A stretch of 64,000 nucleotides of DNA from Desulfobacterales bacterium (lineage in GTDB: Bacteria > Desulfobacterota > Desulfobacteria > Desulfobacterales > SpSt-501). Where the stretch lies: positions 8,346 to 72,345 of the forward strand of contig JAWOHH010000139.1 in NCBI GenBank assembly GCA_046496215.1. Reading direction: 5' to 3'. Under the pieces are notes generated by a model. The model worked only from the letters and a program-made list of their open reading frames with translations, was not told where the DNA came from and made no database searches. Position numbers and translations under genes: made by a program. Shown here piece after piece: positions 1 to 64,000 of the stretch (the first letter of the stretch is position 1; each line of letters starts with the position of its first letter).

Positions 1-204
1 TTTGCCGTCGAAGAGGATCTCCCCCCCGTCGGGCTCGATCAGCCCGATAATATGCTTCAGCAGCACACTCTTGCCCGAGCCGCTCTTGCCGATGATGGCG
101 GTGATCTCTCCCCGGTGCAGGCTCAGGTTGACCCCGTCGAGCACCCGCTGGGCCCCCAGCGATTTCGCGACATCCTGCAGTTGGATTAACGGGTGATCGG
201 CCAT
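1..204 (-). CDS. mlaF: ABC transporter ATP-binding protein MlaF/Ttg2A (5' part; runs off window)
   Basis: Hand translation MADHPLIQLQDVAKSLGAQRVLDGVNLSLHRGEITAIIGKSGSGKSVLLKHIIGL has a Walker A motif; lies directly downstream of mlaE. Confidence 0.85.
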   Translation of the reverse strand, partial: MADHPLIQLQDVAKSLGAQRVLDGVNLSLHRGEITAIIGKSGSGKSVLLKHIIGLIEPDGGEILFDGK

Positions 205-218
205 TGCCCCAACCTTTC

Positions 219-1019
219 TCAGAGCAGAAAGGTGGTCAGCACATAGTCGGTGACCAGGACCAGGACGCACGAGATGACGACCGCGCGCGTCGTGGACATG
301 CTGACCCCCTTCGCGCCGTACTCCGCACGCGTGTGTGTGTAGTAGCCTTGAAAACAGCACACGGTGAGCACCACCATGGCAAAGACGATGGACTTGACGA
401 ACCCGCCCAAGATGTCGCTCATCTCGACGCTCGATTGGGCGCGTGCGAAGTAAAATGTCGGGTTGAGACCGAGCAGGACCGATCCCGACAGGTATCCGCC
501 GTAAAGCCCGACGACATCGAAGAGCGCCGTGAGCAGGGGAAAGCAGATCAGGGCGGCGGCGATGCGGGGGCTGATGAGAAAGCGCATCGGGTTGATATCC
601 ATGGTTTCCAGCGCGTCGATCTGCTCCGAAACCCGCATGATGCCTATTTCCGCCGCCATGGAGGAGCCGGCCCGGGCGATCACCATGATGGCGGTGAGCA
701 CCGGTCCCATTTCGCGCACCAGGGAAAGGGCCACGGCGGAGCCGAGCGCGGCGGTAGATCCGTACTTCACCAATGCGTAATAGCCCTGCAGGCCGAGCAC
801 CAGCCCGGTGAAGGCGGCGGTCAGGCAGATGACGAAGACGGACTTCATGCCGATGAAGTAGATCTGTTGTCGTATTTTATCGAACTGGAACGGCGGCTGG
901 AAGATCAGTAGGAACCCCTGCATGAAGAAAAGGAACATTCGGCCCATGAGCCGGATGAAGTCCAGCACCTCCCGCCCCACGGCGGCGATCGGTGATCTCA
1001 GAGTGACAAGTGCGGCCAT
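219..1019 (-). CDS. mlaE: MlaE family lipid ABC transporter permease
   Basis: REMGPVLTAIMVIARAGSSMAAEIG..SEQIDALE and AKGV..STTRAVV signatures; start MAAL chosen inside the longer ORF. Confidence 0.92.
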   Translation of the reverse strand: MAALVTLRSPIAAVGREVLDFIRLMGRMFLFFMQGFLLIFQPPFQFDKIRQQIYFIGMKSVFVICLTAAFTGLVLGLQGYYALVKYGSTAALGSAVALSLVREMGPVLTAIMVIARAGSSMAAEIGIMRVSEQIDALETMDINPMRFLISPRIAAALICFPLLTALFDVVGLYGGYLSGSVLLGLNPTFYFARAQSSVEMSDILGGFVKSIVFAMVVLTVCCFQGYYTHTRAEYGAKGVSMSTTRAVVISCVLVLVTDYVLTTFLL

Positions 1020-1218
1020 CGGTGATAGAGGGGTCCCGATCCGGGCGATGGGACGCATCCCATTACGCTCGGAAAGTTGATGCGTTCGTTCAGATCCGCC
1101 AATGTTACGGAATATATCAAGCTGATATCTATAGATTGAGTCCCATGGCAAAGTCAAGACGTGAAACCGCCCCCCCGCTGACCCCGGAGGCGGTTTTAGC
1201 GTTGCAGAGACCCCCGAC

Positions 1219-3096
1219 ATGATCCGTGCCGAAAACCTCAGCAAGAGCTATGGCGGTCGGACCCTTTTCGACCAGATGTCCTTCACCCTCAACCCCCGGG
1301 AGCGGTTGGGCCTTGTCGGGCGCAACGGCCACGGCAAGACCACCCTTTTTCGGTTGATCAGCGCAGAGGAGCATCCGGACTCGGGCGCTGTCATCATCCC
1401 CAAGAACTACCGCATCGGTCATGTCCGCCAAACGATCGAATTCACACGTGAATCGATACTAGACGAAGCCGTCTCCGCGCTCCCCCCCCACGCCCGCGAC
1501 CAGGTGTGGAAGGCCGAAAAGATCCTGGCCGGCCTGGGCTTCGCCAAGACGGACATGGACCGTTCGCCGGCCGAGTTCTCAGGGGGCTATCAGGTACGCC
1601 TCAACCTCGCCAAGGTACTCGTGTCCGAGCCCGACCTGCTCCTGCTCGACGAGCCCACCAACTTCCTGGACATCACCTCCATCCGCTGGGTCGAACGCTT
1701 CCTGGTGGCCTGGCCGCGGGAACTGATGGTCATCACCCACGACCGCAGCTTCATGGACCGGGTGGTCACCCACGTGATGGGCATCCACCGCCAGAAGGCG
1801 CGCAAGATCGCCGGCGCCACCGATGCCTACTATGGCCAGATCGCCCTGGATGAGGAGGTCTACGAAAAGACCCGTCTCAACGACGAGCGCCGCCGCAAAG
1901 AGGTGGAGCTTTTCATCACCCGCTTCCGGGCCAAGGCGCGCCTGGCCGGCCTGGTTCAGTCCCGCGTCAAGACCCTGCAGAAAATGCAGAAGAGAGACAA
2001 GCTCGAGCAGCTGAAAGAGCTCGAGTTTTCCTTCCGCGAAAAGCCGCTGCCCGGCAAGTCCGCCCTTCAGGCGAAAAACATCGGCTTTGCCTACGCCCCG
2101 GACCCGCCGCTGTTCACGGATTTGTCGATTACCGTCCTGGCCGGGGAGCGCATCGGCATCGTCGGGCCCAACGGCAAGGGGAAAACCACCCTGCTCAAAA
2201 TCCTGGCCGGCGCGCTTGCGCCGCAGACCGGGGAGGTGCTCTACCACCCGGCCGTCGACAGGGGCTTTTTCGAGCAGACCAACGTGAGCCATCTCATCCC
2301 CAACCGCACCGTCGAGGAGGAGATCCTCTATTCCGACGCCGGTGTGGACCGCCAGCAGGCCCGCGACATCTGCGGAGCCATGCTGTTTTCAGGCGACGAG
2401 GCCCTGAAAAAGATCGCCGTGCTCTCCGGAGGGGAGAAGAGCCGAGTCCTGCTGGGGAAAATCATCGCCACCCCCGTGAACCTGCTGCTCCTGGACGAGC
2501 CCACCAACCACCTCGACATGGAATCCTGCGATGCGCTGCTCTCCGCCCTCGACGCCTTCAAGGGCACCCTGGTGCTGGTCACCCACAACGAGATGTTTCT
2601 GCAGGCGCTGGCCGAGCGGCTGATCGTGTTCCGGGAAACCGGGGTGGAGCTTTTTGACGGCAGCTACCAGGACTTCCTCGACAAGGGTGGGTGGCAGGAC
2701 GAAAAGCAGGCATCAGCGGCGGAAGCGGACGCCGCCGGCGCACCGGCCGAAAATCTCAAGGCCGCGCGCAAGGAGCTGCGCCGGCGGCGCTCGGAGATCG
2801 CCGCTAGGCGCACGCGGAAGCTCAAGCCGCTGGAGGAGGAGATGAAGCGCCTGGAAAGGGAGATCGAGCGCCGGGATGCCGAAACCGCCACGCTTTCCCA
2901 GGCCATGCAGGCTGCTTCCGAAAACCGCGAGGGGGCCGTGATCGCCGACATCGCCCAGCGCCTGCACGCCGGCCAGAAGGAGGTCGACCGGCTCTTCGAC
3001 GCGCTCGACCGCGCCACCCGGGAGCATGAAGGGTTGTCCGCCGGATTCGACCAGGAACTGGCGGAGCTGGAGGCGGAGGCGGGCGGCATCGTATGA
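1219..3096 (+). CDS. ABC-F family ATPase (ribosome-associated)
   Basis: Two ABC domains (GRNGHGKT/FSGG/LLLDEPTN; GPNGKGKT/LSGGEK/LLLDEPTNHLD), no TM segments, C-terminal coiled coil. Confidence 0.93.
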   Translation: MIRAENLSKSYGGRTLFDQMSFTLNPRERLGLVGRNGHGKTTLFRLISAEEHPDSGAVIIPKNYRIGHVRQTIEFTRESILDEAVSALPPHARDQVWKAEKILAGLGFAKTDMDRSPAEFSGGYQVRLNLAKVLVSEPDLLLLDEPTNFLDITSIRWVERFLVAWPRELMVITHDRSFMDRVVTHVMGIHRQKARKIAGATDAYYGQIALDEEVYEKTRLNDERRRKEVELFITRFRAKARLAGLVQSRVKTLQKMQKRDKLEQLKELEFSFREKPLPGKSALQAKNIGFAYAPDPPLFTDLSITVLAGERIGIVGPNGKGKTTLLKILAGALAPQTGEVLYHPAVDRGFFEQTNVSHLIPNRTVEEEILYSDAGVDRQQARDICGAMLFSGDEALKKIAVLSGGEKSRVLLGKIIATPVNLLLLDEPTNHLDMESCDALLSALDAFKGTLVLVTHNEMFLQALAERLIVFRETGVELFDGSYQDFLDKGGWQDEKQASAAEADAAGAPAENLKAARKELRRRRSEIAARRTRKLKPLEEEMKRLEREIERRDAETATLSQAMQAASENREGAVIADIAQRLHAGQKEVDRLFDALDRATREHEGLSAGFDQELAELEAEAGGIV

Positions 3097-3199
3097 CCGT
3101 CAGGTCCGGCTGGACCGGATCGCTTGAAGTGATCTTCGCAAGAAGATGAGTATCTCCGATTGATGGCTGGCATGGATGGGGATTGGATAGGAGGCAAAT

Positions 3200-3346
3200 A
3201 TGGCGAAGTCGGAAATCGTCTTTCAGCTCAAGGCCACCCTTCTTGGGAGCAGACCGCCGATTTGGCGCCGAGTGTTGGTTCCGAGCGACCTCACGCTGTT
3301 TAAGTTTCATGCAGATGACACACTTCCCGTGCTATATTTACGCTAA
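3200..3346 (+). pseudogene. Truncated pRiA4b ORF-3-like (IS1096 passenger TnpR-like) gene
   Basis: AGGAGG RBS then MAKSEIVFQLKATLLGSRPPIWRRVLVPSDLTLFKFH, the recalled N-terminal motif of this family; stops after 48 aa; not in the ORF track. Confidence 0.7.
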
Positions 3347-3458
3347 TGCAGTCCACCACCTTACTCGGCCTTCATCTTTTCCACGACGGCATAGTTGCCG
3401 AGCATCTTGAGGCCCGGGTCGGGTTTGATCTCGACCTTGTCCTTATTGGGTGATAGCC

Positions 3459-3905
3459 ATGAAGTCAATTAGCCACACCAAAGCGTTTACAATGTTTGTT
3501 CCTATCGCTAAGCTGTTTCCATTGTTCACTCCTGAAGGCGAAAAGGAATGGGTTCCAGGTTGGGATTACGAGAATGTGATGGGAACATCAGATCTGTCTG
3601 AGGATTATGTATTCTTGACAAAAAAACATGATCATGGAAGTTCAAATGCAATTTGGATCGTAAAGAAATATGACTCCACCTCCCATTTCGTACAATATTA
3701 CAAGATTGAACCGAAAACCAAAATTGGTATAATTTCAGTCAAGTGTGTAGAACTTGGAACAGCCAAAACGGAAATTCAGGGCACATACAAATATCTTTCT
3801 CTATCAAAAAATGGAGAAGTGTTTGTTTCTAAATTCAGTGAAAAGGTATACAAAGAATTTATCGGTGAATGGCAAAAATTGTTAGTGAATTATTTTAATA
3901 ACTGA
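3459..3905 (+). CDS. Hypothetical protein, possibly SRPBCC/START-like fold; probable gene cassette
   Basis: AT-rich ORF with LFPLFTPEGEKEWVPGW motif; followed immediately by an attC-like remnant. Confidence 0.65.
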   Translation: MKSISHTKAFTMFVPIAKLFPLFTPEGEKEWVPGWDYENVMGTSDLSEDYVFLTKKHDHGSSNAIWIVKKYDSTSHFVQYYKIEPKTKIGIISVKCVELGTAKTEIQGTYKYLSLSKNGEVFVSKFSEKVYKEFIGEWQKLLVNYFNN

Positions 3906-3906
3906 C

Positions 3907-3942
3907 GGTTAATAATCGCATCGACTCGATCTAGCGTTAGAT
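3907..3942 (+). mobile_element. Collapsed/degenerate attC-like site
   Basis: GGTTAAT-AATCG-CATCGACTCG directly after the stop, ending in GCGTTAGAT (GTTRRRY); central arms missing. Confidence 0.35.
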
Positions 3943-4131
3943 AGTTGGTTACTATTTGATATATTGTTGGACATTCTGAAATGCCATCCGACATATCTGC
4001 AAGGTGCTACTTATTGTAATATTGTGTCATATCGAAATCTCAAGAAAACATGTATAACCAACGAAAAAAAACATACAACAGGATTCAACCCTAACTTCAT
4101 ATTTGTTTCAAAAACCGGGGGCAGGTCGAAT

Positions 4132-5397
4132 ATGAGGTACGAGAAGCAAGACACATCCAAGGCTGATCACAAACTTTTCGAAAAAATTTTTGCTTTAGAA
4201 AAGAGAATCCAAGAACTGGAGCACTCAGAATCCGAGCGCAAACAGGTGGAGAAGGAGGCATTGGCGAATCAATTGAAATTCCAGCAAACACTTATCGACA
4301 CCATACCCCACCCGATCTTCTTCAAAGATGTGGAGGGCCGGTTTGTTGGATGTAACCGAGCTTATGAGCGGGAATTTGGTACCACACGCGATTACATGAT
4401 CGGAAAAACAGTATTGGACCTCGATTATCTGCCGTTAGACGAGCGTCAACGCTTTCAGGAAGAGGACATGAGGGCCATTCGCGAGGTAGGCCGATATAGC
4501 TATGAACTGCCTATTGTTTATGCAGATGGGCAGATACACATGACGCTTTACTCGGTTGATGGTTTTGCCCTTGCTGACGGCAAACCTGGTGGATTGATCG
4601 GGATGCTGGTAGATATCACGGAGCGCAACCGGGCGGAACAGCTTGAGAAAGAGCGGGTAGAAGGAGAATTGCGAATTGCCTATAATATTCAGGCCAACAT
4701 GCTGCCCAAGACCTTTCCGCCTTTTCCCGAAATGGCGCATGTGAGCCTTTACGCTACGATGAAACCCGCACGGATGGTGGCTGGCGATTTTTTCGACTTT
4801 TTCGTTCTGCAAGACAAAAACCTCTGTTTTTGTATCGGCGATGTATCGGGCAAGGGGGTCCCGGCAGCGCTTTTCATGGTAAACACTATGAACGTTCTTC
4901 GGCAACAGTCTGCACGCAATTTTTCCCTCGATCAGGTATTTCACCAGGCCAACGCCGTGCTGTGCAGCGGAAACGAAGAAAGCATGTTCGTGACCTTGTT
5001 CATGGGAATCCTTAATACGAAGACTGGGCATTTGGAATACATCAGCGCTGGACACAATCCGCCGCTGATCTCACTTGGTAAGAGGGATTTTGAGTTTCTG
5101 AAAGTTGAGCATAGTCTTTTGATGGGTATAACCGAAGAGATCTCCTATCGCTCCTGCAAAACAGTCTTGGAGCCCGGGGACATGTTGTTTCTTTATACCG
5201 ACGGAGTTACCGAAGCGATGAATGCCGACCAAGAGTTGTTCGGAAATGATCGCACAATCTACGCATTAAACGATCTAAAGGGAAAACCTGTCCGAAAGGT
5301 GATCCAGGGCATGCGCGAGGCAATCGATGTTTTCACGGCTGGCGCTCAGGCATCGGATGATGTCGCCATGATGGCGGTGACGCTAACAACTCTTTGA
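4132..5397 (+). CDS. PAS-domain PP2C/SpoIIE (RsbU-like) serine phosphatase
   Basis: PAS (IDTIPHPIFFKD..GCNRAY) followed by VAGDFFD, IGDVSGKG, SAGHNPP, LYTDGVTEA, SDDVA. Confidence 0.9.
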   Translation: MRYEKQDTSKADHKLFEKIFALEKRIQELEHSESERKQVEKEALANQLKFQQTLIDTIPHPIFFKDVEGRFVGCNRAYEREFGTTRDYMIGKTVLDLDYLPLDERQRFQEEDMRAIREVGRYSYELPIVYADGQIHMTLYSVDGFALADGKPGGLIGMLVDITERNRAEQLEKERVEGELRIAYNIQANMLPKTFPPFPEMAHVSLYATMKPARMVAGDFFDFFVLQDKNLCFCIGDVSGKGVPAALFMVNTMNVLRQQSARNFSLDQVFHQANAVLCSGNEESMFVTLFMGILNTKTGHLEYISAGHNPPLISLGKRDFEFLKVEHSLLMGITEEISYRSCKTVLEPGDMLFLYTDGVTEAMNADQELFGNDRTIYALNDLKGKPVRKVIQGMREAIDVFTAGAQASDDVAMMAVTLTTL

Positions 5398-5498
5398 TCA
5401 ATCTAAGCGCTTAACTCTCTGTTATACTGCAAAAAGTCATTCAAGGGGTTTTATAAAGAAACCATCTAATCATTGTTGTGCCCACTGACCACTGAGAT

Positions 5499-5975
5499 AT
5501 GGAAAACATCAAAACAGAAATTAGAAACGCAATAACAACACTTGGGGATTCCACTATTGTTTGTCGTGAGCTGCCGGAATCCCAGGGTGAGGAAGTCTTT
5601 CGGGAAGCCTTGGCGCATTTCGTTGCATCAGGAGACTGCAGGTGGTGGTGGGAGGACTTCCGGAAACCCAGCACAGCAATCAAGCTGCAAGATGCTTTCC
5701 GTATCCTTCCATCACTGGTTCCAGATAAAGCTGAACTTGTATGGTTTATTGCCGAAGACGACCAACTCCCTTTTTTTCCCGTTTTCGAGTCCAACGTGCA
5801 ATCAGTATCTCAAATTGTTGGCGAGTGCTATGGATTCGAATACTACATTGTGCAAAAGCAATTTGAGTGGCTTCTCTGCGAGAACCACCATGACACACTG
5901 TTCGGGATTGGCAAAGTCGTTGAAGTGAGAATCAAGGAATTGGCGGCACAACAATCGGCTGCAGGCGACGCATAA
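5499..5975 (+). CDS. Cassette-borne hypothetical protein (DUF6756-like, possible immunity protein)
   Basis: 158 aa ORF with WWWEDF and WLLCENHHD motifs; its C-terminus runs into the attC. Confidence 0.7.
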   Translation: MENIKTEIRNAITTLGDSTIVCRELPESQGEEVFREALAHFVASGDCRWWWEDFRKPSTAIKLQDAFRILPSLVPDKAELVWFIAEDDQLPFFPVFESNVQSVSQIVGECYGFEYYIVQKQFEWLLCENHHDTLFGIGKVVEVRIKELAAQQSAAGDA

Positions 5976-6005
5976 AAGCCGCGCGGCTGAGCCAAAACGT
6001 TTTAG
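5946..6005 (+). mobile_element. Integron attC recombination site
   Basis: R'' GCACAAC, 5-nt spacer, L'' GCTGCAG ... L' CTGAGC (one extrahelical base), 6-nt spacer, R' GTTTTAG; R'' is the exact reverse complement of GTTGTGC at 5475-5481 (cassette start). Confidence 0.8.
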
Positions 6006-6167
6006 ATATTACAGTAAACTCGCCTTCCAAGAAAGCTGTTATACTGACAGCCTGTACGTCTCTGGGTCAGTTTCTGGTTGGGGAGAGTAAAATCAGGCAA
6101 CATTTGCCGAGCGAATTTGAGTTGCGAGCTTGTGACGAGCTTCAACCGGTCGACCTAAGACGCTGCT

Positions 6168-7433
6168 TCAAGGAATCCTCTTGCGAGAGAGGCCCCAGTA
6201 GAGAAGCCCGGCCGCGACCATCGATGGGATGGAGCCGCCGACCGGCAGCTTCAGTAAAGCGATCGCCTGATAAACAGCAAACCCCACCGCCCACGCCGCG
6301 AGCGCAACGGGGTTGACCCCGCGCCGGTACCAATAGAGCCCCCCCTCCCGGTAGAGCTCGCCCGCATCCAGCTTCCGCCCTCTCAGGACAAAATAATCGG
6401 TCAGCACCACCCCGAAGAGCGGGATAAACATGGCCCCGATAAAGAAGAGGAAGTTCTCGTACTGCTCCATCGGGAAGACCAGCGCCACCAGGATCGAGAG
6501 GGCGCCGGCCAGCCCCATGACCGTGCGTGCGCTCAGCCTGCGGGAGATGTTGAGCATGGAGCAGGTGGCCGAATAGACGTCGGGGAAATCGGAGGTGATG
6601 GTGGAGAGCACGACCATCGCCAGGGCGGGGACCGCCCAGCCGACCCGCCCCATGGTTTCCAGGACCACCTGGCCCGGGTCCGCAGCGCCGGTCAGAAGCG
6701 TCACCTGCAGGCCCAGGACGTACATCCAGGAGGAGACGATGAAATAACCCCACCATGTGTTCCAAAAAGCGCTGCGCGTGCTGCGGGCGGAGCGCGCGTA
6801 GTCCGCCACCAGCGGCATCCATGAGATCGGCATGGCGATGACAAGGTCCAGGGCCGTCATGAAGGCCAGCGGCGCGGCGGCCGGCTTGTCGTGCGCCGGC
6901 ACGAGGCCGGTGAACGCAATCCAGGTCATCAGGGCGATGACGGCCAAAAGGGCCAACACCGAGACGGTTTGCAACAGCTTCCAGACGGCTTTGCCCGTCC
7001 ACAGGGCCCAGAGCAGCGTCACGAGGCCGATGGCCACCACCCAGAACCCGTCCATTGCCAGCAGGCCGCCCGCGGGCGCCCCCAGCATAGCACCGGCGCG
7101 GCCGCCGATGATCAGCATGATGGCGGCCCAGCCGATGAGCTGCACGATGTTGAGCACCGCGGCGAAGTTCGACCCGCGAATCCCAAAGGCCGGCCGGATC
7201 GAGACCATCGACATGATTCCGTGCTCGGAGCCGATGATTCCACCGAGCCCCATGAGGGTGTTGCCGATGAAATGCCCCAGTAGAATGGCCCAGAGCCCGG
7301 CCCAGAAACCCAGCGGCGCCAGAAATCCGCCGGCCCAGATCTCGGCCAGCGAGATGGCCACCCCGGCCCAGAGCCAGAAAAAATCCCGGCCGCCCAAGTT
7401 GCGCTCTGCTGCCGTTACCGGTTTTATATCCAT
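6168..7433 (-). CDS. cytX: NCS1-family putative hydroxymethylpyrimidine transporter CytX
   Basis: Multi-TM protein with LWAGVAISLAEI and MPISWMPLVADY motifs; TPP riboswitch upstream. Confidence 0.85.
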   Translation of the reverse strand: MDIKPVTAAERNLGGRDFFWLWAGVAISLAEIWAGGFLAPLGFWAGLWAILLGHFIGNTLMGLGGIIGSEHGIMSMVSIRPAFGIRGSNFAAVLNIVQLIGWAAIMLIIGGRAGAMLGAPAGGLLAMDGFWVVAIGLVTLLWALWTGKAVWKLLQTVSVLALLAVIALMTWIAFTGLVPAHDKPAAAPLAFMTALDLVIAMPISWMPLVADYARSARSTRSAFWNTWWGYFIVSSWMYVLGLQVTLLTGAADPGQVVLETMGRVGWAVPALAMVVLSTITSDFPDVYSATCSMLNISRRLSARTVMGLAGALSILVALVFPMEQYENFLFFIGAMFIPLFGVVLTDYFVLRGRKLDAGELYREGGLYWYRRGVNPVALAAWAVGFAVYQAIALLKLPVGGSIPSMVAAGLLYWGLSRKRIP

Positions 7434-7445
7434 TTACCCCCCCCC

Positions 7446-7484
7446 AAAAAAAAATCGTTCCCCACGAGGGAAACGATTTTTTTT
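7446..7484 (-). terminator. Intrinsic terminator in the riboswitch expression platform
   Basis: Minus strand TCGTTTCCC-TCGT-GGGGAACGA followed by T9. Confidence 0.8.
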
Positions 7485-7499
7485 GCGCCTGCCGGCGCC

Positions 7500-7590
<91 letters not shown>

Positions 7591-7687
7591 CAATTTTTGC
7601 AAATGTCTTTTTATCGATTAGAGCCCGAAGCCTGTCAAGAAAAAAGATCGGCAGACGGCACCGGCCCAGCCCTCGTTGTTCCTCTTT

Positions 7688-9037
7688 TTACACCACCCCC
7701 TGATCCATCATGGCATCGACCACCTTGAGGAAACCGGCGATGTTGGCGCCGGCCACATAGTTGCCCGGCTGCCCGTAGGCCGCCGCGGCGTCCAGGGCGG
7801 ACTGGTGGATGCTTTTCATGATCATCTTGAGCCGCTGATCGACCTCCTCCCGGGTCCACGAGAGCCGCATGCTGTTCTGGGTCATCTCCAGCCCGGAGAC
7901 CGACACCCCGCCGGCGTTGGCCGCCTTGCCCGGCCCGTAGAGCAACTTGTTCTCCAGGAAGATGTGGACCCCGTCGGGGTCGGTGGGCATGTTGGCGCCT
8001 TCGCAGACCAGCTTCACGCCGTTTTTAACCAGGTTGCGCGCGTCGTTGCCGTTGATTTCATTCTGGGTGGCGCTGGGGAAGGCGCAGTCGGCCTTATGGT
8101 CCCAGAGGGGGTTGTGATCGGCCGCCGGGTCGGCGTCCTGGTATGCGGCCGTCTCGTATTTTTCCGCATACTCCTTGATCCGGCCGCGGCGCACGTTTTT
8201 CAGCTGCATCACGAAGTCCAGCTTCTCCCGCGTGATTCCCGCCTCATCGTAGATGTAGCCGGAGGAGTCGGAGAGGGTCACGGGCGTGGCGCCCATCTGC
8301 AGGAGCTTTTCAACCGTGTACTGGGCCACGTTGCCCGAGCCCGACACCAGGCACACCTTGCCTTCGAGGGTCTGGTTGCGGGTGGCCAGCATCTCGGCCG
8401 CAAAGTAGACCGAACCGTACCCGGTTGCCTCGGGCCGGATCAGGCTGCCCCCCCAGTTCAACCCCTTGCCGGTGAAAACGCCTGAAAACTCGTTTCGCAG
8501 CTTCTTGAACATTCCGAAAAGAAACCCGATCTCCCGGGCCCCGACCCCGATGTCGCCGGCGGGCACGTCCGTGTCGGCACCGATGTGGCGGAACAGCTCG
8601 ATCATGAAGTTGTGGCAAAAATGCATGACCTCGTTGTCGGACTTGCCCTTGGGGTTGAAATCCGACCCCCCCTTTCCGCCGCCCATGGGCAGGGTGGTCA
8701 GGGCGTTCTTGAAAACCTGTTCGAAGGCCAAAAACTTCAGGATCCCCAGGTTTACCGACGGATGGAAACGCAGCCCGCCTTTGTAAGGCCCGATGGCGCC
8801 GTTCATCTGGATCCGGAACCCCCGGTTGACCTGGATGGTGCCCTGGTCGTCCACCCAGGGCACCCGGAAGAGGATCACCCGCTCCGGCTCCACCAGGCGT
8901 TCAGGTATCTTTGCCTTGCGATAAATCGGGTTGCGGTCCAGCACCGGCTTGACCGACTCCATCACTTCGCTCACCGCCTGGTGAAACTCCCGCTCCTGCG
9001 GGTCGCGGTTTTTCACGTATTCCATGATCTCGGACAT
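7688..9037 (-). CDS. gdhA: NADP-specific glutamate dehydrogenase
   Basis: GPYKGGLRFHPSV, MGGGKGGSDF, DVPAGDIGVG, GSGNVAQY, EGANMP motifs. Confidence 0.95.
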   Translation of the reverse strand: MSEIMEYVKNRDPQEREFHQAVSEVMESVKPVLDRNPIYRKAKIPERLVEPERVILFRVPWVDDQGTIQVNRGFRIQMNGAIGPYKGGLRFHPSVNLGILKFLAFEQVFKNALTTLPMGGGKGGSDFNPKGKSDNEVMHFCHNFMIELFRHIGADTDVPAGDIGVGAREIGFLFGMFKKLRNEFSGVFTGKGLNWGGSLIRPEATGYGSVYFAAEMLATRNQTLEGKVCLVSGSGNVAQYTVEKLLQMGATPVTLSDSSGYIYDEAGITREKLDFVMQLKNVRRGRIKEYAEKYETAAYQDADPAADHNPLWDHKADCAFPSATQNEINGNDARNLVKNGVKLVCEGANMPTDPDGVHIFLENKLLYGPGKAANAGGVSVSGLEMTQNSMRLSWTREEVDQRLKMIMKSIHQSALDAAAAYGQPGNYVAGANIAGFLKVVDAMMDQGVV

Positions 9038-9098
9038 GACGGCTCCTCCTCGTGTTGTCGGTTGGCAGGTCGTGAAGCGTATAATTCCGAAACAGTGG

Positions 9099-10244
9099 TC
9101 ACTCCGCGTACAGGGCCAGCCCCAGCTCCCTGGCATTGAGAACACTTGGTGCCGCCGGTGGCGGGTTGGCCCCCAGAAAAAGCATGATGTCCGCCCGGTT
9201 CCACACGGGCTTTCCGGTCAATAGCCCCGCCACGTTGGCCGCCGCCAGAATGGCCATCCCCTCCCGGGTCCAGCGGGTGGCGGAGGCGATGTGGGGAACG
9301 ATGACGACGTTGTCCAGCTCCGCCAGGCCGGGGGCCAGCTGCGGCTCGTTCTCGAACACGTCCAGCCCGGCGCGGAAATTCGGATGGGACCGGCAGTGCG
9401 CCACAAGGGCCGCCTCGTCGATCACCGGCCCGCGGCTGGTGTTCACCATGACGGCATTGGGCTTCATCCGGGCCAGCCGCTCGGCATTGATCATGCGGCG
9501 GGTGGAGTCGTCCAGGACTGTGTGAATGCTGACCACGTCGGCGGCCCGCAGCAGGTCGTCCACCTGCGCCGCCCGCCGGCAAGTCACGGGCCGTTGGCCG
9601 TGGGCCAACAGGAAGCGGCCGTAGTCCGCCGCGTAGCGCTCGAGGGCCTCGTTGCGCTGAAGGTCGAAGTAGAGGACCTCCATCTTGTGGCCCTCCATCA
9701 TCATCCGCGCGTAGGCCTCCCCGATGCGGCCGGCGCCGATGAGGCCCAGCGTCTTTCCTCGGAGCAATTCGCCCAGAAAAAGGGTGGGCAGCCAGGCGCT
9801 ATAGCACCCAGCGCGCAGGAACCGCTCGGACTCGCCCACGCGCCGCGCGGCGGCAAAGGTCAGCGCCACCGCCATCTCCGCGGTGGTTTCCGTGAGCACG
9901 CCGGGCGTGTTGCCCACCGGGATCCCGTGGCGCGTGGCGGCGGCCAGGTCGACGTTGTTGAACCCCACGGCGTAGTTGCTGTAGGCCCGGCCTCCCGCCG
10001 CCTTGAGGGCCGAGAACAGCTCCTCCCCCCACTCCTCGGTCAGCTGCCCGATGGCCCCGTCGCAGCGAACACCGAAAGCGGACCGGATCTCGGCCCGGCT
10101 CAGCACCGCCTCGGAGGTGCAGACCTCCACGCGGCAGCCGGCGGCGGCCAGGATCTCCACCCAGCGCGTCCCCGGCAGATCCTTTGTGACGATCACCCGC
10201 ATCGGCCCGGTGGGGTGATGGGTTTTCCAGGCAGCTCCAGCCAT
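9099..10244 (-). CDS. D-glycerate dehydrogenase / hydroxypyruvate reductase (plant HPR1-like)
   Basis: 2-hydroxyacid dehydrogenase motifs GAGRIG, NTSRGPVIDE, LDVFENEP, PHIASA; also GQLTEEWGEELFSAL and GNTPGVLTETTAE as recalled for plant peroxisomal HPR. Confidence 0.85.
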   Translation of the reverse strand: MAGAAWKTHHPTGPMRVIVTKDLPGTRWVEILAAAGCRVEVCTSEAVLSRAEIRSAFGVRCDGAIGQLTEEWGEELFSALKAAGGRAYSNYAVGFNNVDLAAATRHGIPVGNTPGVLTETTAEMAVALTFAAARRVGESERFLRAGCYSAWLPTLFLGELLRGKTLGLIGAGRIGEAYARMMMEGHKMEVLYFDLQRNEALERYAADYGRFLLAHGQRPVTCRRAAQVDDLLRAADVVSIHTVLDDSTRRMINAERLARMKPNAVMVNTSRGPVIDEAALVAHCRSHPNFRAGLDVFENEPQLAPGLAELDNVVIVPHIASATRWTREGMAILAAANVAGLLTGKPVWNRADIMLFLGANPPPAAPSVLNARELGLALYAE

Positions 10245-10282
10245 GCCGACTCGCCCTTTCCTGCTTTCCCCGCGCACCGGCG

Positions 10283-11755
10283 TCACGGCGGCGCTTCCAC
10301 GCGCACCGGCGCAGCGTCCGCCCGGCCGGATGGGTTGGTGTACATGTCGTTCAGTTTCTGCACGTAGGCCTGGGAGTCCTCAAGCACCTTCGCAAGGCTG
10401 CGGGCGGAGCGGCGGCCCCACCCGGCCGGTTGGCGCCGTAAAAGGGTCCGGAACCAGCGGCTGTTCTTGCGGAAGGCCTGCAGGGTGCCTGAAAGCGCTC
10501 CGTTTGCGGCCTCGCCCGAGGTGAGCCGACGCGCGATTCGCCCGGCCGCCCAGCGCCGGATCGTGAAATGCACATAGACGGCGGCGGCGGCCAGGATGAC
10601 CAGCAGGGCGGTCCGAACCGCCGGGTACGGCGCGAGGGATTCCCACGGCGGCAGGCGCAGCCGGAGGCCCTGCCAGTAGCCGCCGTGCAGGGTGCCTGCG
10701 AAAAACAGGAGCAGCACGGCGCCCAGCAAAACGCCGTCCGCCCAGAGCGTCAGCCGCCGCCACTCCGACAAAAAGCGCTGCAGCCGCGGCACGGCCTCCT
10801 GCGCCAGCATGCGGGCGGTCTGCTCCAGCATCCCCACGATGCGATAGGCCCGCTCGACGCCCACCTGTTCGATCCGCTGGTAGATGGCGCTGAGGTGAAC
10901 ATCGCGCTTGCCTTCCATGCGCGCCCGGGTGGCCGCATCCGCGATGGGCAGGGCCTGCTCCGGGATGTAGACGGCATAGCAGCGGCCCGCCGTGAGCCCG
11001 GATTGGGCCAGGGCCCGCTGCCAGGAGGCGAACACCTCCTCGGCGTTGTCGTCTTGGGCCGTGGCGTCGATCTGGTTGAGGATGTAGAGGAACTTGCTGG
11101 AATCCGGGCGGCCGACCGAGCGCCGCACCAGATGCTCCAGGGTGTCCTGCATGGAGCCCGACTCCGGGTGGCGGGCGTCGAAGAACACCAGCACCAGGTC
11201 GGACAGGTCGATGATGTGGTCGGTGATCCGCAGGGTGGCGGTGCGCTGCGCGTCGGCATCGAACCCCGGGGAGTCGATCAGGATTCGGCCGCGCACGCTT
11301 TCGCTGGGGCAGGTTTTGAGCTGAAGATAGGCGTCGATCCGCCGTCCCTCCCCCTGGGCGACCTCTTCGATCGCCCGGCTCATGCGGTAAAAGGGGAAGC
11401 GCGGGTCGGCGTCGAGCGCCAGCCCCGGCAGCACACGCACCGATTTTTCGTCGGCGAAGCAGATGACCGTGAACTTGTCGTCCACGGCCTGGTTGCCCAC
11501 GGCCTGCAGCCGGTAGCCGAGATAGTGGTTGATGAAGCTGGATTTGCCCGAGGAGTAGACCCCCAGCACCGCGATCAGCGGCCACCAGGAGGTGCGGTCG
11601 GTATGGGATTCGTTTCGCCCCAGCAGCCCGAGGCGGCGGCTGATTCGATCCAGCTCGCGGAAGCTGTCGACCACATGTTCGAGGACCGGGTTCTCCTGCT
11701 TGAGGCGCCGCTTCAAATCGCGCAGCTTCTTGCCGACCTGGGATTCCGGTACCAT
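10283..11755 (-). CDS. Dynamin-family (EHD/sarcalumenin-like) P-loop NTPase with C-terminal membrane segments
   Basis: G1 GVYSSGKSS, DDKFTVI, G3 DSPG, DLVLVFFDA, G4-like LNQID; two hydrophobic helices near the C-terminus. Confidence 0.8.
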   Translation of the reverse strand: MVPESQVGKKLRDLKRRLKQENPVLEHVVDSFRELDRISRRLGLLGRNESHTDRTSWWPLIAVLGVYSSGKSSFINHYLGYRLQAVGNQAVDDKFTVICFADEKSVRVLPGLALDADPRFPFYRMSRAIEEVAQGEGRRIDAYLQLKTCPSESVRGRILIDSPGFDADAQRTATLRITDHIIDLSDLVLVFFDARHPESGSMQDTLEHLVRRSVGRPDSSKFLYILNQIDATAQDDNAEEVFASWQRALAQSGLTAGRCYAVYIPEQALPIADAATRARMEGKRDVHLSAIYQRIEQVGVERAYRIVGMLEQTARMLAQEAVPRLQRFLSEWRRLTLWADGVLLGAVLLLFFAGTLHGGYWQGLRLRLPPWESLAPYPAVRTALLVILAAAAVYVHFTIRRWAAGRIARRLTSGEAANGALSGTLQAFRKNSRWFRTLLRRQPAGWGRRSARSLAKVLEDSQAYVQKLNDMYTNPSGRADAAPVRVEAPP

Positions 11756-12014
11756 GGGATCGCCCCGTTCCATTCCGTGCGCGGCCGGCATCGGACCGGC
11801 GGCGAGCCAGCGCCGTCCCCAACGCCTGCCGCAGGTGATGCTAGTACACATAATTGCTGGCAGGCGCAACTGCTTTTTCGTTCAGCACCGGGCGCCGTGC
11901 GAGCACCCGCGGCCCCAATTTCCGGCGGGATGCGGGCAGGCAGGTGTGCGGGGTTTTCCCTGTCCGGTGAACCGACGGCGGCCGGCGGGCGGCTCGATCG
12001 GAGGCCCCCGGCGA

Positions 12015-14039
12015 TCAGGCGGCGAGCGGCTCGATCGGGAAGCTGAAATGAAAGGCGGCCCACGCGCCGGGCTCGGACTCCGCCCAGGCCCGGCCGCCGT
12101 GCAGTTCGGCGATGTGCCTCACCGTGAACAGGCCGATGCCGCTGCCGCGCTTGCTGTGGGTGTTTGCGTCCCGCACGCGGTAGAACTTATCGAAAAGACG
12201 CTCCGCCTCGGCGCGCGGGAACCCCGCGCCCTCGTTCCGGACGCTGATCGTGACGATACCCGTCTCCACCGCCACGGCCAGGCTCGCCGGGGCGTTCTCC
12301 CGGCCGTATTTGGCGGCATTGGTGAGGAAGTTGTTGAGGGCGATGCGCAGCAGTCCCGGATCGGCCGTAACCGGCAGTTCGGCCGGGCAGCTCACGCCGA
12401 GGGTGATGTTGCGGGAGCGGAAAAACAGGGCCGTCTGGTCCACGGCCATTTCGACCACTGTCTTGGTCAGGTCGATGCGGGATTTCACCGCGGCGAGCTC
12501 CCCGCGCTCCAGGCGGGAGAGGTCCAGATAGTCCCGCACCATGTCCTGGAGCTCTTCGCAATTGCGCTGGATGCGGGTGTAGAAGTCGGAGACCTGGGGC
12601 GACACCGGCCCGAGGTAGCCGTCCACCATGGTTGCGATCAGCATCTGGATCGCGGCGAGCGGGGCCTTCAACTCGTGCGTCACGAAGCCGAGGGTCTGCA
12701 TGTAATTCTTGTTGGACTGCTCCAGCTGGCGGTTGGCCAGGCTGAGCTCCTCGTTGCGGGCGCGCAGCTCCTGGTCGCGTTTGCGGATGGCCGCCCGCAT
12801 CTCCGCAAAGGCGCCGGCAAGGCGTTTCAACTCGCGGTAGGTGTGCGGGATGGGGGCCACATGCTCCAGGTCGCCGGTGGCGAGCCGCGAGGCGGAGTGA
12901 CTCAGGGCGAGCACGGGGCGGGTGATCCGGTTGACGATCCACAGGGCGGCGCAGACGGCGATCAGCCCGACGGCGGCCACGGGAATGAGAAAGCGCGTGA
13001 TGAGGCGGTCCTGGATGTCGTCGTAGGGATCGCGCAGCAGCCCGACGTAGATCATCCCGACCGTCTTCCCGGAGGGGTCCCGCAGGGGTGTGTAGGCGCT
13101 GAGATACCAGGCGTCCACGACCAGCGCCTCGCCGCTGTAGTTCATGCCCTTTTCCAGGACGGTGTCCCGGACGGTTTCCGAGACCCGGGTGCCGATCGCC
13201 CGGGTGCTGTGCTGAGTGAGCACATTGGTGGCAACGCGCATTTCGTCCAAAAAAATGGTCACGGTGCCGCGCGGCTTGCCCTGGTAATCCTTCTCGCTGA
13301 AAACGGTATCGCGCAGGTTGTCGACCAGACCGTAGTTGAAGTTCAGCAGCCGGCCGCCGTAGATCAGCGCCGTTACCAGCCCGTTTTCGTCGGTCATCGG
13401 GCGGGCGATCCACCACATCAGGGCCGAGCGGCCCACCGGTTCCCGGCCCCCCTCTTTTTCGAAAACCACGGCCGCATTCTGGAGCGCCGCCCCGCCTTCG
13501 AGCTTGAGGCGCTCCGGCTCGAGCAGCACCGTACCCCAGGCCGTTTGGCCCTCGAGGGCTTTGCGCAGCACGGGGTCGCGTTCGAGCGGGATCCGCCGGG
13601 CCGGGTCGGAGTGGGTGCCGGCAATCGGCCGCCCATCGCTGTCGCAGAGGTTGAGAACGGTGAGGTTTAGCTCGCGTTTGATGGCGGCGAGCGTTTCAGA
13701 CAGCCCGGCGGGTCCGGAGGCGACCCGACCGGCAGCGCTCTCCAGGGCGTAGGCCAGGCGGGCCAGCTGGTCCCGATAGGCCGCCGCCACGATTTCAAGG
13801 TCCTGGTTGACCCGGGACTGGGCCTCGCTGCGCACGCTCGTGTTGATGCTGACCACCCCGATGGCCCCGATCAGAGCGGCCGGGACGAGGGCCACCGCCA
13901 GCATCGACGCCACCAGCACGGTCCGTATAGAGAGGGAAAACGGCCTGGGTTTCAATTGGTCATCGTCGAATTTCGGGTGCTGGTCCAGGGCCTCAGCCTT
14001 CGTTGAGCTTTGCGTCTGCCGCTCTGGCAACCATAGCAT
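12015..14039 (-). CDS. Membrane sensor histidine kinase (Cache/HAMP/HisKA/HATPase)
   Basis: Two TM segments, RVATNV..RAIGT Cache motif, HAMP, H-box VTHELKAP, NAAKY, GSGIGL; start uncertain. Confidence 0.9.
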   Translation of the reverse strand: MLWLPERQTQSSTKAEALDQHPKFDDDQLKPRPFSLSIRTVLVASMLAVALVPAALIGAIGVVSINTSVRSEAQSRVNQDLEIVAAAYRDQLARLAYALESAAGRVASGPAGLSETLAAIKRELNLTVLNLCDSDGRPIAGTHSDPARRIPLERDPVLRKALEGQTAWGTVLLEPERLKLEGGAALQNAAVVFEKEGGREPVGRSALMWWIARPMTDENGLVTALIYGGRLLNFNYGLVDNLRDTVFSEKDYQGKPRGTVTIFLDEMRVATNVLTQHSTRAIGTRVSETVRDTVLEKGMNYSGEALVVDAWYLSAYTPLRDPSGKTVGMIYVGLLRDPYDDIQDRLITRFLIPVAAVGLIAVCAALWIVNRITRPVLALSHSASRLATGDLEHVAPIPHTYRELKRLAGAFAEMRAAIRKRDQELRARNEELSLANRQLEQSNKNYMQTLGFVTHELKAPLAAIQMLIATMVDGYLGPVSPQVSDFYTRIQRNCEELQDMVRDYLDLSRLERGELAAVKSRIDLTKTVVEMAVDQTALFFRSRNITLGVSCPAELPVTADPGLLRIALNNFLTNAAKYGRENAPASLAVAVETGIVTISVRNEGAGFPRAEAERLFDKFYRVRDANTHSKRGSGIGLFTVRHIAELHGGRAWAESEPGAWAAFHFSFPIEPLAA

Positions 14040-14048
14040 GGAGCAATA

Positions 14049-14121
14049 GAAACCCAAACGAAATTTTCCCGCCGCAGGCGGGAAGATTCAACGCCGAAAT
14101 TGGGCTTCCGGCTTCGCCATC
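14049..14121. repeat. Partial copy of the ~125-bp palindromic intergenic element
   Basis: CAACGCCGAAATTGGGCTT (14089-14107) is identical to 63734-63752; end abuts the gntR stop codon. Confidence 0.7.
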
Positions 14122-14821
14122 AAAGGATGGTTTTTAGCTCCCGGCGTATGCCGTTCAAGTGGTCCCGCATCCACTCGGCCGCGCCGCGGCCGTCCTCGCG
14201 TTCGATGCAGGCGAACACCTGCTTCAGGGTGCGGATGGCATGGGCCCGGTAATCGGCCGAGATGAGGGTGGTCCGGAACGTTTCGTGGTGGCCGACCACT
14301 TTTTCGAGCAGAAACCTCAGCATCTCGCTGAAAATCGGGTTGAGGGTTGCATCTGCAAGTGCGGCGTGGAATTCCACGTCGGCTTTCAGGAACCGGCGGT
14401 AGTCTTCGCGGCTCTCCTCCATCTCCCGCAAGGCGAGTTTGAGCCGCTGGCGGTGAGCGCTCTCCGCTCTCTCCGCGGCGAGCTCCCCTGCGCGGCACTC
14501 GAGGGCTTCGCGCAGCTCGAGGAGGTCTATGAGGCTTCCGGCCCGCAGGGCGGCCTGCAAGGTGGAGGCGGGCAGGTCGTTGGCGGGCGGCTCGCGGGCG
14601 ACGAACGTGCCCCGGCCCTGCTGAACGTCCAGGTAGCCCATCACCGCCAGAGCATTCAGAGCCTCCCGCAGGGAGGATCGGCCGACCCCGAAACGCTTGG
14701 CAAGCTCGCGCTGGGAAGGAAGCCGGGACCCGGTGGTGATTTCGCCGCTCTTCAGTTTTTTCAGGATCTGCTCGACCACGATTTCGGGGGCCGTATTCCT
14801 GCGGACCGCTTCGAAAACCAT
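14120..14821 (-). CDS. GntR family (FadR subfamily) transcriptional regulator
   Basis: wHTH LPSQRELAKRFGVGRSSLREAL..GRGTF plus FCD domain (ADVEFHAALADATLNP). Confidence 0.93.
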   Translation of the reverse strand: MVFEAVRRNTAPEIVVEQILKKLKSGEITTGSRLPSQRELAKRFGVGRSSLREALNALAVMGYLDVQQGRGTFVAREPPANDLPASTLQAALRAGSLIDLLELREALECRAGELAAERAESAHRQRLKLALREMEESREDYRRFLKADVEFHAALADATLNPIFSEMLRFLLEKVVGHHETFRTTLISADYRAHAIRTLKQVFACIEREDGRGAAEWMRDHLNGIRRELKTIL

Positions 14822-14914
14822 TCGATTTGCCTTTTCAAAATCTCGACCGGTAAAGAGACGATGGTGGTTAAGCGGGTATCCGAGCTGGATTCATCTAAAT
14901 GCCATACCCGCAGC

Positions 14915-14969
14915 TTGACACCAGCAAGAATCCCTTGTAATATCAACTCATCAGGTCTTCAGACCAATT
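14915..14969 (+). promoter_or_regulatory. sigma70 promoter of the hypD module with a FadR-type operator
   Basis: TTGACA-17 bp-TAATAT, then palindrome GGTCTTCAGACC (14954-14965) resembling PdhR/LldR/LutR boxes. Confidence 0.7.
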
Positions 14970-14998
14970 ATTATAACAATTTGAAATAAAAGTCAATT

Positions 14999-15967
14999 AT
15001 GAATAATTTATATTGCTCTTTTTCGTCGCGCAGTCTGTTGGAGGGACCCACGCCGGAGGTGCAGGCAAGCGGTTTGATCTTCAACGTCATGCGGTTTTCC
15101 ACCCATGACGGACCAGGAATCCGTACAACAATCTTCCTAAAGGGCTGCCCGCTGCGCTGCTGGTGGTGCCACAACCCGGAAAACTGGAGCGACGTGCCAA
15201 GCGAGGTGTTTCTGGCCGCACGCTGCAACGGATGCGGGGCCTGCATCGAAGGCTGCCCCGAGGGGGCCTTGTCGCGCACCCCGCAGGGAATCACGGCCGA
15301 CCCGAGACGCTGCCGGCACTGCGGCCGGTGCGTCGAGATCTGCCCGTCCGAAGCCCGCGAGCGCACGGTGCGCGAGGCAGGTGTGACCGAGTTGGTGCAG
15401 GCGATCGAGAGAGACGCCCCGTTCTACGAGCAGTCCGGCGGCGGTGTGACCTTTTCGGGCGGCGAGCCCCTGTGCCAGCCCGGCTTCCTGCTCTGCCTGC
15501 TCGAAGCCTGCGGCCGCCTGGGGATCCACTGCGCGGTGGACACCAGCGGTCATGCCGAAACCGGGCTGCTGCTCGCGGTCGCCCGGCACACGGATCTTTT
15601 TCTGTACGACCTCAAGGCGCTGGATCCGATTCGCCACCGGGAGCAGACGGGGGTGGACAATCGCGCAATTCTGGACAATCTGGAGCACCTCTCGGAATCC
15701 GGGGCCGAAATCATCCTGCGCATCCCGCTCATCCCGGGGCTGAACGACGATGATGCGAGCATCGATTGTATCGGGGAATACATCGCGGGGCTGCCCTGCA
15801 GGCACGCGGTCGACCTGCTGCCCTTTCACCGTGCGGCCAAGGGCAAGTATCAAAAGCTCGGGTTGTGCTACCGCGGGGAGAGGACTGCCCCGCCCGAACC
15901 TGCGCGCATCGCCGAGATCGCAAAACGCCTTTCCGGATTCGGCCTGAACGTGAACGTGGGGGGGTGA
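14999..15967 (+). CDS. Glycyl-radical enzyme activating protein (radical SAM with ferredoxin insert)
   Basis: HDGPGIRTTIFLKGCPLRCWWCHNPE; two CxxCxxCxxxC motifs; GGVTFSGGEP. Confidence 0.95.
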   Translation: MNNLYCSFSSRSLLEGPTPEVQASGLIFNVMRFSTHDGPGIRTTIFLKGCPLRCWWCHNPENWSDVPSEVFLAARCNGCGACIEGCPEGALSRTPQGITADPRRCRHCGRCVEICPSEARERTVREAGVTELVQAIERDAPFYEQSGGGVTFSGGEPLCQPGFLLCLLEACGRLGIHCAVDTSGHAETGLLLAVARHTDLFLYDLKALDPIRHREQTGVDNRAILDNLEHLSESGAEIILRIPLIPGLNDDDASIDCIGEYIAGLPCRHAVDLLPFHRAAKGKYQKLGLCYRGERTAPPEPARIAEIAKRLSGFGLNVNVGG

Positions 15968-15971
15968 GGCC

Positions 15972-18332
15972 ATGAACGAACGCGTCGAACGGCTTCGACA
16001 AGAGAGCCAAAACACCCGGCCCACCGTCTCCATCGAGCGGGCCCTGCTGGTCACCGCCTTCTACAGGGAGGAGGCCGGAAAGCACTCCACGCCCGTCATG
16101 CGGGCCCTGAACTTCAAAAACCTCTGCGAAAAAAAGACCCTATATATCGGCGAGCCGGAGTTGATCGTCGGCGAGCGCGGGCCCCGGCCCAAGGCCGTGC
16201 CCACCTTCCCGGAGCTGACCTGCCACAGCGGCGAGGACCTGAGAATTTTGGACTCGCGGCCCATGATGCGCTACGGCATCTCGGCGGAGGAGATCCGCAC
16301 CTACGAGCGGGAGGTGATCCCCTACTGGCGGGCGCGCAGCATGCGCGACCGCATCTTCAGCCGGGTGCCCGACGAGTGGCAACGGGCCTACGAGGCCGGG
16401 CTGTTCACCGAGTTCATGGAACAGCGCGCGCCGGGCCACACGGCGCTGGACGGCACGATCTACGCCAAGGGCATGCTCGACTTCAAGGGCGAGATCGCCG
16501 CCGGCCTCTCCGGCCTCGATTTTCTCAACGACCCCGACGCCACGGCCAAGGCCGAGCAGCTGCGGGCGATGGACATCGCCTGCGACGCCGCCATTCTGTT
16601 TGCAGAGCGGCATGCAATGCTCGCCGAGGAGATGGCGGCCGCCGAGACCAACGCCCGCCGCCGGGCGGAACTTGCACGCATCGCAACGGTCTGCCGCCGG
16701 GTGCCGGCCCTCGCCCCGCGCGATCTCTGGGAAGCCCTGCAGATGTATTGGTTTGTACATTTGGGTACAATAACTGAGCTGAACGGCTGGGACGCCATGA
16801 CCCCTGGGCACCTCGACCAGCATCTGCAGCCGTTCTACGAGCAGGGCCTCAGAGACGGGACCCTCACGGCCGAAGAGGCCAGGGAACTCATCGCCTGCTT
16901 CTGGATCAAGGTCAACAACCACCCGGCCCCGCCGAAGGTCGGAGTCACGGCCCGGGAGAGCGGCACTTACAACGACTTCACGAACATCAACCTGGGCGGC
17001 CTGACGGGCGACGGCGAAAGCGCGGTGAGCGAGCTGAGCACCCTCATTTTGGAGGTGGCCGATGCGCTGCACGTGCTTCAGCCCCAAGCGAGCGTGCACA
17101 TCAGCGACAAGACCCCGGAGCGCTTCCTCAGGGAGGCCTGCCGCGTGATCCGAAGGGGTCGCGGGTTTCCTTCCGTGTTCAATGCGGACGCCACGGTGCT
17201 CGAGATGCTGCGCGCGGGCAAGCGCCTCGAGGACGCCCGGGAGGGCGGCTGCAGCGGCTGCGTCGAAACCGGGGCCTTCGGCAAGGAGGCCTACATCCTG
17301 ACGGGCTATCTCAACGTGCCCAAGGTGCTGGAGCTGGCATTGAACAACGGCGTCGACCCCCGGACCGGCAAAGCGGTCGGGCCGCCGACCGGCGCCGCTG
17401 CCGAGTTCACCTCCTTCGAGCAGCTCTATGCGGCCTTCGAAAAACAGCTCGAGTGGGTCGTGGACCTGAAGGTCCGGGTGAACAACTTCATCGAGCGCAT
17501 GTTCGCCGACCATTCACCGGCGCCGTTTCTCTCTGTCGTCATCAGCGACTGCATTGCCAAGGGGCGTGACTACTATGACGGCGGGCCGCGCTACAACACC
17601 AACTACATTCCGTGCTGCGGCATCGGCACGGTCACCGACAGCCTCTCCGCCCTCGACACCCACGTGTACAGGGAGAAGACGATCGGCATGCCGCGGTTGA
17701 TGCGGGCCCTCGCCCACGACTTTCAGGGCGAGGAGGCCCTGCGCAACCGGCTCAGGAACAAGACCCCCTTCTTCGGCAACGACGACCCGCGCGCCGATGC
17801 CATCATGCAGCGTGTCTACCACTCCCTGTTCAGCACCATCGACGGCCGGCCGAACACAAAGGGCGGAAACTATCACTTGAATATGCTCTCGACGACCTGC
17901 CATGTCTACTTCGGCAAAATGCTGGGGGCCACCCCCAACGGCCGCCTAGCCGGGGCCCCGGAATCCGACGGCACCTCCCCGTCCCACGGCGCGGACCGCT
18001 GCGGGCCGACGGCGGTGATCCACTCGCTCGCCAGGATGGACCAGGTCAAATCCGGCGGCACGCTGCTCAACATGCGCTTGCTGCCGAGCGCCCTCGCCTC
18101 CGAGGGCGACCTGGAAAAGCTCGCCCACCTCATCCGGACCTATTTCCGGATGGGCGGCCACCACATCCAGTTCAACGTGGTGGACACCGAAACCCTGCAC
18201 CGGGCACAGACCGAGCCCGAGAACTACCGCGACCTGCTCGTGCGCGTGGCCGGCTACAGCGACTACTTCGTCGACCTGGACGTCCACCACCAGGAGGAGA
18301 TCATCAACCGCACGGCACAACCTGTCTGGTAG
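15972..18332 (+). CDS. hypD: Glycyl radical enzyme, trans-4-hydroxy-L-proline dehydratase
   Basis: FTEFMEQRAPGH, WDA, PAPPKVG, ESGTYNDF, SGCVE, LTGY, LSTTCH and RVAGYS match the recalled C. difficile HypD active-site residues. Confidence 0.88.
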   Translation: MNERVERLRQESQNTRPTVSIERALLVTAFYREEAGKHSTPVMRALNFKNLCEKKTLYIGEPELIVGERGPRPKAVPTFPELTCHSGEDLRILDSRPMMRYGISAEEIRTYEREVIPYWRARSMRDRIFSRVPDEWQRAYEAGLFTEFMEQRAPGHTALDGTIYAKGMLDFKGEIAAGLSGLDFLNDPDATAKAEQLRAMDIACDAAILFAERHAMLAEEMAAAETNARRRAELARIATVCRRVPALAPRDLWEALQMYWFVHLGTITELNGWDAMTPGHLDQHLQPFYEQGLRDGTLTAEEARELIACFWIKVNNHPAPPKVGVTARESGTYNDFTNINLGGLTGDGESAVSELSTLILEVADALHVLQPQASVHISDKTPERFLREACRVIRRGRGFPSVFNADATVLEMLRAGKRLEDAREGGCSGCVETGAFGKEAYILTGYLNVPKVLELALNNGVDPRTGKAVGPPTGAAAEFTSFEQLYAAFEKQLEWVVDLKVRVNNFIERMFADHSPAPFLSVVISDCIAKGRDYYDGGPRYNTNYIPCCGIGTVTDSLSALDTHVYREKTIGMPRLMRALAHDFQGEEALRNRLRNKTPFFGNDDPRADAIMQRVYHSLFSTIDGRPNTKGGNYHLNMLSTTCHVYFGKMLGATPNGRLAGAPESDGTSPSHGADRCGPTAVIHSLARMDQVKSGGTLLNMRLLPSALASEGDLEKLAHLIRTYFRMGGHHIQFNVVDTETLHRAQTEPENYRDLLVRVAGYSDYFVDLDVHHQEEIINRTAQPVW
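16753..16770. promoter_or_regulatory. Intragenic 18-bp palindrome TTGTACATTTGGGTACAA (putative operator)
   Basis: TTGTAC-N6-GTACAA within an AT-rich codon patch of hypD; same motif as 18475 and 18506. Confidence 0.5.
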
Positions 18333-18351
18333 GAAAAAAGGGGGGAATAAA

Positions 18352-18407
18352 GGGTCCAGAGTTCAGGGTGATGGATGCGGGGTTCAAGGTTTATGGTTCA
18401 AGGTTGG
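18352..18407 (+). repeat. Degenerate heptamer tandem repeat (NGGTTCA-like, 8 units)
   Basis: gggtcca gagttca gggtgat ggatgcg gggttca aggttta tggttca aggttgg. Confidence 0.55.
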
Positions 18408-18474
18408 TAAAACAATCGTTCGGAATTGTTCAAGCGATGGGAACGGCGCTGTTTACCCTGACAAAGCGCAATTA

Positions 18475-18523
18475 TTGTACATAAAATTACAAATAACCTC
18501 TAAAATTGTACAGATAAATACAA
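18475..18523. promoter_or_regulatory. Two TTGTACA-N6-TACAA boxes immediately upstream of the serine dehydratase start
   Basis: TTGTACATAAAATTACAA (18475-18492) and TTGTACAGATAAATACAA (18506-18523), 31 bp apart. Confidence 0.65.
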
Positions 18524-18526
18524 AAA

Positions 18527-20122
18527 ATGGTCTCCGGATTTCCCAGCATTTACAACGATGTGATCGGCCCGGTGATGCGGGGACCGTCGAGTTCGCACTG
18601 TGCGGCCGCCGTGCGCATCGGCCGCTTGGCCCGCGACCTGATGGGCGGCCGCATCGGCCGGGTTTTGATGGAATTCGACTCTAAGGGATCCCTGGCCTTC
18701 ACCCATGCGAGCCAGGGGTCCGACATGGGGTTTTTGGGCGGCCTCATGGGCTGGGATGCCCGGGACGATCGCCTGCTCGATTCAGCGACCGCCGCCCGGG
18801 ACGCCGGGATCGAAGCGGAAATCCGGGTCACCGACTTCGGCGACCCCCACCCCAACACCTACCGCCTGACCCTGAGCAACCCGGCCGAACGCCACACCAT
18901 GGTCGCCCTGTCCACCGGGGGGGGAATGATCGAGCTGGTCGAAATCGACCAGGTGCCGCTTTCGATCAAGGGCGACTATTTCGAGACCCTGGTTGCGGTG
19001 GGCTCGCCGACCGAGGGCTTCGCCGGTCTGGCAAATCTGGCAAAGGCGGCTGCCGAGCAAACCCACGTGCGGCAGGGGTCTAAAATGGCCCTGGTCCAGA
19101 TCCAGAGCCGGGCGCCCCTGCCCAACTTCGTCATGGCCGGCCTGGCGGCTTGGCCGGGAGTCCTTTGGATCAGAGCCCTCGCGCCGGTACTGCCGATCCT
19201 CTCCCGCCGACACCTGCGCGTGCCTTTCATCACCAGCGCCGAGATGCTGGCCTACCAGCCGGAGGAGGGGCTCGACCTCGGCCGGCTGGCCTTGCGCTAC
19301 GAGAGCGCCCGGGGCGGCATCCCCGAGGCCGAGGTGTTCCGGCGCATGGTAGAGATCGTGCGTACCCTGCGCGCCTCCATTACCGAGGGGCTCGAGGGCA
19401 CGGCATTCCAAAACCGAATCCTCGGGTTCCAGTCCGGCGGCTATGTCTCCGCCAAACGCTCAGGCCGACTGCTCGACGCCGGCCTGATGGACACCGTCAT
19501 CGCCTACGTGACGGCCCTGATGGAGGTCAAGAGCGCCATGGGGGTCATCGTGGCGGCCCCCACGGCCGGCGCCTGCGGCGCGCTGCCGGGGGCCGTGATC
19601 GGGGCCGCCGACGGAATGCAGCTGGACGAGGAGGAGATGGCCCGGGCCCTGCTGGCGGCCGGCATGCTGGGCGTCTTCATCTGCGCCCGCTCCACCTTCG
19701 CCGCCGAGGTCTGCGGGTGCATGGCCGAGTGCGGGTCCGCCGCGGGCATGGCCGCCGCCGCCCTGGTCACCCTTGCCGGCGGGAGCGCCCACCAGGCCGT
19801 CGATGCGGCCGCGATGGCCCTCCAGAACATGGTCGGCCTGGCCTGCGACCCGGTGGCCGGCCGTGTGGAGGTGCCCTGCCTCGGCAAGAACGTGCTGGCC
19901 GCAGCCAACGCCCTCGCCTGCGCCAACATGGCGCTCGCCGGGTACGACGCCGTCGTCCCCCTGGACGAGGTGATCGCCGCCATGGACCGGGCCGGCAGGA
20001 GCCTGCCCATGGAGCTGCGCTGCACGGGCCTGGGGGGACTTGCGACTACCGCAACCTCGCGGACGATCGAAAAGAAGCTGGCTGCGCCAACCACCGCAGT
20101 CAAAACAGGAGGCCGTCCATGA
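18527..20122 (+). CDS. Fe-S L-serine dehydratase family protein, fused beta/alpha
   Basis: IGPVMRGPSSSH and STGGG (beta); APTAGACG, CGCMAECG, GLACDPVAGRVEVPC, ELRCTGLGGLA (alpha). Confidence 0.88.
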   Translation: MVSGFPSIYNDVIGPVMRGPSSSHCAAAVRIGRLARDLMGGRIGRVLMEFDSKGSLAFTHASQGSDMGFLGGLMGWDARDDRLLDSATAARDAGIEAEIRVTDFGDPHPNTYRLTLSNPAERHTMVALSTGGGMIELVEIDQVPLSIKGDYFETLVAVGSPTEGFAGLANLAKAAAEQTHVRQGSKMALVQIQSRAPLPNFVMAGLAAWPGVLWIRALAPVLPILSRRHLRVPFITSAEMLAYQPEEGLDLGRLALRYESARGGIPEAEVFRRMVEIVRTLRASITEGLEGTAFQNRILGFQSGGYVSAKRSGRLLDAGLMDTVIAYVTALMEVKSAMGVIVAAPTAGACGALPGAVIGAADGMQLDEEEMARALLAAGMLGVFICARSTFAAEVCGCMAECGSAAGMAAAALVTLAGGSAHQAVDAAAMALQNMVGLACDPVAGRVEVPCLGKNVLAAANALACANMALAGYDAVVPLDEVIAAMDRAGRSLPMELRCTGLGGLATTATSRTIEKKLAAPTTAVKTGGRP

Positions 20123-21162
20123 AAAAACCCATGCGCATCATGACCGAAAGGCCGCTCAACGCCGAGACCCCGGCCGAACACCTCACCTCCTGGATCACCC
20201 CCAACGCGCTCTTCTTCGACCGCAACCAGGGCGCCATCCCGCCGCGGCGCGTCTCCCTCAAACGCTGGCGGCTGACAGTGGAAGGGGCGGTCGCCAAGCC
20301 GCTGGTGCTCGATTTTGAAGCCATTCGGCGCATGCCGAGAGCCATCGCGGCCGACACCCTGGAGTGCTCCGGAAACGGCCGCTCGCTCCTGGCCGAGAAG
20401 GCCGCCGGCAACCCCTGGACGATCGGCGGCGTGGGCAACGCCGTCTGGGGCGGGGTCTGGCTGCGGGAGGTCTTGCACACCGCCGGTCTTGCACCGGAGG
20501 CCCGGCATGTGGCCTTCGAGGGATTCGATGCGCCCCTGGGCTCCGCCGGCGTGAAATTCGTACGCAGCATCCCGATCGAAAAAGCGCTCGCATCCACCCT
20601 GCTCGCATATGAAATGAACGGCGAGCCGCTCCCGCTCAAGCACGGCTACCCCCTGCGGGCGCTGGCCCTGGGCTGGACCGGCGCCAATTGCGTCAAGTGG
20701 CTGAGCCGCATCGTCGTGCTGGACCGCCCCTATGAGGGCTTCTTTATGGACAAGGTCTACCGGGTTTTCCAGAAGGGGCAGGATCCCAAATCGGGCGAGG
20801 TCGTCGCGGGCCTCAAGCTGAAGTCCATCATCACACAGCCGCGGCCGGGTGAAAACCTGCCCGCTGGCCGCACCGTCGTGCTGGGGACCGCCTACGCCGG
20901 CGAGTCCGATGTGGTCCGGGTGGATGTCTCCGTGGACGGGGGGACAACCTGGCAGCCGGCTGAATTCACAGGCCCGCACGAGCCCTTTGCCTGGCGGCAG
21001 TGGCAGTTTCTCTGGCCGGTGCGGGAGCCTGGCAGCTACACCGTGATGGCCCGTGCTACGGACACGGAAGGGCTTTTCCAGCCGCTGCACTCCGAGTGGA
21101 ACGTCCTCGGATACGGCACCAACGGCGTTTACGAGCATGCCGTCACGGTGACCGTCGCGTGA
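20119..21162 (+). CDS. Sulfite oxidase-family molybdopterin enzyme (no signal peptide)
   Basis: PLNAETP, FFDRN, Moco Cys in LECSGNGR, AYEMNGEPLPLKHGYPLR, VKWL, C-terminal dimer domain; ATGA overlap with the upstream stop. Confidence 0.9.
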   Translation: MKKPMRIMTERPLNAETPAEHLTSWITPNALFFDRNQGAIPPRRVSLKRWRLTVEGAVAKPLVLDFEAIRRMPRAIAADTLECSGNGRSLLAEKAAGNPWTIGGVGNAVWGGVWLREVLHTAGLAPEARHVAFEGFDAPLGSAGVKFVRSIPIEKALASTLLAYEMNGEPLPLKHGYPLRALALGWTGANCVKWLSRIVVLDRPYEGFFMDKVYRVFQKGQDPKSGEVVAGLKLKSIITQPRPGENLPAGRTVVLGTAYAGESDVVRVDVSVDGGTTWQPAEFTGPHEPFAWRQWQFLWPVREPGSYTVMARATDTEGLFQPLHSEWNVLGYGTNGVYEHAVTVTVA

Positions 21163-22078
21163 TGTCGCCCCGGCAGCGGACCGGACGCCACAGCCCCGAG
21201 CCGTCGTTCCAGACCCGTGAAAACGGAGCCTCAGCATCCAATACCCGGGGCTCCGCAGCCCCGGAGACGATCTCGGACGCCTCCAGCCCGTACTGCGGGT
21301 CCCAGGGCATGAGGATGACGGCCTGAGGGGATTCAGGAATCGGCACCAACCGGGGCAGGATGCCCGGGCTCCACCTCCGGTAGGCTGCGGCAGCCTGCAG
21401 GGATGAAACGGTGGGGTGGTGCGCCAGCTCCCGCAGTGTTACCAGGCCCGGCGGGGTGAGGGGCACGGCGCCCGTGAGATTCGCCGCGAGCGCCTCTTGA
21501 GGGGCCAGCCAGCCCCCCTCTGTCGTTTCGCGCATATCCGGCAGGCAGAGCTGGCCCGGCGGCAGGGTGGTGATGAAAAAGCGGGTGTCGAAGCGCCGCG
21601 GCATGGCAAGCGGCGTGACCCAGCGCTCCCAGCGCCAAAGCGCGGAAAGGCTCAGGATCCAGCCGCCGGAGTCCACCAGCCGTTTGAACCAGCCGCCCTC
21701 GGTGCCGTGCGCAGCGCGAAAGGCGCAGGCGGCCCCAAAATCGCACCCGGCCGCATCGCGGCGATGCGCCAGCAACGCTTGCGACTCTTCGAAGGCTTCG
21801 CGCACGGCCGCAACCGCATACGGCAAGAGATCGAACCCCCCCGCCTCCCCCAGCCGGGCGGCGATCGCCTCGGCCGCCAGGTCCACCCGTTTCAGCCAGA
21901 ACCCCGCATCGTCGTCACCCGCATCGACCAGCCCGCCCGGGAAGACAAAGCTGCCCGGCATGAAGCCGCTCGTGCGGCTGCGGCGCAGCAGATAAACCTG
22001 AAGGCGGCCGGCAGCCTCCCGGACCAGGATCAGGGTCGCGGCCGGCACCGGTACCGGGGGGACTGCTTCGTCTGCCAT
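21143..22078 (-). CDS. NUDIX hydrolase (Nudt19-like CoA pyrophosphatase)
   Basis: AATLIL, FMPGSFVFPGG, AAVREAFEES, WVTP..RRFDTRFF. Confidence 0.85.
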   Translation of the reverse strand: MADEAVPPVPVPAATLILVREAAGRLQVYLLRRSRTSGFMPGSFVFPGGLVDAGDDDAGFWLKRVDLAAEAIAARLGEAGGFDLLPYAVAAVREAFEESQALLAHRRDAAGCDFGAACAFRAAHGTEGGWFKRLVDSGGWILSLSALWRWERWVTPLAMPRRFDTRFFITTLPPGQLCLPDMRETTEGGWLAPQEALAANLTGAVPLTPPGLVTLRELAHHPTVSSLQAAAAYRRWSPGILPRLVPIPESPQAVILMPWDPQYGLEASEIVSGAAEPRVLDAEAPFSRVWNDGSGLWRPVRCRGDITRRSP

Positions 22079-22088
22079 CGCGTCCGCC

Positions 22089-22397
22089 TCAGGCCGGAGT
22101 CAAAACGTGGATGCCGACGTTCTTCACCAGCCCCTGGACCTTTTCGCGGTAGCTCAGCATGTGCGGCGCCTTCAGGTGGGCCTGCAGCTCCTCCAAGCCG
22201 TCCCAGGCCTCGATGATCGTGACCGTTTCGGCCCGCGGGGCAGCCTGGACCGGTATCCCGGATTCGAGGTCCACGGCCGGCGTGTACCCGCGGCAGCCCT
22301 TCTCTGCCAGAACCAGCGGCACGTTCTCCTTGAGGATGCCGAGAAATTTCTCGCGGCTGCCCTCTTTCAGCTTTATTGTGGCGATCACGTGGATCAT
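22089..22397 (-). CDS. ABM-domain putative quinol monooxygenase
   Basis: MIHVIATI, VLAEKGC, IEAW, HLKAPHM pattern. Confidence 0.8.
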   Translation of the reverse strand: MIHVIATIKLKEGSREKFLGILKENVPLVLAEKGCRGYTPAVDLESGIPVQAAPRAETVTIIEAWDGLEELQAHLKAPHMLSYREKVQGLVKNVGIHVLTPA

Positions 22398-22641
22398 GGT
22401 GTTCCTCCTTTTTGTTTGCGATCACAGTATACGGCCTGCACACCCAGGTCAATGGCCACAGGCGGCTGGAAAGGGACGAGGCCCGGCCGCAGCCGATCAG
22501 ATGTTGCGGCGCGGGCCCTTTTCCATTGACAAGACCCGGCATCGGCATTAAAGATCTGCCTCGGTTTGTTGAATACCACTCACATCACACGCGGTTGTTT
22601 GAAGGCAACTCTTATCCAAATTCAGCCGGCAGGAGGGAGCT

Positions 22642-23907
22642 ATGGGTTTAACATCTGCATCGCGGAAATTGTTAACGGCATTCTGGATCGTCTTGACGGT
22701 CGTGGCCTTTGCGGGCGCCTCCGGCGCCTGGGCCCAGACTCCGGCGCCGGCCACGGAGCAGCCGGCCGCCGCGCAGCCCGCCCCGGCCGCCGCAAAACCG
22801 GCGGAAGCCAAGCCCAATGTCGTCGGGGACACCCTGGGGCTTCCGGCCAAGCTAGGCCAGGAGATCGCCAAAACCCCCGTAGGCACGGGCAAGGGCCAGA
22901 TCGACCCGAAGGCGCCGCGCGGGGCCTTCGGGATCCCCGGGGCGCCACAAGTCAGTTACATCCTTGCGCTGCTATGGGCCACATGGGTGGGATGGATCTT
23001 CTCGACTGTAGGGGCGTTCGGCGGAATCATGGCCGGGGTCGGGCACATGACGGTCTACGGTTTGGGCGACTATGTCCGAACCTTCAGGGAAACCGCGCCC
23101 GCTCTGAACAAGACCCTGACCGACAGCCTGCGCACATCCAACCAGTTCCTGGTCGGGCTTTCCTCCATTCTCAGCGTCATCAACTATCTCAAGTCCAGAA
23201 GAATGTCCTGGCCTCTCGGGCTTGCCCTGGGCGCGGGCTCCATCGTCGGCGCCTATTTGGCAGTGGCGCTGACCGGCGGCAAGATCAGCTTCAGCCAATA
23301 CCAGGGATGGTTCGGCGTATTCGTGCTGGTCGTGGGATTCGTGTTGATCTATGAACTGACACCCAAGGGCCAGGCCGGCAAGAAGGCTGCCAAGGCCGCA
23401 GCCCAGGCATTCGAGAAAACCGTCAAGGAGAAGGCGGACATTGCCTCGGCCGGCGTGAAGATCAATTCGTTCGGCGTCACCAAGGCGTCCATGACCTTCT
23501 TCGGGACCGAATTCACCTTCAACCCCATCGCCGCGTTCTGCGGCGGCGTGGTCATAGCCGCCATTTCGGCCTTCATCGGCGTGGGCGGCGGGTTCCTCTA
23601 CGTGCCCTACCTGACCAGCATCGTCGGCCTGCCGATGTTCGTCGTGGCCGGCACCTCCGCCTTGGCCGTTTTCATCAGCATGGTCACGAGCATCGGCACC
23701 TACATCACCCGTGCCGGGGCCGGCATGGACTGGGCCCTGGTCGGCATCCAGCTGGTCGGGGTCTTCATCGGATCGATGATAGGTCCACGGACTGCCAAAT
23801 ACCTCCCGGAGAAGTGGCTGAAGCTCATTTTCATCGTTCTGGCCCTGTACGTCGGTATCGGGTACCTGAGCAAGGGCTTCTTCGGCAGGGCTTGGGTCCC
23901 TATGTGA
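22642..23907 (+). CDS. TauE/SafE family sulfite exporter-like membrane protein
   Basis: STVGAFGG, IGVGGGFLYVP and VAGTS motifs; signal peptide and Pro/Ala linker. Confidence 0.85.
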   Translation: MGLTSASRKLLTAFWIVLTVVAFAGASGAWAQTPAPATEQPAAAQPAPAAAKPAEAKPNVVGDTLGLPAKLGQEIAKTPVGTGKGQIDPKAPRGAFGIPGAPQVSYILALLWATWVGWIFSTVGAFGGIMAGVGHMTVYGLGDYVRTFRETAPALNKTLTDSLRTSNQFLVGLSSILSVINYLKSRRMSWPLGLALGAGSIVGAYLAVALTGGKISFSQYQGWFGVFVLVVGFVLIYELTPKGQAGKKAAKAAAQAFEKTVKEKADIASAGVKINSFGVTKASMTFFGTEFTFNPIAAFCGGVVIAAISAFIGVGGGFLYVPYLTSIVGLPMFVVAGTSALAVFISMVTSIGTYITRAGAGMDWALVGIQLVGVFIGSMIGPRTAKYLPEKWLKLIFIVLALYVGIGYLSKGFFGRAWVPM

Positions 23908-23934
23908 TCAGTTAGAATTTGCTATGGTACTCCG

Positions 23935-23967
23935 GCCCGGGCCCTGTTTGAGGGCTCGGGCTTTTTT
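23935..23967 (+). terminator. Intrinsic terminator
   Basis: GCCCGGGCCCT-GTTTG-AGGGCTCGGGC followed by T6. Confidence 0.75.
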
Positions 23968-24007
23968 CTGCAAGAATCACCCACCGGCCAGCAGCGTGGA
24001 CTGAGTT

Positions 24008-24556
24008 ATGTGGTATTACTGGGACCCCTACCTCCTGGCCCTCTACCGGCTGACGGGCGTCGAGATCTTGGACGGGTTCATCGGCACCTTCCTGGCGGCG
24101 CTCCTTGCGGCCGTTGTCGGGGAGTTCACCATCTCCATCGTTTTTCGAATCAACCGCAAGCATCTCGACCGGCTGAACGACGACCTCAAAAAATACAGCG
24201 ACCTGTCGCAGGAGGCTCAGCGCCGCGGGGACTCCGTCAGTTACAAGGCATTGAACAAGCAGGCCAACGATGCCTACGGGCATGTTTTCTTCAACAAGTT
24301 CGGCCTCTCCGCAGCTTCTCTCTGGCCGGTCTTCTTTGCCTTGGACTGGATGCAGCCGCATTTTTCGGAAAATGGGGTCCCCGTACCCTTTTTCCCCGGG
24401 GGCGCCAACTACGTCGCGGTCTTCCTGGTCTGCTACATCCTGGCGCGGATCGTCTTCGGCCGCCTCAAACCCCACCTGCCCTATTTCAAGCAGCAGCACG
24501 CCATGCTGATGTCCTACGGGAAAAGAGAGCGGCCCGCCGAGGAGCCGCCCCCGTGA
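24008..24556 (+). CDS. Hypothetical membrane protein
   Basis: Three hydrophobic segments; YKALNKQANDAYG..FF coiled region; typical codon usage. Confidence 0.75.
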   Translation: MWYYWDPYLLALYRLTGVEILDGFIGTFLAALLAAVVGEFTISIVFRINRKHLDRLNDDLKKYSDLSQEAQRRGDSVSYKALNKQANDAYGHVFFNKFGLSAASLWPVFFALDWMQPHFSENGVPVPFFPGGANYVAVFLVCYILARIVFGRLKPHLPYFKQQHAMLMSYGKRERPAEEPPP

Positions 24557-24676
24557 TCACCTTCCTTTTGGAGCTCGGCTGTGCTATTGTCTAAAAATAC
24601 GCTTTGTAGCGGGCCGCGTGGTTTTTGAGCCGCCCGGGCGCCCCTCCGGCCCATTGGAAAAACAAGAGAGGTTTCA

Positions 24677-25351
24677 GTGGAAGCAGTTGCGTTCATGATC
24701 GACTTCATCCTGCACATCGACCGGCACCTGCAGGCGCTCTGCGCCAGCTACGGCCTCTGGGTCTACGCCATCCTGTTCGTCATCGTCTTCTGCGAGACCG
24801 GCCTGGTCGTCACACCGTTCCTGCCGGGCGACTCGCTGCTCTTCGCCGTGGGCTCGATGGCGGCCATAGGCGCCCTGGACCTGACCTGGGTCATTTTGAT
24901 CCTGATCGCCGCAGCCGTCATCGGCGACTCTGTGAACTACACCATCGGCAACCGCGTGGGGCCCAAGGTCTTTCACCAGGAGCACGGGCGGCTGCTCAAC
25001 AAGGAGTACCTGCTGCGGACCCACGCGTTTTACGAAAAACACGGCGGCAAGACGATCGTCATCGCCCGCTTTCTGCCCATCATCCGCACCTTCGCGCCCT
25101 TCGTGGCCGGGATCGGCAGCATGGCCTACCCCCGTTTTCTCTTCTTCAACGTCTCCGGCGCCATCCTGTGGGTCCTGATTTTCATCCTGGCCGGCTTCTG
25201 GTTCGGCAACATCCCCATGATTCAAAACAACTTCAGCCTGGTGATCCTGGCCCTGGTGTTGATCCCGGGCATCCCCAGCCTGGTGGAGATCATCCGGATG
25301 CAGCTGTCCCGCCGCCGGGCTAAACGAGCGGTGGCGGCCGGCCAGATGTAA
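24677..25351 (+). CDS. dedA: DedA family membrane protein
   Basis: FCETGLVVTPFLPGDSLLF; ARFLPIIRTFAPFVAG. Confidence 0.93.
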   Translation: MEAVAFMIDFILHIDRHLQALCASYGLWVYAILFVIVFCETGLVVTPFLPGDSLLFAVGSMAAIGALDLTWVILILIAAAVIGDSVNYTIGNRVGPKVFHQEHGRLLNKEYLLRTHAFYEKHGGKTIVIARFLPIIRTFAPFVAGIGSMAYPRFLFFNVSGAILWVLIFILAGFWFGNIPMIQNNFSLVILALVLIPGIPSLVEIIRMQLSRRRAKRAVAAGQM

Positions 25352-25374
25352 TCCCGCCCAACAACCTTTTTCTT

Positions 25375-25407
25375 CACTTAGGATGGCGCGCTGCGCCATC
25401 CTAAGTG
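25375..25407. repeat. Perfect 15-bp inverted repeat between convergent genes
   Basis: CACTTAGGATGGCGC-GCT-GCGCCATCCTAAGTG. Confidence 0.85.
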
Positions 25408-25549
25408 GGCAGTGACGCGTCCCCCTTGTGGGTGAGGCTCCCGGCCATCGTAGCCTGCACTTCGGCGGAATAGGCTCCAGCCGCGATGAGGCCTCCGTCC
25501 CGCCGAATCGAAGCTCCCGCAGAAAAATTTCGACTTCCTCAGGAATAGA

Positions 25550-26365
25550 TCAAGACGCGCCGGACACAAACCAGTCGATCAGGCGGCGGGCGATGCTGAT
25601 GGGGGGCGGGATCTGGGGCAACGCCTCGGCGGGGAACCAGCCGGCGTCGGCGATCTCCGCCGGGTTCACCCGGATCTCGCCGGCGGCGTATTCGGCGGTG
25701 AAGGCAACCATGAGGGAATCGGGAAACGGCCAGGGCTGGCTGCCGAAATAGCGGATGTTGTCCACCCGGATGCCCACCTCCTCGAGCACCTCCCGCCGCA
25801 CGCACTCCTCCAGGGTTTCACCGGGCTCGACAAAGCCGGCGATAACGCTGTAGAATTTCGACGGAAACCGCGGGGAGTGAGCCAGCAGGAGGCGGCGATC
25901 CCTGACGACGGCGACGATGACGGCCGGGGAGACCCGCGGGTGGTTGATCAGGCCGCAGCCCGGGCAGATCTTCGCCCGCTCAGCAGGGTGGTCTTCGGTG
26001 GGCTTGCCGCAGGTGCCGCAAAAGCGATGGTTGCAGTGCCAGTGTACCAACTGGCCGGCCCGGCCCGCCGCCCACACCAGCTCCTCCTCGATCAGCCCGA
26101 AGAGCCCCCGCAGCCCCTTCCAGGCAAACCCTGCATGGACCGGCGGGTCCGGCGTCAGACAGACGGCGCAGCAGGCGCGCCCGCCCCACTCCCCGAAATA
26201 GTGCGCCCAGGCGGCCGGCAGCCCGAGCGACAGAAGCTCGGCCATGGTCGGAATGGCGAGCCCCCGCTCCTGCTCTTTCACCAGCATCCTGCCGGCATGG
26301 AAGCCGAAACAGAGCGCATCGGGCGGCGCTGCGGTGTGGGCGTGGAAGCCCGGGGTCAAGCGCAT
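25550..26365 (-). CDS. nudC: NAD(+)/NADH diphosphatase
   Basis: FCGTCG..CPGC zinc ribbon, AGFVEPGETLEECVRREVLEE, SQPWPFP. Confidence 0.95.
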   Translation of the reverse strand: MRLTPGFHAHTAAPPDALCFGFHAGRMLVKEQERGLAIPTMAELLSLGLPAAWAHYFGEWGGRACCAVCLTPDPPVHAGFAWKGLRGLFGLIEEELVWAAGRAGQLVHWHCNHRFCGTCGKPTEDHPAERAKICPGCGLINHPRVSPAVIVAVVRDRRLLLAHSPRFPSKFYSVIAGFVEPGETLEECVRREVLEEVGIRVDNIRYFGSQPWPFPDSLMVAFTAEYAAGEIRVNPAEIADAGWFPAEALPQIPPPISIARRLIDWFVSGAS

Positions 26366-26374
26366 GGGCCCCCC

Positions 26375-27634
26375 TCACCGGAAACGCTCGACGCTGAAGG
26401 GGGCAGGGTCGATGTGCGGCGGTTCGCCGCAGACCAACTCGGCCACCAGCTTGCCCGTGGCCGGGGCGGTGGTGACCCCCAGCATGCCGTGGCCGGTCGC
26501 CAGCAGGAGGTTCGAGAACCCGGGCGCGCGTCCGATCACGGGCAGATCGTCGTAAGTCATGGGCCGCAGCCCGGCCCACTCCTCGAGGATCGGCTGCCCC
26601 AGCGGCTGCCTCAGGTAGTCGCCGGCCGCCGCTTTCAGGCCGTCCAGCCGGCGGCAGTTCAGATCCGTGTTGAAGCCCGAAAATTCCATGGTGCCGCCGA
26701 GGCGGTAGCCGCTCTCCCAGGGGGTGGCCACCACACGCCGCTCATGAAGGTAGCAGGGAATCCGCGGGCAAACGGCCGGCCGGCCCATGGTGATGCTGTA
26801 CCCCTTGCCCGGCTGGATCGGAAGCTTGACCCCCAACCGGCCCGCCATCCTTGAAGACCAGGCCCCGGCCGCCAGGACGACCTCCCGCGCCCCGATCGGG
26901 CCGATGCGGGTCTCGACCGCCTCGATCCGGCCGCCCTGTGTGCGAAAGCCGGTCAGCTCGCATCCCTCCGTGAAAACGACCCCGTCGCGGACCAAGCGCT
27001 GTCGCCAACTGCGCACCAGGGCATCGGGCCGCAGGTGGGCGTCGGAACGATGATGCCAAGCCCCGAAGAGATCCGGTCGCAGGGCCGGCTCGGCTTCGAC
27101 CAGGGATTTTCCGACCAGCGGCGTCGCCGCCAGGCCGAAGGGCTCGAGCAGGCGGTTGGTGGAGACATAGGAATCGAAAGCGGCCTCGGAGCGATAGACC
27201 AGAAGCACCCCGCGCCGTTCGAAGTCCGCCTGGAGCCCGCACCCGGCGAAGAGCTCATCGAAGAGCCGCGCCGAGCTGCCGAGAATGCTCTCACGCACCC
27301 GCATGGAGGCCTGAAGACGGCCGGCGCGGCAGGCCGCCGCAAAGTGGACCAGCCAGGTGATGAGGCCGAAATCCAGCCCCGGCTTTACGACTAGGGGCGA
27401 GGTCCCCCGGAGCATGCCCGCGATCTCCTTGCGGACGGCGCCGGGCACGCACAGGGGCACCAGGTCGCTCGTGAACACCAGCCCGCAATTGCCGTGGGAG
27501 GCGCCCTCCCCGACCCTGCCCCGGTCGATCACCCGCACGCCGCGCCCGGCCCGGATCAGGTAGTGGGCGCAGGCCAAGCCGATCACCCCCCCGCCGACCA
27601 CCAGGACATCGTCCTCTTTCGATTTGCCCTGCAC
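26375..27634 (-). CDS. FAD-dependent D-amino acid dehydrogenase (DadA-like)
   Basis: VVGGGVIG, GASHGNCG, PGKGYS, WAGLRP, ATGHGMLG; GTG start inferred. Confidence 0.85.
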   Translation of the reverse strand: MQGKSKEDDVLVVGGGVIGLACAHYLIRAGRGVRVIDRGRVGEGASHGNCGLVFTSDLVPLCVPGAVRKEIAGMLRGTSPLVVKPGLDFGLITWLVHFAAACRAGRLQASMRVRESILGSSARLFDELFAGCGLQADFERRGVLLVYRSEAAFDSYVSTNRLLEPFGLAATPLVGKSLVEAEPALRPDLFGAWHHRSDAHLRPDALVRSWRQRLVRDGVVFTEGCELTGFRTQGGRIEAVETRIGPIGAREVVLAAGAWSSRMAGRLGVKLPIQPGKGYSITMGRPAVCPRIPCYLHERRVVATPWESGYRLGGTMEFSGFNTDLNCRRLDGLKAAAGDYLRQPLGQPILEEWAGLRPMTYDDLPVIGRAPGFSNLLLATGHGMLGVTTAPATGKLVAELVCGEPPHIDPAPFSVERFR

Positions 27635-27789
27635 CAAAGCCCTCACGCCTTGATTTGACAGCCCATCTGCTTTTTGACATAGGTTGCCAGCGCAAGTCAC
27701 GCGATTTCCTGCAACTCTAACGGCGACGCTGCCGACCATCACGCTGGTTTTTCGATTTGGGAGCCCGGCTCCGGCAGCAGCGAGAAACT

Positions 27790-27813
27790 ATCGCGGCTGG
27801 AAGCCGCTCCCAC
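27790..27813 (-). repeat. REP-like palindrome GTGGGAGCGGCTTCCAGCCGCGAT
   Basis: GTGG tetramer plus GCGGCT/AGCCGC hairpin; degenerate partner arm at about 27758-27783. Confidence 0.55.
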
Positions 27814-27879
27814 ACGGGAGAGTAGTTGCGCACACGGTGAGGGCGACCCTCGTTGCGACTCGCTATCAAGGAGAAGAAC

Positions 27880-28419
27880 ATGATTTTGCCATTCGGCGCC
27901 AAACAGCCCCGGGTCGGAGCAAATGTTTTCATCGCACCCACCGCCGTCGTCATCGGCGACGTCGAGCTTCAGGAAGGAGCCAGCGTCTGGTACGGGGCGG
28001 TCCTGCGAGGCGACATCGCTCCCATAACGGTCGGCCGCAACTCCAACATCCAGGACAACTGCACCGTTCACACCGAGATGAGCTGCCCCACGCACATCGG
28101 CGCCGGGGTGACGATCGGCCACCACGCGGTCATCCACGGCTGCGTGATCGAGGACGATTGCCTCATTTCGATCGGCGCCGTTCTGCTGAACGGGTCCGTC
28201 ATCCGCCGCGGCTGCATGGTCGCCGCCGGTGCGGTGGTCAAAGAGGGGCAGGAAATCGGGCCCGGGCAGTTGGCGGCGGGTGTGCCGGCCAAGGCCAAGC
28301 GCGCCATGACCGAAAGCGATCGGGAGCTCGTTCGGCAAGCGGTCCATGTCTACTCCGATTTGGCCGCACGGCACGCGAACCTGACCGCCCGAACCAAGAC
28401 CCCGGACGCCACCCCATGA
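27880..28419 (+). CDS. Gamma carbonic anhydrase family (YrdA-like)
   Basis: Hexapeptide repeats, LRGD, NIQDNCTVH, GHHAVIHGC, AGVPAK. Confidence 0.92.
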   Translation: MILPFGAKQPRVGANVFIAPTAVVIGDVELQEGASVWYGAVLRGDIAPITVGRNSNIQDNCTVHTEMSCPTHIGAGVTIGHHAVIHGCVIEDDCLISIGAVLLNGSVIRRGCMVAAGAVVKEGQEIGPGQLAAGVPAKAKRAMTESDRELVRQAVHVYSDLAARHANLTARTKTPDATP

Positions 28420-28624
28420 TGGACACGGCGAAGCTGTTGACCGTGCTGTGGATGAGCTCTACATCGCCTGCCGGCGCTGGGGCCTGAAGAAGATCCTCGC
28501 GATCGTCACTGCCGAGGACCCCGAGTCCTTTTACATCACGGAGATGGCGCGCGACGTGCGCAAGGCCATCCGGCCGCTGTCGGTGGAGTTCACCGGGTGG
28601 CGCGCGGTGTTCAAGCGCAAATGA
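28417..28624 (+). pseudogene. 3' remnant of a DUF2179/DUF5698-like gene
   Basis: Open frame ..DELYIACRRWGLKKILAIVTAEDPESFYITEMARDVRK..TGWRAVFKRK* with host-like codons but no usable start. Confidence 0.5.
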
Positions 28625-28673
28625 GCCCCCGGCTTTGCACGCCGGGGGAAGGAAAGTCTGACGAAACTGCCCG

Positions 28674-30236
28674 TCAGTGCGTTTGCGGGAGGTCCGCCCG
28701 CATCGATGCGATCAGCTTCTGCTTCATCTGCCACATCTTCTCGCTGAGCGACACGTGATAGATGTGGGGGTTCATCAAACGCTTGACGCCCGGGTCCAGC
28801 CGCTCCAGGTCCGCCTGGCGCACCTCGCGGATCTTCGCAATCGGGGGAAAGTCGTATGTCGGCCGGCCCTGATCCAGAATGGTCTCGAGCAGCGGCTCGG
28901 CCTCGACGATGTCCGCCTTCCGCAGCGACCGCTGCAGACGGGCTTCGGTCATGTGGCGCAGAACGATCTCGGGCATGTCGGCCGGAGATTCGTCCTTGCC
29001 GGTCAGCAGGTCCGCCGTGGCCCTGCCGCGCCGATCGTAGAGCCGATAGACGCGTTTGTCCCCGGGGTTGGGGATCTTGGCGGGCGAATCCGAGAGCTTC
29101 ATCGCCGGGACCCACCGGCCGTCGCGCCGCAGGGCCACGAGTTTGTAGACCCCGTTCAAGGACGGGGCGCCGGCCGAGGTCACCAGCCGTGTCCCCACCC
29201 CGTAAGCCAGCCGGCCGGTGATGCGCTCGGCGTCTTTGCCGTTGCGGGCCGCCTCCTGCCCGATCTGGGTCACGATCTGCCAGATGCTGAGCTCGTCCAG
29301 TTCGTTGGAGAGCACGATCGTCGCCTCCGGGAACCCGGCGTCATCCAGCATACGCGCGGCCTCGATGGCCAGGTGGGCGAGGTCGCCCGAGTCGAGCCGG
29401 ATCCCCACCGGCGTGTGGCCCTTGCGCCGCAGCTCCTCGAAGACCCGAATGGCGTTGGGGATGCCGCTGCCCAGCGTATCGATCGTGTCGACCAGCAGCA
29501 CGCAGTCATCCGGGTAAGTCTCGGCAAAGGCCCGGAACGCATCCAGCTCGCTCAACCCCATCGCCAGGAAGGCCTGGACCATGCTGTGGGCGTGGGTGCC
29601 CTTGGGAGGGAAGCCGAGCGCATGCGAAATGCCCACGTTGGAGCTGAAGTGCGCCCCGCCGATCAGGGCTGCACGGGTGGCGGCGGTGACGCCCTTGCCG
29701 TGCCCCCGGCGCGCGCCGAACTCGATGATGAGCTGGCCGCGGCAGCTCTCGTGAATGCGCGCGGCCTTGGTGGCGATCAGCGTCTGGGTGTTGAGGTGGT
29801 TCAGGAGCGAGGTTTCCAGGATCTGGGCGATGGCCAGCGGGCCCGTGACGACCGCCAGCGGCACGTTGGGGTGCACCACCCGCCCCTCGGGGATGGCCCG
29901 CATGGTCAGCGCATCGAAGTGTCCGTTGCGCTCCAGCCACGCCAGGAAATCGGCGCTGAACAGGGGCCGGCCGCCCCGGCCGGTCTGGCTGCGGAGGCAT
30001 TCGATCTCCTTTTGCCGAAACCGGGAGGAGCGCATCCAGTCCGCCAGCCACTCCAGCCCGGCGTTGATGCAGTAGCCCGCCTTGTGGCCGCCGTAATCCG
30101 GGTAGTCTCGGAAGAAGTAGTCGAACTGGGCGGGCTTCTCGTGCAGGCCCATGCGAAAGTACATCTGGGCCATGGTGAACTGGTACTCATCCGTAAACAG
30201 GATCCCCTCGGCCAACTGCTGCTGTGCGGAGTTCAT
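28674..30236 (-). CDS. pncB: Nicotinate phosphoribosyltransferase
   Basis: [49 protein letters not shown]. Confidence 0.95.
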
Positions 30237-30310
30237 GGGGGACTTCTACCCGACCGGGCGGGGAAATTCAACCGGCAGGGTGGCGCCGGCCGGGATCGAG
30301 GCGCGCATCT

Positions 30311-31081
30311 CTATTCGTCGATCAGCTTTTTGCGATTCTGGATGTAGCCGTTGCGGATCGCGACATAGGGGTCGAGGGAGGCCTTTTTGATCGCAGCGTA
30401 GTCTCCGATGCGAAAGGTGGTGTCGTTGACGGCCTCGCCGCCCCGGAGGCTCAGGGACAACGTGAGGTTGGAGTACCAGAAAAAGGGGTCCAGGAGGCTG
30501 TCGGGCAATCTCCCCGCGGCATCGCGGATCGTGGCGGGACCGAAAAAGGGCAGCGTCAGGAAGGCGCTGTCCTGCCAGCCCCACACCGCCAAGGTCTGCC
30601 CCATGTCCTCGGGGCTCTTCGCGAGCCCGGGATAGGCGGCGGCCACATCGGCCATGCCCAGCATCCCCACCGTGGTGTTGACGAAAAACGCGGCGAATTC
30701 ATCCCCGCTTTTTTCCCATTTGCCCTGGAGCAGGCAGTTCACGAAGCGCACCGGGAAACGGATGTTGCGCAGGACGTTGCGGAAAATCGTGCGGAACTCC
30801 CAGGGCACGACGGCCTTGACGCCCTTGGCGGCGGGCTCGAGCACGTAGAGCAGCAGAAAATCGTTTATGACGTACATATCGCGGTTGAACGGCTCCAGCG
30901 GGTCCCTCACCGTCGGGCGCCGACCGTTGTCGTCCTCGTCCTCGTCCTCCTCGTAGGCGTTGGCGACCGAGGCGGCGGCAGCGGTCGGCGGGGGCTCCTT
31001 GGCCAGGGCCGGCAGGACCGGGCCATGGCACACCCAGAGGGCGGCCAGCAGAAGGGCGGTAAGCGGGAGTCTAACGCGCAT
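30311..31081 (-). CDS. mlaA: MlaA/VacJ family protein
   Basis: DPLEPFNR, NTTVG, EDMGQTLAVWG, LPFFGPATIRD, DPYVAIRNGYIQNR. Confidence 0.9.
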   Translation of the reverse strand: MRVRLPLTALLLAALWVCHGPVLPALAKEPPPTAAAASVANAYEEDEDEDDNGRRPTVRDPLEPFNRDMYVINDFLLLYVLEPAAKGVKAVVPWEFRTIFRNVLRNIRFPVRFVNCLLQGKWEKSGDEFAAFFVNTTVGMLGMADVAAAYPGLAKSPEDMGQTLAVWGWQDSAFLTLPFFGPATIRDAAGRLPDSLLDPFFWYSNLTLSLSLRGGEAVNDTTFRIGDYAAIKKASLDPYVAIRNGYIQNRKKLIDE

Positions 31082-31105
31082 GAATTGTTTTCCCCTTCAG
31101 GCGTT

Positions 31106-31693
31106 CTATTTGGTTTTCTCGATCCGGATGGCCAGTGCCTCGGTCAGCCGCAGGACGACATCCTCGCCCTTGCGAACGTCGCCGAGCCGCTTGAAGCTGC
31201 GATCGACCGTGACGGTCTTGCGGCCCCCATCGGCCTCCAGGATTGCCAGGGTGTGGGCTTTGAGGTCAATCGCCTCCACCTTGGCCGGCATCTGAATGGT
31301 CTCGACCAGTAGGATCGCCGGCCTGGCGCCCTTCGGCGCCACCGAAACCAGACGCGGCTCGAGTGCATTCGGCGGAGCGTCGGCCGGGCGCACCAGAACG
31401 GCAATGGACTCGATGCAATCCACCCGGACCCGATCGCCCCTTTTCAGGCTTTGGAAGTTCTTGACGACCTTGTCCGCCTTGAAGCTGAAGGACCTGCCCT
31501 GCGGGTTCTTCAGCCGCACGATGCGCTTGGCGGAATCGATCGATTCCACGACGGCGCGCATCTCCAGCACATCGGTCACGACGATTCCCGGCTTCCCCGC
31601 GTATTTGTCCGCGGCCGGCGCCGGTCCACCGGCCGATGCCGCTCCGACCCCCACGCACAGGACCACCGCAATGGCCAAAACCAGGTGTTGCAT
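31106..31693 (-). CDS. Exported hypothetical protein with two internal beta-rich repeats
   Basis: Signal peptide; repeats A.VESID..RIVRLK..G..LKRGDRV and A.VEAID..TLAI..G..VRKGEDV. Confidence 0.75.
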   Translation of the reverse strand: MQHLVLAIAVVLCVGVGAASAGGPAPAADKYAGKPGIVVTDVLEMRAVVESIDSAKRIVRLKNPQGRSFSFKADKVVKNFQSLKRGDRVRVDCIESIAVLVRPADAPPNALEPRLVSVAPKGARPAILLVETIQMPAKVEAIDLKAHTLAILEADGGRKTVTVDRSFKRLGDVRKGEDVVLRLTEALAIRIEKTK

Positions 31694-31854
31694 GAGCACC
31701 TTCGACGTCGGGCCTCCCCGAGGGGGCGCATTCGGATACATCATTTAGATTCTATCGGTTTTGGATTAAAAAGGCCAGCACCATTTTGGCACCCAAAATC
31801 CGCGCCACCCCGCAAGGGTTGAACCGGGCCGACAAAAAAGCTGTTAAAAAAAGC

Positions 31855-31882
31855 TTGACAGCTTTTTGAAATACGATATGGT
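31855..31882 (+). promoter_or_regulatory. Putative sigma70 promoter of the trp operon
   Basis: TTGACA-16 bp-TATGGT upstream of the leader. Confidence 0.45.
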
Positions 31883-31906
31883 GTGCGCCCGAGAAAGGCA
31901 GATCCT

Positions 31907-31984
31907 GTGAAGATCGAACCGATTCAGATCCCTCGCGACACGATATCCGGACAGTGGTGGTGGCAGGTCGCTCCCGCGGAGTAG
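31907..31984 (+). CDS. trpL: trp operon leader peptide MKIEPIQIPRDTISGQWWWQVAPAE
   Basis: GAAAGG RBS, GTG start, three tandem TGG codons, upstream of terminators and trpE; not in the ORF track. Confidence 0.88.
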   Translation: MKIEPIQIPRDTISGQWWWQVAPAE

Positions 31985-32007
31985 CCTGCACGACCGGCGT
32001 TTGACAT

Positions 32008-32047
32008 AAAGGATCGTGGGCCGCTCCAGAGGCCCACGGTCCTTTTT
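32008..32047 (+). terminator. Attenuator terminator T1
   Basis: AAAGGATCGTGGGCC-GCTCCAGA-GGCCCACGGTCCTTTTT. Confidence 0.85.
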
Positions 32048-32057
32048 CAGTTTTGAC

Positions 32058-32098
32058 GAAAGGCTGTGGGCTCAAAACCCCACAGCCTTTCTTTTTTT
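32058..32098 (+). terminator. Attenuator terminator T2
   Basis: GAAAGGCTGTGGG..CCCACAGCCTTTC followed by T7. Confidence 0.85.
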
Positions 32099-32150
32099 CG
32101 ATCAGTTCACCGCGGCGGGCACAGGCCACCGCCATACCGATGGAGGCTTT

Positions 32151-33632
32151 ATGATACTCGGTCGTTTTCCCGAACAGAGCAAATTCCTGAAGCTTGCCGA
32201 AAACTACGACGTGGTCCCGGTGTGCGCCCAGGTTTTGGCCGACATCCACACGCCGGTGTCCCTCTTCGGCCGGTTCTACGACAACAAGGGGCCGATCTTC
32301 TTTCTGGAGAGCGTTGAGGGCGGCGAACGCTGGGGGCGCTATAGCTTTCTGGGCTTCTCCTCCCACCTGATCGCGCGGGTCTATGCGGACCGGTTGGAGG
32401 TGGAGCAAAACGGAACCGTGCGCAAAACTCACCACGCCGGCAAGCCGTTCCAGGCGCTCCGGGCGCTCCTGGCGCCCTACCGACCCGCCGACCTGTTCAA
32501 CCTGCCCCGTTTCTGGGGCGGCCTGGTCGGCCACATCAACTACGAGATGGTTTCGTTCCTGGAGGCCATCCCGAACCGCTGGCCGCCCGACCGACCGCTG
32601 GCCTGCTTCATGATCCCGGGAGAGGTGCTCATTTTCGACAACGCACGGCACACACTCCTCATCGTGGCCATCACCTTCCCGAAGCAAGAACCGGCGGCGG
32701 CCTGGGTCGACGCCGAGGCGCGGCTCGAGAGGATCCTGGAAAAGATCTCCGCCCCGCGGGTGCGGCGCCCGGACGTACCCGCCAACGGCAAGCCGGAGCT
32801 CGTCGCCACCCTGGCCGAGGAGGAGTTCCGCGCCACCGTCCGCACCGTCAAGGAGCGCATCCGGGAGGGGGAGATCATTCAGGCGGTGCTCTCCCAGCCG
32901 TTCGCCTGCGCTCACACCCCGGACCCCTGGCGGCTCTACCGGGCCATGCGCTTCATCAACCCCTCGCCCTACCTGTTCTTCGTGCACCTGGACGACACGG
33001 TCCTGGTCGGCTCATCGCCCGAAACCATGGTGCGGCTGGAAAACCGCGTGGCCACCCTGCGGCCCATCGCCGGCACCCGGCCGCGCGGGCGAGCCGAGCA
33101 GGAGGACCGGAAGCTCGCCGACGAGCTGCTGCGGGACGAAAAGGAGCGCGCCGAGCACCTGATGCTGGTCGACCTGGGCCGCAACGACCTCGGCCGCGTG
33201 GCCGAAATCGGCAGCGTCCAGGTGACCGACCTGATGGTGGTCGAACGCTACTCGCACGTGATGCACCTGGTCTCCAACATTCGCTGCGACCTCAAACAGG
33301 GCCTGGACGCCTGGGATCTGCTGGCCGCGACCTTCCCGGCCGGCACCCTGACCGGCGCCCCCAAGGTCCGCGCCATGGAGATCATCGCCGCGCTCGAGCA
33401 GGAACCCCGCGGCCCCTACGGCGGCTGCGCCGGCTACCTGTCGTTCAGCGGGAACATGGACATGGCCATCACCATCCGGACCGCCTGCATCACGAACGGC
33501 CGGCTCTCGGTCAGGGCCGGCGCCGGCATCGTAGCGGACTCGGACCCCGAGCGCGAGCGCCAGGAGACCGTCAACAAGGCCAAAGCGCTCCAGAAGGCGC
33601 TCGAGCTCGTCACCCCGGAAGCGACCCGATGA
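32151..33632 (+). CDS. trpE: Anthranilate synthase component I
   Basis: LESVEGG..GRYS, NPSPY, PIAGTRPRG, EHLMLVDLGRND, GAPKVRAM; GGAGG RBS. Confidence 0.96.
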   Translation: MILGRFPEQSKFLKLAENYDVVPVCAQVLADIHTPVSLFGRFYDNKGPIFFLESVEGGERWGRYSFLGFSSHLIARVYADRLEVEQNGTVRKTHHAGKPFQALRALLAPYRPADLFNLPRFWGGLVGHINYEMVSFLEAIPNRWPPDRPLACFMIPGEVLIFDNARHTLLIVAITFPKQEPAAAWVDAEARLERILEKISAPRVRRPDVPANGKPELVATLAEEEFRATVRTVKERIREGEIIQAVLSQPFACAHTPDPWRLYRAMRFINPSPYLFFVHLDDTVLVGSSPETMVRLENRVATLRPIAGTRPRGRAEQEDRKLADELLRDEKERAEHLMLVDLGRNDLGRVAEIGSVQVTDLMVVERYSHVMHLVSNIRCDLKQGLDAWDLLAATFPAGTLTGAPKVRAMEIIAALEQEPRGPYGGCAGYLSFSGNMDMAITIRTACITNGRLSVRAGAGIVADSDPERERQETVNKAKALQKALELVTPEATR

Positions 33633-33645
33633 AGGAGGACAGGCC

Positions 33646-34230
33646 ATGCTGGTCATGATCGACAATTTCGATTCCTTCACCTACAACCTCTACCAGTACC
33701 TGATGCAGATGGGCGCGGAGGTGCGCGTCGCCCGCAACAACAGCCTCTCCGTGGAGGAGCTGGAGGCGCTGTCCCCGCGAGGGCTGATCGTTTCCCCCGG
33801 CCCCGGCCGGCCCGAAGCGGCCGGGATCACCCTTTCCGCCATCCAGAGGTTCTCCGGCCGCATCCCCGTCCTCGGGGTATGCCTGGGCCACCAGGCCATC
33901 GCGCTCGCCTTCGGCGGCCGGGTCGTCCCCGCCCAGCGCCTCATGCACGGCAAGACCTCCGACGTCACGGCCGACGGACGCACCCTCTTTCAGGGCATCC
34001 CGAGCCCCTTCCAGGCCATGCGCTACCACTCCCTGGCCGTGGCGCGCGACCCGCTGCCGGCCTGCCTGGAGATCAGCGCCGAATCCGACGACGGGGAGAT
34101 CATGGGCATCCGCCATCGCAGCCACCCCACCGAGGGGGTGCAGTTTCACCCCGAATCCATCATGACCACTGTCGGCAAGCGCCTTCTGAGAAACTTCCTC
34201 AAGATGACGCACCAGCCGATGCCGGTCTGA
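33646..34230 (+). CDS. trpG: Anthranilate synthase component II
   Basis: IDNFDSFTYNL, SPGPG, GVCLGHQ, RYHSL, QFHPES. Confidence 0.96.
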   Translation: MLVMIDNFDSFTYNLYQYLMQMGAEVRVARNNSLSVEELEALSPRGLIVSPGPGRPEAAGITLSAIQRFSGRIPVLGVCLGHQAIALAFGGRVVPAQRLMHGKTSDVTADGRTLFQGIPSPFQAMRYHSLAVARDPLPACLEISAESDDGEIMGIRHRSHPTEGVQFHPESIMTTVGKRLLRNFLKMTHQPMPV

Positions 34231-34256
34231 GCGTCGGCCACGGAAAGGAGCCGCTC

Positions 34257-35273
34257 ATGTTCAGAGAGAGCCTTCAAGCCATCATCGCTGGAAAAGACCT
34301 TTCGGAATCGGAGATGTCCATGATGATCGAGGAGATCTTTTCCGGCGGCGCCTCCGACGCCCAGATCGGCGCCTTCATGGCCGCCCTCGCCGCCAAGGGC
34401 GAAACCTTTGAGGAGCTGGCGGGCGCCGCCCGGGTCATGCGGCGCAAAGCCGCACGGATCCAGGCCCCCGGGGCCACCGTGGTCGACACCTGCGGCACGG
34501 GTGGCGACGGCGGGGGCACTTTCAACATCTCCACGACCACGGCCTTCGTGGTGGCCGGCTGCGGGGTGACCGTGGCCAAGCACGGCAACCGCTCGGTCTC
34601 CAGCCGCTGTGGCAGCGCCGACGTGGTGGAAGCGCTGGGGGTAGACCTCGACGTCGCCCCTGAGGTGGTCGAGGAGGCCTTGGGCGAGGTCGGCATCGGA
34701 TTTCTCTTCGCTCCCCTCTTCCACGGCGCGATGCGGCACGCCGCCGCCGCCCGGCGGGAAGTGGGCATCCGCAGCATCTTCAACATGCTAGGCCCGCTCA
34801 CCAACCCGGCAGCTGCGACCTGCCAACTGCTCGGCGTCTACGCCGCGCCGCTGACGGAAATGTTCGCGCAGGCGCTGCGGCTGCTCGGCACCCGGCGCGC
34901 CTTCGTCGTCCACGGGCACGACGGCCTGGATGAGATCAGCGTGTGCGCCCCCACGCGCATCTCCGAGCTTGACGGGAACCTCATCCGCACTTACGACGTC
35001 ACCCCCGAGCAGCTTTTAGGCCGGCGGGCCGACCGCGCGGAGATCGCGGGCGGCGACCGGGCGTGCAACGCCGCCATCACCCGCTCGATCCTAAACGGCG
35101 ACCCCGGCGCCGGCCGCGACGTGGTGCTCCTCAACGCCGCGGCGGCCCTCGTCGCCGCCGGCCGGGCCGAAAACTTAGATGCGGGCATCCGGCTGGCCGG
35201 GGAATCCATCGACTCGGGGGCGGCCTGCGGCAAGCTCGAGGCCCTCGTGCGCTTCACCCGGCAGAACGGGTAG
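34257..35273 (+). CDS. trpD: Anthranilate phosphoribosyltransferase
   Basis: DTCGTGGDG, FNIST, KHGNRSVSS..GSAD, GLDE; AAGGAG RBS. Confidence 0.96.
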   Translation: MFRESLQAIIAGKDLSESEMSMMIEEIFSGGASDAQIGAFMAALAAKGETFEELAGAARVMRRKAARIQAPGATVVDTCGTGGDGGGTFNISTTTAFVVAGCGVTVAKHGNRSVSSRCGSADVVEALGVDLDVAPEVVEEALGEVGIGFLFAPLFHGAMRHAAAARREVGIRSIFNMLGPLTNPAAATCQLLGVYAAPLTEMFAQALRLLGTRRAFVVHGHDGLDEISVCAPTRISELDGNLIRTYDVTPEQLLGRRADRAEIAGGDRACNAAITRSILNGDPGAGRDVVLLNAAAALVAAGRAENLDAGIRLAGESIDSGAACGKLEALVRFTRQNG

Positions 35274-35286
35274 AGGAAAGCCGATC

Positions 35287-36087
35287 ATGGCGACTGACAT
35301 CCTCGAACGAATCGTGGCCGCAACGCGCGCGCAGGTCGACCTTGCCCGCCGCCGGGTGCCGGAGAAGCGCCTGCGCGCGGCGGCCGAACTCCGGCGCGAC
35401 GTCCGACCCTTTGAAGCAGCGCTGCGCCCCCCCGGGCCCTCCGGCGTCAATGTCATTGCGGAGATCAAGCGGGCCTCGCCTTCCAAGGGAATGATCGCCG
35501 CCGGCCTCGACCCGGCGCTCCTGGCGGCCGATTATGCCGCGGGCGGCGCGGCGGCCCTCTCCGTTTTGACGGAAACCGAATTTTTCCTGGGCTCGGCGAA
35601 GGATCTGGCCCAAGCCCGCCGGGCCTGCTCGCTGCCCGTGCTGCGCAAGGATTTCATCATCTGCCCCTACCAGCTCTACGAATCGGCGGCCATGGGAGCG
35701 GATGCGGTGCTTCTGATCGTGCGCATCCTGCCGGAGCGGGACCTGCGCCGGCTGATCGAACTGGCCGCCGGTCTCGGCCTGGCCTCCCTGGTCGAGGTTT
35801 ATTCCGAGCAGGACCTCGAGGCGGCCGGCCGCGCCGGGGCGCATCTGATCGGCATCAACAACCGCAACCTGAGCTCGTTCGTGACCGACCTCGACCACAC
35901 CCTGCGGCTGCTGCCGCGGCTGCAGCCGGGGCAGGCGGCGGTCGCCGCCAGCGGCATTCGCAGCCGCGCGGATGTCCTTCGCTACCGGGAGCGGGGGGTA
36001 TACAACTTCCTGATCGGCGAGAGCCTGGTTCGTTCAGAAAACCCTGCGGGTTTTCTGAAGTGGTTGAGAGGAGCGAGCGACGGATGA
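35287..36087 (+). CDS. trpC: Indole-3-glycerol phosphate synthase
   Basis: IAEIKRASPSKG, LSVLTE, LRKDFI, GINNRNL. Confidence 0.95.
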   Translation: MATDILERIVAATRAQVDLARRRVPEKRLRAAAELRRDVRPFEAALRPPGPSGVNVIAEIKRASPSKGMIAAGLDPALLAADYAAGGAAALSVLTETEFFLGSAKDLAQARRACSLPVLRKDFIICPYQLYESAAMGADAVLLIVRILPERDLRRLIELAAGLGLASLVEVYSEQDLEAAGRAGAHLIGINNRNLSSFVTDLDHTLRLLPRLQPGQAAVAASGIRSRADVLRYRERGVYNFLIGESLVRSENPAGFLKWLRGASDG

Positions 36088-36779
36088 CGCCGGACAAAAT
36101 CCTTCGCGGGAAAGGGGAAAAATCGCCGGGCGGCCCGGTGCAGGTCAAAATATGCGGGCTGACGCGTGTGGACGAGGCCGTGACCTGCGCCGGGCTCGGC
36201 GCCGCGGCCGTCGGCTGCGTCTTCTTCGAACGCAGCCGACGCTGCGTAACTCCCGCGGTCGCCCGCGACATCCGCCGCGCACTCCCGCCGCAGGTTGCCT
36301 GCGTGGGAGTTTTCGTCGACGAGCCCTTCGAGCGCATCATGGCGGTGGCCGCCGAAACCGGCATCACTGCCGTCCAGATGCACGGCAGCGAATCGCCGGA
36401 GCTGGTTCAGCGCCTGCGGCGCGAGAGCCTATTCGTCGTCAAAGCGCTTTTCGCCGACCGGGAGCCCGGCATCGAACAGGCGCCACACTATCCGGCTTCG
36501 GCCATTTTAGCCGAATGCGGCCGGGGGCCGCTTCCCGGAGGCAACGCGCAGGTCTGGGACTGGAGCCAGGCCGCCGCTGTCGGCAGGCACCATCCCCTCG
36601 TCCTGGCAGGCGGTCTCACCCCTGAAAATGCCGCGCAGGCGTGTCGCGCGGCATTGCCGGACGCGCTCGACGTGAGTTCGGGCGTTGAAACAGCACCCGG
36701 ACGCAAGGACCTTCGCAAGATCGCACAATTCATTGCCGCCGTCTCCGACGCCGGCGCACGAAGGAGGATATTCCCATGA
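36084..36779 (+). CDS. trpF: Phosphoribosylanthranilate isomerase
   Basis: [28 protein letters not shown]. Confidence 0.95.
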
Positions 36780-38020
36780 TCTCAGCGCAATCGCCAGCAG
36801 CGCCCTCCGGCGGCCGGATGCCCGATGCCGCCGGCCACTTCGGCGCCTACGGAGGCCGGTATGTGGCCGAAACGCTCATGCCGGCCATTCTGGAGCTCGA
36901 GGAGGCCTACCGGGGGATCGCACCGGACCCGGACTTCCGGCAGGAGTTCGCCCGCCTGCTGCGGGACTATGTCGGGCGGCCGACCCCGCTGTTTGAGGCC
37001 GAGCGGCTCACCCGCCACCTGGGCGGCGCCGCCGTCTTCCTCAAGCGCGAGGACCTGGCCCACACCGGGGCCCACAAAATCAACAACACCGTCGGCCAGG
37101 GCCTGCTCGCCCGCCGCATGGGCAAGCGCAAGCTGATCGCCGAAACCGGGGCCGGCCAGCACGGGGTCGCAACGGCCACTGCCGCCGCCCTGTTCGGGAT
37201 GGAGTGCCGCGTCTTCATGGGCGTGGAGGACATTCGGCGCCAGGCGCCCAATGTCCAGCGCATGCGTCTGCTGGGGGCGGAGGTCGTGCCCGTGGCCGGC
37301 GGCACCGGCACGTTGAAGGACGCCATGAACGAGGCCATGCGCTTCTGGGTCGAAGCCGTCGACGATACGTTTTACGTCATCGGCTCGGTGGCCGGCCCGC
37401 ATCCCTACCCCATGATGGTCCGGGACTTCCAGCAGGTGATCGGGGAGGAGGTCGGCCGGCAGCTCGCCGCCGCCGGCCGGAGCGCGGATTGCCTAGTGGC
37501 CTGCGTCGGCGGCGGCAGCAACGCCATGGGCCTGTTCTATCCCTTCCTGGAGGACGAATCGGTGGAACTGGTGGGCGTCGAGGCCGCCGGCAGCGGGATC
37601 GCCACCGGCAAGCACGCCGCCGCCCTCGGGGCCGGCCGCGTCGGCGTTTTACACGGCTCCAAATCCTACCTCCTCCAGGACCCCGACGGCCAGATCCGCG
37701 AAGCCCACTCCGTTTCCGCCGGGTTGGATTACCCCGGAGTCGGGCCGGAGCACGCCTGGCTCAAGGAGACCGGCCGCGCCCGCTACGTGGCGGTCGAAGA
37801 CGGCGCCGCGCTCGAGGCCTTTCAAACCCTCTGCCGTCTGGAAGGCATCATCCCAGCCCTGGAGAGCTCGCACGCGCTGGCCTGGGTCATGGCCGAGGCG
37901 CCGCGGCGGACCCCGCGCGACACCCTGGTCGTCAACCTGTCCGGGCGGGGCGACAAGGACCTCGGGATTGTGATGCCGCGCCTGCAGCCCGCCGGGGTCG
38001 ATCGAAAGGAGACCGCATGA
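36776..38020 (+). CDS. trpB: Tryptophan synthase beta chain
   Basis: [38 protein letters not shown]. Confidence 0.97.
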
Positions 38021-38850
38021 ACCGCATCGCCCGGACCTTTGAGCGGCTCGCCGCGAAAAACGAAAAGGCGCTGGTGGGCTTCATCACCGCCGGCGACCCG
38101 GATGTGCCGACCTCCCTGGCAGGGATCGAAGCCATGTGCCGCGGCGGCTTGGACGCGCTCGAACTGGGGGTCCCGTTCTCGGACCCGACCGCCGACGGGC
38201 CCACCATCCAGCGCTCATCGGCCCGCGCCATCGCCGCCGGCGTCGGCCTGAGGCGGGTGATCGGCATGATCGCCTCCGTCCGCAGGTTCACCGACATCCC
38301 GGTCATCGTGTTCAGCTACTACAACCCGATCCTGGCCTACGGCGCCGATGCCTTTTACCGCGACGCGCTGGCTGCCGGCGCGGACGGCGTGCTGGTCGTG
38401 GACCTGCCGCCGGAGGAATCCGCCGAACTGACCGACCGCTGGCCCGGAGACGAGCTTTGCCTCATCCGCCTGTCGGCGCCGACCACGCCGCCGGATCGTC
38501 TCCGGCAGATCGCCGCGTCGGCCTCCGGTTTCGTCTACCACGTCTCCAAACTGGGCGTCACCGGCAGCCGGGGGGTGAACGTGCCGGAGGTCGAACGCCA
38601 GGTTCGCGCGTTGCGGCGCATAACCCGGCTGCCGGTCTGCGTGGGCTTCGGCATTTCGACCCCGGAGCAGGTGGCCGCCTTCAGCGCCGTCTGCGACGGG
38701 GTGGTGGTCGGCAGCGCCTTGGAGCGGCTAATCGAGGAGAACCTGGGCCGGCCGGAGCTGCCGCGGATACTGGGCGATCGGGTGGCCGCTCTCAAAGCCG
38801 CCACGCGGGGGCGGGCAACGGCGGGCGATGGCCTCTCCTCCGGGAATTGA
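38017..38850 (+). CDS. trpA: Tryptophan synthase alpha chain
   Basis: [33 protein letters not shown]. Confidence 0.96.
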
Positions 38851-38887
38851 CTTTTGCGAGGCCTCCACGCTATGTTCCACGGCAGCC

Positions 38888-39856
38888 ATGCTGCTCCCGG
38901 AGGATCGCCCCAAACGCCGTCGCATCTGGATTGCGGGGCTCAGCGCCTTGCTGGCCCTTTCGGGCGTGTGCGTCTGGACCACGGCGGTCCGAATCCCGCA
39001 GGAGATCTCGGCGCGCGCGGCAGCTGCGCTCCAGATTGCAGGCATCGCCCCGCGCGTCGCCTTGGCCGTGGACGGCCGCACGCTCATCCTCAGCGGCGAA
39101 CTCGCGGACGCTTACACACGTGCCCGCGCACTCGCCGTGGCCGGTTCCATCCGCGGGGCGCACGCGGTGGTCGATCGCATCCGCCTGACGCCGGCGCAGA
39201 CGGCCTCGGCCGAGCGCTCGGACCCCGTTCGCATCGACGCCCCGGGGCCGCCACCCGCCGCCCTCCCCGGGGAGCCCCCCGCTAAAACAGCGCCGTCTGA
39301 AAGCCCGGCCGCCGCGGGTCACGGCGCCACCCTGCCCCTCGGCACGACCAACGGCGGACAGGCGGAAAACACCGCCGCCACGGGAACCGGAGCGCGCCCG
39401 TCGCCCGACACCCCTGAAGCGCCACCGCCGGCCCGCTTGGCGGAGACCCCTGCACAGGCGACGCCGGCACCAGCAGCGGCTCCCCGTACGCCCGAAAACC
39501 CAGACCGACCGGCGGCGTTGCCGCCGAAGGTGGCGGTGCTGCTCTTCGGCTTCGACAGCGCGCACCCAAACCCTGAGAGCGAGCCCCTGCTCCAGGAGGC
39601 CATCGCTCTGCTGAAACAGCGTCCGGGGCTCCGCGTCGAAGTGGCCGGCCACACGGACAGCTCCGGGGCCCCGCTCTACAATCAGCGCCTGAGCGAACGC
39701 CGGGCCGCAGCGATCGCAAACCGCATGATCGCCGCTGGGGTCGACGCGGCGCAGCTCCAGACCCGCGGGTATGGCGAGACGCAGCCCAGAGCCGGGAACC
39801 ACCTGCGCCAGGGCCGCTTGCTGAACCGTCGGGTGGAGATCACCGCAATCCCATGA
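38888..39856 (+). CDS. Membrane-anchored BON + Pro/Ala linker + OmpA-C protein (ArfA-like)
   Basis: N-terminal TM, VDGRTLILSG BON-like segment, FGFDS..GHTDSSG..NQRLSERRA..NRRVE. Confidence 0.85.
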   Translation: MLLPEDRPKRRRIWIAGLSALLALSGVCVWTTAVRIPQEISARAAAALQIAGIAPRVALAVDGRTLILSGELADAYTRARALAVAGSIRGAHAVVDRIRLTPAQTASAERSDPVRIDAPGPPPAALPGEPPAKTAPSESPAAAGHGATLPLGTTNGGQAENTAATGTGARPSPDTPEAPPPARLAETPAQATPAPAAAPRTPENPDRPAALPPKVAVLLFGFDSAHPNPESEPLLQEAIALLKQRPGLRVEVAGHTDSSGAPLYNQRLSERRAAAIANRMIAAGVDAAQLQTRGYGETQPRAGNHLRQGRLLNRRVEITAIP

Positions 39857-39866
39857 AGGAGGTCTC

Positions 39867-40271
39867 GTGGCCTATCTGGTCGGGGAAATAGCGCTCTTCC
39901 TGCTCGCCGCGGCGCTGATCGGCGCGGCGATGGCCTGGCTCCTGCGGGGGTTGCGCTCCCGCGCACGCGAACACCGGCTCACGGCGGAACTCGAAGCAAC
40001 CCGCTCCGCACGGGATGCGGCGGAAGCATCCGCTCAAGCATTCGAGGCCTCGCTGACGGAGCTGCGGGCGGAAATGGAACTGGAAACCAGCCGACTCAAA
40101 GCCCGGGTGGCCGAACTCCAAACGCTTCAGCAGAGGATCGGAGCCGGCGCACCGGCGCCGGCGAAGGCCCGCTGGATGCCCGTCGCGGCCGGACTCTGGC
40201 GGTTTCTGCTGACGTCGGTGTCGGCCCTGGTGCGGTTGATCTCGGATACGGCCCGCCGGTTTTTCCGGTAG
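39867..40271 (+). CDS. Small membrane protein with coiled coil
   Basis: AGGAGG RBS, N-terminal TM, coiled coil, amphipathic C-terminus. Confidence 0.75.
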   Translation: MAYLVGEIALFLLAAALIGAAMAWLLRGLRSRAREHRLTAELEATRSARDAAEASAQAFEASLTELRAEMELETSRLKARVAELQTLQQRIGAGAPAPAKARWMPVAAGLWRFLLTSVSALVRLISDTARRFFR

Positions 40272-40397
40272 CAGCGGTGCCTGCCGGAGGATCGTCCGCA
40301 GGTTGCGCAGCGGAAGGCTCCGCCGCTCCGCGAACAAAACGCCGCCCCGTGTCGCGCACGGAGCGGCGTCTCGCTCTTCGGTAAAGGCCGCGGCCAA

Positions 40398-40607
40398 TCA
40401 AGCCTTTTCCAGCTCACCCAACTTGCCGTGCCACGAACATCTGTTGCAGTAAGTCTCCGTTGCTTCCTGGATTTCGGGGGCCGGCGCCGCCGGCTCATCC
40501 GCCTCGAAGCTCACCGCGCCCGAGGCCACGCTGAACCCGTGGGTCTCGAACTCGTCATCCGGATCCTTGACGAAAAACTCCTGACAGCCGCACACGGGAC
40601 ATTTCAT
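40398..40607 (-). CDS. Small CxxC..CxxC zinc-ribbon/rubredoxin-like protein
   Basis: MKCPVCG...YCNRCSWHG; GGAGG RBS. Confidence 0.75.
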   Translation of the reverse strand: MKCPVCGCQEFFVKDPDDEFETHGFSVASGAVSFEADEPAAPAPEIQEATETYCNRCSWHGKLGELEKA

Positions 40608-40648
40608 TGCCGCCCCTCCCAAAGGTTTTCCGCCGCGGGCGGAAAATC

Positions 40649-41146
40649 TCAGTCGACTTTCCTGAAAGCCTTCTTTTTGGCCTTGCACACCGGGCACTCC
40701 TCCGGGGCCTCGCTCTCGCAGGTGTAGCCGCAGACCGAGCAGACGTAGTAGTCGACGGCGGTCGCCCCTTTCCCAAGGTGGTCGAGCGCCTTCCGGTAGA
40801 GGGCGGCGTGCACCTTTTCGACCTCGTTAGCGTAGGTGAAGGTCCGCACGGCGGCCTCGTTGCCCTCGGCTTTGGCCGCTTCGATCATGGGCGGGTACAT
40901 GGACTCGAATTCGTAGGTTTCCCCCCCCAGCGCCTCCTTGAGGTTCTCCAGCGTACTCTTGACCCCCTTGAGCGTGCGCAGGTGCGTATGGGCGTGGACC
41001 GTCTCCGCCTCGGCGGCGGCGCGGAACAGCTTCGCGACCTGGGGAAAGCCTTCGGTGTCGGCTTTCTGGGCAAAGGCGAGGTACTTGCGATTGGCCTGGG
41101 ACTCGCCGGCAAACGCCTCTTTCAGGTTCTTCTCGGTCTTGCTCAT
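40649..41146 (-). CDS. rbr: Rubrerythrin
   Basis: AFAGESQA, EAETVHA, EKVH and C-terminal CSVCG..CPVC. Confidence 0.93.
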   Translation of the reverse strand: MSKTEKNLKEAFAGESQANRKYLAFAQKADTEGFPQVAKLFRAAAEAETVHAHTHLRTLKGVKSTLENLKEALGGETYEFESMYPPMIEAAKAEGNEAAVRTFTYANEVEKVHAALYRKALDHLGKGATAVDYYVCSVCGYTCESEAPEECPVCKAKKKAFRKVD

Positions 41147-41237
41147 TTCATCTCCTCCTTCTGAGTGGTTGTGACTCTGGCGAATATCAATGCTCTAACA
41201 AATTGCCCCATTGCATTTTGAGACAACCATGGCCCGA

Positions 41238-43976
41238 TCAGGACGCAGCCGATTTCTCTTTGAGAGCGGCGTGTGCAGCCGCAAGGCGCGCGATCGGCAC
41301 GCGGAACGGCGAGCACGAGACGTAGTCCAGCCCCAGCTTGTGGCAGAGCTCGATCGATGTCGGGTCGCCGCCGTGCTCCCCGCAGATGCCGCACACCAGA
41401 CCGGGTTGGACCCCTTTGGCCTTTTCCATGGCGATGCGCATGAGCGCGCCCACCCCCTCGGGGTCGATGGTTGCAAACGGGTTGTCCGGCAAGATGCCGG
41501 AGGAGATGTAGGGCACCAGAAAACTGGCCTCGGCGTCATCGCGCGAGATGCCGAAGGTCGTTTGGGTCAGGTCGTTGGTCCCAAACGAGAAGAACTGGGC
41601 GAACCCTGCAATCTGGTCGGCGGTCAGCGCCGCCCTCGGGATCTCGATCATGGTGCCGAACTTGTAGTCCACCGCCAGGTGCTGCTCCTGCATTACTTTT
41701 TTCGCCTCGGCCTCCAGCACCTCCCGCTGGCGTTTGAGCTCGTGCACGTGACTGGTGAGCGGGATCATGATCTCGGGATGCACCTGAACGCCCTCTGCCG
41801 CGACGATGCAGGCGGCCTCGAACACCGCCCGCACCTGCATGCGGGTCAGCTCCGGGATCATGATCCCGAGCCGCACCCCGCGCATGCCGAGCATGGGATT
41901 GGCCTCATCCAGGGCCCTGGCACGCTTGAGCAGGTTTTCCTTGAGCCGGATCTGCTCGAGAAAATCATCCACCTGCGCCAGGTTGGGCGCATGCTGCAGC
42001 CGGATCTTGAGATCGGCCAATTCGTGCATGAGTTCGGAGATGTTCGGCAGGAATTCGTGCAGCGGCGGGTCGATGAGACGAATGATCACCGGCAGCCCGT
42101 TCATGATGCGAAACAGCCCGGCGAAATCGTCGCGCTGAAACGGCAGCAGCGCTTCGAGGGCCTCCCGCCGTTCGATCGCCAAGTCGGTCATGATCATTTT
42201 TTGAAATAAGGCCAACCGCGTAGGCTCGAAAAACATGTGCTCGGTGCGGCACAGCCCGATGCCTTGCGCGCCGTATTCGCGCGCACGCTGGGCGTCGCGG
42301 GGATAATCGGCATTGGCCCGCACCCCCAGGCGGCGGAACTCGTCGGCCCAGCCCAACAACCGGATCAGCCAGGGGTCCTTGATGTCCGGCACCACGGTCT
42401 TAAGCTTGCCGAGGTAGACCTCCCCGGAGGTCCCGTCGATCGAGATCCAGTCCCCCTCCTTGACGATTTTGTCCCCCACCCGCATGAGCCGGTCGTTCAG
42501 GTCGATCTCCAGGGACGACACCCCGACCACCGCCGGCTTGCCGAACTGGCGCGCCACCAGGGCCGCATGGCTGGTGCGGCCCCCTCTGCTGGTCAGGATC
42601 CCCTGGGCGGCCAACATGCCGTGCACGTCGTCGGGTTTGGTCTCGGGCCGGACCATGATGACGGACTTGTTGTCGTCGCGGGCCCAGGACTCGGCCAGGT
42701 CGGCGTCGAAGGCGACCATTCCCACCGCCGCCCCAGGCGACACGTTGAGCCCGGTCGCCAGGAGGGACCCGCCCGCTTTGGCCTCCTGCTTGGTGTGGTG
42801 GTCGAACTGGGGGTGCATGAAAAAGTCGACCTGCTCGGGGCTTACCCGCAGCACGGCCTCCTCGCGGCTGATGAGGCCCTCTTCCACCATGTCCACCGCG
42901 ATGCGCACCGCGGCCTGGGCCGAACGCTTGCCGCTGCGGGTCTGCAGCATCCACAACTTGCCCTTCTCGATGGTGAACTCGACGTCCTGCATGTCGCGGT
43001 AGTGCTGCTCGAGGCGCTGGGCGATCCCCAGGAACTCGGCGTAGGCCTGCGGCATCTCCTTGATCAGCTGGTTGATGTCCTTGGTCATACGGATGCCGGC
43101 CACCACATCCTCGCCCTGGGCGTTGGTGAGGTAGTCGCCCTCAATGTCTTTCTCCCCGGTGGTGCCGTGGCGGGTCATGGCGACGCCCGTGGCGCTGGTA
43201 TCGCCCATGTTGCCGAACACCATCGCCACGATGCTGACGGCCGTGCCCAGATCGTGGGGGATTCCGGCCGCGTTGCGATAGTCGACGGCACGCTTGCCGT
43301 TCCAGCTTTCGAACACCGCCGCGGTCGCCATGCGCAGCTGCTCGTAGGGCTCAGAGGGAAAGTCGCGATTGGACATCCGGCGGAAAATTTTACGGAAGTC
43401 GGCGATCACCTCCTGGAGCTGCGCGGCGCTCAGCTCCGAGTCGACCTTGGCGCCGGCCTTGCGCCGGGCGCGGGAGAGCACCTCCTCGAAGGGCTCGCCC
43501 GCCAGCCCCATGACCACGCTGCCGAACATCTGGATCAGGCGGCGGTAGGAGTCGAACACAAAACGCGGGTTGGCGGTGAGCGCGATCATGCCCTGGCAGG
43601 TCTCATCATTCAACCCGATGTTGAGAACCGTGTCCATCATGCCCGGCATCGAAAACTTCGCGCCCGAACGGCAGGAGACCAGCAGCGGGTGGTGCGGGTC
43701 GCCGAACTTGCGGCCGCTAACCTCCTCCACCTTTTCCAGGGCGGTGATCGCCTGATCCCACATGCCTTCGGGAAAGACGCCGCCGTATGCCAAATACTCG
43801 TTGCAGGCCTCGGTGGTGATGGTGAACCCCGGCGGCACCGGAACCCCGATGCGCACCATCTCCGCCAGGTTGGCCCCTTTGCCGCCGAGAAGCCCGCGAA
43901 CGGCCTCCCGCCCGGCACCGACACAGCCTTCGGCCTGGTCGAGTTCGTCGAACAAAAACACCCACTTTCGGTTCAT
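41238..43976 (-). CDS. ppdK: Pyruvate, phosphate dikinase
   Basis: GGKGANLAEM, SMPGMMDT, GGRTSHAA, GLCRTEHMF, GTNDLTQ, CGEHGG. Confidence 0.97.
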   Translation of the reverse strand: MNRKWVFLFDELDQAEGCVGAGREAVRGLLGGKGANLAEMVRIGVPVPPGFTITTEACNEYLAYGGVFPEGMWDQAITALEKVEEVSGRKFGDPHHPLLVSCRSGAKFSMPGMMDTVLNIGLNDETCQGMIALTANPRFVFDSYRRLIQMFGSVVMGLAGEPFEEVLSRARRKAGAKVDSELSAAQLQEVIADFRKIFRRMSNRDFPSEPYEQLRMATAAVFESWNGKRAVDYRNAAGIPHDLGTAVSIVAMVFGNMGDTSATGVAMTRHGTTGEKDIEGDYLTNAQGEDVVAGIRMTKDINQLIKEMPQAYAEFLGIAQRLEQHYRDMQDVEFTIEKGKLWMLQTRSGKRSAQAAVRIAVDMVEEGLISREEAVLRVSPEQVDFFMHPQFDHHTKQEAKAGGSLLATGLNVSPGAAVGMVAFDADLAESWARDDNKSVIMVRPETKPDDVHGMLAAQGILTSRGGRTSHAALVARQFGKPAVVGVSSLEIDLNDRLMRVGDKIVKEGDWISIDGTSGEVYLGKLKTVVPDIKDPWLIRLLGWADEFRRLGVRANADYPRDAQRAREYGAQGIGLCRTEHMFFEPTRLALFQKMIMTDLAIERREALEALLPFQRDDFAGLFRIMNGLPVIIRLIDPPLHEFLPNISELMHELADLKIRLQHAPNLAQVDDFLEQIRLKENLLKRARALDEANPMLGMRGVRLGIMIPELTRMQVRAVFEAACIVAAEGVQVHPEIMIPLTSHVHELKRQREVLEAEAKKVMQEQHLAVDYKFGTMIEIPRAALTADQIAGFAQFFSFGTNDLTQTTFGISRDDAEASFLVPYISSGILPDNPFATIDPEGVGALMRIAMEKAKGVQPGLVCGICGEHGGDPTSIELCHKLGLDYVSCSPFRVPIARLAAAHAALKEKSAAS

Positions 43977-44315
43977 TGCGGTCTCCTCTCGGGTTGGATC
44001 CCGAACCGTCGCTGAAAATTATTCGGCATCGCCGTCCTGAACCACAACCTCATCGGGGGCCCCCTGCTCGGATCGGGAAAATGGGGCGAAACTGTTTTTG
44101 GCGTGCGCTTGGGCGAAAACAGTGTTACATCAGAGGACATCGACAAGTCAATTTCTATCGATGCCCCGGCCGACCCCGGCGCCCGACGGGGCCATTCTTG
44201 ACAAGAGGCCGTCGACTTCCATAGGATGCCGCTGCGGGGCAGTCCGTCGCCGTGGCGAGGCGATCCATCGCACCCACTCACTCGAACGCTCATCGGAACC
44301 GGAAAGGAGTCAGCC

Positions 44316-45566
44316 ATGAAAGACGTCGTCATCGCATCCGCCTGCAGAACAGCCATCGGGGCATTCGGCGGAACGTTGAAAGAGATGCATGCCGCCCGGA
44401 TCGCCGGCGTGGTCATGAAAGCGGCCGTCGAACGGGCCAACATCGAACCGGCGCGGATCGATGACGTGCGCTTCGGGTGCTGCATGGAGCCGGTCGACAC
44501 CCTCAACGTGACCCGGGTCGCCGCCCTGATGGCCGGCATCCCGGAATCGGTGACCGCGGTCACCATCAATCGCGTCTGCATCTCCGGGATGGAGGCGACG
44601 TTGTCGGGGATGGCCATGATCCAGGCCGGCATGGCCGACATCATCCTGGCCGGCGGGGTCGAGCACATGTCGGGCGCCCCCTATTCGGTGGCAAACGCCC
44701 GCTGGGGCTGCCGGCTCCAGGACCAGGAGTTCGTGGACAACATCATCCGCGGCCTGCACTGCGGCTCCCACCTGATCCCCCACCCCGAGGCCGGCCCCGT
44801 CGATGCCACCCAGCCGCCCCTCAGCTTCTTCAAGGGCAAGCCCTACATCATGGGGCACACGGCGGAGTTCGTGGCTCAGCACCTGAACATCGATCGTGCG
44901 GAGATGGACGCGGTGGCCCTGCGCAGCCACCACAATGTCGAGCGGGCCACGAAAGACGGCTCTTTCAAGGCGGAAATCGTGCCGATCTCCATCCCGCAGC
45001 GTAAGGGCGACCCCATCGTCTTCGACAAAGACGAACACTTCCGGCCGGGCATCACCCTGGAGCAGCTGGCCAAGCTGCCGCCGGCCTTCATTACCAAAGG
45101 CGGAAAGGTGACGGCCGGCAACTCCAGCGGGATCAACGACGGCGCGGCCGCGATGGTCATTCTGTCGGCGGACACGGCCAAGGAGCTCGGAATCACACCC
45201 CTGGCCCGGATCACGGCCGTCGGCCGCGGGGCCTGCCACCCGTCCGTGATGGGTCTCTCCCCGGTGCCGGCCGTGCAGGACCTCACGGCCCGCAGCCGCC
45301 TCACGATCGGGGATTTCGACCTGATCGAGGTGAACGAAGCCTTCGCCGCCCAGTACATCGGCGTGGAACGGGAGCTCGGCCTCAACCGGGAGATCACCAA
45401 TGTGAACGGGTCCGGCATCGGCCTGGGCCACCCGGTGGGCGCCACCGGCGCCCGCATCATGGTGACGCTGATCCACGCCCTGAAACAGAAAGGCAAGGGC
45501 CTGGGGTTGGCCACGCTCTGCGGCGGCGGGGGGGTCTCGATGGCATGCGCCATCGAAATGCTGTGA
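44316..45566 (+). CDS. Acetyl-CoA C-acyltransferase (thiolase)
   Basis: INRVCISG, NEAFA, GHPVGATG, CGGGG; AAGGAG RBS. Confidence 0.93.
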   Translation: MKDVVIASACRTAIGAFGGTLKEMHAARIAGVVMKAAVERANIEPARIDDVRFGCCMEPVDTLNVTRVAALMAGIPESVTAVTINRVCISGMEATLSGMAMIQAGMADIILAGGVEHMSGAPYSVANARWGCRLQDQEFVDNIIRGLHCGSHLIPHPEAGPVDATQPPLSFFKGKPYIMGHTAEFVAQHLNIDRAEMDAVALRSHHNVERATKDGSFKAEIVPISIPQRKGDPIVFDKDEHFRPGITLEQLAKLPPAFITKGGKVTAGNSSGINDGAAAMVILSADTAKELGITPLARITAVGRGACHPSVMGLSPVPAVQDLTARSRLTIGDFDLIEVNEAFAAQYIGVERELGLNREITNVNGSGIGLGHPVGATGARIMVTLIHALKQKGKGLGLATLCGGGGVSMACAIEML

Positions 45567-45594
45567 TGGCAAACTGAACCAAGGGGGAGGGAAT

Positions 45595-46344
45595 ATGCGC
45601 AAGCTAACGGCAATCGTGGCGGTTGTGTGCGGATGCGTCACCTTCTTCAGCTGGGCGGTTGCGCCGGCAGCCGAACTCGAGGCGGCGGACCGGCTCTTCG
45701 CGCTGGGGGGGCTGGAAAACGTTCAAAAGTCGATCCCGCTTTACACCCAGGCGGCCGCAAAGGAACCGGGCAGCTTCGAGGCGCTCTGGAAATGCGCCCG
45801 CGCCCATCGGGAATACGCCAATCTGGCCAAGCAGCAGGCAGTGGCGGATTGGAAGAAAATCTGCGCCGAGCACGGCAAGATCGGCATGCAGTGCGCCCAG
45901 AAAGCCATCGACCTCCAGCCCGACAAGCCCGACGGGCACTATTACTACGGAGTCAACGTCGGCATCTACTCGGACGGGGTGAGCATCGTCACCGCCCTGG
46001 CCGAGGGCCTGAAAGACAAGACCCAGAGCAGCTTCGAAAAAGCCTATGCTCTCGACAAAACCTACCGGCAGGGCGGCCCCATGCTCTCGCTGGGACGCTT
46101 CTGGTCTGTGCTGCCCTGGCCGATGCGCGACCGCCAAAAAGGGCTCGATTACTTCCGCGAATACCAGAAGGCCGGCTTCTTCGACGGCAACATCGAGGCC
46201 CACCTGTTCCTCTCCGAACTGCTGATCCAGATGGGCGGCGACGAGCACAAAAAAGAGGCCCGCGGCTATCTGGACAAGGCCGCCCAGTCCCCGGACCGGT
46301 ATTTCAAGGAGTGGACCGCGCGGCTGCTGGCGGAACTCAAGTGA
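45595..46344 (+). CDS. Exported TPR-repeat protein
   Basis: Signal peptide; helical repeats (ALWKCARA, GHYYYG, LGRFW..LPWP). Confidence 0.8.
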   Translation: MRKLTAIVAVVCGCVTFFSWAVAPAAELEAADRLFALGGLENVQKSIPLYTQAAAKEPGSFEALWKCARAHREYANLAKQQAVADWKKICAEHGKIGMQCAQKAIDLQPDKPDGHYYYGVNVGIYSDGVSIVTALAEGLKDKTQSSFEKAYALDKTYRQGGPMLSLGRFWSVLPWPMRDRQKGLDYFREYQKAGFFDGNIEAHLFLSELLIQMGGDEHKKEARGYLDKAAQSPDRYFKEWTARLLAELK

Positions 46345-46347
46345 TCG

Positions 46348-49300
46348 TTGAAACGGCTCCTGACATGGGCCGCGATTGCTGTGGCGCTGGCGGCCGGCCT
46401 GCTGGCGGCCGCCTACGCCGGGCGGGACCGGCTGTTCGCCGCGCGCCTTGAGGCCCTGATCCGGGAAACCCTGCGCGAGGAGACCGGGCTGGAGATTTCG
46501 ATCGGCTCCGTGTCGGGCTCGTATCTGCGCGACCTGGAGATCCGGGAGATCCGGACGCTCCGCCCCTCCCCCGCCGGCCCGATCGCCCGCCTCGCCGCCC
46601 AACGGATACGCCTGCGCTACTCCCTGCCGGCGCTGGTGGGCGGGCTGAACGAATTTATTTCCGCAACGACCGTCGACGCCGAATCGCTGTACCTCGATAT
46701 CGACCTGGATCAGTGGGAAGCGGCGGGAAGACCCGCCCCGGCGGGCAGTGACGCCGGGGCGGGTCTTCCCGCCGCGCTGCCCGCGCTGCGCCTGCACGAG
46801 GCGACGATTGTTTTGCGCTCGCAAGACGTGCGGGTCCGCTGTGAAGGCGGGTCGCTGGAGGTCTTGCCCGCGGCCGGACAGCGCATCACGCTCGCGCTGT
46901 CCGTACCCCGGATCGAAGCCGGCCGGCGCCTCCACCCCGATGACGAAATCGAGCGCGCCCTCGCCGGCGAGCTGCATCTCCAGGCGAACTCCTCCTGGCC
47001 GCCGAAGGGCTTGGAATCGGCCTCGGGACGGATGTCGCTGCGGTTTTCGGGCCGCAGTTGGCCCGACGGCCAACCGGTCCATGCGGAGGTTGCCGCCGCC
47101 CTGAACCACGGGCGGCTTTGGATCGACCGCTTCGATCTGGCGGCCGCCCGCAGCCGCGCCGTCGTCACGCAGGCGGAAATCCCCTGGAGCGCCATCGCCG
47201 CCGGGGAGGCCTGGCCTCTGCTGCAGGCAGCCTCCGGTGCCTTCTCGCTCTTCACCGACGATCTCCCCCGTCTTTTGGCCGCAGCCGGCGTGACGACCGC
47301 AAGCGGCATGCACCCTGCACCGGATCATCACCTGGCGCTGGAGGGGCGGCTGGACGCCGGGGCACTGACCGTTTCCCAGGCCGATTTCGTATCGGACGGC
47401 GCAACCATCCGACTGGAGCGGCTCGAAACACGCCTGGATCCCGACACGTCGGCATCGCCCCTCGCGGCCGCCCTGACGGTCGATGCACCCGACCTCTCGT
47501 CGATCTCATCCATTTTCAACGGCCCGCCGATCGAGGGCAGCCTGCAGGCGCGGGTGGTGTTGAGCGGAACGCTGGGCAGTCCGCAGGGCCGCACCGATCT
47601 CACCGCCCGGAGGGTTGCCATCGGCCGGTCTCCCGTCGCCGAGGTGCGCCTCAGCGCAACGGCCGGGCAGCAGCAGGTAGAGATCGGCTCGTGCGAAGTG
47701 ACCAGCGGCGACGACCGGCTCTCCCTGCGGGGACGCTACGACATCACCGCCCACGCCCTCGGGGCCGTGAAGCTCGAACTGACGGCAAGCGACATCGCCC
47801 CCTACCTGGCGGCGTTCGGCGCTACCCCGCCCGCCCTGTCGGGGCGGACCGTGCTGAACGCCGAGGGGTCCGGGCCCCTGATGCAGCCGGATTTCAAGCT
47901 CGAGGGGTATCTGGAACGGGCGCGCCTCGGCGAGGCGGACGTCACCGGCACCCGCATCCGGGCGACAGGCGCCGGCGGCAGGATCCGCGTGGAAACCATC
48001 GAAAGCCTGACCCCGATCGGAAACCTGCGCCTGGCCGGCACCGTGGTTCCCGATACAACGGCCGGGGCCTTCGCCGCGACCCTCGAACGCTTGGACATCC
48101 AGGGGGACCTTTCCCTCACCCTGACCCGCCCCGCTTTCTTGCGGTACACCCCCCCCGGCACGCTCACGATCGCCGATTTCGAGGCCGCCGGGCCCCAGGG
48201 CGGCCTCGCCGCGCAGGGGACGCTCTCCCTCAAGGGGATATCGGATCTCTCGTTGCGTCTCTCCGAGGTCTCGGGTCGCGGCTGGCTTGCCAAACGGGTC
48301 GGCGCCCCCATCCGGCTCGCAGGGTTGAATGCAACCCTGCGGGCAGCAGGCCGGTTGGGTTCGCCCGACATCTCCGCCGTCGGATCCATTCAGGAGCTCG
48401 GGATGGAAAACACGGCCGGCTTCGGCACCGCCCGCTTCGACCTGGCTTACTCCGGAGACCGGCTGCGGATTCAAAACCTCACCCTGGCCGGCGCCGAAGG
48501 GGAAACCCTACACATCACCGGGGTGCTGCCCGTGGACCCCGCGGCCTCGCCCGCCCTCGGGCCGGGGCCGCTGACCCTGAAGGCCGACCTCCGCATCCCG
48601 GACCAGGAGCGCATGCGCGCCCTCATCCCGGCTTGGCCGTTTGTTTCCGGAAGCATGGGCGCCGAGCTGGCCGTGAGCGGCACCTGGCAGGCCCCGGCCG
48701 CCAGGCTGCAATGGACCGGGCGCCATCTGGCGCCATCCGATGCCTACGTCCTGCCGCCGGGGCCCTATGAAGCCCGGGGAGAGGCCTCCCTGCAGGACCG
48801 CCGGTTGAAGATCGAGTCCCTGACGCTCAGCGGATCGGCGGCCGCACTCGAAGCACGCGGGGAACTCAGCGATGTTCCCCGCTGGCCGGACCTGCTCGCC
48901 GGCCAGGCCGGCGAGCACCGCGGGCGGGTCTCCCTGACCGCCGCGCTGCGCATCGCCGACCTCGGCTGGGCGTCCCGCGCCCTCGAAGGGGTCCGGCGCA
49001 CCGCCGGGCAGATCGAGGCGGACATCGTGCTCGAGGGCCCGCTGGAAGACCCCCGACTCACAGCCGACATCCGCCTGATGGGCGGAGAGGTGAGGCCGGA
49101 GGCCGGCCTGCCGCCGCTGCACCGCCTGGAGCTCACGGCCGCGCTGCGCGACCGGCGCCTGGCGATCCACTCCCTGCAGGGTGAGCTGGGCGGCGCCCCG
49201 TTTGAGATCACGGGTGCGCTCCAGACCGACCGGATTTCAGGGCAGCAGGCGGACTTCGAACTGAAGGGCGACAATCTGCTGCTCTTCCGCAGCGAGACGG

Positions 49301-50172
49301 TGACCCTGCGCGCCGACGCCCGCTTGAGGCTCTCCGGGCCGGTATCCGGTTTGAAGCTGGAGGGCGAGGCGGCGATCACGGATGGGCGCCTCTCGACGCG
49401 ATGGCGGTTCCTCGACAGCTTTCTGAAGCCCGGGAGGCCGGCCTCCGAGAGCGGCCTGCGGCTCTTCTCCATCCAGACCCCCCCCTTTCGCGACATGCAG
49501 TTCCAGGTGCGGGTTTCATCCCGCGCCCCCTTCCAGGTGCGCACCAACGTGGCCCGCGGCGAGGTCCGGCCCGAGCTTCTGCTGGCGGGAACCGGCGAGG
49601 TCCCGATTCTGACCGGGGTGGTTTACGTCGACCCCGGCCGGCTGTCCCTGCCCTCCACCCACCTGAGGATCGACTCCGGCCTGATTCGCTTCCGCGAGGC
49701 GGAGCCCGAGCGGCCGGTGGTCGACCTGGTGGGCTCCGGGCGGGTCTACGGCTACGACATCACCCTGCGGGTCGAGGGGCCCTACGACGCCCCGGAAATC
49801 TTTCTGGCCTCTGTCCCACCCCTGGCCCACGAGGAGCTGCTCTTGATGCTCCTGACCGGGCAGCCCCCCCGGGACGCCGCGGGCATGACCGAAAGCCAGC
49901 AAGCCGGCATGAAGGTGGCGGTCTTCGTGGGGCGCGACGTCCTCACCCGCTGGCTGGAATCCGCCCTTCCCGAGTCCGACGAATCCCTCTTCGACCGGCT
50001 GGAGGTGGAGGTGGGCAAATCCCTGAGCCGCACCGGGCAGCAGACCGTCGATGCCCAATTCCGCCTCGCGGAGGGGTTCATCCGCAGGGGCGACACGCTC
50101 TACCTGACGGGGGAGAGGGACGTCTTCGATTCCTATAACGCCGGAGTGAGGCTGGTTTTTCGATTCAAATGA
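46348..50172 (+). CDS. tamB: Translocation/assembly module TamB (AsmA-like)
   Basis: 1274 aa, N-terminal anchor, beta-rich body, C-terminal DUF490-like SVPPL..ELLLMLLTG. Confidence 0.85.
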   Translation: MKRLLTWAAIAVALAAGLLAAAYAGRDRLFAARLEALIRETLREETGLEISIGSVSGSYLRDLEIREIRTLRPSPAGPIARLAAQRIRLRYSLPALVGGLNEFISATTVDAESLYLDIDLDQWEAAGRPAPAGSDAGAGLPAALPALRLHEATIVLRSQDVRVRCEGGSLEVLPAAGQRITLALSVPRIEAGRRLHPDDEIERALAGELHLQANSSWPPKGLESASGRMSLRFSGRSWPDGQPVHAEVAAALNHGRLWIDRFDLAAARSRAVVTQAEIPWSAIAAGEAWPLLQAASGAFSLFTDDLPRLLAAAGVTTASGMHPAPDHHLALEGRLDAGALTVSQADFVSDGATIRLERLETRLDPDTSASPLAAALTVDAPDLSSISSIFNGPPIEGSLQARVVLSGTLGSPQGRTDLTARRVAIGRSPVAEVRLSATAGQQQVEIGSCEVTSGDDRLSLRGRYDITAHALGAVKLELTASDIAPYLAAFGATPPALSGRTVLNAEGSGPLMQPDFKLEGYLERARLGEADVTGTRIRATGAGGRIRVETIESLTPIGNLRLAGTVVPDTTAGAFAATLERLDIQGDLSLTLTRPAFLRYTPPGTLTIADFEAAGPQGGLAAQGTLSLKGISDLSLRLSEVSGRGWLAKRVGAPIRLAGLNATLRAAGRLGSPDISAVGSIQELGMENTAGFGTARFDLAYSGDRLRIQNLTLAGAEGETLHITGVLPVDPAASPALGPGPLTLKADLRIPDQERMRALIPAWPFVSGSMGAELAVSGTWQAPAARLQWTGRHLAPSDAYVLPPGPYEARGEASLQDRRLKIESLTLSGSAAALEARGELSDVPRWPDLLAGQAGEHRGRVSLTAALRIADLGWASRALEGVRRTAGQIEADIVLEGPLEDPRLTADIRLMGGEVRPEAGLPPLHRLELTAALRDRRLAIHSLQGELGGAPFEITGALQTDRISGQQADFELKGDNLLLFRSETVTLRADARLRLSGPVSGLKLEGEAAITDGRLSTRWRFLDSFLKPGRPASESGLRLFSIQTPPFRDMQFQVRVSSRAPFQVRTNVARGEVRPELLLAGTGEVPILTGVVYVDPGRLSLPSTHLRIDSGLIRFREAEPERPVVDLVGSGRVYGYDITLRVEGPYDAPEIFLASVPPLAHEELLLMLLTGQPPRDAAGMTESQQAGMKVAVFVGRDVLTRWLESALPESDESLFDRLEVEVGKSLSRTGQQTVDAQFRLAEGFIRRGDTLYLTGERDVFDSYNAGVRLVFRFK

Positions 50173-50204
50173 AGGCACCGACGCGGCCATCCCGAAAGGA
50201 GCGA

Positions 50205-52337
50205 ATGCCCCAGGCCCTGCACCGTGCCCGCCGCCTGGCGGCGGCATGGATCGGCCTCGCCGTGCTTCTCCTGCCGCCGCCGGACGCGGCACACGCGCAG
50301 TCGGGGCAGACGCCCAAGCCCGTTGAGATCCGCTTCGAAGGCCGGCGCGAGCTGGGGGAGCAGGTCCTGCGCAAGGCCGCCGCGGAGGAGCTAAGCGCCG
50401 TAACCCAGCGGGGCGGACGCCGTGCCGACATCGACGATGCCGCCTATCGGATGGAGCTCGCCTACCGGCAGACCGGTTTTGCCTTTGCCGGGGTCGACTA
50501 TCACGTTGAGGAGCACCCGGAAAAAATCGTGGCGACATTTCGGATCGCCGAAGGCCCCCGAGTGGTCCTGGACAAAATCGAACTGGCCGGCCACTCGGCC
50601 TTCGGCGGCAGCGACTTGCGGTCTTTTTTCGAAAAGGAGAGACGGGGGCTGTTGGACACCGGCAAGCCGGTGTTCATCGAGGCGGACGTCAAGGCCGCCG
50701 CGGCGGGGATCGCCGACTTCTACCGGGAGCAGGGGTATCTCGACATCGCCGTCGATCCGCCCGAGGTTAGTTTCTCGGAGGATCGCACCCGCGCCGCGGT
50801 GCGGGTCGCGCTCCGCGAGGGCCCGCGCTACCTGCTCCGAGAGCTTCGCTTCGAGGGCGACCTGCCGGCGGAAACCCGGGAACCTCTCGCCGCCTTGCGG
50901 CGGGACCTGCTGGGGCAGCCATTCTCCAGCCGGCGAAGGGCTGTGCTGCAAAACCGGATCCGGGAGATCTTTGCCGAGCACGGCCGGCCGGACGCCACCG
51001 TGGAGCTCCTGCAGCCGCCCGTCGGCGCGGACGGGGCGGTCCTCCTGACGGCGGTCGTCCACGGCGGCGAGGCCGTTACGATCCGTGGCATTTCGGTCGG
51101 CGGCAACGAGAGGACCCGCCAGGGTTTCATCTTGGACCGCATCCCTTTCCGGCCGGGAGAACCCTACAGCCTTCAAAAAGAGCGCGAGGCCTTTCGGGCC
51201 CTGTATCGCACCGGAATTTTCACCGCCGTAACGGTGGGGCTTTCCGAGGAGCCGGGACCGGAGAGAACGCTGGCCGTAGAGGTGGTCGAAGCGCCCTCCC
51301 GGGAGGTCTTCATCGAGCCCGGCTGGGGGTCCTACGAGTTGCTGCGGCTGAAGATCGGACTCCGCGAGAGAAACCTGCTGGGCACCGGGATGAATTTTGG
51401 CACCGAGGCCAAGGCCTCCCTCAAGGATCAAGGGGTGAGCGCCAGCCTGACGGACCCCTGGTTCTTGAACACGGAGACGACCGCCAGCCTTACGGGCTAT
51501 TTCACGCACCGTGCCGAGCCCTCCTTCACCCAGCAGGAACTGGGGGGTTCGCTGTTTTTCAGCCGCAAATTCGCGGAGCATCTGACCGCGACCGCCGGCT
51601 ATCAGCTGCGAACCGTCGCCCTGTCCCAGGTCGATGCGCAGGAGATTTCCGAGTCCTCCGACCGGGATTACGATCTCGCGAGCGTCAAGGCCCTGGCCGT
51701 CTACGACAGCCGGGACAATCTCTTCTTCCCGGCCCGCGGCCAGAGGAGCAGCCTCACGGTCGAACACGCCGACAGCGCCCTCGGCGGAGACATCGGCTTC
51801 ACGCGCTTCACCGCCGGCGCGCGCACCTTCTTCCAGCTCTCCCCTTCCACGGTTCTCGGGCTGCGCTACGACACGGGGCTGATCCTGCCGGCGGCCGGCG
51901 AGGTCGGCGTGCCGGTTTCGGAGCGTTTCTTCAACGGCGGGGAGAACACGGTGCGAAGCTTCGCGCAATCCCGGCTCGGCCCGGTGGACGATTCGGGAAA
52001 GCCGACCGGCGGACTGGCCTACAATGTGCTGAACATCGAGCTGCGCCAGCGCATCGTCGGCAATTTGATCGGGACCCTCTTCCTGGACCTCGGCAATGTC
52101 GCGCCCAACCGCGCCCCCTCGGAGCGGGATCGACCGGCCTACGACAGCCGCTCCCAAATCCTCTCCGACACGTTTTCCGATTACTTCAAAGACTTCCGGC
52201 CGGGGGTCGGGTTCGGGCTCCAATACCTGCTGCCGGTCGGGCCGGCGAGGCTGGACCTGGCCTTCAACCCCGACCGGGATCCCCGGCGGGATGAAGACCG
52301 CTTCGCGGTTCACTTCAGCGTGGGCATGGCGTTCTGA
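50205..52337 (+). CDS. tamA: Omp85/TamA-family outer membrane protein
   Basis: POTRA-like repeats, ERFFNGGENTVRSF, PVGPARLD, C-terminal SVGMAF; alternative start at 50169. Confidence 0.85.
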   Translation: MPQALHRARRLAAAWIGLAVLLLPPPDAAHAQSGQTPKPVEIRFEGRRELGEQVLRKAAAEELSAVTQRGGRRADIDDAAYRMELAYRQTGFAFAGVDYHVEEHPEKIVATFRIAEGPRVVLDKIELAGHSAFGGSDLRSFFEKERRGLLDTGKPVFIEADVKAAAAGIADFYREQGYLDIAVDPPEVSFSEDRTRAAVRVALREGPRYLLRELRFEGDLPAETREPLAALRRDLLGQPFSSRRRAVLQNRIREIFAEHGRPDATVELLQPPVGADGAVLLTAVVHGGEAVTIRGISVGGNERTRQGFILDRIPFRPGEPYSLQKEREAFRALYRTGIFTAVTVGLSEEPGPERTLAVEVVEAPSREVFIEPGWGSYELLRLKIGLRERNLLGTGMNFGTEAKASLKDQGVSASLTDPWFLNTETTASLTGYFTHRAEPSFTQQELGGSLFFSRKFAEHLTATAGYQLRTVALSQVDAQEISESSDRDYDLASVKALAVYDSRDNLFFPARGQRSSLTVEHADSALGGDIGFTRFTAGARTFFQLSPSTVLGLRYDTGLILPAAGEVGVPVSERFFNGGENTVRSFAQSRLGPVDDSGKPTGGLAYNVLNIELRQRIVGNLIGTLFLDLGNVAPNRAPSERDRPAYDSRSQILSDTFSDYFKDFRPGVGFGLQYLLPVGPARLDLAFNPDRDPRRDEDRFAVHFSVGMAF

Positions 52338-52362
52338 ATCCTATCCCGAAGGCGGGTGAGAG

Positions 52363-52755
52363 TCAGGCGTCGGAAGCCGCGGGCGTGTCTTTTTCCAGGC
52401 CCGTACCCTTGGCGCGCTTCTTCAACTCGCCCTGCATCCGGACAATGACCCGTTGGGTCGTCGGCTGACGGTAGAGGGTTTTCTGGTAGAGGCTTTTCGC
52501 CGGGCAGATCTCCACGCAGACCCCGCAATAAACGCAGGCGAAGGGGTCGTAGGTCCACACGGCCGCCTTGCGGTCCACCGCGATGCACTGCGAGGGGCAT
52601 TTCACCTCGCAGGTGCCGCAGAACACGCAGCGCTGGATATCGTTCAAGAGCTCGCCGCGCACCTGGCCGAAGGTCTCCCGCACGTCGTGCGGGTAGCGCC
52701 GGGTCGACTTCCTGAGCGCCAGGTTGCGCAAGATGTTGGGCGTCATCTTGAACAT
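52363..52755 (-). CDS. echF: Ech hydrogenase subunit F (2x[4Fe-4S])
   Basis: TRRYP; CVFCGTCEVKCP; CVYCGVCVEICP. Confidence 0.9.
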   Translation of the reverse strand: MFKMTPNILRNLALRKSTRRYPHDVRETFGQVRGELLNDIQRCVFCGTCEVKCPSQCIAVDRKAAVWTYDPFACVYCGVCVEICPAKSLYQKTLYRQPTTQRVIVRMQGELKKRAKGTGLEKDTPAASDA

Positions 52756-52774
52756 GAGTCAAATCCTCCCATCG

Positions 52775-53071
52775 GATGGATTCGCTTGCGGCCCGGGCGC
52801 AAGGCCGAAATCGGGCCTCCAGCACATTTTCTCTCGATGACGTCGCCCGAGGCCTAAGATCCAGGCGCGCGGCGCTTCCGCCGAGCGCGGGGCGACGTCC
52901 CGCCTGTGGCGAGACCGAGTTTGGGCCTCCGGCGCATTTTCTCTCGATGACGTCGCCCGAGGTCCGAGTTCAAGGCGCGGCTTGTTCCCGCCGAAGGAGG
53001 CGTACTCCCTGTACGCCGACTGAGCGCGGGACAAGCCGCAACGCAGAAATCGGGCCTCCGGCGAAGTCATC
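52775..53071. repeat. Tandem array of three copies (one full, two eroded) of the palindromic element
   Basis: Full copy 52946-53071 (GATGACGTCGCC..GGCGAAGTCATC); a 40-bp junction repeats at 52813 and 52923 (period 110). Confidence 0.85.
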
Positions 53072-54149
53072 TCTCGGTACAGCTGATGCACGGGTCGATG
53101 GACAGCGTCACCACCGGCACGTCGGACAGATACACCCCAGGCAGCATGGCCAGCAGCGGCGGGATGTTGGCGAAGGTCGGGGTGCGGATCCGCACGCGGT
53201 CCAGGTTTTTTTCGCCGGACCCCTTGATGTAGTACACCAGCTCGCCGCGCGGCTGCTCCACCCGGACAATGGTTTCGCCGAGGGGGGGCTTGGTGCCTTT
53301 CACCTTGGCCCTGACTTCGCCCGCGGGCAGCTTGTCGACGGCCCGGCGGATCAGCTCGATGCTGGAAAAGACCTCGCGGAACCGCACATTGGCGCGGGCA
53401 TAACAGTCACCGCCGCTTTCAACGACCGGCTCGAAGTAAAGTTCCCCGTAGGCTGCATAGCCGGTCTGGCGCGTATCCTGGGCCACGCCGCTGCCGCGCG
53501 ACGTTGGGCCGACGGCGCCCAGTTCGTAGGCCTGTGCGCGGGTGAGAACCCCCTTGCCCACCGTGCGCTTCTTCACGGTGTAATCGTCCTTCAAGGTGGC
53601 TTCCAGGCGCTTGACCTCATCCTCCACCCACTCCAACTGCCCCAGCATCCAACGCAACTGCTCGGGATCCAGATCGCGGCGCACCCCGCCGATGACGTTG
53701 ACCGAGACGATCACGCGGTTGCCGGTCGTGGCCTCGCTGATGTCCATGATTTTCTCGCGGATTCGCCAGAACTGCATGAAGAGGCTCTCGAAACCGAAGC
53801 TGTCGGCGAAGAGCCCCAGCCACAGGAGGTGGCTCTGGATGCGGTGGACCTCGGACCAGACCACCCTCAGGAACTGAGCCCGCGGCGGGGCCTCGACCGC
53901 CATCAGTTCCTCAACCCCCATGCAATAGCAGTGCGCGTGAATCATCGAGCAGATCCCGCACACCCGCTCAACGACCTGGATCATCTGATGGAAATCGCGC
54001 ACATCGGCCAGCCTCTCCAGCCCTCGGTGGACGTAGCCGAGATTGGGGATCGCCTCGATGATGCGCTCGTCGACGACGGTCAGTTTCAGATGGATGGGCT
54101 CGGGCAGCACGGGGTGCTGAGGGCCGAAGGGGATGACGGTGTTTCGCAT
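53067..54149 (-). CDS. echE: Ech [NiFe] hydrogenase large subunit
   Basis: PFGPQHP, GYVHRG, L1 RVCGIC, L2 DPCISCTER with no C-terminal extension. Confidence 0.95.
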   Translation of the reverse strand: MRNTVIPFGPQHPVLPEPIHLKLTVVDERIIEAIPNLGYVHRGLERLADVRDFHQMIQVVERVCGICSMIHAHCYCMGVEELMAVEAPPRAQFLRVVWSEVHRIQSHLLWLGLFADSFGFESLFMQFWRIREKIMDISEATTGNRVIVSVNVIGGVRRDLDPEQLRWMLGQLEWVEDEVKRLEATLKDDYTVKKRTVGKGVLTRAQAYELGAVGPTSRGSGVAQDTRQTGYAAYGELYFEPVVESGGDCYARANVRFREVFSSIELIRRAVDKLPAGEVRAKVKGTKPPLGETIVRVEQPRGELVYYIKGSGEKNLDRVRIRTPTFANIPPLLAMLPGVYLSDVPVVTLSIDPCISCTER

Positions 54150-54192
54150 GGGGTTTCTCATGTCTGTGTGAAACGCGGCCGGCGCGCGCGGC

Positions 54193-54627
54193 CTATTCCG
54201 GCCGGGGCCCGGACGGCGCGTCCGCCAGCTCCGCCGCTGGGGCCGCGACAGCCGGTTCGGGCGCCTCCAGTTGCCGGACGCTGAAGCGGCAGAAAGGGGT
54301 TTGGAGCGCCTCTTCCTCCAGGTACAATGTCCCCTGGTAATCCACCACCAGGCCCTGAAAACGGATGCCGAACAAGTCCTGTATCTCGTTTTCGATCAAG
54401 AGCGCCGCAAAGTACACGGGCGAGATGCTCGGCACGCGCTCGGTCTTCGCCACCGCCAGGCGCAGGTGCGTGAGCGCCAGGTCCTTGTCGAAGTGGTAGA
54501 GAAGATCGAGGGTGTTTGGGTCGATTTCGGTGCAGGAGAGGGTGACTAAACGATAGCCTTGGATCTTGAGCTTGGCCACCTCCCCCACCAGGTTTTCCCC
54601 GCAGACGGGTGTGATCGTCTCGCGCAT
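54193..54627 (-). CDS. echD: Ech hydrogenase subunit D (NuoC-like)
   Basis: LLYHFD, PSISPVY..A..IENEIQDLFG. Confidence 0.9.
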   Translation of the reverse strand: MRETITPVCGENLVGEVAKLKIQGYRLVTLSCTEIDPNTLDLLYHFDKDLALTHLRLAVAKTERVPSISPVYFAALLIENEIQDLFGIRFQGLVVDYQGTLYLEEEALQTPFCRFSVRQLEAPEPAVAAPAAELADAPSGPRPE

Positions 54628-54631
54628 GGCG

Positions 54632-55084
54632 CTATGCCTCTCTCCGCAGGCCGAGGTTCTTGAGTTTTTCCAGCGCCGCCACGGCCCCGTCGATGATCGC
54701 CTCGGGCTTGGGCGGGCAGCCCGGCACGTAGACGTCCACCGGCAGCACCTTGTCGATCCCGCCGACCACGTTGTAGGCGTCGCGAAAGATGCCCCCCGAC
54801 AAGCCGCAGGCGCCGATGGCCACGACCCCCTTCGGGCCGGGCATCTGCGAATACAGGTTGGCCAGAACCTTTCGGTTGCGGGGGTTGACGGTACCGCTCA
54901 CGAGCAGGAGGTCGGCGTGAAAGGGGTTGCCGACGTTGACGATGCCGAAGCGCTCGATGTCGTAGACCGGCGTCAGGCAGGCAAGAATCTCGATGTCGCA
55001 GCCGTTGCAGCTGCCGCAATCGAAGTGCAGCAGCCACGGGGACCTGACCCGCATCCGATTGATGAAGCGCTTGATCGCTTCCAT
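54632..55084 (-). CDS. echC: Ech hydrogenase small subunit
   Basis: SPW..CGSCNGCDIE, GAC..SGG, PGCPPKPE. Confidence 0.93.
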   Translation of the reverse strand: MEAIKRFINRMRVRSPWLLHFDCGSCNGCDIEILACLTPVYDIERFGIVNVGNPFHADLLLVSGTVNPRNRKVLANLYSQMPGPKGVVAIGACGLSGGIFRDAYNVVGGIDKVLPVDVYVPGCPPKPEAIIDGAVAALEKLKNLGLRREA

Positions 55085-55121
55085 TCTGTAGGTCCTGGAT
55101 ATGTTGTCCTTAACCCGACGC

Positions 55122-55250
55122 GGATGACTTTGCCCGAAGCCCAAGTTCAAGGCGCGCGAGCCTCCGCTGAGCGAGGCGTACTTCTCGGTACGCCGCAGCG
55201 AAAGCGGAGCGACGCACAACGATGGAATTGGGTTTCCGGCAAAGTCATCC
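55122..55250. repeat. Palindromic intergenic element (MITE-like), 129 bp
   Basis: 13-bp terminal inverted repeat GGATGACTTTGCC/GGCAAAGTCATCC; central GGCGTAC..GTACGCC; contains the echB stop codon. Confidence 0.9.
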
Positions 55251-56099
55251 TCCCTGGGTGAGCCAGATGAGGTTCACCACCGAGAGCGTCAAACCCACCC
55301 CCCAGACGTAGCTCAACATCCAGCGCCAACTCATCCGCGAGGTGATATTGTCCACCAGGACCTCCAGAAAATAGGTGGCTGCGAGCAGGACCCCCATCCC
55401 GACCCAACTCGTGCTCCAGAACAGGGTGCACAGCCCCAGCAGCAGCACCACCTCGAACCAGTGCCCGACCTCGGTCAGGGCCAGAAACGGCCCGGAGTAG
55501 TCGGTCAGAAGCCCCTTGACGATCTCCTGGTGCCCGTGGTGGCAGGTGGAGAGGTCGAAGGGGGATTTGCGCAGCTTGATGGTCAGCGCATACCCCAGCA
55601 CGACGAACAGGAAGGGCAGCCTGGGCAGCAGCGGATCGGGCCAGTGGGTGATCTGGGATAGTTTGAAACTGCCGGTCTCGATGTAGATTCCCACCACCAC
55701 CAAAACCAGCAGCGGCTCGTAGGAGAGAATCTGCAGCAGCTCCCGGTGGGCCCCTATCTGGCTGAAGGGCGAGGTGGAGGAGAGCGCGCCCACCACCAGC
55801 ATGACGGCCCCGACGGCCTGTACGAAGAGGATCAGCAGCAGGTCGGACTGCAGGAAGAAGAGCACCACGGCGATGGACGAGGCGACCACGTAGACCCAGG
55901 CGCAGAACACCTGCCAGACGTTGACCACCAACGGCTCTTTACCGAAGAGCTTGATGACGTCGTAGAAGGGCTGCAGCGGCGGCGGACCGATGCGGGACTG
56001 CATGCGTGCGGTCAGAATGCGGTCCACACCGCTCACGAGCCCGCCGAGGATCGGGCCGATGATCAGGCCGCAGGCGATCAGGATGGCGGTCCGCGTCAC
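55245..56099 (-). CDS. echB: Ech hydrogenase subunit B (NuoH-like)
   Basis: DRILTARMQSRIGPP..QPFYD, SYEP, KSPFD, HQE. Confidence 0.92.
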   Translation of the reverse strand: MTRTAILIACGLIIGPILGGLVSGVDRILTARMQSRIGPPPLQPFYDVIKLFGKEPLVVNVWQVFCAWVYVVASSIAVVLFFLQSDLLLILFVQAVGAVMLVVGALSSTSPFSQIGAHRELLQILSYEPLLVLVVVGIYIETGSFKLSQITHWPDPLLPRLPFLFVVLGYALTIKLRKSPFDLSTCHHGHQEIVKGLLTDYSGPFLALTEVGHWFEVVLLLGLCTLFWSTSWVGMGVLLAATYFLEVLVDNITSRMSWRWMLSYVWGVGLTLSVVNLIWLTQGG

Positions 56100-58018
56100 A
56101 GGGCACCTCCGATGATCAGGGTAAGCAGGATGCCTGCGCCCAGGTTGAGCCAATCGCTCAGGCGATTCTCACCGAAAATGGAGTCCAGGTAGTAATTTTT
56201 CGCTCCGGCCTTGACCGACTGGTTCATCGGCCCCTTGAACATGCCCGGCTCGTTGGTCTGGATCCCGCTCAGGTAAGCCGGCACGATTTTGGCCCTGAAC
56301 GCCCGCCGAAGGGCGATGAAGGCAACCAGGAGCCCGAACAGGGCCGCCACACACAGCGGCAAGACGGCAAAGCTCCCGGTGGCGTTTTCCAGGATCCCGC
56401 CCGCCGCGGAATAGCTGGGCACGTAGCTTGCGCCCAGGACCGGCACGATCAGGCGCATGTAAAGCCAAGGCGCAACGGCGCTCAGGGCGGCCGCGGCGGC
56501 GCACAAGGGCACCAGGGCCATCCAGGTCAGGGCCGGCTGACGCTCGCGGTGGAAGCGGCCTGCAAAGGGGTCGCTCATCAGAGTGCCGGCCCAGCGCGCC
56601 CAGTACATCACCGTGAGGGCGCTGCCGAGGGCGACCATGATGATGACATAGAGGTTCTTCGCGGCGGCCTGCATGGCCATCCACTTGCTCAGCAGCACGC
56701 CGAAGGGGGGCATGATCATCATGCCCACCCCCGCTACCGCGATCAGTGCCGTGACCGGCATGACGGCGTAGAGCCCGCGCATGTCCTCAATGTCCCGGCT
56801 GGCGATGCGCTGTTCGATCGCCCCCACACTCAGAAACAGCAAGGCTTTGATCACCGCGTGGAACACCAGAAGCAGCATGGCGGCGGTCATGGCCTCGGCC
56901 GTGTCGAGGCCGGCACAGGCAAAGATCAGGCCCAGGTTGCTGATGGTGGAGTAGGCCAGCACTTTCTTGCCGTTGCTCTGGCCGACGGCCAGCGCGGCTC
57001 CGGCCAGAAAGCAAAAAGCGCCGAAAACGGCGATGCTGTGGCTGAGCAGCGTGCCTTCAAACCCCGGCGCCAGGCGCAGCACCATGTAGACGCCCACCTT
57101 GACCATGGTGCTCGAGTGTAGCAGGGCGGAGACCGGAGTGGGCGCCACCATGGCGCCCAGCAGCCAGCTTTGGAACGGGAACTGGGCGGACTTGACGAAG
57201 GAGGCCACGCAGAGCAGCGCCAGGGCCGGCAGGTATACCCCGGGGCCGGCCGACCCGGAGGCTGCCAGGACCTGCTGCAACTCGAGGGTCCCGGTCGCAC
57301 GGTAGGCGGCAACGATCCCGAGGATGAAGGCGGCGCCGCCCAAGCTGTTCATCCACAGCGCCCGCAGGGCGTTTTGGGTCGCGATGGCGGTGCGGTCATG
57401 GCCGATCAGCAGAAACGAGCAGAGTGTGGTCGCCTCGAAGAAAAAATAGATGAACGTGAGGTCGTTGAAAAGAACCAGGCCGTTCATGGCGCCCAGAAAG
57501 ATCAGCATCACGAAGAAAAAGCGCGGCTGGTGCGAATGCGCCAAGCGATAGTGACGCTCGTGCTCCTTCATATAGGGGATGGCCTGGCAGCAGATGATCG
57601 AACCGACGGTGGAGATGATCAGAACCATCATCAACGCGAGCTGGTCGCAGATGATGCGCTGCAAGGCCCGCGCTTCACGGATCAGGAAAAACTCCAGGAC
57701 CAGTAGCATCACCACCTGAAACACCCCCAAGGCGATGATCGCCGCGTGCCGGTGCTTCATCCCGTAAAAGAGAATGACCGCCAGCAGCAGGAAATCCCCC
57801 GCCTGGATGACTCGGTGCAGGTCGATTCCGTAAAGGGACCCGCCGCTCAGCTTGAAAGGGGTTAGCGGGATCAGGAGCAGGGCGGCCAGCGCCAGCACGA
57901 ATCCGGTCGACAGCACGACGGCGGACCGCAGGGCGGGGGGTCTCAGCAAGGCGCACAGCAAAGCGCCGACCATGGGGGCGATCACCAGGAGGGCGACAAG
58001 CACGGTACGGGAGTCCAT
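56096..58018 (-). CDS. echA: Ech hydrogenase subunit A (NuoL/antiporter-like)
   Basis: KSAQFPF..WL..AMVAPTPVSALLHSSTMVK, KKVLAYST. Confidence 0.92.
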   Translation of the reverse strand: MDSRTVLVALLVIAPMVGALLCALLRPPALRSAVVLSTGFVLALAALLLIPLTPFKLSGGSLYGIDLHRVIQAGDFLLLAVILFYGMKHRHAAIIALGVFQVVMLLVLEFFLIREARALQRIICDQLALMMVLIISTVGSIICCQAIPYMKEHERHYRLAHSHQPRFFFVMLIFLGAMNGLVLFNDLTFIYFFFEATTLCSFLLIGHDRTAIATQNALRALWMNSLGGAAFILGIVAAYRATGTLELQQVLAASGSAGPGVYLPALALLCVASFVKSAQFPFQSWLLGAMVAPTPVSALLHSSTMVKVGVYMVLRLAPGFEGTLLSHSIAVFGAFCFLAGAALAVGQSNGKKVLAYSTISNLGLIFACAGLDTAEAMTAAMLLLVFHAVIKALLFLSVGAIEQRIASRDIEDMRGLYAVMPVTALIAVAGVGMMIMPPFGVLLSKWMAMQAAAKNLYVIIMVALGSALTVMYWARWAGTLMSDPFAGRFHRERQPALTWMALVPLCAAAAALSAVAPWLYMRLIVPVLGASYVPSYSAAGGILENATGSFAVLPLCVAALFGLLVAFIALRRAFRAKIVPAYLSGIQTNEPGMFKGPMNQSVKAGAKNYYLDSIFGENRLSDWLNLGAGILLTLIIGGAL

Positions 58019-58092
58019 GGCGCCAAGCCTTTCCCTGTGCGGGAAGTCACCTCGAGGGAGCCGACATTCGTTTGCGGCTTGACGTCATAACC

Positions 58093-58109
58093 AGCAAGGC
58101 TTGTGCCAA
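58093..58109 (-). promoter_or_regulatory. sigma54 (-24/-12) promoter of the ech operon
   Basis: Minus strand TTGGCACAAGCCTTGCT about 75 bp upstream of echA. Confidence 0.8.
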
Positions 58110-58282
58110 TTCTCACACCTGGCCGGAAGACTCACAGCCGGCGATTTTAGGGCCAACGCTTGGATTTACGATTGATGCAACCGAGGAGGGGTGTCAGGAT
58201 TTTTTTCAACCTGAAAAGGCCGGATGGGCGGCAGCCTGATGGAGGAGTCAGGAACCAGGCGGTGCGTGCGGGTCGATTGCGA

Positions 58283-59257
58283 TCACGAACGGGGTCGGGT
58301 CAGAAACTCGCGACAGTGCCGCAGCATGGCGCTTGCATTCCGAGGGGAGAGCCAGACGATACCGGAAATCGCCCTGAACCAGGTCAGCTGGCGCTTGGCG
58401 AAGCGCCGGGTGTCGCGCTTCAGGGTCCGCACGGCCTCCGGCCGATCGAGGCGGCCGGCGATCAGGGCGGTCATGTGGCTGTATCCGATGGACTGCATGG
58501 GTTTGAGCTCCGGCCCGTAGCCCCGGGAGAGAAGCCCACGGACCTCCTCCTCCAACCCGGCCGCGAGCATGGCATCCACGCGCCGGTCAATGCGCTCGTA
58601 AAGAGGCTCGCGTTCCAGGTCCAGTCCGATCATCAATGGGTCGTAGGGATCCTCATTGAAGCGATGGGCGCGGTGGAAGGCCGAAATGGGACGCCCGGTC
58701 GCCTCGAACACCTCCAGGGCGCGCAACACCCGGGCGGTATCGTTGGGGTGCAGCCGGGAGGCGGTCTCGGGGTCGCAGGCGGCCAGCCGGGCATGGAGCC
58801 TTTGGATCCCCTCCGACTGGGCTTCGGCCGCCAGACGCAGGCGCACGGCGGAATCACCGACATCGGAGCGAAACAGGCCGTGCAGCAGGGACTTGATGTA
58901 TAGCCCGGTTCCGCCGACCACCAGGGGCACTCTTCCGCGCCGGAGCAGCGCAGTCACCTGTTCCCGAGCCAGGAGGGCATAGCGGGCCGCATCGAAAGGC
59001 TCGTCCGGATCGACCACATCGATCAGGTGATGGACGGCGGCGGCGCGCTCAGCGATGGTCGGTTTGGCCGTTCCGACGTCCATGTGCCGATAGACCTGCA
59101 TGGAGTCGGCGCTGATGATCTCCCCGTCCAGCGCCCCCGCCAGTTCGATGCCGACGGCGGTCTTGCCGGCCGCCGTCGGCCCGCAAATGACGAGGACCCT
59201 TGGCTTGCACACCGGCAGTGGCGCTTGATCCGACGAGGCTGTTTTGCTGATTCCCAT
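58283..59257 (-). CDS. miaA: tRNA dimethylallyltransferase
   Basis: GPTAAGKT, ISADSMQVY, VGGTGLY, AKRQLTWF; start uncertain. Confidence 0.95.
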   Translation of the reverse strand: MGISKTASSDQAPLPVCKPRVLVICGPTAAGKTAVGIELAGALDGEIISADSMQVYRHMDVGTAKPTIAERAAAVHHLIDVVDPDEPFDAARYALLAREQVTALLRRGRVPLVVGGTGLYIKSLLHGLFRSDVGDSAVRLRLAAEAQSEGIQRLHARLAACDPETASRLHPNDTARVLRALEVFEATGRPISAFHRAHRFNEDPYDPLMIGLDLEREPLYERIDRRVDAMLAAGLEEEVRGLLSRGYGPELKPMQSIGYSHMTALIAGRLDRPEAVRTLKRDTRRFAKRQLTWFRAISGIVWLSPRNASAMLRHCREFLTRPRS

Positions 59258-59314
59258 GACGCTGCGTTTCCGCAAACCGAGGCTATCCGGTCGGCGTGAG
59301 GGGACAGAGGCGAA

Positions 59315-61258
59315 TCACCGGCGCGCCGCTTCCGCCGGCCTGGCTTGTCCCCCGGCAGGCGCCTGCCGCGGCAGCGTCAGGCGAAAGCACGCGCCGTGCC
59401 CTGGCCTGGACTCAACGGCGATCTGGCCCCCGTGCTGGCGGATGATCCGATCGGTGAGGAAAAGCCCCAGCCCGGTGCCCTGGCTTCCCTTGGTCGAAAA
59501 AAAGATGGTGAAGAGCTTCTGCAGCTGTTCGGCGCTCATGCCGATGCCGTTGTCCTCCACCGTGATGGCCACCGTCTCGGCGTCGGCCTCGATCCGCAGC
59601 ACCGTCCGGGGCTCGCGGTAAAGACCCTGGGCGACGCAGGCGTCGACGGCATTCTCGAGCACGTTGACGAGCGCCGACCGCAGCATGTCGGCGTCCACCT
59701 CAAAGGAGGCCGGCAGGCCTTTGAAGTCGCACTCCAGCAGGATCCCCTTGCCGTCGAACAGCGGATGGACGGATTCCACCACCTCCTCGGCAAAGGTGCG
59801 GACGTCGACGGTGGAGCGCTGAAGCTCCCGCTCCCGGGCGCAGAAGAGAATGTCCATGATCATCTTGCGCACGCGGCCGACCATGCGCCGGACCACATCG
59901 AGGCCGGTCTCGATCTGAGAGTCGTCCCTTTTTTGGAAGCCCTTGTCGAGCAGATAGACGCCGGCGTCCAGGCCCGTCAGAACCCCCTTGATGCTGTGCG
60001 AGATGGAGCCGATCATCAGGCCCAGGGAGGCGAGATTGCTCTGCAGCTCCCGGATCTGGGTGATGTCGAGCAAGATCAACAGCACCTGCATGAGCTTGCC
60101 GGCCGCCGTGGAGATGGGGGAGGTCCAGACCAAGAGATGGTATTGCCGGCCGTTGGGCCCCACCAGGGTCATCTCCCCCTGCCGGGAGCGTGCGTCCCGG
60201 AGCGTCTTGTGGACGGGCGAGGCGAGAAAGTCATCCTCGCCCAGTTGGAACACATCCCGGAAGGCCGTGCCGGTCCGGTTGCCGAATTCATGGATGAAGG
60301 CCCGGTTGTTGGCTGAGAAGAGCAGGTTCCGATCCAGCACCGCCAAGTAGCACGGTACGGCGTCGAACAAGAGCTGATAGCGCTGCTGGGTGTTTTGCGT
60401 ATCCTCCCGGAGCCGCTTGATGTCCTGGGTGCCCGCGGCGACTTCCAGCACCAGCTCGACGTTCCCGTCGTTGTCGTAGAGGGGGGCCGTGTGGACGATC
60501 ACCGGCACCTTGGCGCCGCTGCGGTAGCGCACGATCTCTCGGGACTTCAGGGCACTCGCCGAACGCAGCGTGCGACCCACCGGGCAGCCGTTGGAATCGC
60601 CGGATGCGCCTTCGTAAATCGAACCGCTGCCGTCGCCGGCGTGGGCGCCGAGCAGGGTACGGTAGGGGCGGCTCGCCGCGAGCACCCGGGCCCGGCGGTC
60701 GTGGATGGAGACGAAATAGGGCATCTCGTTGAAGTAGCGCACTCCGCCCTCCACGTCCCGGGCGATGCGGCCGATGAAGGTCGAGATCTTGTCGACGATC
60801 TGCTTGACGGCGAGAAACCGCTCGGTCTCCAGCTGCTGCCGGAAACGCTTTTGGAGGCGGCGCTCGATGCGCGCGGGTTGCTCCCGCAAACGCCGCCGCA
60901 GGTCGACGCGGTCGCAGGCCCCGCGGACCATGGCCTCCAGGCCGAGGGGGGAGGTGGCGGACCCGACAAACCCATTTGCGATCCGCCGCAGGCGCTCCAT
61001 GACCCCGGTCCGATCGGTAAGGACCAGCACCTCCGCCTGTCGGCAGCGGCGCTTGAGCAACCGCGCGAACCTTGCCAGGTCCGTCTCCGGCAGAGAATCG
61101 CCGATCAGCAGGACCTTCGGCCTTCCGGTCGATGCGGCCTCAAGGGCCCCGGCAGCGTCGGTTGCCGCAAGGACACGGTAGCCGGAACCGGAGAGCATCG
61201 TCTGCAGTCTCGCCTTCCGCTCGCTATCTGTGTCAACGACCAGCACGGTCTCAGGCAT
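59315..61258 (-). CDS. Cytoplasmic histidine kinase: degenerate receiver, two PAS domains, HisKA/HATPase
   Basis: SISHSIKG H-box, NAVDAC, DNGIG, FFSTKG..GTGLGL. Confidence 0.88.
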   Translation of the reverse strand: MPETVLVVDTDSERKARLQTMLSGSGYRVLAATDAAGALEAASTGRPKVLLIGDSLPETDLARFARLLKRRCRQAEVLVLTDRTGVMERLRRIANGFVGSATSPLGLEAMVRGACDRVDLRRRLREQPARIERRLQKRFRQQLETERFLAVKQIVDKISTFIGRIARDVEGGVRYFNEMPYFVSIHDRRARVLAASRPYRTLLGAHAGDGSGSIYEGASGDSNGCPVGRTLRSASALKSREIVRYRSGAKVPVIVHTAPLYDNDGNVELVLEVAAGTQDIKRLREDTQNTQQRYQLLFDAVPCYLAVLDRNLLFSANNRAFIHEFGNRTGTAFRDVFQLGEDDFLASPVHKTLRDARSRQGEMTLVGPNGRQYHLLVWTSPISTAAGKLMQVLLILLDITQIRELQSNLASLGLMIGSISHSIKGVLTGLDAGVYLLDKGFQKRDDSQIETGLDVVRRMVGRVRKMIMDILFCARERELQRSTVDVRTFAEEVVESVHPLFDGKGILLECDFKGLPASFEVDADMLRSALVNVLENAVDACVAQGLYREPRTVLRIEADAETVAITVEDNGIGMSAEQLQKLFTIFFSTKGSQGTGLGLFLTDRIIRQHGGQIAVESRPGHGACFRLTLPRQAPAGGQARPAEAARR

Positions 61259-61437
61259 GGTGGCTTATCTCGAAATCAACTCTGGCGGTGGCGATGAATT
61301 CTGGATGCGCGGCTGCCCTATTTGCAGCGCCTGAAGCCGACGCGGGCGTCCTGCCGCGAGTGAGCGTCAATAGCGGAACAGGGGGGTACGCCCGATGGCG
61401 GGAGTCATCCTCTCAGGCCGGGTGCAAGGCCGACCCG

Positions 61438-61788
61438 TCAGCCGATGGTGTTCTTGATGATCCCGATCAGCTTCTCCGGGTCGAAGGGCTTTTTTATGAA
61501 CGCGATGGCGTCCTTGATGGCGTGGTCACCGTCGATCCCGCTGATGACGATGACGGGGGTGTTTTTCAACTCCTTGTCCTGGCGCAGCTTGCGATAGAAC
61601 CTCGGGCCCCACTCCCCGGGCATCTGGATGTCGAGCGTGATCAAATCCGGCTTTTCCCGTCGGACCACATCGAGCCCTTCCATGCTGCTGGTGGCCGTGC
61701 AGGTGGCATAGCCGTTGTCGCTGAAGACCGCCTGAAGGTACTTGACGATCACCGGATCGTCATCGACGATGAGGATTTTTTTCGGCAT
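61438..61788 (-). CDS. Single-domain response regulator (DVU0259-like)
   Basis: ILIVDDD, LDIQMPGEWGPRFYRKL, KP; follows tmcA. Confidence 0.88.
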   Translation of the reverse strand: MPKKILIVDDDPVIVKYLQAVFSDNGYATCTATSSMEGLDVVRREKPDLITLDIQMPGEWGPRFYRKLRQDKELKNTPVIVISGIDGDHAIKDAIAFIKKPFDPEKLIGIIKNTIG

Positions 61789-61799
61789 CAGCCCCTCCC

Positions 61800-62201
61800 T
61801 TACTTGCCGGCGGCCGGATTCGGCCGCCAGACATGGCATTGACCGCACATCACGGGACCCCTCTTTTGCTGAAGATGGCATCCCTTGCAGTTGGCGTGAA
61901 ACGCCTGCGTCAGGCCGGGGACACGGCCCTGGGCGTCCGGACCGTGGCAGTCGGCGCAGCGCTGGTCGATCGAGTGTTCATCTTCGACCTTTTTTCCGTC
62001 CTGATACACGTGGTGGCACTCGGCGCAGTCGTCGATGCCGGCCTTCTCGTTGTGCGCATCGTGTCGGAAGAGCGAAGGCGGCCGCTGGGGCTTCTCGAAG
62101 GGGCTGGTGTCCACCACCACCATGTCCTCCTGAGAGAACACGGGGGCAAGGGCCCACAGGGAGAGTACCGCCGCCAGGAGTGCCAATACCCATCGTTTCA
62201 T
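61800..62201 (-). CDS. tmcA: Acidic tetraheme cytochrome c3 TmcA
   Basis: Signal peptide; four CxxCH motifs; FRHDAHNE. Confidence 0.92.
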
Positions 62202-62216
62202 CGATCCACCTCCTCT

Positions 62217-63554
62217 TCACCCGGCCGGTTTCTCGATGACCTGGTAGAGAATGTCGCCGAGAAACTTGACCTCGAACCCGATGTGATAGTGATGGTTGAT
62301 GTCCTCCAGACCGCTGTGGCAGTTGTGGCAGGGGGTGATCAGCACCTTGGCGCCCTTGGCCTTCACCGCAAAGAGCTGCTCGGCCTTGACACGGTTACCG
62401 GTGACGCGGTCCAATTTGTAGGGCGGGCCGCAGTTGATGACCCCGCCGCCGGCGCAGCAGCAGATGTTGTGCTCGCGGTTGGGGGTCATCTCTATCAGGG
62501 TCTCGCACATCATGTTCACCACGGCCCGCGCCTTGTCCGCCAAACCGCCGCCTCGCACCACGTTGCAGGGGTCGTGCAGGGTCACCGGCTCATCGAACTT
62601 CTTGGCCACTTTCAGGCGCCCCTGCGAGAGCAGATCGTGGTAGAAATCGATGGCGTGCACGATGGGGATGGGCGGCATGCGCCAGCCCAGCCAGCGATTG
62701 CCCACGTCGTAGACGGAGCGAAACGCGTGCCCGCACTCGCCCATGACGATCTTCTTGACCTTGAGCCGCATGGCGGTCTCGAAGTGCGCGCGCTTGATCC
62801 GCCCCATGATCTCGTTGTCCCCGGTGAACATGGCCATGTCGCTATTGTCCCAGCCAGGGGTGGCCGGCATGGTCCAGTCCAGGCCGGCCAGGTTCATGAA
62901 AACCGCCGCCTGATAGATCAGCTGGGCCTGGAACTTCGGCTCGGGGCCGATCACCGAGTACATGATCTCGGCCCCCTCCTTTTCGAGGGGGATCCTCAGG
63001 CGGGGGACCTCGCCCCGGGCCTCGTCCTCCTGCCACTGCAGGGTGTCGATCCACTCGTCCTCCTTGACCCACATCTGGTTGGTGGTGACGGAGTGGCTGT
63101 TGGCCGTGTCCTGGATGTACAGGGGCGTGACTCCGAGCAGGTGGCATATCCGGCGAACCACCAGCATCAGGTAGGCCACGTCGATGCCGAAGGGGCAGTA
63201 CATGGCGCAGCGCTTGCAGAGGTTGCATTGGGTGGAGGCGATCACCCGCGCCTGCTTTATAAACTCCGGATTCACTCTGCCGCGCTTTTTGATCATCTCC
63301 CACAGGGTCTGCTTGACCTTTCCCACCGGCGAAAACCGGGGGTCCCGGTCGTGGGAGAGAAAGTAGTGGCAAGCTTCCGAGCACAGGCCGCAGTGCACGC
63401 AGGTCTCGACATACGCTTTGAGCCGGGCGCCGGTCTCCGAATCCAACACCCGGTTGATGACCTTCTCGATCCGTTCCTGGGTGAGGCCCTGGATTCCCCG
63501 TTCGAGCCCTTCGTCCACCTGCTTCTTCTGCTCTTTCGCTTCGGATTCCGCCAT
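62217..63554 (-). CDS. tmcB: TmcB Fe-S/CCG-domain subunit
   Basis: CVHCGLCSEAC, CNLCKRCAMYCP, ECGH, HDPC, CCCAGGG, PCHNC. Confidence 0.9.
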   Translation of the reverse strand: MAESEAKEQKKQVDEGLERGIQGLTQERIEKVINRVLDSETGARLKAYVETCVHCGLCSEACHYFLSHDRDPRFSPVGKVKQTLWEMIKKRGRVNPEFIKQARVIASTQCNLCKRCAMYCPFGIDVAYLMLVVRRICHLLGVTPLYIQDTANSHSVTTNQMWVKEDEWIDTLQWQEDEARGEVPRLRIPLEKEGAEIMYSVIGPEPKFQAQLIYQAAVFMNLAGLDWTMPATPGWDNSDMAMFTGDNEIMGRIKRAHFETAMRLKVKKIVMGECGHAFRSVYDVGNRWLGWRMPPIPIVHAIDFYHDLLSQGRLKVAKKFDEPVTLHDPCNVVRGGGLADKARAVVNMMCETLIEMTPNREHNICCCAGGGVINCGPPYKLDRVTGNRVKAEQLFAVKAKGAKVLITPCHNCHSGLEDINHHYHIGFEVKFLGDILYQVIEKPAG

Positions 63555-63624
63555 TTCACCGCTCCCAGCCCTTCGGCTATGGTACCTTAGGTCAGTTTTT
63601 CTTACAGCACTTGCTCATCGCCGC

Positions 63625-63888
63625 GCCCAAAGCCCACGTTCCCCGCTGAAGCGGGGCAGGCACGGCGCGTGAGCCTCTGCGGCGCGAGGCGTATCCCGCC
63701 GAGGCGGGACCGCAGTGCCCGCAAAGCGAAACGCAACGCCGAAATTGGGCTTTCGGCTATCTTACACGGCGGAGCCCAAAGCCCGGATTCAAGGCGCGCG
63801 AGGCCCGCCGAGCAAGGCGTACTCCGGTACGCCGCAGCGAGCGCGGGCCGATGCGCAACGCCGAAGCCGGGTTTTCGGCTCCGCCGTG
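63625..63888. repeat. Two tandem copies of the palindromic element between tmcC and tmcB
   Basis: 63765-63888 has inverted ends CACGGCGGAGCC/GGCTCCGCCGTG and GGCGTAC..GTACGCC; 63625-63757 is eroded with mini-hairpin inserts. Confidence 0.85.
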
Positions 63889-63893
63889 GGGGG

Positions 63894-64000
63894 CTACCAG
63901 TCGCGGGCATGCCGCACCCCCCCAAACTCGCTGCCCATGTAAGCTCTTGTGAGGGGAGCAAAGAGCATGTGGACCAGCCGGGTAAAGGGGATGACCGCCA
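63894..64000 (-). CDS. tmcC: TmcC membrane subunit (3' end only)
   Basis: Hand translation ..AVIPFTRLVHMLFAPLTRAYMGSEFGGVRHARDW*; upstream of tmcB. Confidence 0.85.
   Translation of the reverse strand, partial: AVIPFTRLVHMLFAPLTRAYMGSEFGGVRHARDW

Follow-up and report, generated by a model that had tools for sequence, protein, structure and literature searches.

Integrons with co-oriented (inverted) integrases form a described group in the portion of Cury et al. (2016, PMC4889954) available to us, and the accessible text on archaeal integrons (10.1101/2022.02.06.479319) likewise proposes an attI directly downstream of intI. Cassettes also occur far from any integrase: in the same portion of PMC4889954, most CALINs are without an intI remnant, 95% having no pseudogene nearby, and four routes to their origin are proposed. 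Two other kinds of arrangement bear on the locus described here, each as presented in the consulted parts of its sources. In the Delta-attI-type cassettes of class 1 and class 2 integrons (PMC12901181) a piece of attI replaces attC downstream of the ORF, and in the pdif (XerC/D) modules of Acinetobacter plasmids (PMC6449649, PMC7399989) accessory genes are bounded by Xer-family sites.

The window, by which we mean the whole stretch of 64,000 nucleotides analysed here, comes from a Desulfobacterales bacterium (GCA_046496215.1) and is part of contig C109 in an assembly of 3.93 Mb, 63% GC and 165 contigs. At 3986-6051 it holds what we read, with a probability of roughly 0.6 and from comparison of sequences, as an integrase-less mini-integron (an attI, one attC cassette and a passenger phosphatase gene) that is likely moved whole by a XerA-like recombinase and not by IntI. 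The best reading of this mini-integron is that it would be non-autonomous and would have been loaded earlier by IntI. A literature search conducted largely without subscription papers or supplements returned no account of this attI, of the L and R ends described below, or of their link to integrons.

The ABC-F/cytX gap and its cassette

The island lies between an ABC-F family ATPase gene of the core genome on its left (1219-3096, plus strand; Pfam ABC_tran twice and ABC_tran_Xtn) and a cytX-like permease gene on its right (6168-7433, minus strand), the latter behind a TPP riboswitch (7498-7593) that is the sole Rfam match in the window. As the initial annotation had observed, this is an AT-richer block, with 45.9% GC over 3097-6167 against 64.5% in the ABC-F gene and 65.0% in cytX. 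The pairing of the two flanking genes is kept in relatives, and among the 17 of the genus with both flanks on one contig the gap between them ranges from 96 bp to 17.5 kb; it is 96-391 bp in four and differs in the others, and the only gap content that any of the 17 has in common with the window is a pRiA4b-like piece in G008. Six long variants were scanned, and neither intI nor attI is present in any of them. The gap is an insertion hot spot.

Inside it, an integrated gene cassette of 524 bp (5476-5999, plus strand) carries ORF 5499-5975, which encodes a 158-aa DUF6756 protein (PF20541, E 6e-23) and begins, at the coordinates first reported, 24 nt past the heptamer 5475-5481. That heptamer had been described as the exact reverse complement of the R'' box (5946-5952), which it is, with complementarity reaching 11 nt. 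The 60-bp site credited with attC architecture (5946-6005, plus strand) indeed has the R'', L'', L' and R' boxes together with extrahelical bases, has 28 of 31 nt in common with an attC of the integron in G001, and scores 30.4 bits (E 1.8e-4, on a rough calibration) with a covariance model from whose construction it was left out, the next-best match in the 64-kb window standing at E 1.7. The initial annotation had staked its case on such a score, and also on the ORF not being syntenic without attC in related genomes; the gene is absent from this junction in the 17 relatives.

The covariance model was our own build and not that of IntegronFinder, trained on 27 attC from other loci that our own grammar scanner had chosen; the near twin in G001 was omitted, and one training site (L166) looks false. 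Over the whole genome its matches besides the window's attC were only sites on contigs C48 and C64, in a search that put scores on 150 of the 3959 candidates; attC-like sites on C130 and C158 escaped it. A heuristic attC scanner gave 31 genome-wide matches, many of them false hairpins, and the covariance model was used instead. In the integrated state the bottom strand of the attC folds at -9.0 kcal/mol, no better than shuffles (z 0.03), and the free-energy z-score was discarded as uninformative; arranged as in the excised circle, the site pairs over its whole length (-15.0). Homologs of the DUF6756 gene form attC-bounded cassettes at two of the four loci found, both in Roseateles and one within an array of nine sites, and the other two loci give no attC score. 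Taken alone, the cassette is ordinary.

The attI site and the absent integrase

Immediately ahead of the cassette lies an attI of the co-oriented ('inverted') integrase type (5420-5477, plus strand; crossover between 5475 and 5476), recognised at E 1e-12 by a profile built without the window. Nine such sites, when aligned, have in common two repeats of GTTATA type and a conserved simple site whose last bases are GTT. Homologs lie directly behind a co-oriented intI in G122, where the gene is intact, and in G097 and G019, and a second attI type lies directly behind intI in G012 and G007; the intact IntI of G122 scores 474 bits against a cut-off of 265, and intI is broken at four attI sites besides that of G122. 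The 103 nt around the attI were compared with 300 other genomes of the order and find matches in 12; eight of the ten strongest stop within 5 nt of the GTT. Contigs of other runs fit the window as far as 5477/5478 and then continue into unlike sequence (one from X2, four from X6 and 15 from X7), these 20 having low agreement beyond the break. On sequence grounds, the cassette occupies a true attI, and capture at a secondary site, as first suggested, is ruled out because the cassette sits in this conserved attI. A sigma-70 scan found two sites against 4.1 expected, none of them near 5400-5477, and the repeat at 5419/6036 was dropped as a candidate Pc promoter because attI has no sigma-70 site; the conserved GTTATA boxes would be better read as integrase-binding repeats.

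The window is without intI, as the initial annotation had stated: no gene in it reaches the TIGR02249 cut-off, and none does so in the assembly, which at 165 contigs may lack mobile genes; the genome-wide search for intI that had been recommended, run as tblastn with an intact IntI, yielded only two Xer-type genes at 28% identity. The source genome nonetheless holds four attI sites, all without intI. In the genus, 3 of 27 genomes pass the IntI cut-off, and intI pseudogenes are common. The place that intI takes in intact relatives is here held by a passenger gene for a PAS and PP2C (SpoIIE) phosphatase (4132-5397, plus strand; Pfam), which is joined to attI in a contig from another study as well (X6 record 22). 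Neither the attI, nor this phosphatase gene, nor the L and R motifs had figured in the initial annotation.

Fixed unit ends and a small XerA-like recombinase

The stretch that holds the phosphatase gene, the attI and the cassette is bounded by two motifs. The L end (3961-4022, plus strand; positions 205-266 of our junction model) consists of a junction end derived from a recombinase leader (3961-3985) and the L core (3986-4022); it matches the pattern, is degenerate (E 6e-4 with a profile built without the window) and lies 1.4 kb from attI. The R end, a motif of 46 nt finishing in TGACAGC (6006-6051, plus strand), is the right boundary of the unit and scores E 5e-13 with a profile built in the same way. 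The R motif also stands behind attC on C48 and C64 of the source genome, and its pattern occurs in 11 of 27 genus genomes and, in stricter form, in 30 metagenome stretches. The L motif occurs in 13 of the 27, with reversed-pattern controls at 0; its exact pattern, which misses divergent forms, is found in none of 400 other genomes of the phylum and in no viral contig. Copies of L and R differ by 1-nt indels, and a reading of them as coding remnants was rejected for that reason.

Both motifs are tied to integron parts. With the window's locus and one R at a contig edge left out, R directly follows a scored attC (E <= 0.1, at most 4 nt from R) at 29 of 47 loci, made up of 12 of 18 in the genus and 17 of 29 in metagenomes; the count becomes 19 of 32 once repeats are collapsed, and leaving the training sites out gives 16 of 29. 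Of 64 distinct R copies, 38 have a GTT that begins exactly 8 nt ahead of the motif. The loci analysed contain 23 distinct full attI; L lies no more than 300 nt upstream of 12 of them, intI accompanies five, the two are never combined, and R is present within 6 kb downstream of 13. This tally is biased by the many loci retrieved through the L pattern, and kin and repeated contigs are not independent.

An L-to-R unit of 1142 nt (96% identical) has three different left flanks, breaking just before the L core, and six different right flanks among its seven loci, the break falling exactly after TGACAGC; a unit of 1846 nt behaves in the same way, with near-identical copies in different flanks. The unit is met in different genomic settings among related sediment bacteria. 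The sharp breaks lie past TGACAGC and ahead of ATCCGAC and do not coincide with GTT. In another study (X6 record 24) cassette, attC and R match the window to 6050 and a different flank follows, and the layout L-attI-cassette-attC-R is repeated on C64 of the source genome (reversed-genome control 0). On G008:C32 the unit stands in tandem, its attI away from the integrase gene and within the array. These comparisons show both the fixed unit ends and the mutual exclusion of L and intI. By eye, no target duplication is visible beside near-identical units, and an empty attI-R site occurs in none of the 27 genus genomes. IS91-type or other recombinases lie near some copies (L130, L138), sporadically and outside the units.

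Between an R and the next L runs a junction of 170-270 bp, whose partial copies stop or start near its position 120. At that position some loci hold a gene for a small tyrosine recombinase, encoded on the opposite strand, and the L side of the junction is the leader of this gene, ribosome-binding site included; a reading of the junction as a MITE was rejected because the recombinase gene sits inside it. The protein, of 278 aa, is nearest to the archaeal XerA model, scores 44 bits against the IntI cut-off of 265, falls under every NCBIfam cut-off and is not XerC/D by NCBIfam; it has more than 4000 relatives, many of 278 aa, with none confirmed in viral contigs. Matches in the genus number 17; they fall at 15 places and in 8 of the 27 genomes, a distribution that fits that of the L motif (13 of 27) poorly, and the gene was not found in the source assembly. 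Junction sequence adjoins the gene, the R side at its end or the L side at its start, at nine of ten places where identity is at least 74%, and the junction motif is present at one of five for more distant forms (49-68%). In the close clade an A-run puts the start codon out of frame, and just one of the 27 genus genomes has the gene whole in its close form, a frameshift being required even there; on G023:C20 a whole gene faces away from a series L-gene-L-gene-L-gene-R.

The L core can be read as a pair of inverted 7-bp arms flanking an 8-bp spacer, 51 of 57 copies having a C before it, and the R end has an arm similar to that of L, plus C. Inverted arms around a fixed spacer suit a tyrosine-recombinase site. 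The L spacer follows R at none of 48 pattern-defined R ends and a single direct R-to-L joint was seen, a scarcity that a simple excision-insertion cycle does not predict.

From these parts a sequence of events can be proposed. As the anatomy of attI and cassette indicates, a co-oriented-type IntI would have put the DUF6756 cassette into attI between G and TT, an IntI probably supplied by a visiting integron. Sharp-ended units of L, cargo and R would then have come to lie in different flanks, as the comparisons above display them. Their ends may be the recombination sites of the small recombinase encoded between R and the next L, with R giving the left arm and exchange taking place directly behind the spacer's first C. 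Units would pile up at hot spots like the ABC-F/cytX gap and subsequently decay, which would account for the broken modules at 3188-3985.

The left third of the island is debris of the L/R module system. It begins with the 5' part of an internally deleted pRiA4b ORF-3-like gene (3188-3311, plus strand; PF07929, E 1.9e-8), comprising the ribosome-binding site and the first 37 or so codons from the ATG at 3200; this piece is 96% identical to the whole gene that G008 carries at this junction and 89% to a whole copy on C21, and the deletion in the module runs from codon 37 into the next junction. What is left of that junction (3310-3333, plus strand) is without the L core and matches the stretch that precedes L in C21 and G008. 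An exact copy, 83 nt long, of part of the interior of a host oxidoreductase gene on C40, which we take to be aldehyde:ferredoxin oxidoreductase-like, is inserted at 3362-3444 (minus strand) in the leader of the following gene; a 607-nt contig of run X2 bridges it with zero mismatches, X1 and X2 being one study that possibly includes the source sample, and contig support for the left part of the island comes from a single mapping. The following gene (3459-3905, plus strand; 148 aa) is SRPBCC-like by its Atlas look-alikes, has 474 homologs, one of which (G024) comes directly after an L motif, and is probably an old cassette.

The initial annotation saw this ORF end in what looked like a centrally deleted attC, a proposal that gains from a gapped alignment and gains nothing from the covariance model. 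The segment 3907-3942 (plus strand) can be aligned with the two ends of a G023 attC, across a central gap of 39 nt, with a score of 28.1, reached by none of 500 shuffles and compared with 26.8 for the best of 1017 other decoys, the segment having been picked after inspection; with the attC covariance model it returns nothing at E <= 10. None of 11 loci with homologs of the ORF has a scored attC behind it, and two show attC-like starts by eye. A centrally deleted attC here is plausible but weak. One X6 contig (depth 2.6) joins 3948 to 6141, which mismatches the predicted ends, and it was left out of the evidence.

Rival readings and known systems

The L-to-R unit might be mobile by other means, be it IntI using atypical sites, homologous recombination between the repeats of the junction or a transposase that has escaped notice, with the Xer-like gene a mere passenger of the junction. 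Further genes, such as DUF2784, do occupy the same junction position, the recombinase is rare and mostly broken, and R starts at GTT, the IntI crossover. We nonetheless think this unlikely, since the sharp breaks avoid GTT, the recombinase gene's own leader makes up the L side of the junction, and no other recombinase or transposase family recurs within units (150 of 181 neighbouring ORFs scanned). Decay in place of a chromosomal integron, the array relic of the initial annotation, would have deleted intI or replaced it with the PAS-PP2C gene and left attI, cassette and a broken attC; the commonness of intI pseudogenes in the genus, the position of the phosphatase gene and the possible second attC all agree with it. 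It is nevertheless improbable, because the six long gap variants are devoid of intI and attI and the block is enclosed by mobile-unit ends. Moreover, the gap is short in four of 17 relatives and different in the rest, the L/R-enclosed unit occurs in several contexts, no trace of intI is seen at the locus, the remnant attC lies upstream of attI and outside its array, and one genome contains four intI-less attI. A single cassette at a non-specific genomic site (attG), that is, a SALIN, would suit a lone scoring attC and an absent integrase, such insertions being frequent and needing only GWT according to the accessible text of 10.1101/2022.09.11.507474; but the 58 nt ahead of the crossover are a conserved attI, and mobile-system sequence, not host DNA, stands on both sides of the cassette, so that we give this reading hardly any credence.

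Under the preferred reading of a mini-integron loaded by IntI and moved by another enzyme, the attI would leave the unit reloadable whenever some IntI passes through. More broadly, and here we would call the odds even, capture may have two tiers, in which modules, some with a working attI, are assembled and moved by a second tyrosine recombinase other than IntI, and a genome without intI gathers many portable docking sites that a passing IntI can load. If true, this would give integrase-less cassettes a general origin besides decay or off-target insertion, and CALINs a fifth one, in which another enzyme mobilises loaded platforms that have no integrase; a defined attI, matching IntIs, a candidate recombinase and exact ends make it directly testable. 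Platforms like that of the window are invisible to tools because attI sites are, to our knowledge, unknown for most integrons.

The locus works like an integron platform minus its enzyme. Homology and position place an attI at the head of the array, and no intI stands beside it. It shares with the inverted-integrase platforms, as the available portion of PMC4889954 presents them, an attI downstream of a co-oriented intI in relatives, insertion at G|TT, a canonical attC and direct repeats upstream of the simple site; it differs in that the window is without intI, the source genome has several attI, an L motif or a passenger occupies the place of intI, and a conserved R lies behind the last attC. 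With CALINs and SALINs (PMC4889954; 10.1101/2022.09.11.507474) it has in common an attC without a neighbouring integrase. The SALIN definition, in the parts of 10.1101/2022.09.11.507474 that are accessible, excludes an att site beside the cassette, whereas a full attI is present here. The initial label of a CALIN-like island was right about a genuine attC cassette without an integrase and went too far on CALIN status: on the consulted definition at least two attC are needed, and the locus is a poor CALIN because only one scores, the second being a weak remnant; the ends of another system, besides, bound the unit. It is therefore neither a complete integron nor a SALIN, and a doubtful CALIN.

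In IS1111-attC and group IIC-attC elements a transposase or reverse transcriptase gene is inserted within attC; the window's attC is uninterrupted, and the island has no such gene. MITE/TIME/IMU-flanked integrons are integrase-deficient pieces that owe their mobility to the enzyme of another element, acting in trans. The present locus resembles them in combining an integrase-deficient integron piece with another element's enzyme in trans, here a candidate, and differs in having no matching terminal inverted repeats, no visible target duplication and, as linked enzyme, a tyrosine recombinase instead of a DDE transposase. The fixed-end units in different flanks are those of the tyrosine-recombinase module system that we propose. 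As far as the available parts of the sources go, the nearest known ideas are the Delta-attI cassettes and the pdif modules. The former likewise have attI away from the integrase gene and in arrays, as on G008:C32, whereas in the window attI lies upstream of the ORF, the attC is a true one, and units are separated by a junction of other origin. The latter are likewise accessory-gene modules bounded by Xer-family sites; here, in contrast, a dedicated 278-aa XerA-like enzyme lies within the junction, and the modules are chromosomal, co-oriented and furnished with attI-attC cassettes.

Host DNA in the mobile module

Within the island between the ABC-F and cytX genes, 83 nt in the leader of the SRPBCC-like gene (window 3362-3444) are identical to the middle of a host gene on contig C40 of the source assembly, which we take from its sequence to be an oxidoreductase. 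The right joint carries a 4-nt microhomology and falls one base ahead of the position equivalent to the G|TT cassette start of the homolog in G024, a relative's genome, and an allele without the insert is present in a run of another study. The insert is a templated insertion, carrying host DNA into the mobile module. On the island's right flank, an ordinary TPP riboswitch (7498-7593, minus strand) lies upstream of the cytX-like permease.

Further integrase-less units in the source genome

The source genome (G000) holds another unit without integrase, running from left end motif L through attI, a methyltransferase cassette and attC to right end motif R (C64:24661-25827), together with similar or partial integrase-less units at C130:2785-3996, C48:1897-2006, C158:50325-50380 and C141:495-550. 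Also on C130, a second type of attI (1197-1252) leads directly into an ORF (1229-2557), presumably enolase-like, with an attC-like start behind it; here a housekeeping-type gene occupies the cassette position.

Unit ends and the small recombinase

Because other copies of R lack it, an 11-nt exact direct repeat common to the window's attI head (5419-5429) and R motif (6036-6046) possibly reflects chance or local conversion. A second conserved right-end variant, sharing the TGACAGC end of R with a different upstream part, stands ahead of the recombinase 3' flank (loci L120, L104, L137, L126, L177, L203, L211). Units lacking attI (L104, L105, L108, L117, L126, L178) have in common a promoter-like stretch 3' of L, which may drive their cargo genes. 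In the small XerA-like recombinase genes of L203 (G023:C20:266384-267259), L170, L204 and L205, a run of 8-9 A puts the start codon out of frame with the body, making the run a candidate for programmed frameshifting or slippage; among the relatives in databases, many have an uninterrupted frame of 278 aa.

attI types and integrases among relatives

Integron integrases of both orientations, the majority broken, occur in the genus and order, some divergent (G023, G001; L068, L074) and others co-oriented (G012, G019, G122; L072, L077, L158). Locus L152 (G008:C32:8000-18000) combines both attI types in a single row without intI: L, type 1 attI, cassettes, attC and R, then a junction, then L, type 2 attI, a cassette, attC and R. 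The second type (L051, L107, L124 and others) contains a near-perfect palindrome, whose arm, we presume, resembles the XerC arm of dif.

Follow-up and report, generated by a model that had tools for sequence, protein, structure and literature searches.

Three copies of a short palindrome, one inside hypD and two ahead of the next gene, lie in a 64,000-nt stretch of a Desulfobacterales genome (the window, i.e., the whole stretch analysed) and, judging from comparative evidence, are DNA sites retained by selection across related sediment bacteria. Their likely binder is d0, a protein encoded on another contig, because the motif also stands upstream of d0 and of its homologues across several phyla. 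We put at about even the chance that d0 bridges in-phase palindromes and so loops or blocks the DNA across hypD and the following gene, sda, damping transcription.

The features concerned are listed in Table 1. The real start of the activating-enzyme gene is probably downstream of 14999. The FadR-type box ahead of that gene is a motif distinct from the palindrome, as the sequence-only reading held, and is conserved beside the sigma70 promoter in orthologues; the hypD promoter itself has no palindrome site. The divergent GntR regulator likely binds this box rather than the palindrome. It was rejected as palindrome binder, having its own conserved box and no profile similarity to d0.

Table 1. 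Features of the hypD-sda locus and the d0 gene (positions in the window, except for d0)
Feature	Position	Strand	Remarks
Divergent FadR-subfamily GntR regulator	14120..14821	-	PF00392 + PF07729
Sigma70 promoter of hypD operon	14915-14943	+	Conserved in orthologous upstream regions
FadR-type box, separate from palindrome	14950-14966	+	Conserved in orthologous upstream regions
Glycyl-radical activating enzyme	14999..15967	+	TIGR02494 above cut-off; NF043069 below cut-off
hypD, trans-4-hydroxy-L-proline dehydratase (glycyl radical enzyme)	15972..18332	+	NF043068, 1147 bits (cut-off 1100)
Candidate extra intragenic site, variant TTGCA-N8-TGCAA	16600..16617		Weak; 153 bp before 16753 site
Intragenic TTGTA-N8-TACAA site	16753..16770		hypD codons 261-267 (F-V-H-L-G-T-I); TTGTACATTTGGGTACAA
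Sigma70-like promoter CTGACA-18-TAAAAT	18458..18487	+	-10 inside site 18475; not conserved
hypD-sda intergenic pair, first site	18475..18492		Pair kept at 31-32 bp in 14 loci
hypD-sda intergenic pair, second site	18506..18523		Ends 3 nt before sda ATG
sda, fused beta-alpha Fe-S L-serine ammonia-lyase-like gene	18527..20122	+	TIGR00718, TIGR00719 below cut-off; PF03313
d0, 233-aa unannotated protein	G000:C18:13890-14591	-	Motif upstream, at C18:14635

The intragenic site is a perfect TTGTAC-N6-GTACAA, spelled by codons 261-268 (TTT GTA CAT TTG GGT ACA ATA ACT) of a gene whose codons are, as had been remarked, strongly GC-ending: merely 89 of its 756 degenerate codons end in A or T. The two downstream copies are indeed 31 bp apart, and no SD-like word accompanies the ATG just after the second; each copy, however, has one mismatch to the 18-mer that the sequence-only reading took all three to share, and the motif exactly common to them is TTGTA-N8-TACAA. 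At ≤2 mismatches the 18-mer has three matches in the window, against a mean of 0.23 in shuffled sequences, none of 100 shuffles reaching three. Across the 3.93-Mb genome it occurs once exactly and three times at ≤1 mismatch, all at hypD-sda, and TTGTA-N8-TACAA has four copies, three at hypD-sda and the fourth before d0. The second site of the pair is also the genome's top match to a matrix, which was trained on the hypD-sda pairs themselves; for matches ranked below the top three (e.g., C129:54326, C17:103476) no tie to d0 was found, and the C129 locus had no orthologue among the fetched loci. The variant site within hypD is shared by G000 and G002 alone, identical in both and spelled with rare codons; every other scorable locus, 27 in all, departs from it at ≥2 positions.

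Conservation at synonymous sites, which the sequence-only reading had offered as a check, is seen in the genus: 9 of 22 hypD genes retain the intragenic palindrome and spell it with rare codons. The seven-codon window from codon 261 is rich in A/T-ending codons in 9 of the 22, and no such window clear of the site occurs in more than two. Just 6 of 534 degenerate columns are A/T-ending in all nine carriers, and five of these are codons 261, 262, 265, 266 and 267; the spacer codons 263-264 vary, i.e., the arms are constrained and the spacer is free. One carrier swaps Gly for Ala yet retains the palindrome arm, and at fourfold sites the carrier subclades share an identity of 0.53-0.65. Since the peptide FVHLGTI is able to spell the motif, and one AT-rich hypD orthologue comes within one mismatch of it, the run might be ascribed to chance or protein constraint, or else to RNA structure. 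Against the former, the four arm codons together are expected at ~1e-5 from each gene's own codon usage, and among 80 metagenome hypD loci (GC down to 29%), nearly all with the same peptide at the site, the exact site is present in three, all GC-rich and sda-linked, and in none of the 72 without a detected sda start. Against the latter, folding z-scores were -0.9 and 0.1 and there was no Rfam match. The carrier codon columns, the genus-wide window scan and the metagenome comparison thus largely refute this explanation, which we consider extremely improbable, and together with the arm codons bear out selection on the synonymous positions. In another lineage, a racemase gene carries an embedded site pair, together with an amino-acid change.

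Recurrence of the motif after hypD also holds up: where sda follows hypD, a pair spaced by 31-32 bp is present in 14 of 20 orthologous loci. The pair had further been read as lying at the promoter of the downstream operon, just before an SD-less start, and as coupling the two pathways. The promoter and coupling proposals fared worse. Of the 14 loci, one, that of the source genome, has a sigma70-like promoter that overlaps the pair; the distance from pair to ATG is anything between -1 and 296 nt; and starts without an SD occur in 9 of 14 loci with the pair and in three of six without it. Because of the single promoter, and because sites also lie between convergent genes, the sda-promoter model is weak. 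Coupling of the two pathways is not borne out, the motif marking functionally unrelated loci too: site-bearing neighbourhoods include YbaK and a PAS kinase, a citrate synthase region, HD proteins and the racemase. As to which promoter at hypD-sda the palindromes might repress, no conserved candidate was seen near the pair in the 14 loci.

Some site is kept near hypD in almost every relative, although counts overstate independence because the genomes are related: a site is present somewhere in 18 of 19 hypD neighbourhoods (control, 2 of 19), and 18 of 19 genomes hold one within 3.5 kb of the hypD spot despite having one to six exact sites each. Its placement varies by species among four positions: after gntR (convergent), above the hypD promoter, inside hypD and after hypD. 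In G019, G020 and G009 the sole site is between convergent genes, ~1 kb beyond the hypD promoter. A 1.7-kb loop is not obligatory, since two carriers of the intragenic site (G007, G008) have no pair and eight loci have the pair without the intragenic site. The distance from the intragenic site to the first site of the pair varies from 1633 to 1868 bp.

Of 26 relatives in the genus, 24 have a single copy of the d0 gene. In a survey of d0 homologues (the best 80 of 231 loci), 59 of 74 loci have a site no further than 400 nt upstream, against 2 of 74 in the reversed control. Of the remaining 15, 11 have one at 420-1300 nt, in seven cases ahead of a nucleotidyltransferase (NTase) gene, and at four no upstream site was seen. 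The site-bearing loci among these best 80 include ones labelled Omnitrophota, Elusimicrobiota, Planctomycetota and Nitrospinota. At d0-type promoters the proximal site mostly ends a few bases above the -35 element; in an alternative layout the arrays overlap the -10 element and end right before the start codon, like those at sda of the source genome. A fixed position of site relative to promoter was found only at d0's own promoter. Among 301 genomes of the order, strict pairs occurred in 20 of 57 with d0 vs 5 of 244 without, in a tally made by eye, of kin that are not independent, with a pattern that covers spacings of 30-60 bp and misses many pairs of the source genus; the loose pattern matched 53 of the 301, many by chance, and pairs were counted only if the second site had ≤1 mismatch.

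The predicted structure of d0 gives a hint of how it might bind. Its C-terminal domain is modelled with a pLDDT of 90.9, and among its 35 best-ranked structural neighbours sigma-factor or LuxR/NarL-type chains account for more than 20, with weak scores; the best helix-turn-helix row (Z 4.8, rmsd 3.3, 62 residues aligned) is below an unrelated chain (Z 5.2) and the guide value of Z 8. A Foldseek search of the model gave nothing at E 0.001, and VIA matches of the whole model were generic helical repeats. d0 matched nothing in Pfam, PADLOC or PDB sequences, and its Atlas neighbours were unnamed, from which novelty of fold does not follow.

The palindrome's geometry also invites other candidates. 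TGT-N10-ACA is consistent with the consensus of sigma54-activator and CRP/NtcA-type sites, and NtcA boxes share the GTA-N8-TAC geometry of the palindrome. The motif could then be a sigma54-activator enhancer or a CRP/NtcA-type site, its association with d0 being secondary; the genome has 33 full-length sigma54-activator matches, and the motif's freedom of position resembles that of enhancers. The sole CRP-family protein above cut-off, however, has the helix GTIPETLSR, which we take to be unlike the NtcA recognition helix; a CRP/NtcA binder was rejected, the genome having no CRP-family protein with an NtcA-type helix. Nor did any of 21 regions, the longest of 26 kb, show a conserved -24/-12 element, and a window scan for such elements was at chance level. 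For Desulfovibrio activators, one study describes TGT...ACA half-sites, tandemly arranged like ours, and considers distant sites or sites in coding regions possible; the groups given there have spacers of 9, 11 or 12 bp, not 10 (PMC4641369). Arrays before d0 cassettes in several phyla are left unexplained on this account, and it seems very improbable.

Nearly all distinct pairs of sites (59 of 61) are spaced by whole helical turns, at 21-23, 31-33, 42-44, 53-55, 65, 74-75 or 84-88 bp, and the control gave no pairs; the helical phasing of the 22 distinct spacings was matched in one of 20000 random draws. Bridging of paired sites in phase is therefore likely. At a second locus, a metallo-beta-lactamase-fold gene is flanked in four genomes by two site clusters at a distance of 1.33-1.44 kb, which, with the whole-turn spacing of pairs, makes looping more plausible. 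The lac operators include O1 and an intragenic O2, and lambda CI forms long-range loops; common to these and the present sites are an auxiliary palindrome within a gene, partners close to the next start and, for d0 as a prediction, short-range cooperation that depends on helical phase. On the other hand, the d0 family is unrelated, a conserved target promoter was not found (one of 14 at sda), pair spacings of the d0 type run from two to eight turns, and sites also lie between convergent genes.

A mechanism can be proposed on this basis. A d0 dimer would occupy each palindrome through the C-terminal helix-turn-helix-like domain, and d0 would regulate its own promoter, like its relatives in NTase-d0 cassettes, two-gene units similar to toxin-antitoxin modules. 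One Desulfobacterales lineage may have dropped the NTase partner and fixed d0 behind a helicase gene, sites then being acquired at a few other loci. Two bound dimers would touch on the same face of the helix, so that short spacings fall at whole turns while the position of a cluster is free. The hypD site would serve the pair, at a distance of 1.7 kb, as a secondary anchor of the lac O2 kind, and the complex would obstruct RNA polymerase arriving from the hypD promoter; in the source genome only, it might additionally cover the local -10 element.

The history assumed here comes from the distant homologues. These adjoin DUF6036 nucleotidyltransferase genes, on their 3' side, at eight NTase-linked loci; no NTase gene adjoins d0 in the source genus. 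In a quick tree with long branches and a midpoint root, the partner-less homologues (the Desulfobacterales copies) group together in a single clade (SH-aLRT 99) that is separate from the eight. d0 was thus probably captured from a toxin-antitoxin-like gene pair. The AbiE and MenAT systems (PMC7319586) offer a parallel: like them, distant d0 homologues form a two-gene unit with an NTase, and the tandem inverted repeats at its promoter suggest that the non-NTase protein autoregulates the unit. In AbiE, the antitoxin AbiEi carries a winged HTH at its N-terminus, its monomers bind repeats of 23 bp, and the toxin is a DUF1814 protein (PMC7319586). In contrast, the d0 model has an all-helical N-domain, no N-terminal wing and a C-terminal sigma4-like domain; distant d0 homologues follow a DUF6036 gene, and d0 itself matches no PADLOC model and, in the genus, has no adjacent NTase. 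Literature searches, with most subscription journals beyond their coverage, found nothing on DUF6036 nucleotidyltransferases or on orphan antitoxins as global regulators; a search combining intragenic operators, looping and synonymous codons returned nothing relevant, and papers on hypD regulation and domesticated antitoxins, judged by titles or abstract starts, included none on the palindrome/d0 system. More tentatively, the lineage may have domesticated the DNA-binding partner of a mobile, toxin-antitoxin-like NTase cassette into a sequence-specific bridging protein whose anchors are set by chromosomal neighbourhood and not by promoters, i.e., a new chromosome-organising or long-range silencing system. 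The anchors would then be important enough for enzyme genes to retain rare codons, and in one case an altered residue, for their sake.

Relatedly, d0 could be a sequence-specific chromosome organiser, with clusters acting as loop anchors or topological barriers near a chromosomal address and nearby genes mere bystanders. The four placements of the hypD-region site, the unrelated functions of neighbouring genes, and the fact that coding sequence and the gaps of convergent gene pairs both tolerate sites are consistent with this possibility, as is the finding that the genus's three clusters often share a contig at distances of 29-58 kb, d0 being the central one. Ordinary synteny, however, accounts for a spacing of 30-60 kb, and G018 breaks the regional linkage, retaining the sites of its hypD cluster although the other clusters are at least ~345 kb away. 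The source genome has no YbaK pair, and the exact sites on three complete chromosomes, two to six on each, are scattered and do not outnumber those of the reversed control. Because no GC-skew switch crosses the region (three long contigs), dnaA is on other contigs in five of five genomes, and canonical parS sites are elsewhere, the sites are not an origin, terminus or partition system; origin, terminus, fork-trap and partition roles were rejected. A dif search in five genomes gave one doubtful half-site, in one of them. We regard an organiser with bystander genes as possible if rather doubtful.

The extra sites could instead be decoys that titrate d0, or relics of old cassette insertions, with no local effect. 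The identical motif does occur within mobile-looking NTase-d0 cassettes, and the YbaK pair (8 of 18 scorable loci) is in an intergenic region that is longer where the pair is present, as if inserted. Relics would not be expected to hold rare codons despite near-saturated synonymous divergence, or to be accompanied by an amino-acid change as in the racemase; decoys could be anywhere, and yet 18 of 19 genomes keep one by hypD. This explanation seems improbable.

Known systems with sparse sites resemble the d0 palindromes in part. MatP/matS, RefZ/RBM, and Tus or RTP with Ter use sparse sites at chromosomal addresses, the Tus/RTP site being beside the binder gene; few conserved palindromes and loose gene context are the likeness, whereas the d0 palindrome has no found tie to origin or terminus and one to six exact sites per genus genome. 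KorB operators fall into three classes, just above the -35 element, 100-200 bp from the promoter, and >1 kb away within or between genes, and the d0 sites are likewise a handful of palindromes in three settings. KorB of IncP-1 plasmids is described as a global ParB-family regulator (PMC7022226); d0, by contrast, has no ParB family match and is chromosomal, with separate parS sites.

Together, these results give a protein family that is unannotated in Pfam, PDB and PADLOC a precise candidate target, the same in several phyla. They provide two independent cases in sulfate-reducing bacteria of a candidate binding site shaping coding sequence, through synonymous codons in hypD and through codons and a residue in the racemase. 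They also offer what appears to be a traceable example of a host chromosome capturing a toxin-antitoxin-like regulator. If the sites are architectural, they would indicate a protein that organises the chromosome and has no kinship with MatP, ParB or SlmA.

The palindrome inside hypD, the trans-4-hydroxy-L-proline dehydratase gene, is a perfect TTGTAC-N6-GTACAA. The sequence-only reading had described two further 18-bp copies (here, the pair) before sda, the fused L-serine ammonia-lyase-like gene; each of these is one base off, but all three palindromes match the core TTGTA-N8-TACAA exactly. None of 100 shuffles attained the three motif matches of the window, and a scan of the 3.93-Mb genome returned four exact core copies, three of them here. 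A/T-ending codons make up 89 of the 756 degenerate codons of hypD. The pattern TTT GTA nnn nnn nnT ACA ATA is kept in nine relatives' hypD genes among 30 loci compared (22 from the same genus). The carriers' spacer codons differ, and one swaps Gly for Ala yet retains the arm; A/T endings occur in all nine at only 6 of 534 degenerate columns, five of which are codons 261, 262, 265, 266 and 267. Because carriers had been chosen by motif, the comparison was repeated on all 22 genus genes: the codon-261 window was A/T-rich in nine, which keep the proposed run instead of GC-ending codons, and site-free windows in at most two. The carriers form three subclades, with fourfold-site identity between subclades of only 53–65%. 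Among metagenome hypD genes (best 80 of 576 orthologues), the peptide is the same in nearly all; the exact site occurs in three, all GC-rich and sda-linked, and AT-rich genes do not spell it. The palindrome is a genuine feature under selection, and is predicted, almost certainly correctly, to be a real protein site.

A second coding-sequence case is an Asp/Glu racemase gene, in which an in-frame 32-bp site pair lies over the CTNTMH motif. In five genomes no more than one mismatch is seen in the second site, which comes together with a lineage-specific Tyr in KLYD(E/D)VQ; at 24 other loci the Tyr is absent and the second site has at least four mismatches (three loci yielded no row).

For the regulator postulated by the sequence-only reading there is now a candidate, d0, an unannotated 233-aa protein with the motif ahead of its homologues. 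All 27 genus genomes hold exact sites (90 in total vs 24 for the reversed-motif control), mainly at hypD, in the YbaK/PAS-kinase intergenic region and upstream of d0, a gene that 24 of 26 relatives carry as a single copy. d0 has 740 homologues at E 0.001 and no match in Pfam, PDB or PADLOC. Among the best 80 of 231 homologue loci, 74 had enough upstream DNA: a site lies ≤400 nt upstream in 59 (control, 2), at 420–1300 nt in 11 more and nowhere upstream in four, and site-bearing loci include ones labelled Omnitrophota, Elusimicrobiota, Planctomycetota and Nitrospinota. At d0 promoters the proximal site in most cases stops shortly upstream of the -35 element, by a few bases; several d0 cassettes have arrays spaced 20–23 bp that overlap the -10 and end right before the start codon, the same layout as at sda in the window. 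Among 301 genomes from the order, 20 of the 57 with d0 carried strict pairs (counted by eye) vs 5 of the 244 without; of the latter five, three have pairs out of phase and one is 85% complete, from a family in which 6 of 7 have d0. In the predicted d0 model a flexible linker joins a helical N-domain to a compact C-domain. The structural neighbours of the C-domain are weak (Z ≤4.8) and for the most part belong to sigma region 4 or LuxR/NarL domains. From these sequence associations we infer that d0 very likely binds the palindromes.

In all fetched DNA, 59 of 61 distinct site pairs are spaced 2–8 whole turns at ~10.7 bp, and the reversed motif gave no pairs. Because orthologous pairs are not independent, phasing was tested on 22 distinct spacings, and one random draw out of 20000 attained it. 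Four genomes from other families have a single gene bordered on either side by clusters 1.33–1.44 kb apart, paralleling the 1.72 kb from hypD site to pair in the window. Paired sites are predicted to be bridged, which we consider probable.

A conserved sigma70 promoter of its own, with a FadR-type box, precedes the hypD operon. The downstream pair is spaced 31 bp in 12 loci and 32 bp in two. Its place varies: the gap from the hypD stop is 11–288 nt, and that to the sda start ranges from −1 to 296 nt, with 8 of the 14 loci at 10 nt or less. Of the 14, this genome alone has a sigma70-like promoter overlapping the pair, so that the pair as a conserved operator of an sda promoter is not supported; nor is the SD-less sda start special, since such starts are frequent both with and without the pair. 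Pair-less relatives still have a site nearby: in G007 and G008 it is confined to hypD, in G001 and L319 it lies ahead of the hypD promoter, and in G009, G019 and G020 it is past the divergent regulator gene gntR, between convergent genes. A site falls within −3.5 to +2.2 kb in 18 of 19 fetched genus neighbourhoods (reversed motif, 2 of 19); in the sole exception the contig stops just past hypD. This recurrence at shifting places suggests that the locus requires a site, though at no single position.

Features with coordinates or loci (G000, the window's genome; other G, relatives' genomes; C, contigs; L, fetched loci; unprefixed, window)
Feature	Position	Context	Basis
Main palindrome	16753-16770	hypD		
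Pair	18475; 18506	between hypD and sda	
Variant palindrome TTGCA-N8-TGCAA	16600-16617	perfect, rare codons; otherwise in G002 only; 153 bp upstream of main site, off helical phase	
Second palindrome ATGTA-N8-TACAT	16743-16760	shifted 10 bp upstream of main site and overlapping it; seen in five orthologues from the genus	
FadR-type box, ATCAG-N4-TCAGACCA	14950-14966	clean candidate operator for hydroxyproline operon regulator; relatives often have a second inverted copy near gntR	
GGTTCAAGG/GGGTTC short repeats	18350-18420	similar words border site clusters in G036 (L285) and other families' d0 promoters (L214, L216, L224)	
TTGACTTTT element	L101, L102, L103, L104, others	overlaps sda stop or lies just past it; conserved in many relatives; possibly promoter for molybdopterin oxidoreductase gene; none in window, where the two genes overlap	
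Exact sigma54-type -24/-12 match	58094-58108, minus	just ahead of membrane hydrogenase-like operon	
d0 gene	G000:C18:13890-14591, minus		
One-mismatch site	G000:C129:54326	15 nt upstream of gene starting MAIKSGKEY; fourth-best matrix match in genome; no orthologue among fetched loci	
Related motif	G000:C17:103476; L057; L153	between RpiR-family gene and cytochrome c', kept in relatives; probably RpiR operator, not d0 site	
Racemase site pair	L493:3572-3621; L497:3892-3941; L512; L513; L486	coding sequence	sequence comparison
Pairs upstream of YbaK/ProX tRNA-editing genes	L398-L419	this genus, 8/18 scorable loci	
Pair upstream of YbaK/ProX tRNA-editing gene	L509:3704-3805	G063, separate case	
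NTase-then-d0 two-gene cassettes	L241, L242, L246, L248, L257, L261, L262, L263	1-3 operators 20-23 bp apart	
Two full-length dnaA matches	G062:C1:38794; 4030062	one complete chromosome	

An architectural role for the sites would account for their loose positions, the convergent-gene and intragenic sites and the unrelated neighbouring genes; origin, terminus and partition roles were tested, however, and all failed, and we regard the architectural reading as rather unlikely. The reading we favour, with about even confidence, is local repression, in which bound sites would act through a roadblock or looping. We base it on the autoregulatory geometry, on the phasing and on G018, which keeps its sites with a hypD locus distant from the other clusters. 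Intragenic auxiliary operators and looping are already known from lac and lambda. Reading the motif as a sigma54 element was weaker than the repression and architectural readings, and CRP/NtcA, relic and chance readings were likewise weaker. The chance that the system departs further from known kinds is fair.

As to origin, d0 follows a nucleotidyltransferase (NTase) gene in 8 loci and a helicase (ResIII/DEAD) gene in 53 (best 80 of 231 homologue loci), the latter forming one clade (SH-aLRT 99) in a quick, midpoint-rooted d0 tree of 75 rows (five short rows omitted). Six of eight NTase-type ORFs tested exceeded the DUF6036 cut-off and four of five matched AbiEii models weakly; DUF6036 was found in just 5 of 26 genus relatives, next to d0 in none. 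AbiEi autoregulates via promoter inverted repeats (PMC7319586). The d0 cassettes appear to behave like AbiE-type modules; because AbiEi architecture differs, they are compared with such modules and not counted as members. Order-wide, strict pairs of other d0 genomes adjoin the d0 gene itself with a single exception, and pairs at other loci are seen in families whose d0 has no adjoining NTase gene. Literature coverage, incomplete and without figures or supplements, returned nothing on DUF6036 nucleotidyltransferases or on this motif and d0 system. In several phyla the NTase–d0 cassettes are candidates for an undescribed module of toxin-antitoxin or defence type, and for the pairs ahead of YbaK/ProX genes d0's NTase ancestry makes a tie to tRNA quality control conceivable. 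What is new is the protein family together with its motif, and the family's apparent capture from NTase cassettes.

Follow-up and report, generated by a model that had tools for sequence, protein, structure and literature searches.

The systems closest to the element reported here are summarized from excerpts of the cited papers. In the his attenuator, six RNA segments alternate between two sets of helices, A:B/C:D/E:F and B:C/D:E; a stalled ribosome leads to B:C plus D:E and read-through, and otherwise E:F terminates transcription (PMC4046918). The trpL region of Escherichia coli, upstream of trpE, combines tandem Trp codons in a short leader with hairpins 1:2, 2:3, and 3:4 (PMC4615214). Tandem terminators in a 5' leader, together with a potential antiterminator, are described for the rimP-leader of some Gammaproteobacteria (PMC2965389), and multiple attenuation elements within a single leader, with a pair of short open reading frames (ORFs), for Salmonella mgtCBR (PMC3641672). 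Furthermore, Lopatovskaya, Seliverstov, and Lyubetsky (2010; PMID 20198868) are credited with attenuation by "chains of RNA helices" on the basis of comparative genomics (PMC4833913); theirs is the likeliest prior description and may already cover the leaders considered here.

Here, we analyzed a 64,000-nucleotide stretch of a Desulfobacterales genome (GenBank GCA_046496215.1, contig JAWOHH010000139.1, positions 8,346 to 72,345; "the window"). Upstream of trpE, it carries a leader peptide with three consecutive Trp codons (WWW), six alternately complementary segments, and two U-tailed hairpins, T1 and T2. Judging from the sequence and modeled folds, this is probably an attenuator that senses Trp through the translating ribosome, a single stall of which would open both terminators in series. 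Its six-segment relay topology under one ribosome is the same as that of hisL of Salmonella enterica and E. coli (RF00514) as excerpted, but hisL uses His codons and the present leader Trp codons. Furthermore, the E. coli his C:D hairpin has no U tract, leaving one terminator, whereas both hairpins are U-tailed in 61 of the 92 trpE leaders compared below. Tandem Trp codons and the pairings 1:2, 2:3, and 3:4 before trpE are likewise found in E. coli trpL (RF00513); however, trpL has four segments, one terminator, and TrpR alongside, and a search with a working control detected no TrpR in this 100% complete genome. The stems of the rimP-leader carry inverse rather than relay-compatible motifs, and the excerpted account mentions no leader peptide, whereas the present stems are relay compatible and follow one. 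The mgtCBR leader, as excerpted, contains two short ORFs, in contrast to one ORF and one signal here.

The element belongs to the leader-peptide attenuator class and not to the Rfam trp or his leader families. An ORF with the operon's control codons (WWW) precedes trpEGDCFBA, an intrinsic terminator recognizable by sequence only lies between leader and first gene, and a predicted antiterminator (2:3, −20.7 kcal/mol), free when the ribosome stalls and covered when it reaches the stop codon, overlaps the 5' arm of T1. As in the his-type topology, 2:3 plus 4:5 is exclusive with 3:4 plus 5:6, with within-family covariation of 4:5 not significant; a U tract confined to the last hairpin, as in his, is not what these leaders have. 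Neither RF00513 (Trp_leader) nor RF00514 (His_leader) matched in the window even at an E value of 10 or in four relatives (L007, L024, L119, and L217), and both E. coli controls matched. The Rfam search of the region returned chance matches only, with no T-box match upstream of trpE within 30500-33000, and a search for TRAP (PF02081) detected none in the 100% complete genome (Bacillus subtilis control positive). The first-pass annotation of this locus took such an architecture to be apparently undescribed. That holds in part: the relay topology has its precedent in the his attenuator (PMC4046918, as excerpted), and we found no description of one leader ribosome relaying two U-tailed terminators in a literature search that covered few subscription journals. 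The same search yielded no paper on Trp leader-peptide transcription attenuation with a terminator in Deltaproteobacteria. The novelty lies in the U tract of the middle hairpin and in the recurrence of the module on aromatic leaders; this extends the textbook attenuation switch and leaves its basic principle unchanged.

The features of the locus, in window coordinates and all on the + strand, are as follows.

31855..31882, +, candidate sigma70-type promoter by sequence (−35 TTGACA, 16-nt spacer, −10 TATGGT)
31891..31898, +, putative purine-rich ribosome-binding site of the leader, 8 nt 5' of its GTG
31907..31984, +, leader peptide ORF trpL, 25 amino acids, GTG 31907 to TAG 31984, VKIEPIQIPRDTISGQWWWQVAPAE and stop (stop codon 31982-31984)
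31955..31963, +, three Trp control codons (WWW), within segment 1
31955..31974, +, segment 1, predicted partner of segment 2 while the ribosome is absent
31978..31996, +, segment 2, predicted partner of segment 1, or of arm 3 and the T1 loop
32008..32022, +, arm 3, the 5' arm of T1
32023..32030, +, T1 loop; in the predicted antiterminated state, segment 2 pairs with its first five bases
32031..32047, +, arm 4, the 3' arm of T1, with a U run at 32043-32047; alternative partner of arm 5
32058..32070, +, arm 5, the 5' arm of T2
32079..32098, +, arm 6, the 3' arm of T2, with a U tract at 32088-32090 and 32092-32098
32142..32146, +, Shine-Dalgarno sequence GGAGG of trpE, by sequence
32151..33632, +, trpE (ATG 32151), heading the operon trpE-G-D-C-F-B-A, which extends to 38850

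The products of trpG, trpD, trpC, trpB, and trpA each scored above their family cut-offs; that of trpE fell below (best family trpE_most, 491 bits; cut-off, 517.7), as did that of trpF (191.6; cut-off, 215). The candidate at 31855-31882 is the sole promoter-like site within 31000-32600, and a TTGACA is found 5' of the leader in most relatives displayed. Another conceivable reading is that the leader transcript ends at T1 or T2 as a separate small RNA, with trpE served by its own promoter past T2. The 52 nt between the T2 tail and the trpE start in this genome might house one, yet the sequence between T2 and trpE, where a promoter had been named beforehand as contrary to attenuation, contains no promoter-like site. 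In relatives the distance from the arm-6 core to the start codon has a median of 52 nt and a minimum of 9 nt, and the ribosome geometry is that of an attenuator; we consider such an arrangement exceedingly improbable. Two further observations concern the flanks. The GC-rich stretch 32111-32135, which separates T2 from the trpE ribosome-binding site, has the potential to fold into a small hairpin in the closest relatives (L002 to L004 and L019), and a divergent 212-amino-acid ORF at 31106-31744 on the minus strand, 5' of the promoter, matches no NCBIfam family at an E value of 1e-25.

The named sequences, the WWW leader, and the 1:2, 2:3, and 4:5 pairings claimed in the first-pass annotation are all present where it placed them. 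T1 spans 32008-32047 (stem 32008-32045, 15 pairs, predicted −29.3 kcal/mol), and T2 spans 32058-32098 (stem 32058-32091, 13 pairs, predicted −24.7 kcal/mol). For segments 1 and 2, the predicted duplex has −18.6 kcal/mol and the hairpin over 31950-32000 has −25.9 kcal/mol. The relay helix 4:5 joins 32031-32046 to 32058-32072 with a predicted duplex energy of −24.2, which bears out the claimed complementarity of the T1 3' arm to the T2 5' arm; the mirror pairing 3:6 is weaker (−11.7). Genome-wide, we counted 576 terminator-like hairpins and 3 tandem pairs, and the trpE pair alone has cross-complementary arms (−23.8 versus −9.1 and −2.1). Among 607 strong U-tailed hairpins obtained with a second hairpin definition, the T2 5' arm ranks 4th as a partner for the T1 3' arm. 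The core motif shared by T1 and T2 occurs in only 6 of these 607, and we rejected the idea that it is a generic terminator motif of this genome. No second copy of the tandem module was found in the genome by two scripts or a covariance model. As a separate matter, T1 also scores as a terminator on the minus strand (32015-32038), and the A runs preceding T1 and T2 could terminate antisense transcription.

The annotation had suggested a survey of trpE leaders as a check, and related genomes were compared here. A first sample comprised 30 trpE loci (35 of 41 genomes matched). An order-wide survey located trpE in 124 of 161 genomes, at 126 places, of which 13 were already in the first sample and 100 were added; the 13 others were two second copies, two places near contig starts, and the nine weakest. 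Of the 130 combined regions upstream of trpE, all from the order, 112 were called with both a Trp leader and two hairpins and 4 with a leader and one terminator. No leader was called in the remaining 14, although L201 and L204 among these show leader and tandem by inspection. A Trp-rich leader was thus called at 116 loci, one of them (L030) falsely. An anchor filter on the core hexamer retained 92 leaders from 48 families and removed 20 loci, several with mis-called hairpins or a false leader. The named relatives belong to the Desulfobacterales, and the tandem was also seen in a Smithella and a Desulfovermiculus record. Outside the order (52 of 71 genomes matched), 9 of 28 loci have the tandem by eye and 4 of 28 a single terminator; in L220 and L221 from this set, the first hairpin differs in sequence and the T2 core is as usual. 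In L030/L046 (a Desulfatibacillum alkenivorans record) and L267, trpE is leaderless and directly behind another gene, and a tandem-module match lies about 1.1 kb upstream. A loose pattern search of 6 genomes gave thousands of matching places and was uninformative.

We propose that the switch would work as follows. When Trp is plentiful, the ribosome would run to the stop codon at 31982-31984 and cover segment 2; T1 (3:4) would form, and polymerases leaking past it would meet T2 (5:6). When Trp is scarce, the ribosome would stall on 31955-31963, segment 2 would take arm 3 and part of the T1 loop (2:3), and the free arm 4 would catch arm 5 (4:5) before arm 6 is made. Neither terminator would then form, and trpEGDCFBA would be transcribed. 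That the ribosome exerts this control, that transcription terminates at either site, and that shut-off is tighter are what we infer from the sequence and predicted folds.

The 2:3 pairing exists as claimed, but segment 2 proved longer than first drawn and reaches the T1 loop. As first drawn, its predicted duplex with arm 3 has −13.0 kcal/mol; energetics computed with that short segment (−11.1, barrier 5.0) were superseded by those of the full helix, 31978-31995 with 32011-32027, which has 15 bp, a predicted −20.7, and a barrier of 14.6. The extension into the T1 loop recurs in 89 of 92 leaders. Across families, segment 2 prefers its own arm 3 (−19.0 versus −15.4 when shuffled; 0 of 4,000 shuffles), and in the within-family contrast, under-powered for this helix, 9 comparisons were better, 6 worse, and 4 tied (P = 0.61, not significant). 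The geometry also fits ribosome control: the first paired base of the antiterminator lies a median of 15 nt past the last Trp codon (search from +10), and a ribosome at the stop codon would reach the antiterminator in all 92 leaders. To displace 2:3, T1 would have to overcome a predicted barrier of 14.6 kcal/mol here, with a median of 15.1 in the 92 leaders; the same findpath estimates, made without pseudoknots, give 5.8 for the E. coli trp and 11.7 for the his control. With arm 5 made and arm 6 pending, T1 is less stable than 2:3 plus 4:5 in all 92 leaders and more stable than 4:5 alone in 70. Free folding changes from 4:5 with the ribosome stalled to 3:4 with the ribosome at the stop codon in 47 of 92 leaders and never in reverse; it stays at 3:4 (T1) in every state in 22 leaders and at 4:5 in 18. 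Because both terminators together are predicted to be the more stable state once everything is transcribed (−54.0 for the full transcript of this locus), the open state can only be a kinetic trap.

At position 32073, the predicted equilibrium fold of this leader is T1 plus 2:5 (−47.3), below 2:3 plus 4:5 (−45.1). This departs from the annotated scheme, in which stalling at WWW opens T1 and the freed arm disables T2 and which conservation, the asymmetry of 4:5 over 3:6, and folding across the leaders support. Together with a short 2:5 duplex of predicted −13.3, the fold at 32073 would suit a mechanism with no relay, in which T1 refolds after the polymerase has passed and the released segment 2 pairs with arm 5. 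We judge that route very improbable. Across families 2:5 has no own-partner preference (P = 0.47 to 0.68), which led us to reject it as a conserved route and indicates that T2 is not normally opened directly by segment 2. The 2:3 helix is more stable than 2:5 in 87 of 92 leaders, and the GGC required by segment 2 occurs in arm 3 in 83 of the 92 and in arm 5 in 25. The 14.6 kcal/mol barrier likewise stands against T1 displacing 2:3.

Both hairpins are conserved structures. In a covariation alignment of 47 sequences (one per family, four for the genome's own genus, long-spacer leaders left out), T1 and T2 covary, with 93.1% of positions paired and two-sided changes in 21 of 24 pairs, and both terminators pass the within-family own-partner test. 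Counting tails of at least 6 U in 8 nt, 61 of 92 leaders have both, 19 have that of T1 only, 9 that of T2 only, and 3 neither. The T1 tail of this genome has 5 U in 8 nt, where relatives usually have 7, and the T2 tail has 7; because of the weaker T1 tail, T2 probably does much of the stopping here.

These tails bear on the choice between two working terminators and a his-type relay with a single one (here T2), in which T1 would be a relay or pause hairpin like his C:D. The short T1 tail of this genome fits the latter, as do L193 and L206, whose first hairpin has no U tail, and L199, whose T1 tail is weak, all three with T2 intact; if regulated, these leaders could be controlled only through the chain. 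At least one tail has under 6 U in 31 of the 92 leaders, and the T1 U run also lengthens the 4:5 helix. The T1 tail nevertheless has at least 6 U in 80 of 92 leaders, unlike E. coli his C:D, which has none. It persists at positions unpaired in 4:5 (U at 185 of 274, versus 214 of 457 in the spacer beyond). It is also retained in 21 of 26 leaders that have no A run before T2 to pair with, and so is not merely the partner of such a run. In L114, L134, L160, and L192, T2 is absent and T1 is the sole terminator hairpin. We therefore regard a single working terminator as unlikely, and two terminators opened by one ribosome as the better account.

A second alternative concerns the helix that would couple the two hairpins. 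T1 could belong to an ordinary four-segment attenuator followed by a Trp-blind T2 that cuts output by a fixed factor, 4:5 being left over from a duplication. That the hairpins share a core, and that single-terminator versions with the same core exist, would be in keeping with this. However, plain duplication would favor 4:5 and its mirror 3:6 equally, and for this reason 4:5 looks selected: its paired fraction is 94.3% versus 76.6% for 3:6, with 0.48 versus 2.04 mismatches per leader (92 leaders). In an anchor-free comparison, 4:5 is more stable in 98 of 112 loci; within the 20 anchor-dropped loci, several of which are mis-called hairpins, it is ahead in just 12 versus 8. One column reads A, U, G, and C in arms 3, 4, 5, and 6, respectively, giving A-U in T1 (86 of 92), U.G in 4:5 (81), G-C in T2 (84), and A.C, which breaks the mirror pairing, in 3:6 (80). 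This fixed asymmetry may be one inherited event; with the column excluded, 3:6 is still worse in 44 leaders, equal in 38, and better in 10.

Own-partner tests on 4:5 are less uniform. Across 48 families (one leader per family, five draws), arm 4 prefers its own arm 5, at about −15.3 versus −13.2 and with 0 of 5,000 shuffles reaching that value. The mirror 3:6 also lies above its shuffles, by a smaller excess of about 0.7, which indicates that shared descent and GC content inflate these tests. Two results would be expected of a duplication leftover: strict two-sided changes in 4:5 are no more frequent than when shuffled (4 pairs versus 3.8, most variation being wobble), and the within-family contrast, under-powered for 4:5, gave 7 better, 3 worse, and 9 ties in 19 families (P = 0.34, not significant). 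Against it, the arm 5 core changes almost only from C to U, which the invariant G of arm 4 tolerates. An unregulated hairpin of −24.7 with 7 U would block induction, variants in which T2 alone is tailed would have no Trp control, and leaderless tandem terminators (the others of this genome; L285) have no cross pairing. A Trp-blind T2 is, in our estimate, quite improbable, and the relay helix 4:5 appears to be under selection.

In the annotation, T1 and T2 also looked like tandem copies sharing a TTTGAC flank. Only 1 of 92 leaders, that of this genome, has TTGAC ahead of both hairpins, and we rejected this private flank as evidence of a recent duplication. Under alternating pairing, arms 3 and 5 must be alike, as must arms 4 and 6; the E. 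coli his leader has just as duplicated a look, C being like E and D like F. An ancient duplication may still be the origin of the pair, since there are single-terminator versions that have the same core.

The double hairpin is also found on other leaders. A covariance model of the two hairpins matched 40 of 41 related genomes and, in this genome, the trpE site only. Since the model was trained on trpE leaders, the 40 non-trpE matches (L274 to L313, in relatives) are biased towards similar sequence; by reading, 36, including one with a single Trp, lie behind a leader rich in Trp or in Phe/Tyr/Trp, three are leaderless, and L305 has a LeuA-like gene downstream and no aromatic leader. In ten representative downstream proteins scanned for families, we found two classes of DAHP synthase, ADH synthase, TrpD, a PaaK-like ligase, an ABC binding protein, a LeuA-like protein, and one product without a family; the trpD genes downstream of the module in relatives stand alone. 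Among the 31 paralogous leaders that could be anchored (8 could not), 4:5 outdoes 3:6 in 25, ties with it in 2, and falls short of it in 4, which again differs from the parity expected of a leftover, and in the leaderless L285 the cross pairing is absent.

A broader reading, which we hold to be evenly poised between right and wrong, is that the module is a portable relay cassette of the Desulfobacterota. One stalled ribosome would open two genuine intrinsic terminators in series, and leak-through would be roughly multiplied down when Trp is plentiful. Conserved wobble positions (A-U for T1, U.G for the relay helix, G-C for T2, and A.C for the forbidden pairing) would make the chain one-directional. 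On trpE, trpD, two DAHP synthase classes, ADH synthase, and a phenylacetate-CoA-ligase-like gene, the cassette would serve again and again behind leaders rich in Trp or in Phe/Tyr/Trp and would provide a high dynamic range without the TrpR repressor. A single intrinsic terminator limits the shut-off of an attenuator, and two on one ribosome would widen the range without a repressor. The lineage offers natural one-terminator, his-like, and two-terminator versions, with which the growth of relay chains and the benefit of a second terminator can be tested. The module defines an RNA family that is absent from Rfam and marks aromatic amino acid regulons in Desulfobacterota, and it could serve as a compact part for synthetic switches.

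Several of the non-trpE loci deserve mention individually. The aroG-type leaders of the genome's own genus (L279, L283, L288, L292, L293, L299, L301, L307, and L308) have a short or absent T2 U tail, and in L307 and L308 both U tails are poor; these leaders may stop transcription weakly or otherwise. In one relative (G025, contig C1, 1033439-1033963), divergent Trp-leader attenuators stand back to back before trpE (L254) and a DAHP synthase gene (L274), each with the tandem module. Lastly, in the present genome, contig C17 at about 70020-70180 (L213) carries a leader of its own, MGRFFRFWWFRSVHPGR and stop, upstream of a gene at 70428-71198 that encodes a DAHP synthase apparently fused, by eye, to a prephenate dehydratase-like domain. 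This leader has one U-tailed terminator behind further complementary segments and is possibly a his-like chain.
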